From NCBI GenBank assembly GCA_001179505.1, contig CDMY01000584.1:1-47204 (forward strand): a DNA stretch of 47,204 nucleotides. The letters run 5' to 3'. The stretch comes from Vitrella brassicaformis CCMP3155 (Eukaryota; Protista; Chromerida). Below, one piece after another: positions 1 to 47,204 of the stretch. The notes beneath the pieces were generated by a model. The model was not told the origin of the DNA, did not search any database, and was given only the letters and a program-made list of their open reading frames with translations. Numbering within the stretch: position 1 is the stretch's first letter; the number at the start of each line of letters is the position of its first letter. Both the position numbers and the translations under genes were made by a program.

Positions 1-162
1 GCGAAATGGGGCCTGCATGTCGAGATTCTCGACGTTTGCGAGTGGACCCCCGATGTATATACCCGATTGAATCACACCATCTGCGCGGTTATTTTTTACT
101 TTTGTCGGAAAGGATCTGAGCTACCCCCTAACCACCGATACGGGGGCAGCCAGTCGCGAGAG

Positions 163-193
163 ATGATGATGCCTATTGGTCGGTCTGTCTGCC

Positions 194-224
<31 letters not shown>

Positions 225-879
225 CGATTGTGATTGTGATTGTGATTGTGATTGTGATTGTGATTGTGATTGTGATTGTGATTGTGTGTTCAGGTTGAGA
301 AGTTGCAGGAGATGGGCATCAACATGGCCGACATCAACAAGCTGAAGGGCGCCGGCTACGCGACCGTCATGAGTGTCATCCAGAGCACCAGCAAGGAACT
401 GACGCAGATCAAGGGACTCAGCGACGCCAAAGTCGACAAGGCACGCATGCAACACACCCACATCCACACACCTCTCTGGCCATCCATCCATCCATCTATC
501 CATCCCACAACTCTTGTGTGTGTGTGTGTGTGGATGTGAAGATTCTGGAGGCGGCCCGCAAGTTGGAGGCGTGCAATGCGTTCATGAGCGGGTCGGTCCT
601 GATGACGAAGCGCAACCGAATCCTCGAGATGACGACGGGCTCCAACAACCTCGACAAGCTGCTGGGCGGAGGCATCGAGAGCATGTGCATCACAGAGCTC
701 TTCGGAGAAAACAGAACCGGCAAGACACAGGTGAGTGACATGAATGACAAGGGAGAGAGAGAGGCCACGCCACGACCTGCACCGATGAATGTGTATGGGC
801 GTGTGTGTCTTTGCAGGTGTGTCATACGTTGTGTGTGACGGCTCAGCTGCCTCAGAACATGAAGGGCGGCAACGGCAAG
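163..879 (+). pseudogene. DMC1: DMC1 meiotic recombinase, N-terminal half only (exons 294-440, 542-730, 817-879); truncated or degenerate
   Basis: Spliced translation [26 protein letters not shown]|[33 protein letters not shown]|[21 protein letters not shown] has the Walker A variant GENRTGKT and matches apicomplexan DMC1 as I recall it. The expected next exon (V.YIDTEGTFRP) is not found downstream. Confidence 0.85.
226..285. repeat. (TGTGAT)n hexanucleotide microsatellite in the first DMC1 intron
   Basis: About 10 tandem TGTGAT units visible directly. Confidence 0.95.
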
Positions 880-1860
880 GTGAAGACACACACACACCTA
901 CACACACACACACACACACACTCCTCTCCCTCTGTATCTCCCTGCAATTGGTGTGTGTGTGTGTGTGCAGGTTGAGGTGTGCAATATACATATGTGGCCT
1001 CGCCGGCTTTTTTCTTTTGGCGCTTCCTGGTGTGGTCCGTGTTGCGGCTACATCTTTGTCGATACCCAGACTGACACATCTTTCGAATGAATGACTGATT
1101 GACTGGTTCGGGCCAATCTTCTTGGCGTGTCTCCCTTGATGCCTCCACGCATTCACACAGTCGGTCATTCACACCAACTGATCTCATGACTTGTTTTTGT
1201 CGCACACATGACCACAAAGGTGCACTCTGGCCGGCCGTAATTAATGATCTGCGTCGGTGTGTCTGTCTGTGAGTTGGACATTACGTTGCCATAGGCGCCA
1301 ACTGACCTGCACTTACAAGGCTGGCCTTCCGACCGCACGGCCAGCTTTGGCGCACAAGTCGCGCCTATTGTGCCAACCAATGAGCAGGTGTATGAGTGTC
1401 TGATTTCGAGGACAAACCACACGTACGTGTGTGTGAGTGTTTTGTATTCCTTCATTGACTCGTTTTGTTCCTTTAATCATCATCAAGCAGCTGTGCGCCA
1501 TCACGTGAGGGTCTGTCTCTTTGCATATGTTCTCCGTCTCTCTCTCTCTCTCTCTCGCTCCCTCTCTCTCTCTCTCCCGGCCACGTACAAAAGGAAAAGA
1601 GGCGACTACACATCTGCCTGACTGTTCGCTCTCTCATGGGCACTCGGTAGCCAGCCAGCCAGTCTGTCTTGCTTCCTGTCTGTCTGCCTGTCTGTCTGTC
1701 TGTCCGTTTTCTGTCTTTCATCCAGAGAGACATGGCATCCACTCGACCTTCCAAGCAGTCATTCCATGCAGTCATCCGAGCTGAATGGCTTCGGGCCGGA
1801 TTGGATGTGCTGCAGGTGTGCTGTGTGTGTGTGTGAGCGAGGGAGGGAGCACAGCACCGA

Positions 1861-2680
1861 TCATTCTTCGTCGTGGATCTTGTAGCAGCAGTAGCACTCT
1901 TCCTTATCTTGTCCGGGACGGCAGGCGGTGGCGCCTCCATCCGCCTTGCTGCGGCAGTAGTAGTGGATGCCCGTGCAGGTCTTGTCGCCGGAGCGAGCAA
2001 TCGTCATCCATTTGTCCGCTCTGGTGCTGTCGTAGTACTCGTCAGGATAATTCTTGCGCATGTAGTTGGCATCCGTTGCATCCATGAATTTCCTCAAGCC
2101 GCTACATTGAACACGGACACACATGCAGTACGTCGAGGTGACAGGCCTCTCGTCTCTCCTACTGTACTTACCTCAAGGGGGAAACCAAAACGGCCCCCAC
2201 TCCCGCCGCGACACGCACCGGCTTCAAAGCGGGCGAACACTCTGTAGGCATCATGATATGTATATGGTGCAAGATGCATGTACTGTACCAACAATCTTGG
2301 CGAGGGAACGGCACATAATCTCATACCTTCGCCCACGTGCCAGTCGCCCTTCTTCTTGGACCCCAAAAACCATAGTTCTTCGTCACCCACCGAGGCTCCT
2401 TTTCTGGGAAGACTTCAACCAGCTCCTTTCCAGAACAGAGGTAGCGCGCCTCGGTAAGCGCCGTGTTGTCGTGGCCAAGCTCGATGATGGAATGCGTGGC
2501 GGTGGAGACAATGTCATCATGGGGGCCTGTAATGAATGAGTGCAGCGGTGCACAATTGAGGGAGTCCCATACATGCACACACACACGTACTTACATACCC
2601 TCCTCTTTGGCTGCGTCAACTTGCACGCCGCCGCCCAGCAGCAGGACTAGAACCGAGACTGCCACAGCGAGTGGTGACAT
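1861..2680 (-). CDS. Secreted hypothetical protein with Cys-rich C-terminus (about 4 exons)
   Basis: Exon 1 MSPLAVAVSVLVLLLGGGVQVDAAKEE is signal-peptide-like and followed by a gtatgt donor. Last exon ..NYPDEYYDSTRADKW..CTGIHYYCRSKADGGATACRPGQDKEECYCCYKIHDEE*. The exon 2/3 phase is ambiguous. Confidence 0.65.
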
Positions 2681-2893
2681 CTGCATAATCAACCAAGTCG
2701 CTCTCTCTTTGTCCAACCAGAGAGAGATCTTACGGAGGCTACGGTGTCATCGATATCCCACTTCTTGAGCAGTCCGCGATCTACGTCACAGGCTGAAATT
2801 CAGCAGCTGCATGCAGATGGGGGCGAGACTGGGGGTGCTTCGTCTCGCAGTCTCTCCTGCTTCCATCCCGCTGATCGGATGATTCGGATCCCG

Positions 2894-4565
2894 ATGGCTC
2901 TCTGTACCTGGTCGCTCTGCATCGCCCTGATCCTCTGTCAGCTGTGTCAACAAGTCTCCTCGTCTCGTGTCGCGGAGGGGGTGAGCTGCTCACAACCGCC
3001 GGAGAACCTTCCTGACTCAGAGGAGCCAATCTACATCAGGTGGATAAGAACAGATATCGAGTCTAGACGGTATACCTTTGCAACTGGTCTTGGCCGCTGC
3101 AATGAATGCATCGATTGCAGTTGTTCTGTGAAGGTCCCTGAGGCGTTCAGAAGGCGCATCCAGGAGAACCTCAGGGGCAAAGACACGCTCGACGTAGTCT
3201 TGCGTCTCCGAGGTTTTGATTCCTTCCTTGAGGTGTCACTGCAGGAGGTATGTAATCCATCTTACGCACTTACGCAACCATACGACAACACTCAGACGTC
3301 TCCCTCAGGTGGAGGGGCTGGACGTGACAGGTGGTGAATGCTTTATGGATATCCAACGCTGGAGGGAGGCGCCGCGCATCTGCTACTTGGCGAGGTATGT
3401 GCATGACCGAGAATACAAGCTGTCAGCCCTTTTATATGTTATCTATTATTGTCTCTCTGTCCAGCCTGAGCAAGGCCGACAAGCTGAACGGGAACACCCT
3501 GATGGTGGCTCTCCTATCCTGGATTGACCAGTTTTCGCCTGCCTACGGCTGCACAAAGGTGACAATTCTTGACGTCAGCAGCATCAAGGAGATGTATGTG
3601 CTCTCAAAAGCAGGTACGCGCAGATGATGCACAGGCTCTGACTGACATGCACATCGATCCGTTTCAATTCGCTTGCATGTGCATGTCAGGCTTCTACTAT
3701 CAATCCTTTGGCTTCCAGCATGCCCCTCGGGCGAACCAAGACGGCATCTGAAACTGCAAGAAGATGATAAGCTCTCTTTTTGACAGGAACGCGGACATTC
3801 TTCCAACCGCCGAATTCAATCTCGTCGAGGCCATCCACCAGCAGGCCTGGAAGAAGCAGGCCAAGAAGGTCCTCGACGTTGACATTAATGATGGCGCCGC
3901 CACACTCGAGCAGCTCCGCAACAGAACGGTCGAGGGTGTAGAGCAGGAGAGCGGCTTCAAGAAGGAGATGCGGCCCTGGCTGCGCATAGTGTTCGACATC
4001 CTCAAGGCTTGGCCGGAAGTCGTAGTCATGACTCGTGAGTGCATGCCGAAGCGAGAGAGGATTGCTGGCGGCCCGCAAAACCCCCAAGCCGATCTGCTGC
4101 TGCCCCATTTGGCCCCATCAGTGACCATCGACAGCAGCTACCCCCCAGGCAGCACGGCCCACCAGGTCATTACATGGACTCAGTACGGGCTCAGCTGCCT
4201 TGATTGATGGTACAAGTGTGTGTCTCTCTCCTGGTGTGTGTGTCACCAAACAGATCATGTGTCTCATTCAGTCAGCCCGTCTGGTGCTTGTGAAGAGCGA
4301 AGACAAAAAGATGCTCCGGGAAGAGATGGGGGAAGAACCGTCCCTCAAGCTGCTGGAATACAGCCTCCCTGACGACGCGCAGCGATGCCTGCGCGTCGCG
4401 GCTGGTGTGCGGCAGCTGAACGACACACATGCCTACAGCCTGGTGGAAGAGTTTGCCCCGGAGCTCCTGCAGGAGAGCGGGAAGAGGCAAAAGAAGAGGA
4501 AGCAGAAGACGGATGACACTCAGGAAGCAAAGGAAGCGAGCAGAAGCAAGGCACAGAAATATTAA
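2894..4565 (+). CDS. Secreted hypothetical protein, possibly GNAT-like mid-section; in-frame TGA at 3749-3751 (pseudogene, readthrough or two genes)
   Basis: Signal-like MALCTWSLCIALILCQLC. Phase-compatible GT-AG exons give ..LNGNTLMVALLSWIDQF..GFYYQSFGF..GI*NCKKMISSLF.. and end at 4565. Confidence 0.55.
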
Positions 4566-5030
4566 TGGTAGAAACCATGAGACACGAATCATCCGGGCCA
4601 CCTGCCTCTTCGTGTGGGTTGAGAGTTGACCCTTCATGGCTGACCCGCAGTCACGGAGCGACGGCAATCAATGCGTTTCTTCGAGCAATAAAACGGAGCG
4701 ACCTACCTGTAAGGCTTTTTGTCCACCGGTGACGCAAGATGACACACCGACCGACACACATTACTGGCAATCGACCCATCGATCGCATGTAAGACAGGAC
4801 AGCTGTATGCATGAAATGACGTGATTCGAAGTGAATGGACCGGTTGGAGCTTCAATCCACGTGAAGTGAATGTGTACACACGTGCAGTGCAGTGCATGGG
4901 TTTCTTTAGTATACTTCATGACTCAATTCATTGAAAGCGATACAGACATGACATGACATGCACGTGAGTCCATTAGTGTAAGCTAACCCTGTCGGTGTGT
5001 CTGCTGGAATGGCCAATGTGTGGCCGCCCT

Positions 5031-5960
5031 TCACACGGACAAGAATGTGCGACCGAAGACGGCGACACTCTGAGCCTTGCTGCAGTAGGCAGGGGCGTCG
5101 TTGCCGAGTGACGAACACACGGCGCGCTCCAGATTCTGCTCGTTCTCCTCAGAGTGCTTGCCTGCATCCACACAAAAAGAGGAGAAGGTATCTTCAAGCT
5201 GCACGGCTCGGGGGCCAGCTGTGTGTATCCTCTCGTGGTGCATACCATTGATAACGACGTAAGGGACGTATGTGTGTGGTGGCTTGAGTGCCTCTGTCGC
5301 CTTGGCTGCCCCCTGCATCAGATGGGTCCCCTCGCCGTCTTTGGTGCACGTCTCGATGGCGGATCTCTCCCCCGTGTCGACGCACTGCGCCCAGTCCTGC
5401 GGAAGGTCCTTCTCGATGCAGGCGATGGCAGCGAGGGACTTCTTGGAGTAATGCAAGATGCAGCCCTGCACCACGAGACACAACTAACAACATTGCCATC
5501 CAGCGGGCGCTCTTTCGGCTTGCCTGTATTGTATTGAGTGCGCATTCGGCCTCGCCGTGCTGGCACTGAGTTGAAAGTGGGAACAACCATCTACGTTTTT
5601 CTGGCTTCGCTCGGCTCACCTTGAAGTGTTTGCCGTCGGTCTTTGCATTGCCGTATGGAAACATTGTGAGAGAAACGAAGGGACGCAGAGGCGACTCCAT
5701 CAAAGGCACCTGCGAGAGAGAAGAAAACACATAAACCATCCATTGCAGTCTTCTCAACGGCGGGAGGATGCACTCACGAGGCTCATCTCGATGAATTTGG
5801 CCGAGAACGGGCACAGGCTTTCGTAGTAGACCTCTACTGACACTTGCGAAGCGGCGTGCACAAGGTGGGACTCGCGGAGATCTGCCAGCAGACGCCCATC
5901 GATGTGGTCCAGGGCAGCTGTGCAGATGACCAGCAGGAAGAAGAACGCTCGTGCATCCAT
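5031..5960 (-). CDS. IFI30: GILT (gamma-interferon-inducible lysosomal thiol reductase) family protein
   Basis: Signal peptide, VEVYYESLCPFS (CxxS), FPYGNA, signature CQHGEAECALN, and HTYVPYVVING. Confidence 0.9.
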
Positions 5961-6179
5961 TTTTCGCTGCTTGAGGGCTTTGCGGTAAGGCAATTTACAT
6001 CATGATGTTCAAGCTCGCAGCGATGCAGGTTCCCAGGTTCTGTCATACCTATTGACCTGCTAGCGGTATTTGCCTTCACTGAAACAGTGCCCTTTTCTGC
6101 GCAGATCTGACCATCCTCGTAGCAGGTGTCCGCTTCAGCGAGATGAGGTCTGTGAAGCACAAGGTGAGGCGCAAGATGA

Positions 6180-7355
6180 ATGTGCACGTCTATGAGCAGA
6201 GCACCGACAGGGCCAAACGACTCATCAGGTGCGCCACAGCAGACAGCCAGGCACAGTAGAAGAAGATCTTACACGCGCTGCAGGAATGACATTATGGGCG
6301 TCCGCAACACGTTCGCCAACACATTCGCTTACAGCACAGAGATGAAGGAGCGACTCATGAGCAACATCACGCGGCTCCTCAAGATGGAGTACGGCAAGTG
6401 CGGCCACTTCTCCGACACATCAAGCGCCTCCGAGAGCGACAATGACGACCCATCTTTATCATCTGGAGGGCGTCGGAGTGACACCCCTCGCGGCCGCTAC
6501 AAGGAGCTGCCTGTGTGCTCTGCTTACTGGCCCATCGGATCTGAGTTCGACGCGCGGCACATCCTCACCTTCCTGGACAGCAGGGGCTATCGGTGTGGGC
6601 TGCCGGTGGTGGAGCAGAAGGAGGCCAGCCTCATCTTCAGGGCATGGACGCCGGGCATGCGACTCGTCAAGGGAAAGGTGGGTGAGCACACACAATCAGT
6701 CTCCCTGAGATCCCAATCAGTCGCTGTTGGCTGCGTGTGTGTGTGCGTGCAGCATCAGGTTCCCATTCCTCCCGCTGAGCGTGCAGCAGAGGTGCTGCCC
6801 GACCTTGTGTTCGTCCCCCTGTTGGCGTTCGACCGAACCGGCTTTCGAGTGGGCTATGGCGGGGGCTATTACGACCGCACCCTCAAGCACCTTCGGGAGC
6901 GGTGGATGAAGCGCATGAGCGGCGAGACCCTCCCCGAGTCCCTGCTGCCGGTCTTCTTCAACAGACCCTATGAAGGGTCCGGCCGCACCCCCTCCATCAT
7001 CATGCAGCGACTGCAGCAGCTGGGCCCGCGAGCCGCCAACCTGCCCATCGACGACCTGCAGCGGCAGAGGCCCGAGGACGTGATGCCTGTGGTGGCGTGT
7101 GGCGTGGCGTTCAGCTGCCAGGAGGTGAGGGAGGTGCCTGTGGAGGACCATGACGAACGGCTTGAGTACATCTTGACTGAGGAGGAGTTGGTGGTGTGCC
7201 ACGACAGGGAGAGCCGGCTGATGGCCAGGGAGGGCAAGGTGGGGGTGCTGGCAGATGAGGGGAGTGAGGTGGGCAGGACGGGCGTCCTCCTCAAGGAGGG
7301 TGGGAAGAAGAGGGTCCGCCTGCCAATCAGGCCGGCATTTTCTGTGCCCTACTGA
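6180..7355 (+). CDS. MTHFS: 5-formyltetrahydrofolate cyclo-ligase (methenyl-THF synthetase)
   Basis: YWPIGSEF, LPVV, PDLVFVPLLAFDRTGFRVGYGGGYYDRTL and VPVEDHDERLEYILTE; one in-frame intron near 6679-6751. Confidence 0.92.
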   Translation: MCTSMSRAPTGPNDSSGAPQQTARHSRRRSYTRCRNDIMGVRNTFANTFAYSTEMKERLMSNITRLLKMEYGKCGHFSDTSSASESDNDDPSLSSGGRRSDTPRGRYKELPVCSAYWPIGSEFDARHILTFLDSRGYRCGLPVVEQKEASLIFRAWTPGMRLVKGKVGEHTQSVSLRSQSVAVGCVCVCVQHQVPIPPAERAAEVLPDLVFVPLLAFDRTGFRVGYGGGYYDRTLKHLRERWMKRMSGETLPESLLPVFFNRPYEGSGRTPSIIMQRLQQLGPRAANLPIDDLQRQRPEDVMPVVACGVAFSCQEVREVPVEDHDERLEYILTEEELVVCHDRESRLMAREGKVGVLADEGSEVGRTGVLLKEGGKKRVRLPIRPAFSVPY

Positions 7356-7542
7356 TGAGTCAGTGAGCCGTGTACGGTGGGTGATGTGTGTCCATGCACG
7401 TGACATGATTTGATCTGATGGACTGATGTCTACGCGGTGTGCCTTAACATGGAGGTGCTCTCAAGTCATTCCCAATCCACAGGTCATGCACGCAAATGCA
7501 AATGTCACAGTGTTTCTGTCGGCCAGTCAGTCCCACCCTCAC

Positions 7543-8610
7543 TCATCCCGATGCCGTATAGAGCTTGCTGTACGTGGCACCCTGGGGCCGATGCAGCGCC
7601 TTGGAGGGCTGCCTTATGTCCTCGGCCGCCTTGCCGTCGACCACAGGCAGCCGCTGGTCTGATGCGTGCAGGGCTGACCGGGCAATGGCACGCGTGGGAG
7701 CCTTGATGGTCGACAGGTCGGGCGAGGTCTTGAGCGGATCAGACACCAGGTGGGCCACGTGCTGGTTCGCCCTACCATACGTGGTGTCGAAACGGCCTCG
7801 CAACACGTCATCACCTACAACAGGTCACACATACACACATACACACATGCATCCTGCACACGCCGTCGTGGTTTCTCCTTCACGGCCTGCCTGCATCAGC
7901 TTACTCTCAGCCTGCCGCTGTGCAGCCTTGAGCGCCCTCAACTGGCCCTCCGTGACCCGCACGCCATCAGGATTGCTGATGCCCCCGGTGAAGGAGTCAG
8001 TCGCCGTCTTGAACTCGCGATGCTCAAAGTCGATGTCCGGCTTGCCGTGTCCCAGCAGCAGACGCCTGTCGACGCTCGACCGTGCGGCGGGCCGACTGGA
8101 TGGCGCCGCGGCCACCATAATGGAGGCCAGCGAGGGTGCGCCGACAGCGCTCTGGGGAAGAACAGGCCTTGGCGGACGGGCAGCCGTCTCAATCTCGTCA
8201 CGTCTGAACCGAACACAGCGGAGGTATGAGAGGATGGGACGATGCAGGAGAGAGAATGCCATGTTTGTTACTTGTTGCGAAGGGCAGCGATAGTGCTGTC
8301 ATGCTCCCGCCTGTGTGCCTTCCTGAGGGCGGCACACGGGAAGCGACGCAAAAGCCGTCTCCTGGATGAGTGGATGCGATTTGAGTGGCTGACTCACCAG
8401 TGGAATGCCTCGGCGTATGTGGAGACGGGGAGGGGAGGAGGGGCACGCCGCTTGCTCAGAAGCTCCATTCCTGCATGGAATTAAGGAAGCGAGATGAGAA
8501 AGGAACACGGCAGTGAGACCGACGGTCATTCTGTGGGCCGTCTTGTGTGACTGAAAGGTACCGAATCTGTCCTCATTATAGTTTCCGATGAGAACCCCTG
8601 TTCGATACAT
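7543..8610 (-). CDS. Putative flagellar microtubule inner protein with N-terminal NWE-type motif (4 exons)
   Basis: N-terminal MYRTGVLIGNYNEDRFG resembles the GVLIGNWxE(E/D)R motif of CFAP107/CFAP95/CFAP161-type MIPs. Internal LLLGHG..EFKT and RFDTTY segments; GT-AG exons in phase. Confidence 0.6.
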
Positions 8611-9102
8611 GGCCAGCAACACCTGAGCAAGCACCTGAAAGACACACAGAGAGGCCGCAGAGAGGCCAGAGCTCCCTACCCTGCCCGTCCGTCGTTTGTG
8701 TCACCGATTGAAGAAGTTACGGTGCAAAGAGGCGGGGATTTTGCTTCGGGTGGCTTGTGGGCTGTGCTTCCTCGCAGCCCCTTTGGGATTTCGCGAGATG
8801 CGAATACCCGGCAGATCGCCGAAGGTGCGAGCCTTTCGAATGAGGAGGAGCGAAGAGCGAAGCGGGGGTGCGCGTGAGTGGTGGGTGTGCTTCTCTGGTT
8901 CCCGATTGTGGTGTGTGCATCTTGAGTAAGGTTCGCATCTTGATTCGGCTCCTGCGGATCAACGGGAGGACTGTAGCGCCGTGTTTGTCTTGTCAGAGGT
9001 GAGGAGGGCTCTGAAACACGACAAACATGCCTCGAAAGCACCGAAAATGCGCATCTATGCTTGTCTTCAGGTGCCTGAGATTTGTGTGCCTGCGGCATCA
9101 AG

Positions 9103-12100
9103 ATGCCGCCGGCGCTCCACGATAGTGGAGGCGGCCTTCAGGGGTCCATGTTCGCCGGCTTTGCGTCGTCGCCCCGTTCCTCTCCCTCTCACCCACCACC
9201 GCTCCCCGACCAGCGCGTCACGGTTGCCGACATTCTGCCTCGCCGCATCGCATTCGTCAAACTCGGTTCGACCTCTGCGGCAGGAGGGCAGCTGCAGACC
9301 AAGGCGGCCGCGGGGAGTGCGGGCGCCACGTCGATGCAGACGAGTGACGACTGCGACATTTTCGACCCGCCGATAGAGCTGTCGAAGGAGAGCGATATGC
9401 CGAATCGCAAGTGGGAGCGTCCCCTGCCGCCGGCGAGGGGTCTGTTCAACGAGCGCAACGACTGCTACCTCAACGCGACGGTGCAGGCGCTGGCGCACGC
9501 CCCCCCGCTGGTCAACCACATGCTCAAGGGCAAGCACCGGGCCACCTGCCACCGACGGCAGCGCCGCCTCCACTGCACCCTCTGTGTCTTCGAGGCCACG
9601 GTGCAGGAGGCTTACCGGGGCACGAGCACCTCATTCGATGCCGTCCGCCTCAAGCATGCCATCCGGCCCGTCTGGGCGCCCATTCGGTACGCTAGGCAGG
9701 CGGACGCCCACGAATTCATCCGGGTGCTGGTGGAGACGTTCCACTCGTCGTGCGAGCCCCTGACGGACGGCAAGCCGCAGCTGCGGCGGCTGCTGCTGCG
9801 GCAGAACGTGCAGGCGACCAGCTGGATATCTCGGCTGTTCGGGGGCTGGCTAAGGTCGACCATCGAGTGCAAGACTTGTGGATACGAGTCCAACACGTAC
9901 GACTTCTTCCTCGACCTGTCGCTGGAACTGGAAGGTATGTGAGCGCTGGGTAGGAGGGATGGAGGGAGGGAGGGAGAGCTGTGGGAGATATGGATGGTCT
10001 GTTGTGTGCTGCGTGGTATTTGCAGCTGGTATTTCGAGTTTGCCTGGGGCGTTCAAGCACTTCACGGCCAAGGAGAGGCTCTGCAACCAAAACAAATACA
10101 AGTGAGCCAGCATCAATCACATGCAGAGCAGAGCAGCCGCATCACACGTCGGTCTGCCTGTGGATGTGTGTGTTGGTGTATGTGTCAGTTGTCCCGAGTG
10201 CGGCCACAAGGTACCGTTGGCCGAGAAGCGCATCCTGCTGCACCGGTGCCCGGAGCTGCTCACCCTCACCCTCAAGAGGTACGCCGCCCACCCCCCCACC
10301 CACCCACCAACCACCCCCCTACATACAATACACATCGACTGACTGACACCCACCGATCCATCCATTCATTCAGATATCCCAATCTGCCGGTCAGGTTCGC
10401 CCCCCGTTGGCAGATGACGTCATGGAGCCGTCGGCACTTCACCAGCCACAAGAACGGCAAGGCCATCCAGTTCCCCGCACACCTCGACCTCAAGGACTTC
10501 ACCACCAACGAAGCCAGAGGAGAACCCCCAAAGCAGAGACGCACAGCCACCCAGCAGCCACAGCCACAACCACAGCCACAGCCACAGCCGCAGGCCAACC
10601 CATCTTCGCCTGTGGCTGGGTCTGCGTCTGCCGTGGGCGGTGGTGCGGTGCCGTCCGGAGTGCGTTCGTCGCCCCACTGTCGGTACAACCTGTGGGCGAT
10701 GGTCTCTCATCGGGGGTGGACGGCCAACTCGGGGCACTACGTGACGTATGCCAAGGCCGCCAATGGCAACTGGTACTGCTTCGACGATGCCAAAGTCTAT
10801 CTGGTGAGCAAGGGAGAGGGGGGACAGGCACACACATATGGGTGAGGCAGGCCTTGTCGAGTTGTGTGTGAATGGACCTTACGCATGTACGTCTGTATGT
10901 ATGTATGTGTGTGTGTTGGCGTCAGGTGAGCGAGAGGACGGTGTTGAGTTGCATGTGCGAGGCCTACATCCTCTTCTACCAGCAGGAGGCGCCATACCCA
11001 CCAAAGGACAAGCAGCAGCAGGACCCGCAGCCATCCCCACCACCAGCTGCTGACACCTCCCCCGCCGCGCCACATGTCCCCTCCCCGCCCCCCGCCGCTA
11101 CCCCCACTCCTCCCTCGTCGGCCATGACCATCGATCTCACGGCTGACGACGAGGCGCCGCCATGCACCAAGGGCGGGCAAGAGAAGGAGACGGAGGCGGC
11201 GAAGGAGGGCGACAAGGCCGCCGCCCCGCAGCCGCGAGAGGAGAAGATGGCCGAGGCCACCGCTGAGGCGGCACCGTCTGTAGGGCAGAAGCGGAAGCTC
11301 GATGAGGGTGGCGACACTGGAGGCGAGGAGGGGGAGGGAGAGGGGCTGGGCGCGCTGGAGCGATCTGTTCGCCAGGCGCGCCTTAATGGTGCCAAGGAGG
11401 CGGCTGCCGACCAGCTGGCGTTGGTGCCCTTTGGCAAGCTCGACGAGGGCGTGGGGGAGGCCAAGGAGGAGGAGATGGGGGTCGCGCCGGGCAGGGAGAA
11501 AGGCAAGAAGAGTGTGGGTCGGCCGTGGGCCGACATGAGCATTGCGGAGAGGCGTCGGCGCTTCAACCATCTGGCGAGCCGCCACGCGTCGCTGCTGATG
11601 CCCACCACCACATGCGGGCGCAAGATGAGACGACAACTCATACTCACGGTCAGACACACGGATGGGCAGCACACGACTAGGTGGGCTTCATATTTGTCAT
11701 GTTTGTGTTATCCTTTGGTGTGTGCAGAATGCTCATTTCCGTTGGGCGTGTCGGTTTCTGCGCAAGGTGCGTGGAGCCGATCACGATGCGGCGGCCACGT
11801 GCCGCGACCTGGGCCTCCTGGTGACTGAGCGAACTGAGGTAGGCACAGAGGCGGGGAGGGAGGGAGGGAGACACACGCACCACCAGAGCGACAGATGACG
11901 GCTCTTATATATGGTTGTTTGCTCAGGTGGCTGAGGGGCGGGGCTACCCCGCTGGTGCTGGTGCTAGTGGTATTGAGGATGCGGTTGGTCGACTGGCGGA
12001 CGGCCAGCTGCCCATATGTGGCAAGACGGAGGCCAACGAGGAGGGGGAGGTCAAGGGCGACGCTGAGATGGATGTCAAGGCGGACCATCAACACCACAAG

Positions 12101-12891
12101 ATGGAGGAGGAAAAGGAACACAAGTAGGCGACGCCACAACCACACGCCATGACCAGCTGACGCACACCGGGAGTGTGTGTGCGTCTGTGTGTGTGTCAGG
12201 TTGGTTGAGGCGACGAGCCAGGAGAAGGAGTGTGTTTTGGCGCCCTTCTCCCCTGAGGCACGTCGACAACAGGTACCACCACATACACCACCAGCTCAAC
12301 ACAGACACTGACACGCCGCATCTGATCGTCTCCCCTTGACCGCATTCAGGCTCGTTCGCTCATCCAGCAGTTCGGCACAGCCAACGGTAAATGCACTCAG
12401 GCAGGCAGTCGGGCACGTGCTCTCTCCATCTTCATGTGTGTGTGCAGTGGATACATGGGAGGGTCTGCCTCCACCCTCCGACTATGTGGCGGCCCAGGCG
12501 CAGCAGCAGCCACCCATCCAGGAGCGGTCGCAGGAGGACAAGGAGTACGACAAAGGCAAACTCAAGAAGGACAAGAAGAACAAACACACCACCACACACA
12601 TCAAGACCGATGCACACACAGACACAGGTCAGCCACAACACACAGAGAGACAAAGAGGCGCACCACGGGGGCAACGGTCGTGTGCACATGTGTGTGTGTT
12701 GGTGTGCAGGTGACGGTTTGCCAGTGGTGGTCAACGCGTCCGCCTTCGATGCCGTGCTCGAGGGCCGGAAGCACGGTGCCTTACACCACCACAACCACCA
12801 CAAGCACCATGGGCGCGATTCACAGAAGCGTCGCGTCAAGAAGGACAACAAGTTTTTGAAGAAGGGCAAGGCGGGCGGGGGGTTTCAATGA
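9103..12891 (+). CDS. USP36: Ubiquitin-specific protease, USP36/USP42-like (multi-exon)
   Basis: Cys box GLFNERNDCYLNATVQAL, QADAHEF, CKTC/CPEC zinc fingers, His box SHRGWTANSGHYVTYAK..WYCFDD. The C-terminal QFGTANVDTW and EYDKGKLKK segments resemble the USP36 tail. Confidence 0.88.
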
Positions 12892-14295
12892 GTGAGTGAC
12901 AAACAGCAAACGCCACACACACACTCTTGTGCTCATCTGCTTTAGAGGAGTGAGGGGAGGGGGGGGAGGGGGCAATTATGGGGAAATTCACTGTCCATTT
13001 GGGCCTTTTTTGGCTGGCAGTCCGCCGGATAGGCGGCACCTGCCGTGCAGGCCACTGCGTGTGCGCGTCCATCTGCCGCAGTGGTGTGTGGCTGATTGAT
13101 CGGCTGGGTGGATGTGCTGGTGGGTTCATGCCGGTGTGTCCGCGTGGGAATGAACGCACATGCATGCAGTTTTGAAGCAAGCAGTGGCGTGGTGTCGGTC
13201 GTGTGTAGTTCCCAGCAGTGTGTTGACTGATTGGTTGGTCCGTGTGGTGTTGGTCCATCCGTGTGTTGTCTACCCCCCATCGAGGTGCATAAGTCGACTA
13301 CTGAGACTTGGTGGATGTGGCCATTCATAGCTATCAAATCAATCAACGAGAGATGCGCATATATATCCTCCACTGACCAGCCCGCGTCCACCCAGTGGCT
13401 CACCGACATCACAACATGACGTCAACACAGAAAAGTGTCTTTCCTCTTTAGCAAACAAGCGCCGTCTGTGAGCCGTCGAAGGCAGGCGTGTGGTCCTGAC
13501 TCATAGACAGCTCTGCACCCACGTCTGCACTGCATGAGGAAAAAGAGGCGCAGTGACAACCCCAAACTCACACAGCACAACATCACGCATATTGTCTAAC
13601 TAAAGCTTCGGCAAACTACCGAAATCGGTATGCAAGATGCGCGCCAGCCCCGAACCATCAAGTACGGCTGCCTGGATGAACTGGCTGTGGGTAAGTGTGT
13701 AGTTTGGGATATTACGTACTCTCCTCAGGTGGAGGACAGCATGCACGCTACGAGCATTAAAACATCATGACCAGAACATCTACACCGTCCCTCTCTGTCT
13801 GTCTGTCTGTCTGTGATGGTGTGTACGTGTAATTTCGCGTCACGCCGCACTACGACAGGGGCGTGACACAAGCATCAGGGAAAAAGACGCGTGGGGGACG
13901 AGACGGCATATCGTACACGGTAAACTCTGCTGGGCCCCCTTCCCTCATCCCCTATGACACGCAACATGCACCCACAGGTCTACGGTGACGAAAAAAGGAC
14001 TAAACTACCTTACGCGGCTTGTTTGTCTACGCCACACCGCTCTCTAAAAGCGGCGGTACCTGAACACCAAGCAACACACACAGAGGGATACAGACGTCAC
14101 ACACACAGACCAAGAGGTCCGTCGAATCCATCCATCCAAGTATGTGAGCGTACCCGTATCCCACACGCAGAGGCGTGGTTGCTCGGGCCACACGGGCAGC
14201 GGGCCTCGGACGACTGGACGCACAAATGGCAGTGAAATAGGCACCTTATCACATGGGGATCTGTCCATGCAAGTGCGTATGCATCTGTCCACTTA

Positions 14296-15544
14296 CTAGT
14301 AGGGCCGACCCACAGCCACACCGACTGGCCCAACTCTCACACCGATGCCCAGCTGGCGCCTGACACGTGCATGATACACACACTCATCCATCACCACCCA
14401 TGGCATCCTCGCCCTTCCTGGTGGCTCCCCCACCTTGGTGCGCTGAGTCTCCTCTTTCCGCTGTCGTCGGCCACCTCTTCTTGCTCCTCGACGGAATCGG
14501 CAGACGTGTCCACGGCCGTCTCGTATTCCTCCAGTATGGTGTCGCTGAATTCGGGGCCCTAACACGACAAGCAACACAGACAGGAAGATACGGGTGATGC
14601 ACGCTCTCTTGCGACAGGCATGGATACCCTCTCACTCACCGCAAAGACGGCAATGGGGCTCTCCAGGTCGTCAGCTGAAAACAGGTTGGCGCCCTCAGGG
14701 ATGAGCACGAGTCTGTCGCCGCCCACAAAAAAGACCTCAGCCGTCGGCTGGCCCTTCTCGTCGATGAAGCGATTGACGTTCTGGATCCTGTACACACGCT
14801 CGTATGTCAGATTGTTGCCGCCGGTCTCGTTGCCCCAATGGAGGTAGATCGTCTCGACCTGGCAGGTGAAGTGGGGATGGATGTATTCGTGTGTGTCTTG
14901 CTGTGTGCCTGGAGGTGCCTACCTTCTGGACGTTGGACAGGTCGGCGTCAAGCACCTTGAAGATGCCTGATTGACAACATCGACAACGCCCTTGCCGTGC
15001 GTCCTTCATCCATTGTGCTGTCCTTTCCATTACTGATCTCATCGAGGTACTCAGCAGTCCTCACAACCTCATCGCCCACTGCTCGCAGGATGCCCACCCT
15101 ATCCGGCGCAAACTTCTCGCCCCTCGCCGCTGCCTGCTCGATGCGTTCATACAGCTCTGGGCATGTCCTCTGCACCTCCTCCAGCCCGGCCGTCACGTTC
15201 TCAGGCAGCTCTGACACCACACACAAACCAACACACACACACACAGAAGACAACACGCGATGTGGCGGTCCATCCGGGTCAGCGCTTACCGCCAGACTCA
15301 TCCCTGAGGTCGTCGAAGCTCACGCTCTCGTCATCTTGCATACGGCGACGCACCGTGACGGCCTGCAGACACCAGTCAACGTGAATGAGTGACCAGCGAG
15401 GGGAGGGGTGGGTGCCCGGCATACCTGTTGCTCGTGTGTGAGGGCGAGGAGGCGCTTTTCCATGCGATCGATGGACGTCTGGAGATGGTTGACTTGGAGG
15501 AAGAATACAGCCGCGAGGGCTGACGCAACAAGGACACCACGCAT
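14296..15544 (-). CDS. Secreted hypothetical protein with acidic C-terminus (about 7 exons)
   Basis: Signal-like MRGVLVASALAAVFFLQV; exons ..RRRMQDDESVSFDDL.., ELPENVTAGLEEVQRTCPELYER.., YRIQNVNRFIDEKG.., EEVADDSGKRRLSAP|RRQLGIGVRVGPVGVAVGRPY*. Confidence 0.65.
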
Positions 15545-15760
15545 GTTGGATAAGGCAGATCTTCGCTTATCTCCTCTTACCTGTTGGCAGCAACACCAAA
15601 GCAATGCTCGTGCGGTCCATGGCGTCGGATCTGTGGGGAAAGACTTGCCAAAGTGCGAGCTTGGGGGCGAGTGGGGGCGGGGGATGAGCCTGAGACGAGC
15701 GACAGGCCGCGGGCAGCACACGCTGTCGTGAAGTCTTGCGCCTCCTTCTATCGACCTGTG

Positions 15761-16709
15761 ATGGGGAAGGGCATTGTTCTTCTACCGCTCTTCCGCCTCT
15801 CTCTGCTGGCATCTGTCTTCTTGACGGTCGTGGGATGCATCATCTGCGCCAGACTCGCCCTCGACTCAAACATGCTCTACTGGCCCAGGTTCCATCCGTC
15901 TGTGAGTTTCGCCGGCAGCCCCGAGCGGTACGTCGCCGCTTTATCTCTCATCTTGGCTGGAACGTGCTGGCTGTATTTCATTTGGGGCCTCCTCACCGCC
16001 AATCTTCCGGTGCCACCGCTGCTGAAGGGGAGGGTGCAGCTGACCGGACTGATGGCTGCACTGGGACATATTGGGCTGGTCGGCCTGCTGGTAATCTCTG
16101 CTTTAGTTGTTGGATTTGGGATGTTCCCCCACTGTGTGTCTGTCCACATATGTAGGTCATCCCGGTGTTCGAGGAGGAAGCTGTCCACAACGCGTTTGCT
16201 TCCGTGTGGTGAGGCGACAGGGCTTGGGGGAGAAGACTCGTACGTGCAGAGCTCCCTGTCTCTCTTGGCTGGCCATCCTCTGCAGGTTTGTGGCTATCAT
16301 GATCCAGACAGGTTTGATGGCCTTTCTGCTCGACGCACCCCTGCTGCCTTCGGTGCTCCCTTCTCTCCTCCCCCCCCCCTCCTCCCTTGAGAGAAGCTGG
16401 CGTCACCTTCGGAAGCTGATCGCTGCGCTGATGGCCGTCTGCTGTATGCTGATTGTCGTACCCCAGCAGCTTGGCGTGACGGACGATCAGGACCTCTTCT
16501 CGATGGTGGCCATATCTGAGTGGGTGTTCTTGCTGGTGGCTGTTTTGTTCATGCTGTCGTGTTGGCCATACGCTCTGGGGTTTGATCTCATGCAGCCTTT
16601 TCACGTGAACCTACGCGGCTGTGTATCTGGGGGTGGGGAGGAGTCGGGGGGTAGCAGTGGCAGCAGGCAGACGGGCGTGGGCAGTGAGTCGCCCAGCGGT
16701 GGGGGCTAA
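15761..16709 (+). CDS. Frag1/DRAM/Sfk1-family multi-pass membrane protein (3 exons)
   Basis: About 6 hydrophobic segments with PSVSFAGSPERY, AVHNAFASVWF and AISEWVF motifs typical of the family. Confidence 0.78.
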
Positions 16710-16950
16710 ACTGTGGCGAGGACGTCATGGTGGTGTTGGAGACGTGACTCCGTGCATGGTATTCACACATGCTTGTTTAACAAATGATGAAAGCACCCGC
16801 AAGATGGATGCAGTGTCGGTCAATCAGCCACGTGCAGGCACACAGATGTCCCGTGAGCGACGCCGTGATCACATCACCGACAGCCACCACACACACCAAC
16901 GACCTCAGCATTGAGTCAGCAACAAGGCCAGTACGCTCAGCTCAACAAAA

Positions 16951-18675
16951 TCATGTGACGTCCCCCTGGTCTTCTGCGTCATGTCCTTCGCCTTCCACCA
17001 CGTATGCCGCGCCGGCAGTGTCAGGCGCCCCGCCCCTCTCCTCCCTTGTTGGTGGAGACACGATTTCCCTGCTCGCTCCCTCTTCTGGGGCCGCCGATGC
17101 CTCTGGCTGACCGGGGAGCTGCGGCGTCTCTTCCAAGTGCACACCTTGGCCTGCGTCTTTATGACCTCCAGTGGCTTGGTGTCCATCCCCCTCCTGTGTG
17201 TGTCTCCGCTTGTCATCTCTTGGGCCATCCTCGCCCGCTGGCCCTTCATCAGACTCCGTCTCGCCGACAGACAGCCGCTTCTGCGAGACAGACGTCGCCC
17301 TGGAGCGTACGAGAGATAGACACACAGAGGTAGACAGACAGCGTCCATCCATCCATCCATCCATGTGTGTATGACGGCCGAGCTGACCTGCTGCGGATGG
17401 TCTCTAGCCTCTTGGTTGTCTGCCGTGGATCCCCTAAAGCTGGATCTGCAGCTGCTGCGAAAATGTCGTAGTCGACGCCCGCTGCTCGCAGAAGCTCTTC
17501 TGACACAGCCCACAACTTGCTGCCGAAGGCCTCGTTCTGGCAGATGGGCAGAGGCTCGACCATGCGGCAGTCAATGAAGTACTTCCCACTCGTCTGTCGA
17601 CATGAGGGGAGGGAGAAAGGCAGGTCGAATGGTTGGGAGTGTGATGTGTGTATGTATGCATCACTTGTTCCACGGTAGGTGAGGAGGCCAACCACACCGC
17701 CGTCCAGGCACCCATTTCAGCTGTCCGTAATGGGCACAACAGCTGCCAACAAGACAGACAGACAAACACCCTAGTCTCTGGTGGGGATGGCCGTGGTTGA
17801 ATCGATCACGTACCCTGAACAGGGTGGCCCCGCAGCCCGTTGCCCTCTTGAATGCCGACGCCACAATCCCTGGATGAAGCGCATTCGATGTACAGCCCCT
17901 TCCCATCAACCTGAGAGACATGCATGGCGGTGAGGTGTACGAGTCAGACTGCACCACACCTTCTTGTTAGCTCTCTGGAGAGGGCAATGTTGTAGAGCTT
18001 CGTGGCACAATACGACGAAAAACTGCTGTACCTGCCGACACAGACATACATAGAGACACAGCTCATAATACACGCACAGCCATGGCCATGCACACTGCAA
18101 GGAGACATGGACTGTTCACCGCTCTCGTACCGCTTCTCAAAACACAGGTCATCTTGGTCAACTCTTGCGAAGCGGTATATCTCGCCGGACACAAAGATGA
18201 TGCGAGAGGGCGCCGACGATATCAGCACGTCGAGCAGACCGACCGTGAGAAAGAATGGACCGAGGTGGTTGTGTGCGAACGTCACCTCGAAGCCGCCAGA
18301 CGTCGTCGTCCGCTTTGCAGGTCCCTTTCTTCCTGAGTTGTGTATGAGCACATGCAGGGGCAGATTCCTTGAGTGGAACTCGCAGAGGGCGTCTTCCACC
18401 GACTGCATGGACGACAGATCCATCACCAGACCATCTTCCACCGCGGCCCCGGGAGTCTCCTTCCGCAGCTTCTCGGCAGCCTTGTCCAGCTTCTTTCTAC
18501 TCCTCGCAGCGCAGATGACTGTCGCCCCATGCTTGACAAGCCATCTTGCAATCTCGAAGCCAATACCAGCCGTGCCGACGCCAGTCACAAGACACACCCT
18601 TCCACACATGTCTTGCTTTATGGGCTTGATGCGCGAGCCCCAGCAGCAGCAAGAACCGTGGCAGGACGAAATCAT
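16951..18675 (-). CDS. Short-chain dehydrogenase/reductase (RDH12/WWOX-like) with acidic C-terminal tail
   Basis: VCLVTGVGTAGIG, DLSSMQSV, LIHNSG, TFAHNHLGPFFLT, catalytic YCATK, NALHPGIV and GKYFIDC. Confidence 0.92.
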
Positions 18676-18754
18676 GCTCGCGGATGCCGATGATCAGTGT
18701 GGGCGTCGTGGGGGCGTCCCATCTCCAGTCTCCTCAGGCTTCGTCCGATTCCCC

Positions 18755-20086
18755 ATGGCCAGTTTCTTCAGCTGCAGCATCCCCAAAGCTCTCTCAGCCT
18801 GTGGCAACTGCGGCATCTCTGACGCAGCAAGCCTCCGATGTGACAACTTGAAGCCCTGCGGTATCGACTGCAGCAGTGTGGCGCACCAAGCAGCCTCGTG
18901 CTATCGCAATCAGACCAAAGCCCCGGAGAGCCGGGATTGTGAGCGCTTCATCGACTGGCATGAGGTGTCAACACATCTGTCCCTGAACACCCGGGAGCTG
19001 ACGAGTGAGACACATGAGAGAGAACTCACCTGGGTGCATTTCCTACGTTCAGTTTGCACTCCGTGTGTCTGTGTGTCTGTGTTTGTGTTGGCAGCGCGGC
19101 AGAAGCAGGTCATCGAAAGCGCTGTCAATACCTGGTGCAGCTTCCTCGTGCAAGGTGGGGCTCCAATGAACACACCAATGTCTCCTCTCCTTGCCTTGTC
19201 CGTCTGTCTGTGTCTGTCTGCCTGTGTGGCGCATGGGGGGAGACCCCAGGATCTCCCTTATTATGCACTCTCACTTACTCTGCTATTCAGGCGCCTCCCT
19301 CTGCTTTCGCCTGCCTTGGTCGCGGCAAGAGACTCTGCTGCTGGATGTGCGCCAGATGAAGCTGTCCCTGCGTTCCTACACCATGCCGCTGATTTCGCTG
19401 GCACGAATGGACATGGAGACATCCATGGTGGGTGTCCGGGAGAGACGCTGCACAATACCAACGCATCCACATCCCTTTCAATGACCTCCCATCGATGTCT
19501 CCTTTCTCCCTCGATTGTTCCTTGTTTGGCAGCCTGGCGAGTATGATCTGAAGCTGGAGTTCGACGAGGTGCTGACACCGTCGACCGTCCTCGCTCCCCC
19601 CTTGCCATTCATAGTCTGCCTGTCGTTCGCCGAGGAGAAACAGCGACTCTCTTTTGCACTCACCATGAAGGCAATGAGAGCCGCTGACACACACACACAC
19701 ACACAACCAGAGAGAGAGAGAGAGAGACAAGACCATTGATGCACGCCTTGCTATGTACGCTCACCCAGGTGCTTCGTTCGAGTGCGACCAATCCGACGCC
19801 CATCCACCGCCCCTTCCTGAGGCGAGACGAGTCAGCCAGTGGCACTCGCGGCGTTTTCGTCTCCCGTCTGCCATCCGCCCTCCGGCAGACCCAGCATCAC
19901 AACCAACAGCTGCTGCAGGAGACAGGGACAGACAAAGGGGAGGGGCGGGCCGGCAAGGCTGCCGAGGATGAGAAGAGCACCGGGGCTGTGCGTGGTGGGG
20001 CCGAGTGGCTGAATGTCGATATCAAGTGTGAGGACGAGATGGGCGAGGAGCGGACGAGGCTGCTGGGAGAGGACATGATGGTGTGA
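18755..20086 (+). CDS. Putative PH-fold protein resembling apicomplexan IMC sub-compartment proteins (ISP-like), Cys-rich N-terminus
   Basis: MASFFSCSIPKALSACGNCG; spliced ..WCSFLVQGASLCFRL..LLLDVRQMKLSL..FIVCLSFAEEKQRLSFALTMK|VLRS. One GC-AG intron at 19671. The family call is from recalled motif similarity only. Confidence 0.5.
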
Positions 20087-21038
20087 GAGGCTGCCGGTGG
20101 ATGGACTTATGTATGTGGCGTTGGGAGGGATGGAGGCATTAATTAGTGTGACTAGTGGAATGCCACTGAATGGATGGATTGATGGATGGATTGATGGATG
20201 GATGAATGGTCGATGGCGTGTTGGATGGTTGAAGGTGTATCTGTGCTGGCTAGCCGATCGCTCCATCAATCCACACACTTTTGCAGTGGCAATCTGTGTT
20301 GAGGTGAATAGTCTGCCACATGCATCGCGCGCTGTCCATTCTCTCTCTCTCTCCTTTGTGTGTATGTGTGTATGTTCTGTCAGTAGGTAGGTCATTTCCC
20401 CTCCTGTACACGCACACCCAGACGGCCATTGCAGCGGGTCCACTCACTCAGTCACGACTGACAAACGGGCAGGCAGGCAGGCAGGCAGGCAGGCAGACAG
20501 GCAGGCGGACCGACACGGCTGAAATCCCATCAGTCAACCAAGTTGGTCGGTCGGTCGAAAAACACCACTAAAACACAACGAAATGTCTGAAAGCTCATGC
20601 TGGGTCGTGGCCGTGACGACGAAAAACAACCAAAGGGAAAGTAAAGGAAGGAAGACGGCCAGACAGACAGAAAGGCGTGCAGGCAGGCAAATGAGTGAGA
20701 GGCATAAGAAGGCACGTCAAGGCACGGCAAGCGATCGAGCGGCGCGGAAACGCAAAGTGCCACTCTGGCAAAGACATCCAACCATCCGAACATCCGAACA
20801 AAGGAACGCACGAGGCACATCCGTAGGTAGTAGCTATTCAGTCAACACCCACCGACCCCACTGCACTCACTTTGAATTGGGCCACCATCCACTCAACCAC
20901 GCACGCACGATGTGTGTGTGTATGCAATGGAGGGATGGATGGATGGGTGGGTGGTCTTGAATTAGGTGTGTAGCTAGCGTATCGCCCGGGCAGCTGGCTA
21001 AGGGCCCTCTGGGCTCTGGGTGTGTGGTGTGTGTGGGC

Positions 21039-24000
21039 TTAAAAGAGGAAGAGGATGGCCGCAGCCGCGAGAGCGAGTGGCGTGACGAACGAGGCGCCCG
21101 TGGTGAAGGCCGCATTCTTCTTCTTCTTCGGGGTTGCCTGAGGGAATAAGACAAGACAAGGCAGGAGTAAAGCAACGAAGAGGTGGTGAGGTGGTTGCTC
21201 ATTCATTCAGCTAGCCAAGTTATATGCCTACCCCTTGGCCCTCGCTGGGCAGATCGTCGGGGTCTGTCATGGCGGAGAGGTCTCCACTGATGATTTCGTC
21301 GAGGTTGGGTGTGTTGTCAAAGGCCATCGCGAAGGCGTTGTCGAGGTCGCCGGACGACTCAGCCACCATGATGGCCACGTCCAGGCCGTCGTCGGTCGCG
21401 CCGTTCGTCATGACGACAGTCTTCACCTCAACGCTAGGATTGTCCTGCACAGACAGACAGACAGACAGACACAGGCAGGCACAGGGGTCGGAGTACACAG
21501 AAGACAACACGCGCACCGCCCTCCCGCCCTTCCCGCACACTGACTCACCTGGAGTTCGCGCAGGACGAGGTCGCGTGTGCGGAAGAGGCGTCGGAGACGG
21601 CCAGTGCCGGCGCACCTTGCGGATGCTCGGCAGGTGCCCAGGCTGTAGCTGTCAACGCAAAACGTGAAGTCGCCTGGTAGATTGAACGAAGAAAGGAAAG
21701 GAGACGACGAGACACAAAGCGACATGGATGCGGTGTGCGCGTGCGTGCCGTGAGGCTTTTTCGCTTACAGGCATCGCAGGCGATGCTCTTTTGCATGCCC
21801 GTCAGCAGCTGTGCGGCCAGCGCCTACGAAAGCGCCCAGATGCGTGTGTGTGTGTGTATGTGTATGCGTGTGCGTGTGCGTTTATCTGTCCTTTATCTGT
21901 GTCGCTGGCTGCCCGGCTCACCTTGGTGACGTCGCACTTGGTGGGGTCGGTCATGTTGGCCTTGCTGATGCCGTTGATGGTCGTCCTGATCTCATAGCGG
22001 CGGGGCTGCGTCAGGGCTGCTGTGCACTGGGCGTTCGACGTCAAAAGCTGTCGGCAAACAGAAAATCAAATCAGTCACACCAAACGAATGCACGTGAGCG
22101 CTCAATGGATAGATGGACTGCTCGGCTTTTCTCACCGCATCGCAATTGCCGTTGGGTTCCTCCACTGCCTCCTGCAAGCCGTCGCACACATGCACACATT
22201 CTTCCTTCCTTCCGTCCGCTCTCCCCCCTCCTCGCTCAGCTCACTCACTCCTTGACTAAGTGACGTACCGGCAGTGGCGGATCCTCAACCTCTGGAACTT
22301 CTGGCGCGGGGGAGGTCGAAGCATCAGTGCCATCATCATCGGCACCGGGTGTGGTGCTGCTGCCGTCGCCAGTGCCACCGTCGCCACCGTCGCCACCGTC
22401 GCCACCGTCGCCACCGTCGCCACCGTCGCCACCGTCGCCAGAAGAGGGCGTGGGTGAGGTGCTCTCGTCTTCACCACCGTCGCCACCGTCGCCACCGTCG
22501 CCAGAAGAGGGCGTGGGTGAGGTGCTCTCGTCTTCACCACCGTCGCCACCGTCGCCAGAAGAGGGCGTGGGTGAGGTGCTCTCGTCTTCACCACCAGTGC
22601 CGGGATCCTCGCTGGTGCTGGGCTCCTCGCTGGTGCTGGGCTCCTCGCTGGTGCTGGGCTCCTCGCTGGTGCTGGGGTCCTCCGTCGAGCTCGACGCGGG
22701 GTCAAGCCGACGCAGCTCAGCGCCGTCGAAGTCCTCGTACTCGACGTCGATCTCAACTTCACGAAGCTCACGAAGCTCGCGACGGAAACCTCCGTACGTG
22801 CGCTGCTTCTCTGTGCAGAGGCACGCAGACAGACAGACAGACAGACGGACATGAGAAACAGAAATCAGGATCGATTCGCGCTGAGAAGGGTGCTTCGCTG
22901 TGCTGTGGCGTGGTGCGCTTACCGTAGAAGGACTGGTAGAAGAGGGCGCCACAGCAGCTGTAATTCCCCGGGGCGATCTGGATGTACAGAGTGTCGCAGT
23001 CCGGACTCTGCTGAGTGTCTGCAGAAGGCAAGAGCATCCACGGACACCAGCGATGTTTCATATGCAGCACCATCCGTGGCATGCCATTTGCTCACAGATG
23101 TCAAGGCCTTGGCGATTGGGCAGCCTTCCGAATCCCATGTCACCCTGCAGGCAGGCAGAGAGACACAAGAAGCCGGTCAGTCAGCCCCCCGCCCACCCCA
23201 CCCATGCACCCGTCCATTCATCCATCTACCTACCGGGCTATCGCCGGGCAGGGTGTTCAGCTCAGAGGGGTCCTTTGGCTGAAGCTCCCGGAACTCGGCA
23301 TCGTCCTCCTCGAGCTCACGACGGGCTGCTCCGGTGGGCAGCTCGGTGGTCGAAGAGACTTCTTCCTCGGCCGCGGCGGTCGTCGACATTTCTTCCTCGG
23401 CCGCGGCGGTCGTCGACATTTCTTCCTCGGCCGCGGCGGTCGTCGACATTTCTTCCTCGGCCGAGGCGGTAGTCGAGACGGACACGCCACAAGCCTCCGG
23501 TTGCGTGACTGGAGTGGCATCTCCGCCGGGGAGAAGGTCCGCGAACTGTACACACGCAGAAAAGGGGGAAGCGAAGTGTGTGTGAGTGAGTTGTGTCGTC
23601 GCGCTTTAGTGCATGTGTGAGGTCGCCTTACGTTGTTCCAGCAGTACGTGTCGCCAGACTGCAGGACGAAGGAACAACGAAGCAACACCACACAATTCTC
23701 TCCCCTTTCTGTGTTGTTGTTGTCCGTGCCTGTCTGTCTGTGTTGGGGTGGAGGTCTGTGTTGCTTGTGGTACCACTTACCTTGGAGCACAGCATCTTCA
23801 TGTAGTTGTCGCCCCTACGGCGATCGTCACCGGAACCCAATGAGTTGAGAAGCAGGCCAGTGTTGGTGAAGAAGCACCGGTCGGTGCACACCTGCTCGGG
23901 CTTGCCATAGCTCTCCACTTCGGCCAACGCTCCTGACAGCCACAGACAGGAAGAAAGAGGGGAGGAGATGGAAGGGAGATGCGTACCACTGTGGGTCATG

Positions 24001-25113
24001 TGTTCCAGTGTGTGGGCGTATGTGTTACATACCGTGCCGACGGATGGCGACGTCGAGTACCTCCATGTGATGGGGCAGGGCGTCCAAGCAGTAGACGTCT
24101 GTCGTGTCAGCCTGCACAAAGGCAAAGACAGAGATGGCCGCAGTCCCCTCATGTGACTTGATTACGTGCATCTGTGTGTGCCTCCTGGCCATCCCATCCA
24201 CCCACCTTCTTGGCACAGACGGAGTTGAGGGTGCTCATTGCCTTCCGTACCTCTGCACACCCAGGGCCCTTGAAGTCAGCGTCCTCCAGGCGCACCTCCA
24301 TCTTGCGGATGGCGGCCTTGATGCAGCCGTCGACAGTATCCGTGGTACCACACGCCGTCTTGAGGAAGTCGTTGTCGAACATGGCAACGTTGGAGGCGTC
24401 TTCCAAGACCATGGCGCACTCTGGACAGGGTACAGGGGCAACAAGCAGACAGAGACGTTACATGAGGAAGCAGCCAACATGGATGGAACTCTTGTGTGCG
24501 AGTGTGTGCGAAGACCCCACTTACTTCCACCAAGCGGCTGCATGTAGCTGACGAACTCTTCGAACGCTGGGCAGCAGCCGTCTGATGGCCGGAGGTTGCA
24601 CACCGACGGGGGAATGTTGGGTCCGAACTGACACACGCACACACACACACACACAGATGGACGCGTCAGTGCATCGAACTCCTCTTTTCCTGTCTGCGGT
24701 AGCATGGTGTCTGTCGATGTGTACCACGTTGTACAGGGTGGTACTCGGTGAGGACTTTTTGAGGAGGTTAGCGACGTGCTTGAAACGGGTCCCCGCGATG
24801 GAATCAGTACAGAGGTCTGTAACTTCCTCACTGGGCGGATCAGGCGTCTGCAGCAGAAAAAGGGAAAGAGAAGGCCGGTGCGAGGATGGTGCACCATGAA
24901 ATGGTCAGATCTCACCGTACAGAGGACCCTGCGCCGCCATCAGCAGCCACATTGGCCGTACCACCACACAAAACACCACACAAAGGGCATACACGGGCAT
25001 GAGACACAGGTGGACGGCATTCCAACCGTTTTTTGCCGGATCTGCGTGTCGGTTGGGTTCATGGCTTACGTGCTGAGCCCTAGGAGGGCGAAGAAGGCGA
25101 TGAAACGCAGCAT
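21039..25113 (-). CDS. Large Cys-rich GPI-anchored surface protein A (about 14 exons, Ser/Thr/Glu/Gly-Asp repeats)
   Basis: Signal MLRFIAFFALLGLSTVLC; Cys modules DGCCPAF, GCAEVRK..SVCAKK, VCTDRCFFTN..MLCSK, YCWNN, YSCCGALFYQSF; C-terminal NAAFTTGASFVTPLALAAAAILFLF* looks like a GPI signal. Confidence 0.82.
22368..22680 (-). repeat. Coding tandem repeats in protein A: (GGD)n 9-bp units, GGEDESTSPTPSSGD units x3, STSEEP 18-bp units x4
   Basis: Direct repeats cgccaccgt, gaagagggcgtgggtgaggtgctctcgtcttca and ctcgctggtgctgggctc visible on the + strand. Confidence 0.9.
23365..23470 (-). repeat. Coding 30-bp tandem repeat (STTAAAEEEM) x3-4 in protein A
   Basis: ttcttcctcggccgcggcggtcgtcgacat repeated. 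Confidence 0.9.
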
Positions 25114-25589
25114 CTTCGTGTGCGAGCAGGTGAAGGTGCTGTTGCCCACGCCTCTCGGGCCCTTGCCGCCTGGGTTGACGATAGAGGACGCCAAGAAGCC
25201 TTTTCTAGCAGAAAAAGAGGGGAAATGACCTCGAAAACAGCAAGAAAAACGCTGGAGAGGCGGGCCAAACCGGTCAGGTTCGCGACTCCGTGAAACCGAC
25301 GCTTTTTCGCTACCTGGCCGACAGCCCCCAGTCTCCCGGGGGAAGACAGAGAAGGAGGGGGAGAAGGGGGGGTGCTGAAAAGGAGGAGGGCATCGCCCCA
25401 TTGCAGTAAGGACGGGCACATCTATGGTCACGCGCTTTCCCTCGGACAAGCCGATCTATTTATTCCCAATTTATTCCGTTCGCCCCCCGTTCGAGAGGAA
25501 GCGACCACCAGCCAGTGTCTTTCCCGACAGTCAGCGCTTAACGCCACCTCTCTGCATTGCAATCCCTCCCCACCCCACCCCCAGACACG

Positions 25590-28555
25590 ATGCAGCTCCG
25601 CCTCGCCCTCTTCGCTCTCTTTTGCTCGGCTGTCTTCTCTGACCACCATGGGGCACCCGTAAGCATGGACAGATGGCAATAAGGACGGCTGAACGGCAGG
25701 TTTTTCGTTTGCTCCCTGTGTGTGTCTGCTCAGGAAAAGAGATGTCGCAAGGCGATTGACAAGCAGAGAGTGGAGGGCATCGCCGAATCGCTCGGATTGA
25801 CAAGCAGCTACCTTCAGACAAAGAGCCCCCTCGACCTCGTCCCCCCCTCCGGCAGCGGCTGCGCTAATGCGCCCAACCAGGGCTGCTGCCAAGCCTTCAC
25901 AATGGCCACCACCAAACTCGCCGAAGGCGTCGCCAGTAAGGGGAATCGTTGCACATGAGCGGATGGATGGTCTATCGCTGCCTGCGTCGCTTCACATGTG
26001 TGGATACGCAGGCCAGGGTGAGATATGCTCTTCGTTGGCGACAAACTTCACGAAGATCCTGGAGCTGGCCTCGTCCGAGACACTCCTCAGCACCGTTTGC
26101 GATGCATCCACGGGTGCTGACACATCGACGGATACAGCACGTACCCTAAGGACGATGTCATGCTGCTTTCGTCGTGTCAGGCTGCTATGCCCAAGCGATG
26201 GAGGCCCTCAAGGAGGGGATGAACAACGCCACTGGCAAGGGAGCTGGCTGCGCCCATGCTCGCAAAATCACCACCGTCTTCGACTCCATCTGCAAAAAGG
26301 TCACAGAGAAGGGAGAAGGGCAGGCAGTAGGATCCTTACTGCGATTCTCCGTCTGTGTGCGTTGTTCAGGATGCTGGGCCGTGGTGCCTGTCCAAGTACG
26401 CTGAGCACCTGGAGATCCTCGAGACCGTCACTGTCGACCACGGTAACAAAAGAGGGAATGGGGAAGCTGTTCGTCCGTTTTATCTATCTAACCTGTCCCC
26501 TTCTTATCCATCCTGCAGCACCCCTGAACGAGAGTGTTGTCAACCTGGCCGCCCTGTGTGCGAATCCTTGCTGGTACAGCAACACCAGGCTGCTTCTCGG
26601 CGTCATGGGCGGCAAGCCCAAGGACGTCAGGGGCAACAAGACGCCCCGGGGCAAGGCTCAGGACTACAAGATGATGTGTGCCAGGGTGGGCAGGAGGGAG
26701 AAGAAAACGCACAAACATCAGTACGCAAGGAGACGCTCTGTCTGTCTGTCTGTCTGTCGGACCGCTTCTTCCGTCAGGCTGGCAAGACCTACTGGTACGT
26801 CAATGGATGGATGGATGGACGGATGGATGGGCGCACACACACACACACACACACAACCAACACACACACACAATACATACGCTCTTGTGTCTGTGTGTGT
26901 CAGCTGGAACAAGGTCGGTCATCCACAGACGCAAACAGAGGGAGACGCCTGCGATTGAGCCTGGCTGGATGGTACACACACCTGAGCTATGCATGTTGTG
27001 CAGTTCGTCGACTTGCTCCCTGAGCCCGCAGAGGGCGCCAAGGGCGACGCTCCACCAGCCTGCGACATGACTGCAATGAACGGCACGGACATGACACAGG
27101 GGAATGCCTCAATGGACGCCATGAGGGAGGCGGCCAAGAAACAGCCGGGAGACAAGGGCGTCAAGGGCGTGGCAGAGCGACTGCAGCAAATCCAGACTAG
27201 TAACGAAGACCTGGCAATCTGATGCCCCCCCCCTGTGTTGTGATGGGTTTGTCTATCGTCAGGCGACTGCGAGGGCATCAACGCAAGGATCGACGAGTAC
27301 GGCTGTTGTGCCGGTCTCTACTACCAGTCCTTTGTCAGCAAGCACCGTGAGGCCAAGCAGTCGCCCAAGCTCCGTGAGCTCCAGACGCCCACAGAGGCTG
27401 CCAAGGAACCAAAGGTGTGCGTTCCATGTGTTGAGATCAGTCGACATCGGCACGTGTCTCTCCTCTTCTGTTGTCCCATCAGGATGACGCGAAGACCACT
27501 CCCCTGCCGTCAGGTGAGGCGGGCGAGGAGGCCAAGAATGAGGCCAAGGCCGAGGCGAAGACCGAGGGCAAGAGTGATGCCAAGGAGAACCGCTTCAAGA
27601 CGCCTGAGGGCCCGGCTGCCGCCAGCGGATGCAAGGACATCTTCACCAAGTGCCCCGTGTTGTCCAAGGCCAAGAGGTACGAGCTCAAGACCCGCGTGGG
27701 CGGCCTGTCGGAGCAGAAACTCAAGAACAACTGCGTCACCAGCCAGGTGAAATGACACCCACACATGGAGGAGAGAGACACAGTACCAAGGCGAGGCTGT
27801 TGTTCCTTTCTCAGGAGTTGGCGACCAACCTGGAGGAGAACATGGAGGAGAGCGTCGACTGCGAGGGCTGCGAGTACGACTTTTGCGTGGGATCGTATAA
27901 CCTCATGTCGTGCCAAGACTCGCCCACCTGCACCGGCGAGACGTCCGACGCCGCCACCGCCCGCCTCCTCGTCACCAAGCCCGTCTTCCTCCGACTCAGA
28001 AGGCTGCAGACCGCCGTCAGACACACAAGACACACGGACAATCACCAAATGGATTTGTCTTTATGGCGCCTTGTTTGGTTGTGTATGCAGGATGACAGTG
28101 TGGACGTGACGACTGTGATCCAGACGGTGAATGCCACGGACGACGGGCTGGACACGGCCCTTGAGATGGCCGAGGCGAGTGGCGACCTCGACGCTGCTGT
28201 GGGGGAGGCACTCGACGAGACAACCACTCTCGACACTGTGGTGGAGGGCAACGCCACACTCACCGTCGACACGGACGACAGCATCCCCACAGCTGAAGTG
28301 GTCAGCAAACACACACCCACACAGGGGATCCCCTGGCCATTCACCCATTTCTGTGCCTTGCGTGTGCAGGTTGAGGTCATTTACGACGACCCCACTGTCG
28401 ACCCCCTTAACCCCCCCTCCCAGCAGACCACCGCGGCGCCAGCACCCACTAACAACAACAACAACAACGATGACGACGACTCTGGCGCCCTGGCCCTCTC
28501 GGCGTCCCTCCTCCCTCTTGCTCTATGCAGTGCGGTCTTCGTTGCTCTCTTCTGA
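25590..28555 (+). CDS. Large Cys-rich GPI-anchored surface protein B, paralog of protein A (about 14 exons)
   Basis: Signal MQLRLALFALFCSAVFS; QGCCQAF, GCAHARK..SICKK, LCANPCWYSN..MMCAR, YCWNK, YGCCAGLYYQSF; C-terminal DSGALALSASLLPLALCSAVFVALF*. Confidence 0.82.
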
Positions 28556-28782
28556 ACCACACACATTAGCTGACAGGCGTGTGCGTAGATAATCCACTGA
28601 CAAGCTGCTGATGTCTCTTCCTCGTTCTGTAGAGTTTAGTTTTGCACACGTAGCCACATTGACGTGCAAGGCACGTAGCGTAGTCTCGGCCATGCTTTGT
28701 GGACAGCCACACACACATACATGTAGCGCAGTCCATATGGTGGTCATGCATGTATCAACACTGTCTTGAAACAAAGACAACA

Positions 28783-28848
28783 CACTCGCATTATGCAATC
28801 GATACGCGTCGCGCCCACTCGCATTATGCAATCGATACGCGTCGCGCC
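28783..28848. repeat. Perfect 33-bp tandem duplication in convergent intergenic region
   Basis: cactcgcattatgcaatcgatacgcgtcgcgcc at 28783 and 28816. Confidence 0.9.
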
Positions 28849-29060
28849 GGATGAATGTCTGTCTGTCTGTCTGTCTGTCTGACCATCCTTTCTTCAAAAG
28901 GAACCGACCTCGTGCACTCTCACACACATCATCTCTCTGTGTCTACGGCCCGCCCCCGTCTACGCCCCTCTCGTCAAATGTACCCGACACAACCGAAAAA
29001 ACTACACTGACCACAGCTTTGCTTGCATCTCGCCAGACGTTCCCCATGAAGGGCATGTGT

Positions 29061-30064
29061 CTATCCCCTCATCAGCCGGTGTGTCCGTTGCGTGTATGGG
29101 GGTGTGGAGGGGCCGTGCTTGGGATACTCCGGCGAGGCAGGATCAATGGGCCCCCAGGGCATCTTGTAGTGTCGGAACACCTTGAGGTCGATTTGCCATG
29201 GCGTCCCTATCCAGAAGGGCCAGTCCTCATGATCCCTCACCGCACACTGCAGATACAAGACACACAGAATGTGCACGGCAGGCCGCCTCCCGCACGCATG
29301 GTTCTCTCTGCGCTTCTTACCCCGCTGTTGGGGTGGATGAGCACATCGTATATCCTGACACACACGAAGAGGCAATCACGAGGCATCCAGCCAGGTCACG
29401 TTTGCTTGCAGAGCTGTGTGCAGCCCGTACCCTCTATGCTGCGATATCCACTGTGCGAGCGGCGCAAAGTCTTCCAGCTGTCGGCACCAGCAACAGGAGG
29501 ATGACAGCCAACACATGAAAACATACAGACAGACATGAGCCAATGCGCGTCTGTGTTAAGGTGAGGGAGCTCACATGGACATAGATGGCCCATTGCCCGA
29601 CGAGGAACGGTCCGGCGGGAGAGTAGTCGGTCTCGAAGTAGCACGTGGTGTTCTGATGGAACAATGAGGTGCAGTGGTTGGTGATGTTGAAGTGCGTCAC
29701 CAGCCGCTCCTTCAGCCTCTCGGCGCCCTTCGTGTGCTCTTCGTTGTTCTGCAGGCACCAACACACACACACACACACACACAAAACAAACACACAGAGA
29801 CAGACAGACAGACACACAAGACAGACAGAAAAGAAACACCGTCAAGTGCAATGAAGCAGTCCAATTATTGGTCCTTCTGACCTGCCAGAACATTGTGTGG
29901 ATGTGGTACGAGTGGTAGGGGATGCTCTCCAGCTGGGCCTCGGTCTGTGCATCCTCACATAGGACACTGCCGTCTGCGCGTCGAGGCGGTGGATAAAGTG
30001 ACGGGTGTGCGGCCGCCTCTCGATAGAGGAGCACCGCCGCCAACAAGCCTATGAAGAACTTCAT
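29061..30064 (-). CDS. Secreted DOPA 4,5-dioxygenase family protein (fungal/bacterial DODA type, 5 exons)
   Basis: Signal MKFFIGLLAAVLLYREAAA; SYHIHTMF, AGPFLVGQWAIYV and spliced LEDFAPLAQWISQHRG|IYDVLIHPNSG|CAVRDHEDWPFWIG match the family's YHIH, GP, IHPxxG and DH..WxG motifs. Confidence 0.82.
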
Positions 30065-30405
30065 TTCCAGCCGAAAGACTCAAGCAGATCTGAACACACA
30101 CAAAGGAGCACCGGTTTGATTCATGAGATGAGTCTACGTGTGGACACATGCTTACAGCAAGACCACGGCAGCTCCCTTCTCCCTCTTGCTCTCTTCACGC
30201 TTTTGCGAGCTTGCTTTGCGAGCTAAGCTTCTAGTTTCCAGCCGAAAGACTCAAGCAGATCTGAACACACACAAAGGAGCACCGGTTTGATTCATGAGAT
30301 GAGTCTACGTGTGGACACATGCTTACAGCAAGACCACGGCAGCTCCCTTCTCCCTCTTGCTCTCTTCACGCTTTTGCGAGCTTGCTTTGCGAGCTAAGCT
30401 TCTAG
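30064..30405. repeat. Perfect 171-bp tandem duplication abutting the DODA start codon
   Basis: Units 30064-30234 and 30235-30405 appear identical by eye. Confidence 0.92.
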
Positions 30406-30568
30406 ACGTTCGTTCGTTCGTTCGTTCGTTTCTTGCCGGACACCGAGGTCCCGGCCCTGAGGGCAGATGCTGTGTCCATGAACTGATTGACTTTTTCGAT
30501 GGAAAGGGGTTCTATTGGTTGCATTGATTGGTTGTCGTAGGCCAGGTTGAGCATCGGCAGAAGCGGCA

Positions 30569-31762
30569 ATGAACAGGGAGAGCCAAATGGCATTTGGACG
30601 GCTCAGTGAATCTCAAACAGCCGCAGGTGAGCAGCGGAGGAAGGACTGAGTGGCGGACCGATGCGGACACACACTCATGTGCTGCTCACTGATTGCTCTG
30701 CTTTGTCTGCAGCGTGCTACGGCGGGCCTTGTGATCTCTCCGAGCAGCAGCCAGATAGCCTCGACAGCACATTTGATCCTGCTTCTTACGTGACATGCTT
30801 CAAGTGCGGGGCGTCATGTCAGCTATCTGCGGCATTTCGAGGATGGTTCACACACGTGAAGCCCGTCAGAGATGCGCCCGACTCGATGGCTCTCCACGTG
30901 CGGCAGTGCGAAGGCTGCAATTTCTGGGCTGGCATCTACATCGGCAATCGTTGGTGGACGCTGCCTTGTGTGCTGAAGGCCCCTGAGGACAGAGATGGCA
31001 TTGTCGAGGTGCCTACTGGCATGCATGTGGACCGGCTGCGCGTCACCCTGCTCTTGACGGGCATCCACCTGACGGCGATTACGTGGGGGAAAGGAGTCGG
31101 CTTCCTTATGGGTAGGCGTGCACCGGCAAATGGATGGATGGATGGATGGACTGATTGCAAGATGGGCAGCGTGCGCGTGTATACCGTGCCGTTCAGGTGT
31201 GAGGAGCACCACCCCGACTTTCATGTTGTGGCAGCGTGGAATCCCCATGGGTTTCTACTCTCTCGCCCCGTGCAGCCGCGAGGATGAGGAGGGTGCCTAC
31301 CACACCGTGACGCTCCTCAACGTCTTCGTCCGCCCAGACCGGCAGCGACAGGGCATCGGGCGGCAGCTCATCGACCACTTCCGCAGCAACTATCAGTCAT
31401 TCTTCATCCCGCCCCTCCCTCCCTACTCCCCCGTCCCCCCACCAGGCATCGCGGCCCCCCTGTCTGACGCTCTTAGGGGCATGCTGACGCGCCATTACTC
31501 AGCAGATGAGCTGAAGCAGATGGTCTTGATCCCTGATGGCGGCGGCGAGGCCCTCGGCACCGTGTATGACAATGTGATGGGCGGCGAAGAGGGCGGCGTT
31601 AGCAGCGGGCTCGGGAAGCGGAGGGGCCCTCCGACACCGGCAGCTGATGAGATGGAGAGGGAGGGGCAGGACGATTCGTCAGAGAGGGACGCCAAGAGGA
31701 TGCGTGTGGAGGAGGATGTGAGCATGACAGCGGCTGCGAAGACGTGCGAGGGTGCCGATTGA
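30569..31762 (+). CDS. GNAT acetyltransferase (FAM169/Eco1-like) with N-terminal CxxC..CxxC zinc-binding region
   Basis: LWQRGIPMGFYS, motif A VFVRPDRQRQGIGRQLIDHF, PGIAAPLSDAL; upstream TCFKCG and QCEGCN. Confidence 0.75.
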
Positions 31763-32189
31763 CGGCAGGGCCTCCGCTGTTGTGGCTTGAGTACAGAGAG
31801 GAGGGAGGCGTGCAGCAGTGGCCTCCCTCCTTAGGCGAGTCGTCGATTTGGTGTGGTGTATGAGTCCATATGTCGTGATGGCGAGTGCATGTTGATTGGA
31901 TTGTGCCTTGATGTCAATTTGTGAAGAGTGATGGTGTGAGAGACAGTGCGGCGCGGTGCGGCAGGTGTACAGTACAGACACCATCAGTACATTTCAATGG
32001 TACCTAGATGCAGCCGACTTGCATCCCCCGTCACCAACACACCGACAGCTACCTAATCTACAGCCGCATCTTGTCTCTCACAGCCGTCACACAAAAATGC
32101 TGACATCGGAGCACCAAACGCCTCCCGCATGCACACATGCACAGAAGCCGACCCGCCACACCGCCAAAGGAGCCATTCGTCCCTCCCTA

Positions 32190-33217
32190 CTACCTGCCTT
32201 TGACACGTCCTCTGTCCTTCAACCGAAACAGAGGCCTGACCACCGATAATTTTCCACCCGCCCCTTGTCGTCCATGGGAGACGCTCCGCTCCCTCTGTCG
32301 CTGCACGTTGTCTTCTCGCCGCTGCCTGTTGCTGAGAACGATGCTCTGCAGTGTCCTGAGTGCCCCTTGGAGAGCTACCTTCGTGTCGACCAACACGTCC
32401 TCACTCTTGCCGTAGAGTGTGCCGTGGGGGAATGGAAAAGCTTTCTGCACAGAAGGACAGAATGGATGCGTCCTCTGCGAATGTGTTTTGTGAGCAGCCA
32501 GCCTTCCGACCTCGAGGATGACGCACCCATTGGGAGCAAGGACAAGCAGCCCTCCCGCAGCGAAATTGGCATTCCCACTGCCACCCCGACGGCCGCCAGG
32601 AGAGAAGGCGCCACAGCCTAAGCCTTTGTAAATGGACCCCAGCGGGTCAAGAAAGACCTCACCACCTGAAACCACACAGCACAGGCACCGATCCAAACTC
32701 GTCGCTTCTCTCTTGTTGCCTCCCTCTTATACATTTGAGCTGCCTCATGAGCACAGACAGCTCCTCGCAAGACCGGACAACAGTCACGAAACGAGGCGGC
32801 CCGACACCCTTGGCCTTTGCATTCTGTTGCGGCTGCCCGCCGCCCGCCTCAGCGCCGCCTCCAATGTGCAGATGGGGGTGAGCTTCGAAGGACTCCCACG
32901 CCCCCGACCGCACGAAGCTCTGCATCTCCGTGGCATCCCGCCGGCACACGACACAGCTCGGCCTCCGTATTGCAAACAGCACCAGGCCCGTGTCGGTCAC
33001 CAAGTCCCTCACATAGACGGGCGCGCCAACCGTGCAGTTGTGATGAACTCTCTGCAGCGAAATGGCGTCCAGCTCTGCAGCAACACGCACACAATGAATC
33101 AAAGAATGTCATGAGATCGACTGGTGCGATGGTCTCACCTTGATACGGCCAGGCTTGCGTCAGGCGTGTGAAAACACTCCACAGCGCCAAGCACAGCCAC
33201 ACGCAGATCTTCACCAT
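32190..33217 (-). CDS. Peroxiredoxin-like 2 (FAM213/AhpC-TSA_2) redoxin with signal peptide
   Basis: MVKICVWLCLALWSVF; VLFAIRRPSCVVCRRDA (CxxC), GEVFLDPLGSIYKGLG and AGGLLVL. Confidence 0.75.
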
Positions 33218-33414
33218 TGATCTGCAGATCAATAAAGTCGTCGTTAACGAGAGCCGACGAGCCGAACAGCGTATGGGCACTTGCTTCTGGACATTTAGAT
33301 GCTGCAAACCTACTCGCGTCCAAAAGAAAAGCTGCAAGCTCAACTTCTGCGAGCTTAGAAGTGGGAGTCAGAGGGCGAAGGAGGAGGCAAGCAGCGCCTG
33401 ACTGGCACGCCACC

Positions 33415-34484
33415 ATGGCGCCAGTAGTGGCTGAGAAGATTTTTGAGTTGCTGCAGGGGGTGCTGGAATGGCTTGTTCGAAACGTCACTCTCTTGGTGCT
33501 GCGTGTCTGCTTTTGGCCCGAAAAGGTGGAATTTGTCCGCCCGGTGGCCTTTCCTGCGCCCTGCGGCGGCTCCAGGGGCAAGATGGCTCTTTACCACCAC
33601 GTGTGCCACCACCCTGTACCAACCAGTGAGGGCCCTGCCAGGATGGTGTCTGTGTGTGTGTGGTGTGTGCAGGTCAAGTCCAAGTCGGGCAGCACCTCCC
33701 CTCAGGATGGCTCGTCCAGCAGCGGCTCCACAACGGACTCGCAGCGTGACAGCCCCATTGCTAACGGTCCGGTCCTCGCCCACGCTCACGCGTGTCTGAA
33801 GAAGAGCCAGCTGATGTTCCACAAGGGCCTCCTCCTCGAGACGCAGACGCTCTTCATGGACCTGCGGGAATACCTGTTTCGGCAGTGCCGGGGCAGCGAG
33901 GCGCGGCGAGTGTGGTCGTGGGTGACGAGGCAGCGGGCGTTTGTCATGTGTGTGAGTCGCCTGAGGGAGCTGAGGGAGGCGAGCGAGATGATGGGCGAGG
34001 GGGGCGGGTGGACAGAGATCCCGGCGGGCAGGAAGGGCATCAAAGTCTACTACCGACAGGAGAACGACGAGGCCAGGTGGGGTGAGGCAGGCAAAGAGAA
34101 AGGAAGGTTGAGTTGTGTCACTGATTGGTATCATTGTGTTGTGTTGTGTGTGGTGCCTGTGGTGTGTATGGTTGGTGCGTTAGGTCTGTGACGGTTCGTG
34201 TGGGCGGCGTGGTGGACGTGAGCTACCTCCGTCTGCTGCACGTCGTCACGGAGCCGACCCTGGTGCCCAGCTGGATGCCCATGGTGTCCAAGGCCTCCCT
34301 GGTGCCCATGAAGACCCCCAGAGGCAGCAGCACCCTCACGTGCGTCTACACGCTGCAAATGATCCCCATCGTCCTCAGCCCACGAGAGTTCGTTGTCGAT
34401 TACTGCAACACCGTCGGTAAGGGCAACGCATCATTGACAACATGCCTGTCTGACCATGGCTGGATGCTCTTGCGTTGCGCCCGT

Positions 34485-34519
<35 letters not shown>

Positions 34520-35475
34520 CGGTTCGGGCCGCATCTGGGCGTGTATGCACAGCGTCGACGAGTCGTCTCCCCCGCCCGACATGGCCGGCAGAGTTGTGGC
34601 AGCCCCTCCCCGCGGCGTCATCCGAGGCCACATGCGCAAGAGCATCTCTGTCGTCCAGCCCACCGCCGCAAACTCCACATACCTCGAGGCCATCTCAAAT
34701 GTCGACGTCAAATTCGCACTCCCAAGTCAGCCGATACATAGCACACCACACCCTGCCATGCAGTCTGCGATGGACTCCCTCTCTTTGTGTGTGTGTGTGC
34801 AGCGTCCCTCCAGATCTATATATCCAAGATCGCTGGTCTGCACGGCTTCCTCTCCCTTGCCAAGGCGGCAGGCTTCGCAGAGTCTGGCAGTGAGTTCGCT
34901 GACCGCATGCCTGCCAAACTGCAGGCCGCCAAGGACATCCAGGTGACAGAGACAGGCACAATGCGACTGAAGGACACGTGACGATTCGCTCACTCAGCTT
35001 GGCGTGTGTGTGTCAGCATCGCATCTCTCGGGCCATGGCGTCTGGGGCCGCAAAAGGCGACGACAAGGGCCTGGCCAGCGCCCCGCTGGAGTTTCCTCTG
35101 CTCGATCTCCTCGACAGAGGTGCGACACGACAAACACCATTCACGCCTGCCACCTATCTACAATCTGTGTTGTGCGTGCTGTGTGTATGCTCAGAGGTGA
35201 GCATGGTCTCCTCGCTGAGCAGCGATGCGATTGAGTCATCGCCCGGCTCCTCAGTGGCCACACAACAAGTCCGTGAGGCCGCCACCCCGCCGCACCAGGA
35301 GGCCAAGTGTGGCGCCCTGAGGGGCTTCGACATGGCCTCGTGGGCGTCCAAGCTGCTGGCCGACTGGCAGGCGACGGTGAGGGGATTGGGCGGGTGCATG
35401 CCGTCTGTCGAGGCGGCCAGGAGGCGGCAGATGGAGGAGCAGGCGCTGGAGCTGCTCACGGACCAACTAAATTGA
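33415..35475 (+). CDS. START (StAR-related lipid transfer) domain protein
   Basis: GWTEIP..GIKVYYR, VRVGGVVDV, PSWMP, PIVLSPREFVV, IRGHM and NVDVKFALP across GT-AG exons. Confidence 0.78.
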
Positions 35476-36327
35476 AGCAACGGTCCCACCGCTGTTTCAT
35501 GCCTTCATGCCGTCATGCCTTCGTTCGGTGCGTGCCTGGCTTTATCACGAGTGAATCAATGGATGGATGGATGGATGGGTGTGTGTGTGGACGTTCGTGG
35601 GTCTGTGAGGGTAGTGAGTGTATTTGTGTGTCCCTGTGTGTCTGTGTGCGTGTCTATGCGATGGCTGGATGGCTGGTCAAGTGTTTGTGCAGTTTTATCA
35701 TGTGTGCGTCCATACGTCCACACGTCCTGTTGCGGCAGCAGGCAGGCAGGCAGGCAGCCGAGGGGGGAGGGCGAAAGATAGCCCTCTGCGTGCCAAATAT
35801 CTATCTACAGCCGGGGCCGGGCCAGAGCCGTGGGACATCATTTACGTTTTTTGTGACGGAGGGGATGGGGCGGGATGGGGCGGTGTCCTGCATGACACAC
35901 GTGCATCTGTGGTGTGTTTTTATCTAATTTGCACGGGAGGGTGGAGGGGAGGTGCATGGCTGGAAGTTTCCCCTACCTAGTGAGTGTGCCGGTCGCTGTG
36001 GGGCAGGCAGCCTTTCTCAAGCCAGCAGGTATTTCTGTCTGTCTGCGTGGGTGTGGTGTGTGGAGCTTTTATTACATGATGTAACTAAGACCTTTGCAGG
36101 GACCTCCAATGAACGCAGCGAGTGCACAGCAAGACGCAAAGTAGCCACCCATTCCACTCCAGCAGCAGCACGAATAAAGCATGACAGCGTGACGTGAACG
36201 CAGAGGCAAAAAAAAAATCTCAGTGTCTCTTCACTTTGTTCAGTGAATGCACTCATTCTCGCTCAAGACAGACGGAGCACAGTCACCACTCATTCACGAC
36301 AGAAAGCTCCCACCACCCCCCACCCCT

Positions 36328-37283
36328 CTATCTGTTTGACGATTGTGTGACCTTCAACGATTTGACGATGGCATCGCTGGTCGGCTTAAAGGCGGGAAAG
36401 GAGTCCTCGGGCACAGAAAGCGTCACGCTCCCCAGCCAATTGCGGCCTCCGCCCTGCATCAGTGTCCACACACTGAGCATGTGCATCTTGGGCTTCTCAG
36501 ACGTCGATTGAATCAGCTCCACATAGGCATTCCCACTCCGCATCTCCTCTGCGAGCAGCTTCACACTGTCGCCCTCGGCCACACCGCCTGTGATGATCTC
36601 ACGGATCTTCGACGGGCCACCCAGTGAGCCGATCGAGGCGAAGTCGCCACGCAGGGGGATCAGGTTGATCAGAATGGACCTTTTGCTCTCGTCCTGCACA
36701 CAGGGGGAAGGAAGGAAGGCACACACACAGATAGAGATCTTGGCCGGATACCTCGGCGGCAATTGACTGACCTGTGGGTCGGTCGCGATGAAGAGTTTGG
36801 AGCCTGTCATGCCTCCGTTGAGAGGCCCTTGCAATGACCACTCCTGAGTGAACCACACACACAAGATCCACAACATGGCATACACCGCTGTCCGATCTGC
36901 GCCCCGCCCACCTTCGGTAGCTCGAGGCTGAGCGATACATCTGTGTCATCGGGGTACGGGCTCGTCCAAGTAAAGGGCGCCAAGGCCTCCGCCGCAGCAG
37001 CGTCATTTGACAACAGAGAAGCCACCAACAGTGAAGCAGCAGCGGCGGCACCCGATGAGTGCCGTTGCCTCCTGCTGATCAGAACAGGCGCCTCGTTAGC
37101 CGGCACTTCTGCACTCATCGCCAGCAGTGCTGGCGGTCTTTTTGACGGCATTCGAGGACCTCTGACTGTTGAACCAGCGACCTTCCAGACGCCATCGGGT
37201 GTCGGACTGATAAGGAAAGAAGACGCTGCACACCACGACGTCATGGCCTGGCACACGAGCCCGAACAGAGAAACAGAGTGCAT
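36328..37283 (-). CDS. PsbP-domain thylakoid lumen protein with signal + transit + Tat leader
   Basis: MHSVSLFGLVCQAMTSWCAAS-SF leader, twin-Arg SRRQ then hydrophobic AAAAASLLVASLL and A-E-A site; core SIGSLGGP..KMHMLSVWTL..VPEDSFPAFKPTSDAIVKSLKV. Confidence 0.75.
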
Positions 37284-37344
37284 TTTGCTATCGAGGGATC
37301 TTTGTTTGTAAGCTCGCCGCTAAGCTCGCAGATGCAAGGCGAGA

Positions 37345-38658
37345 ATGAGTGCGCTTCAGAGCCTGATCACAGCACTGGCGCTGTCGTTGTCGTCATTTGT
37401 GATGAGTTTCCAGCTCTCCGCAATGAGATCTACCCTGCCATGCAGACGAGAGAGGCCATCTCTGAGGATGCAGAACGACGCAAAGGTGATGACGAATCAG
37501 CGGCACGCCGATGCAGATCACTTCCTGCACTGTAGCAATGCTTCGTTTCTGCGTGCAGGTGTCTGTGGCGGCTCTCTCCCCGACGTCCATCAGCCTTGTA
37601 TCGTCAGATCTGGCTTCCTTTCCGCTGTACAGGGTGCGTTACGGCACCGACAGCACCTCTGCCCCCCTGGCCTCTTTTGTCTTCACCAGTATGCAAGGTG
37701 GCATCTGTCGATTGGCCGGGCTTAGGCCAGACACCGACTATTCTGTGATGGTGTATGGCGTCGGGGAGGCAGCCGCGGCCCATGAAGGAGGGTCTGAGGC
37801 GCTGCTGGCCTCAGCCGCCTTCAAGACGCCTCGGCAGGAGGTTGGAGAGGTCGGGGACATATCGCGGCTTGACATGAGAGTCGGTGAGAACGACCAATGA
37901 TACGCAGTGCAACAATATTGATGTGTAGGTCCCTGTCTGATTGACTGCATGCAGGTCGCATCTCGTCTGTGGAGAAGCACCCAGACGCCGACAGCCTCTA
38001 CATCGAGCAGATTGATTTAGGGGAAGGCGAGCCCCGGACGATTGTGAGCGGTCTGGTCAAGTACTGTTCGCCAGAGGAGCTGCAGGGGCGGGACGTGATT
38101 GTGCTCTGCAACCTTAAACCTCGCATGATGAGAGGGGTCGAGTCGCGGGGGATGCTGATGCGCGCGTCCGACGAAAGCAAGACAACGGTGGGCTCAGTCG
38201 GGATGCACACACACTCTGTGCAAGTATATCGCTCCATCGGTCCATCGGTGTGCTGTGGAACTGCTGTGGCGTGTCAGGTGGAGCCACTGAGGCCGCCAGA
38301 AGGATCCGCACCTGGTAGGTCAAATCACTGGCTGCAGCGCCGTTGGTGTGCCACATGGATGCTCTCCCTTGTCCACTGCAGGTGATGCGGTCCGGGTTGA
38401 TGGGTACCAAAGGCAGCCCTATCAGCCTGGTGACAGGGCCAACAGGGCCTTCGAAAAGGTCGCATCCAAACTCAGAACCGATGATCAACTGGTACCTGCC
38501 AGAAAAGGCCATCACGCAAGGCGTTTGGACAATGTGTGTCTGTTTCCTGTCTTTATGTCCGTGTGTGTGTGTTGGTGCAGAGAGGGACATATGATAGTGC
38601 GGTGATGTCGACTGAGAGGGGGCCATGTACAGCTACCATTGAGGGCCGCATCTCATGA
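37345..38658 (+). CDS. Signal/transit peptide + fibronectin type III + EMAP-II/Arc1p-type tRNA-binding OB-fold protein
   Basis: Leader [22 protein letters not shown]; [17 protein letters not shown] (FN3); LDMRVG|[52 protein letters not shown]; C-terminal [12 protein letters not shown]. Confidence 0.85.
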
Positions 38659-39539
38659 GCGGAGCGGGGGTAGAGAGACTGGTCTGAGGTGTGTCGATTG
38701 AAGATGAGACCTTTCGTTGCATGGCCGTTCAACAAACGATTTCTGACGCATACGCATCTAACGCACATTCGCTGCACTAGTGCGTCGGTGTGTGTGACTC
38801 ATCAGGGCATTGTCGGTGCTGGCGCTGGTGCTGACCCACAGACACCATCGACTGTCGAAAACTCCGTCGAGGCTCCCTCTTAAAGGTTCAATCGAGTCTA
38901 ATGCTACACACACACACACACACAGACTCGCCAGAGTGAGTACACGTGTCAGGCACATCCATTCCTCCATCCATTTCTCCACCCATCTAGCCACCCACAC
39001 ATCTAGTCAGCCGCCTGTCGGTCCCCTCCTCTCTCCCTCTCTCCCTCTCTCTCTCTCCCCCTCCCTGCGTCCTTTTTGTACTATCTCTCAGGTTTGTTTG
39101 CTGCCGTACTTGCTCTCGCAGAAGAGCTGCCCGTCGACTATCTATGTGATTCCCCTCCTCAGCAGAGACCCACTCGAAGCGAAAGGCCACGCCCCCGCCG
39201 CGTGGCCGCCTCCTCAGCGACACAAACGCCACGCACCGATCTCTACCTGCACACAGACAGACAGACGGCCGCACACACCACGCACACGCCTTTTCGCCTT
39301 CCGTCGTTCTGTCTGGGTGGCCTTCCTGCCGGATTTCATCTGGAGGATCATGGTGCGGGCGTCGTCGATGGTTCCAATGGCGGCGGCCGTCATCTATGGG
39401 AGGCGGCGGTCATCTGCTGGGGCCCGAGCGACATCCGCTGCTGGAACGCCGCCATCACCCCACCTGCGCACAATGCAGATGGATGGACGGGTGGGGTGGG
39501 CAAGTGTGCAGCGGCTACAGCCCCCAAAGCAAACCTAGC

Positions 39540-39904
39540 AAACCGGCCCGAGCAAAGCAAACCAACGGACAAACCTTTCTATGGAGGGTCAATGAGCGAT
39601 GGAGAGCAAAGCGAAGCAGAGCAAAGCCCTCTCTGTGCTGAAAGCGCTAAGCGAAAAGTTGGGGGCATGCCGAGAGGGTCCCACGACAAAGCCAAGCAAA
39701 GCTCGCCAAAGCCCAGCAAAACTCGAAAGCCACAAACCTTCGCAAATTTACCTGGCCCCACGGGGCCCAGTGCCCCAGACAAGCAAAGCCAAGCCAAGCC
39801 AAAGCAAGGCTCAAGGTGAAGGACAGGAGACGGAGGAAGGGGAAACAATCAATGCAAAGCAAAGCAATGCAAAGCGAGTCTCAAGGTGAAGGACAGGAGA
39901 CGGA
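39540..39904. repeat. Degenerate AAAGC/AAGCC-rich repeat with a 70-bp tandem unit; continues at 45482-45590 on the far side of the insertion
   Basis: tcaaggtgaaggacaggagacgga at 39811 and 39881; ggggaaacaatcaatgcaaagcaaagc at 39839 and 45489 in the same orientation. Confidence 0.85.
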
Positions 39905-40848
39905 CGCATGGGGGCGTTCCCTATCGAAGAATAGGGGGTCTCGTGGACCCGCTCGGGTGTGTGTGCATCTGGACCGGTCTGAGACGGGCTGCAACGCAGT
40001 GTCAAAATTTTCGGCCCGCAGTCTCATGCGGGCGAGAAATGGGTTAGAGAAGACATAAACAAACTGTTTTCTCCACAGCGAGCGACCGGACAAGGGCAAG
40101 TCTGATACCATGTGAACCGGCATGGTGTGCTGATCAACATGGGGGTCACGGCATCCCCTCACGCCTTCACCATCGAGAATTCTCCCGAGACCGACTGACA
40201 AGGGGAGATCCACCGCGCCACACAGAGGGCGCGTGAGCACAAGCTGAGTCGGCCATTCGAGAGCCACCGACAGCCACTCTCAACCNNNNNNNNNNNNNNN
40301 NNNNNNNNNNNNNNNNNNNNNNNNNNNNNNNNNNNNNNNNNNNNNNNNNNNNNNNNNNNNNNNNNNNNNNNNNNNNNNNNNNNNNNNNNNNNNNNNNNNN
40401 NNNNNNNNNNNNNNNNNNNNNNNNNNNNNNNNNNNNNNNNNNNNNNNNNNNNNNNNNNNNNNNNNNNNNNNNNNNNNNNNNNNNNNNNNNNNNNNNNNNN
40501 NNNNNNNNNNNNNNNNNNNNNNNNNNNNNNNNNNNNNNNNNNNNNNNNNNNNNNNNNNNNNNNNNNNNNNNNNNNNNNNNNNNNNTCACAGCATCGCAGC
40601 CTGATCCGTGCTCCCTCGTGTCAGGTACACGCCGAGGGCGGCGGGGAAAACACATCTAAACATTAATGCACGCATACCCACATATGTACACATACGTATA
40701 CACATGTGTACCTTTCTGCCGCTTGTCTGGTGTGTATGCCCGTTCAGATGGCCCGTTGCACTGCCTGAAGGCCTCCCCGCCTCTCTCTTCGTCCGCCAGC
40801 CCCCCTCCCCTCTCCCTCTCCACCACCCCACACACCAGCGACACCCTC

Positions 40849-42703
40849 ATGATGATGGACGCGACAGAGTATGTGATGATTCCGCAAGGAGGCAGGAAAC
40901 AGGCCCGGTAAGCGGAGATCCCCTCTCGTCTCATCGATGACCTCAACAAACAGAGGCCCACGTCCAGCCGGGAGACCACCAAGAGCTGGATAGAGGGCGG
41001 ATGGACCGCGCTCAGCCGGGCCGGCCTTGTGGGGTGGGTCAAGCGCCACTGGTGCGTGTATGAGCCTTTTTTCCCGACCAAGCCCACCGGCGACCGCACT
41101 GTTGTCACTCAACCACGACGAATGCCCGCAGATTTGGTCGACGAGCTGGTGGATGTCGCTGACAAGAGGGTCAAGGTCCTCCAGGATGACGACAGCGCCG
41201 ACGGCGACGCCGACGAGGACCAGCCGGCCAGCCAGGCGTCGGATGCGTCATCGATCGCTGAGCCGGACCGTCTGGAGAAGGACGAGATACGGCACAGGGT
41301 CCTCATGGCCCTCGAGAAAGACTTCCCCTTTCGCCCTTTGTCGCAGCTGAAGCTCTCGTCTCACCTCCAGAAAGAGGTCGGGCGCTTCCAGAAATGGATC
41401 CCCAGTATATCCGTCGCTGGTCGCAACTTCCAGGTGGGTGAGGGCGAGGGAGGCAGAGAGACACCTGGACGCTGCTACATATGTGCTCATGTGTTGCTTC
41501 AGGCGCCGTTTCCTCTTCCCCCGCTGCCGCCGCCACCACCAGGACCCCTCCACAGTCGACGGCTCTCCCGCCACCCACTGTTCGACCGCCTCGTCCTCAG
41601 CTGCCCCCTTCTGCCGCAGCAGCTGCTGCCCCGGCCGGCCCACCACGCAACGCAGAGGGTCTTGAGGAGCACGATTTCTCCTCCCCACCTCCGTCACCTG
41701 CCTCCCCACCACCGGGCGCGCCGCTCCCCCGAGCGATGACGAATTCGATGAATTCGACGCTGGCAGCGTTGTGCCTGAGGACGATGCCTCCGTGCAGGAC
41801 GACGACATGGACGCCGCCGATGAAGAGCCTGCTCTGGCTGATGACCTGGATACGGCAGACGACGAGCAACAGCTGCCTCTGCAGGGGGAGGATGGGATGT
41901 CGCACATCACATCCGGCAAATTCGAGGTCGTCCGTCGCATCGAGGAGGGGAGAGACGACAGGAACACGGGCATCTGGGTGACTGAGATACTCGAAAAGAG
42001 GGAGTACAGAGGAGCGGTGGCAGGGCTCCATGTGACTGCCGTACAGCTGCGGGTGACGACCTCGCCAAGCTGCTGACCGGCTGGCCGGAGATAGTGACCC
42101 ACACGTGGGCAGTCGACGTGCCCGTTGACCATCCCTCGCCGAGAGTCAGCATCCCTCTCAGCATCTCTGCCGATGGTGCTCAACTGCTGCGCGGCGTCGC
42201 CAACTCATCGGTAAGCTAAGCACACAGAAGCAATTCATTCACTGCTCTCATTACGAACATTATTCATCCATTCTTTCTTCCTTTCTTTCTTTCAGGCTGT
42301 CACCTTTGGGATGAGAGCCGTCACCAATCACCTGCCAGGCGATCGACATCCAGTGTGGTCATCCCAGTCACGAGGTGCCTTGCCGTCTGACCTTCAATGT
42401 GTCGTTCCTCGGTGACCAGGTCAGCAGCCACACGCGATGTACGGCAAGACGAACTGCTTCATTCGCTTGCTTGTTTGCTTCACTTCTTTGCTTGTTTGCT
42501 TCACTTGTTTTTGTGTTTGCTTCACCTGTATTGCAGAAGTTCATTCTCTGTATCCCTGGGATGGGCGGTGCCGGTCTGAAGACGTGCTGCTCGCTCATGG
42601 CAGCCACTTCGTCACCTGGCTCAACCACATGGACGAATTCATGGATGCCATCGACGAGCCAGCAAATGGACCCGTGCGCCTGGCCTTCATGACATTTGAG
42701 TGA
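40849..42703 (+). pseudogene. Degenerate spliced ORF starting inside the left TIR, unknown function
   Basis: MMMDATEY..|PTSSRETTKSWIEGGW..GRNFQ| then Pro-rich and acidic segments that need frame changes near 41700 and 42050; last exon ..GPVRLAFMTFE*. Confidence 0.5.
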
Positions 42704-42838
42704 GAAGGGGGGAACACACAGACAATCACACGTATGTGCATGCATGTGTGTGTGTGTTGCTTGATGTGGCTGTTATGCAGCTGGATAATGAGCTGTGCGT
42801 TGCGTTCCAAGGCGCCCACACGCGGCGATGAATAGTGC

Positions 42839-44241
42839 TCAATCATCTGTGACTCTTTATCCATCCGCTGGTGTGACTGACTGTTTATTCGTTCCATGAG
42901 ACTCTTCATTCATTCAATGACTGTCAATAGCCACGAAGCCAGTCAATCGTATATGTACATGAATGCGATCAACGAGTGAGAAACACAAGCAAACATGCAA
43001 AATACTCACCCCAGACCCTCCACTCCCTCTTCCATGTATGCCATCTCCGCCGCATTGAGCTCCATTGCCGCCTGTGCGGCATAGAAGAGTGGCACCTCCT
43101 CTGCTGCCTGTGGGTCGTCCTCGAGGTCTCCCCCGTGCTGATGCGCGGCCTGCCCCTCAAGCAGTGCGGGTGCGTCAGCAGCGGGCACAGCAGCACCCTC
43201 AGCGGGCTGTGGGTGGGCGGCGGGCACAGCAGCACCAGCAGCGGCCGGTGGGTGAGCCGGAGGGGCGTGCGGCTGGAGGGGTCGAGTCGTGACTGACGTG
43301 AACTTGAAGATCGCCTCGCAGATGTGCGCTGGGCCGACCCGCAGCGGCGACAGCTTGAAGTACACGGGCGTGTCTTCGTCCACCTTGACGGAATTCTGAA
43401 GGCGCGTAAGCAGAGAAAGACAGATTGGTGTGTCATTCCCCCCTTATTTCATCTCTCACCTTCTGTGTGTTGCCTTCGATTGTTCTGTGCTGGCGCCCCT
43501 CGAAGCACAGACTGCTGCCCAGCAAACGCTCCAGACTGGCCCTCGCCCCATCCCCCCTCACAGCGACGACCGACCACACAGGCGTCCGCTCCACCAGCTC
43601 GTCCTCCCCCAGCATGGCCCGGCGGGTGGGCGAACGGCCCTCGGCGGTCAGCTTCGTGGGGCTGAAGTGCCGCTCCACCCTCGGCGTGGGGGACTTGGGC
43701 TCGAGTGCGTCACCAGCCGTCTGGGTCCGCTGGTACAGCCACTGCACAGCCTCGACTGCCGTGTGAGCGCTGCATGTGCCCGTCGCCCTGGCCCAGTAAC
43801 CGTCTGTGGTGATGCCGTCGTGGCTCTTGGAGGGGCGGATGACGACAATGGGCGGAGGGGAAGGGTTGTGCTGGGCAAGGAAGCGGAACATCGACCCCTC
43901 CAGCGACCGAAAGACGGCATACATTTCTCGAAGAATGCGGTACTGGTCGGGCTGGTTGGACGATTCTGCGTCGCTGAGTGCTGCCTCCCACCCCTCGCCG
44001 AGCACGCCACCCTCCATGCAGAAGTCGAGGCTGCCCACGGACGTCACCCCGTATGTCTTCTTGTTGGAAGTCGGGGGAATCGTGACGGGGTCGATGGCGG
44101 CGAACTGGCGACTTCGTGCAGGACCATCCTTGAACCCCTTCAGCCCCTCCGCTGGTTGCGCGTCCGCTTGGCGAGAGGCCCAGTGATCTCCTCGCTGTCA
44201 CCATCGCCCTCGTGGCCAACGGCATCCACGTCCATCATCAT
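42839..44241 (-). pseudogene. Degenerate spliced ORF starting inside the right TIR, unknown function
   Basis: MMMDVDAVG.. stops after 33 codons. A shifted frame is open about 250 codons (..SLDFCMEGGVLGEGW..NTQK), followed by phase-compatible exons NSVKVDEDTPVYFKL..EGL and DD*. Confidence 0.5.
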
Positions 44242-45888
44242 GAGGGTGTCGCTGGTGTGTGGGGTGGTGGAGAGGGAGAGGGGAGGGGGGCTGGCGGACG
44301 AAGAGAGAGGCGGGAGGCCTTCAGGCAGTGCAACGGGCCATCTGAACGGGCATACACACCAGACAAGCGGCAGAAAGGTACACATGTGTATACGTATGTG
44401 TACATATGTGGGTATGCGTGCATTAATGTTTAGATGTGTTTTCCCCGCCGCCCTCGGCGTGTACCTGACACGAGGGNNNNNNNNNNNNNNNNNNNNNNNN
44501 NNNNNNNNNNNNNNNNNNNNNNNNNNNNNNNNNNNNNNNNNNNNNNNNNNNNNNNNNNNNNNNNNNNNNNNNNNNNNNNNNNNNNNNNNNNNNNNNNNNN
44601 NNNNNNNNNNNNNNNNNNNNNNNNNNNNNNNNNNNNNNNNNNNNNNNNNNNNNNNNNNNNNNNNNNNNNNNNNNNNNNNNNNNNNNNNNNNNNNNNNNNN
44701 NNNNNNNNNNNNNNNNNNNNNNNNNNNNNNNNNNNNNNNNNNNNNNNNNNNNNNNNNNNNNNNNNNNNNNNNNNNNGGTGATTCTTGCATGATTCGACAG
44801 CTCATGCAGAGGCGGTCTGCATGCAGGTAACGCCAAGTGCCTCGCCCTTCTGCAAGAAGAGAAACAGGAGGGTAAGTGATTGCCCCATACAGATTTCCCG
44901 TGTTTTCGTGTGTGATGGTGTCAGCTTTCCCTGCGTGTTGGTGCTCACCGTGTGCGGCACTCGACGGTGGTCACTGTGATGTGGTAGGATCGGGGCAGGG
45001 GCCCTCGGATGGCCGTCAGGTTGATGGGTGCGTTCTCGCGGGATGGGACTCGGCTGTTTCAGAGGTGAGATCGGGCCGGGCAGGGATGGGACCTATGAGT
45101 GGTTGAGAGTGGCTGTCGGTGGCTCTCGAATGGCCGACTCAGCTTGTGCTCACGCGCCCTCTGTGTGGCGCGGTGGATCTCCCCTTGTCAGTCGGTCTCG
45201 GGAGAATTCTCGATGGTGAAGGCGTGAGGGGATGCCGTGACCCCCATGTTGATCAGCACACCATGCCGGTTCACATGGTATCAGACTTGCCCTTGTCCGG
45301 TCGCTCGCTGTGGAGAAAACAGTTTGTTTATGTCTTCTCTAACCCATTTCTCGCCCGCATGAGACTGCGGGCCGAAAATTTTGACACTGCGTTGCAGCCC
45401 GTCTCAGACCGGTCCAGATGCACACACACCCGAGCGGGTCCACGAGACCGCCTATTCTTCGATAGGGGACGCCCCCATGCGGGAGGGAGGGGAAACAATC
45501 AATGCAAAGCAAAGCAAAGCACAGCCAAAGCCAAACCAAAGGTGACGAGGGAGGGGTGACAAGGAAAGCAAAGCAAAGCAAAGTCAAGAGGGACAAGGGA
45601 GCTGAGAGAGGTCAAACGACATCAGGAGCTCCATAAGAACATCCGGAACTAGACGGCACAGCCACGACAAGAGCCCCAGGGGGAAGACCGCACGCATGAT
45701 GCAATTGCCGCCGGGGCGAGTGTATAATGGAGCGGAACAAAGATCTTCAGTGCAAAGGCGGTTCACATATGTGGTTCGTAGCAATCCACCCACTCGCTCG
45801 GGGGAAGGAAGAGAGATCTGCACGCCTGAGCCCGCAATGCAAGCTCGCAAGGTCCCTCTTGCTCTATCTCCATCCCTTGCGAGCGAGC

Positions 45889-46226
45889 GCCCCCCCCCCC
45901 CCCCCCCCNNNNNNNNNNNNNNNNNNNNNNNNNNNNNNNNNNNNNNNNNNNNNNNNNNNNNNNNNNNNNNNNNNNNNNNNNNNNNNNNNNNNNNNNNNNN
46001 NNNNNNNNNNNNNNNNNNNNNNNNNNNNNNNNNNNNNNNNNNNNNNNNNNNNNNNNNNNNNNNNNNNNNNNNNNNNNNNNNNNNNNNNNNNNNNNNNNNN
46101 NNNNNNNNNNNNNNNNNNNNNNNNNNNNNNNNNNNNNNNNNNNNNNNNNNNNNNNNNNNNNNNNNNNNNNNNNNNNNNNNNNNNNNNNNNNNNNNNNNNN
46201 NNNNNNNNCCCCCCCCCCCCCCCCCC
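45889..46226. other. Assembly gap (300 N) flanked by poly-C tracts; further 300-N gaps at about 40286-40585 and 44477-44776
   Basis: Runs of N and C seen directly. Confidence 0.95.
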
Positions 46227-46461
46227 GGGGCCCTGAGCTCTCTCCTCCCACCAAACATGCATCGTAAAAGCAAAAAACCCGAAATCAAACCACGATTCGC
46301 TCACAAACACAAACTCTGCCTACGGTTCTCTCTCTCTCTCTCTCTCTCTTGCAGGTACGCCACACCATCTGTGGTTGGTTCGCCCGCCCAAGACTATCCG
46401 CATGAGATGCACTCCGAGCTGACACTCCTGGTCACACAGCTGGCGACGAAGCGCGGAACAC

Positions 46462-47204
46462 ATGATCAACAGGCCGACCGGCGACACGATCAGTCCCGGC
46501 GACACGAAAGAAGAGGATGTGCCGCCACAACTATCTGACGGAGCTGAGGGCCGCCATGAGTCTGCTCTCAGATCGGACACGCAGATCTTCATTGACTTCA
46601 GCAACCAAGACATTTGCACGGCCCCGCCATGCAGCCAGGGGATTCAGCCAAAAGAGCTCAGTAGAGAGGACGACCATTCCGCAGTGCTGCATCTCAATAA
46701 GGTCGAGACACACAGCAACGATGCGCTATTGAGCCACCAAAGCACCGTCACGGAGCAAGCCAAGCAGCAATCAGGAGACACAGCACATTCGACAACCCTT
46801 CAGGAGATGGGCGAGGAGCCGTCACTGAGGGAGGAGGAGATGAACGACATGGGCGAGGAGCCGTCACTGAGGCCAGAGGAGATGAGGATTTGCGAAATGA
46901 AGCGGGAACTCGAAATGGCTGCCGGTAGCCACAAGCACAGAAAGGCAGAAAAGAAAAGGGATTGGTTTGTCAACGCCCATGTCTCTCTCCTGTGTCTTGC
47001 AGGCTATGCGGCGGCCTTCGAGGAGGCCCCATCCACCCTTGTATACACCGGAGGGGAAGAGGTAGCCCGTCTGGTGGGGGCCCGGTTCTCCCCTGAGCCC
47101 TTTGTACGATCCTTACGGCGGGTCGTGCGGGTCGTCCTTTGCCAGCTCCTGTCTGCTCTCGTTCTGGCTCTTCTGTGGGTCGGGATCCTCTGGCTATACT
47201 GGCT
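46462..47204 (+). CDS. Partial hypothetical protein with hydrophobic segment, runs off the window
   Basis: Open frame MINRPTGDTISP..MGEEPSLR x2..ELEMAA|GYAAAFEE..LLSALVLALLWVGILWLYW; upstream exons uncertain. Confidence 0.5.
   Translation, partial: MINRPTGDTISPGDTKEEDVPPQLSDGAEGRHESALRSDTQIFIDFSNQDICTAPPCSQGIQPKELSREDDHSAVLHLNKVETHSNDALLSHQSTVTEQAKQQSGDTAHSTTLQEMGEEPSLREEEMNDMGEEPSLRPEEMRICEMKRELEMAAGSHKHRKAEKKRDWFVNAHVSLLCLAGYAAAFEEAPSTLVYTGGEEVARLVGARFSPEPFVRSLRRVVRVVLCQLLSALVLALLWVGILWLYW

What the first reader, a model, noticed from the sequence alone, without database searches (positions are those of the whole stretch)
39905..45481. Candidate new family of giant-TIR (foldback-like) element with 3-bp TSD
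Seen: inverted arms of about 0.96 kb and 1.25 kb (each with a 300-N gap) differ by only a few substitutions and one 1-nt indel in the comparable parts. They enclose a 3.37-kb core, with termini CGCATGGGGGCG and TSD GGA. Known: MULE/foldback elements have long TIRs but 9-11-bp TSDs; CACTA elements have 3-bp TSDs but CACTA/G ends; PIF/Harbinger duplicate TAA/TTA. This combination fits none of them as I know them, and I see no DDE transposase motif. Near-identical arms imply recent activity or gene conversion.
Basis: partly seen in the sequence, partly recalled or inferred. Interest (0 to 1): 0.85.

Follow-up and report, generated by a model that had tools for sequence, protein, structure and literature searches.

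The report
Decayed long-armed jumping gene in Vitrella
This is a real but broken copy of a rare jumping gene of the alga Vitrella brassicaformis, and it is the one copy I could examine that shows both ends of the element and the 3-letter footprint it leaves on insertion.

Summary
The window is the whole contig CDMY01000584.1 of Vitrella brassicaformis CCMP3155. Arms 39905-40861 and 44229-45481 differ by 2 substitutions and one 1-nt indel over 630 comparable bases. GGA flanks both ends. The host DNA is a 70-bp repeat array whose intact units show that exactly 3 bp were duplicated.

The two N gaps only hide arm sequence. Each arm is really about 0.98-1.09 kb.

It is not a singleton. At least three other Vitrella contigs share the layout: near-identical inverted arms ending at the start codons of two convergent genes.
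- One gene is a conserved orphan, "gene B".
- The other, "gene A", is about 1,150 aa in CDMY01000945.1. It carries D...D-x19-CxxC...HxxxxH...E with RAG1-like spacing, which is the CACTA/Chapaev/Transib (CMCT) signature. No Pfam, PDB or atlas search supports this statistically.

In the window gene A is a stop-ridden, internally deleted remnant and gene B is frameshifted, so this copy is non-autonomous.

It is a giant-TIR element with a 3-bp TSD, but it is not foldback-like and probably lies inside the CMCT supergroup.

The scan had already flagged relatives on other DNA (s1-199300, s1-221641, s1-231283). This copy adds the termini and the TSD.

The parts
39579..39904 (.). Left flank: about 70-bp satellite-like repeat units (CAAAGC-rich). 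The unit 39832-39901 is intact and serves as a paralogous 'empty site'.
39902..39904 (.). Left copy of the 3-bp target-site duplication, GGA
   Evidence: a complete unit end CAGGAGAC followed by an extra GGA
39905..40861 (+). Left inverted arm (terminus CGCATGGGGGCG). It ends with ATGATGATGGACG, the shared start codons. It contains the assembly gap 40286-40585.
   Evidence: DNA contigs bridge 39904/39905 and reach 30 nt across 40861/40862.
40286..40585 (.). Assembly gap inside the left arm. It hides the reverse complement of 44777-45100 (324 nt) plus about 100 nt more.
40850..42835 (+). Gene A remnant, a decayed transposase-like gene.
- In-frame TAA at 40909-40911.
- The frame changes near 41666-41739 and near 41986-42073.
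- In-frame TGA at 42413-42415.
- RNA-supported exons: 41328-41430, 41500-42210, 42296-42416, 42534-42699, 42781-42933.
- It keeps the N-terminal domain and the first-aspartate (SADG) region.
- It lacks the second aspartate, CxxC, HxxxxH and E.
   Evidence: N-terminus, E = 1e-15 to the L004 gene; E = 7e-5, z = 7.2
42836..43005 (.). Region where the 3' ends of the two convergent transcripts meet. 42957 is the sharp end of homology with the one-armed copy in L001. A DNA contig of twice the single-copy depth (X1, 42957-43236) also begins there.
43006..44251 (-). Gene B, the orphan partner gene. The annotated product P0001 is encoded at 43006-44017, with an intron at 43396-43459. A 19-nt deletion near 44145, relative to L001, puts the conserved N-terminal 80 or so residues out of frame with the ATG at 44251.
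44229..45481 (-). Right inverted arm, which is the promoter and spliced 5' leader of gene B. The RNA contig starts at 45313 and has a leader intron at 44850-44948. The arm contains the assembly gap 44477-44776.
44477..44776 (.). Assembly gap inside the right arm. It hides the reverse complement of 40586-40612 (27 nt) plus about 100 nt in the assembled strain.
45482..45484 (.). Right copy of the 3-bp target-site duplication, GGA. It is also the first three bases of a complete repeat unit.
45482..45610 (.). Right flank: continuation of the same 64-70-bp repeat array

Best explanation
The 5.6-kb stretch is a non-autonomous, decayed copy of a low-copy cut-and-paste DNA transposon family of Vitrella brassicaformis.

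**Family plan.** Two near-identical inverted arms, hundreds of bp to about 1 kb long, carry the element's ends. Each arm also serves as promoter and spliced 5' leader for one of two genes that point inward and converge:
- a long gene A, the presumed transposase;
- a conserved partner of unknown function, gene B.

**Shown**
- The arms.
- The 3-bp duplication of GGA in a satellite unit.
- Transcription and splicing of the arm-to-gene-B leader.
- The same architecture in three other contigs.
- The homology of both genes to their counterparts there.
- The lesions in both genes of this copy.

**Inferred**
- The long gene A product of CDMY01000945.1 is a DDE transposase of the CACTA/Chapaev/Transib/RAG1 (CMCT) type, read from its D236, D331-x19-C350xxC353, H546xxxxH551, E555/E558 arrangement.
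- It cuts at the CGCATGGGGG termini and makes 3-bp staggered target cuts.
- This copy could move only if an intact relative supplied the enzyme.
- The arms stay identical through gene conversion between them or through a recent insertion.
For: - **Arms and termini:**
- **TSD against the neighbouring repeat unit:**
- **Three of the four junctions present in contigs of two DNA runs; exact-arm depth 25.5 against 11-14 for the core:**
- **Leader transcription.** RNA contig 45313->43016 has introns 44850-44948 and 43396-43459. In the sister element L009, the spliced contig L010 (two leader segments removed) carries the leader at both ends.
- **Family.** Exhaustive HMMER with gene B finds 8 relatives at 31-99% identity; all five whose contigs could be looked up are encoded in Vitrella.
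- **Same architecture elsewhere:**
  - L003: inverted repeat 2604-2752 / 5686-5834 (99%).
  - L004: inverted repeat 1-286 / 5950-6243.
  - L009: inverted repeat 9720-10000 / 12471-12751 (100%).
  - Each has a gene-B homologue starting within 12 nt of the arm's inner end, and a convergent gene-A homologue.
- **Gene A homology:** window N-terminus to L004, E = 1e-15; catalytic-region remnant E = 7e-5, z = 7.2.
- **The 712-aa product of L004** was rebuilt exactly to the annotated length, and its motifs were read from it. E547, N550 and H551 are invariant in three subfamilies.
[quoted passage not shown] RAG1 has D600, D708, C727/C730, H937/H942 and E962, which gives the same D-x19-CxxC and HxxxxH spacing (PMC4914335).
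- **Internally deleted derivatives** that keep the arms and gene B (window, L003, L009) are the usual pattern of non-autonomous DNA transposons.
Against: - No statistical homology to any transposase: Pfam is blank on every exon, PDB sequences are blank, the atlas is blank, and the single-sequence model is too poor to search (pLDDT 38.5).
- Only this one copy has both termini assembled, so the 3-bp TSD rests on a single insertion in a GGA-rich repeat.
- Copy number is very low, and no empty allele or insertion polymorphism was seen.
- The arms are unrelated in sequence between subfamilies, so no conserved terminal motif can be shown.
- Copies L001, L005 and L006 lack an inverted partner.
- Even the longest gene A (L004) is split into 433-aa and 712-aa frames.
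- RNA coverage of 40862-41290 is nil in X9, so leader use by gene A in this copy is not shown.
Confidence: 0.72

Rival explanations
1. This is a resident, non-mobile gene module. A host gene pair has a shared promoter and leader that was duplicated in inverted orientation and is kept identical by gene conversion. The family members are old dispersed paralogues, not transposon copies.
For: - The arms are exactly the 5' leader of gene B and end at its start codon in every copy.
- The arms differ completely between subfamilies whose proteins are only 30-50% identical.
- Copy number is very low, and no transposase family is statistically recognised.
Against: - The whole 5.6 kb interrupts a repeat unit with a 3-nt excess.
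- The inverted repeat stops at the same base where homology with L001 stops.
- Copies sit in unrelated gene neighbourhoods.
- Gene A shows independent internal deletions and stops in different copies while the arms are kept.
- The motif arrangement of the long copy is that of CMCT transposases.
Confidence: 0.12
2. Two independent one-armed units lie tail to tail. On this reading arm+gene B (as in L001) and arm+gene A are separate mobile or duplicated units that happen to meet at 42956/42957.
For: - L001 holds arm+gene B alone, with sharp ends at the arm terminus and at the equivalent of 42957.
- An X1 DNA contig of twice the single-copy depth (42957-43236) begins at 42957. A gene-B form with a 515-bp deletion, as in L001, is also present in X1.
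Against: - Three other family members show the two-armed, two-gene layout, so that layout is the norm.
- The flanking repeat unit is restored by removing the whole 5.6 kb with one 3-bp duplication.
- There is no homology or shared end motif between the two halves beyond the arms.
Confidence: 0.1
3. Scaffolding artefact: a single arm was placed twice around unrelated sequence.
For: - Both arms contain N gaps.
- No read or contig spans an arm.
- Every other family member is also broken by gaps or contig ends inside its arms.
Against: - The left outer junction and both inner junctions exist in contigs of two DNA runs. The right outer junction is not among the pieces shown.
- Arm depth is twice core depth.
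- An RNA contig runs from the right arm into gene B.
- The arms differ at three positions.
- The same layout recurs in independent contigs, and in L010 the leader is present at both ends.
Confidence: 0.03

Closest known systems
CMCT supergroup (CACTA/EnSpm, Mirage, Chapaev, Transib, Plavaka, RAG1), as defined in Kojima 2025 (PMC12730594)
   Same: - 3-bp TSD, the EnSpm value (PlavakaB makes 2-3 bp).
- The sister element's long protein has D...D, then CxxC 19 residues after the second D, then HxxxxH shortly before conserved E residues. That is the C(2)C / H(3-4)H signature, with RAG1-like spacing.
   Different: - Termini are CGCATGGGGG...CCCCCATGCG, not CACTA/CAC..GTG.
- TIRs are about 1 kb, against tens of bp.
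- There is no HMMER-level similarity to Pfam transposase families.
- There is a second, convergent orphan gene.
Transib / ProtoRAG (RAG1-like and RAG2-like genes between TIRs; layout, 5-bp TSD and heptamer ends recalled from memory)
   Same: A RAG1-type motif arrangement in the long gene, and a convergent partner gene enclosed by inverted repeats.
   Different: - TSD is 3 bp, not 5 bp.
- There is no RSS-like CACAATG/CACTATG heptamer at the ends.
- The partner (gene B) model has a mixed alpha/beta fold with no beta-propeller and no RAG2 match.
- The host is an alveolate alga.
MuDR of maize (Mutator superfamily)
   Same: Two convergently transcribed genes, a transposase and a helper of unknown function. 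Promoters and transcription starts lie inside long TIRs of about 215 bp (PMC3440606). Internally deleted non-autonomous derivatives keep the TIRs.
   Different: - Mutator elements make 9-11-bp TSDs (finding text; established knowledge). Here the TSD is 3 bp.
- There is no MULE or SWIM signature.
- The arms are 4-5 times longer and include a spliced leader and the start codons.
Foldback elements
   Same: Very long inverted termini relative to element size.
   Different: Foldback arms are built from tandem subrepeats, and the elements make about 9-bp TSDs (established knowledge). Here the arms are unique sequence without tandem repeats and the TSD is 3 bp.

Membership tests
CMCT supergroup (CACTA/EnSpm-Mirage-Chapaev-Transib) | [quoted passage not shown] | tested here: inconclusive
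   Present by inspection in the 712-aa product of the sister element (D236, D331, C350/C353, H546/H551, E555/E558), with partial conservation in three subfamilies. Absent from the window's own remnant. There is no statistical or structural confirmation.
CMCT supergroup (CACTA/EnSpm-Mirage-Chapaev-Transib) | Detectable sequence similarity of the transposase to family profiles | tested here: not met
   Pfam hmmscan of every exon-sized piece of the window gene and of the L004 gene gave no transposase family at E <= 1-10. PDB phmmer found no RAG1 or Transib. Only pieces could be searched, so a full-length profile search remains to be done.
CMCT supergroup (CACTA/EnSpm-Mirage-Chapaev-Transib) | Short TSD (EnSpm 3 bp; PlavakaB 2-3 bp) | tested here: met
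   GGA is duplicated, confirmed against the neighbouring intact repeat unit. This is one insertion only.
CACTA/EnSpm proper | Termini 5'-CAC(TA)...GTG-3' | tested here: not met
   Termini are CGCATGGGGGCG / CGCCCCCATGCG.
Transib / ProtoRAG | 5-bp TSD and RSS-like heptamer termini | tested here: not met
   The TSD is 3 bp and the termini do not match a CACAATG-type heptamer. The family features are recalled from memory.
Transib / ProtoRAG | RAG2-like (kelch beta-propeller) partner gene | tested here: not met
   The gene B family model (pLDDT 63.6, pTM 0.59) is mixed alpha/beta without a propeller. Foldseek against PDB and the AFDB clusters gave no hit with TM above 0.35.
MuDR / Mutator | Long TIRs holding the promoters of two convergent genes | tested here: met
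   The RNA contig starts inside the right arm and runs into gene B. The spliced leader is present at both ends of the sister element's transcript contig. The genes converge.
MuDR / Mutator | 9-11-bp TSD and MURA-type (MULE/SWIM) transposase | tested here: not met
   The TSD is 3 bp. No MULE, DBD_Tnp_Mut or SWIM hit was found.
Foldback | Arms composed of tandem subrepeats | tested here: not met
   TRF finds no array inside either arm, and the repeat finder finds no internal direct repeats.
PIF/Harbinger | TWA 3-bp TSD and DDE_Tnp_4 transposase with a Myb-like partner | tested here: not met
   The TSD is GGA, and no such Pfam hit was found in either gene.

The most novel reading that the evidence does not exclude
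This copy defines the ends and the 3-bp footprint of an undescribed alveolate lineage of RAG1/Transib-CACTA-type transposons. In this lineage, kilobase inverted arms would double as spliced twin leaders for a convergent transposase and partner gene pair, a ProtoRAG/MuDR-like layout arrived at in a protist. The partner protein family has no known relatives.
Probability: 0.5. Interest if true: 0.7.

Novelty: new variant of a known kind. Interest (0 to 1): 0.55.

Why it matters
Vitrella is a free-living relative of apicomplexan parasites and carries few transposons: 1.5 Mb of TEs in a 72.7-Mb genome (PMC4501334). I found no published description of its DNA transposons.

If gene A is a RAG1/CACTA-type enzyme, the family would do three things:
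- extend that enzyme group to alveolates;
- show a two-gene, convergent, TIR-promoted layout arising outside plants (MuDR) and animals (ProtoRAG);
- supply a new conserved partner protein to study.

This decayed copy is the only one I could examine with both termini in the assembly. It therefore gives the terminal sequence and TSD length needed to find and classify the rest.

It is also a practical warning. Every member I looked at is broken by gaps or contig ends inside its arms, so short-read assemblies under-represent the family.

Tried and rejected
- **Pfam** on all ORFs and exons of the window genes and of the L004 and L003 genes found nothing. Two earlier attempts failed because of stop codons in the coordinates.
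- **Rfam** on the element found nothing.
- **Word-indexed protein search.** With gene A's N-terminus it found only its own product. With the L004 exon-2 region it found nothing, which was a wasted search.
- **ESM Atlas** with gene B, a gene A piece and the L004 C-terminal piece gave no hit above chance.
- **PDB sequence search** with three L004 pieces and the gene B profile found nothing relevant.
- **AF2 of the gene B family** gave a moderate model with no convincing fold match. A weak list of START/Bet v1-like hits at TM < 0.35 was rejected.
- **AF2 of L004 exon 2 alone** reached only pLDDT 38.5, so it was not searched.
- **Two JGI scans** for a spliced or unspliced transcript of the L004 gene found nothing.
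- **Gene A and gene B as diverged copies of one another** (a full palindrome) was tested and rejected: there is no DNA or protein similarity between the halves.
- **Each arm as a small element with its own TIRs** was rejected: the ends show no self-complementarity.
- **Shared terminal motif** in other copies: none found.
- **Inverted partners** in L001, L005 and L006: none found.
- **A brute-force exon search** timed out. It was replaced by a guided reconstruction that reproduces the annotated 712 aa.
- **My early memory-based reading** of 'ISADG...' as CACTA-like was kept only as an inference after the literature check.
- **Full-length 712-aa protein.** It could not be handed to any search or folding tool, because it has no reference and is too long to type.

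Full report
**Where we are.** A protein search with the largest open frame of the core returned its own product. It named the source as Vitrella brassicaformis CCMP3155, and the window is the whole 47,204-bp contig CDMY01000584.1 of assembly GCA_001179505.1. The genome has spliceosomal introns and about 58% G+C.

**The observation.**
- The inverted arms are real. Over the 630 bases that can be compared they differ by two substitutions and one single-base indel.
- The 30-nt terminus occurs only at the two outer ends.
- The arms end inward at ...ATGATGATGGACG. Both therefore carry the same start codons, and past that point the two sides are unrelated.

**The gaps, tested first.**
- The orthologous arm in contig CDMY01000776.1 (L001) is collinear across both gaps.
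- One RNA contig and one metagenome contig join 44777 directly to the reverse complement of 40586.
- DNA contigs of the assembled strain carry a further 87-92 nt there, homologous to L001 9631-9734.
- The gaps therefore hide nothing but arm sequence. Each arm is about 0.98-1.09 kb, and the 0.96 vs 1.25 kb difference reflects only where the gaps fall.
- Contigs from two DNA runs cover the left outer junction and reach k-1 bases across both inner junctions. No listed piece spans the right outer junction.
- The exact arm has a word depth of 25.5, against 11-14 for core and flank. That means two copies in the genome, namely these two arms.
- No read spans an arm, so physical linkage is inferred.

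**The target-site duplication.** The host DNA is an array of roughly 70-bp units. The left flank ends with a complete unit end (CAGGAGAC) followed by GGA. The right flank begins a complete unit (GGAGGGAGGGGAAAC, against GGAGGAAGGGGAAAC in the unit next door). Removing the element and one GGA restores a normal unit with one substitution. This is good evidence for a 3-bp duplication, but it rests on one insertion in a GGA-rich sequence.

**What the core holds.** Two convergent, spliced, transcribed genes.
- *Gene B* (minus strand, product P0001) is driven from the right arm. An RNA contig starts at 45313, removes a leader intron (44850-44948) and a coding intron (43396-43459), and ends at 43016.
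- *Gene A* (plus strand) has RNA-supported exons from 41328 to 42933. No RNA contig covers 40862-41290, so use of the left arm as its leader is not shown here.
- Neither gene has a Pfam family.

**The turning point.** An exhaustive HMMER search with gene B found a small family at 31-99% identity. All five members whose contigs could be looked up are encoded in Vitrella. Three of those loci repeat the architecture:

| Locus (contig) | Inverted arms | Identity | Contents |
|---|---|---|---|
| L003 (CDMY01001026.1) | 2604-2752 / 5686-5834 | 99% | gene-B homologue and gene-A remnant, convergent |
| L004 (CDMY01000945.1) | 1-286 / 5950-6243 | 96% gapped | gene-B homologue; gene A about 1,150 aa, annotated as 433 + 712 aa |
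| L009 (CDMY01000381.1) | 9720-10000 / 12471-12751 | 100% | gene-B homologue and gene-A remnant |

- In each, the gene-B homologue starts within 12 nt of the arm's inner end.
- All of these arms are cut by contig ends or N gaps.
- A 3.3-kb JGI contig (L010) that lacks two leader segments present in L009, and so is spliced, carries the L009 leader at both ends.
- The window's gene A is homologous to the L004 gene. The N-terminal domain matches at E = 1e-15. The region around the first aspartate matches at E = 7e-5, z = 7.2 against shuffles.

**What gene A probably is.** I rebuilt the annotated 712-aa product of L004 exactly, from four GT-AG introns.
- It reads D236 (SGDGS), D331 (ATSDQ), C350-x2-C353, H546-x4-H551, E555/E558.
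[quoted passage not shown] The same paper states that EnSpm makes 3-bp TSDs with CAC..GTG ends (PMC12730594).
- Mouse RAG1 has D600, D708, C727/C730, H937/H942 and E962 (PMC4914335). The D-to-CxxC distance (19 residues) and the HxxxxH spacing are the same.
- E547, N550 and H551 are invariant across three subfamilies.
- This is a motif-level inference. Every statistical test I could run on the exon-sized pieces was blank. The only contiguous piece I could fold gave a useless model. The full-length protein could not be passed to any tool.
- Even this longest copy has a frame break between its 433-aa and 712-aa parts.

**State of the window's copy.**
- Gene A has an in-frame TAA at 40909 inside the homologous N-terminal region, two frame changes, and an in-frame TGA at 42413.
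- It also has internal deletions that remove the equivalents of residues 303-461 (second D, CxxC) and everything after residue 508 (HxxxxH, E).
- Gene B carries a 19-nt deletion relative to L001, which puts its conserved N-terminal 80 or so residues out of frame.
- The copy is therefore non-autonomous.
- The arms are 99.5% alike although both genes are wrecked, and although the L001 copy is only 89-94% identical. This points to gene conversion between the arms, or to a recent insertion of an already defective copy. I cannot tell which.

**The one-armed copies.** L001 holds arm plus gene B only. Homology ends sharply at the arm terminus and at the equivalent of 42957, where the two genes' 3' ends meet. 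In run X1 the contig covering 42957-43236 begins at 42957 and has twice the single-copy depth; a gene-B form with a 515-bp deletion, as in L001, is also present there. The two-armed layout is the rule in the rest of the family, so I read these as truncated derivatives. A model of two independent units lying tail to tail is kept as a rival.

**Gene B.** It is a real, conserved protein family with several motif blocks and an acidic tail.
- The AlphaFold model from seven sequences is moderate (pLDDT 63.6, pTM 0.59).
- The fold is mixed alpha/beta, not a beta-propeller, and it has no convincing structural neighbour.
- Its role is unknown. By analogy with mudrB, or with the second proteins of Harbinger and CACTA elements, it may be an accessory factor.

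**Comparison with known kinds.**
- *How it works:* the layout is that of MuDR. Long TIRs contain the promoters of two convergent genes, a transposase and a helper (PMC3440606). From memory, it also resembles ProtoRAG.
- *Membership:* it fails Mutator (TSD, transposase), Foldback (no subrepeats), Harbinger (TSD sequence, transposase), CACTA proper (termini) and Transib/ProtoRAG (TSD length, heptamer, RAG2-like partner).
- *Most likely placement:* a divergent lineage within the CMCT supergroup. This is not proven.

**Earlier notes of this scan.** They flagged this same stretch as a shared-leader module (s1-233347). On other DNA of this genome they flagged a 'ProtoRAG-like' two-gene element whose enzyme a follow-up agent called a very distant RAG1 relative (s1-199300; probably the L004 locus, judged only from its length of 6,243 letters). 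They also flagged further RAG1/CMC-like relics (s1-221641, s1-231283, s1-080122) and several inverted-leader modules (s1-248733, s1-212125, s1-235990). I reached the CMCT/RAG1 motif reading independently before seeing those notes. They agree with it, but they are not independent proof.

**Verdict.** The feature is real. It is a decayed member of a low-copy, long-TIR, two-gene transposon family, and it contributes the family's termini and its 3-bp TSD. It is a new variant of a known kind, of moderate interest.

Noticed in passing
window 41293-41419: This 127-nt piece of gene A has a second, more highly transcribed copy elsewhere in the genome. That copy differs at 3 positions (41358, 41378, 41388) and has unrelated sequence on both sides. 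It shows up as loose ends in DNA runs X1/X4 and in RNA run X9.
   Followed up: partly
window 30064-30405: A 171-bp segment repeated twice head to tail at 100% identity.
   Followed up: no
window 22329-22587 and 23344-23493: Coding-type tandem repeats of 9/63 bp and of 30 bp, inside the gene region that other notes of the scan describe as Cys-rich surface proteins.
   Followed up: no
window 45909-46208: A third 300-N assembly gap just beyond the element, flanked by C-rich runs that read as proline runs in ORFs of both strands. The whole contig end (39.5-47.2 kb) is repeat-rich and poorly assembled.
   Followed up: no
window 39905-39960 / 45426-45481: The arm terminus holds a small hairpin-forming inverted repeat, CCCCTAT(cgaaga)ATAGGGG, 14 nt from the end. 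One of the two arm substitutions falls in it. It is a candidate protein-binding site.
   Followed up: no
Read-laying runs X11, X13, X14 (marine sediment metagenomes): Environmental metagenomes from 2025 hold pieces of both genes and of the arms at 90-100% identity. They include an arm variant that lacks the roughly 100-nt segment present in the cultured strain's DNA. The RNA run X9, which carries a different organism label, has the same shorter variant.
   Followed up: partly
L003 693-1292 and 3697-4070: The sister contig carries a 29-bp satellite of about 20 copies upstream of its element. It also has a 119-nt, 99% inverted repeat inside the Gly/acidic tail of its gene-B homologue.
   Followed up: no
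L001 8923-8925 and 10827-10829: The one-armed copy could be flanked by ATT on both sides if its 3' end is placed one base further out (…CATGTC). This is a possible 3-bp TSD, but it is within chance.
   Followed up: partly
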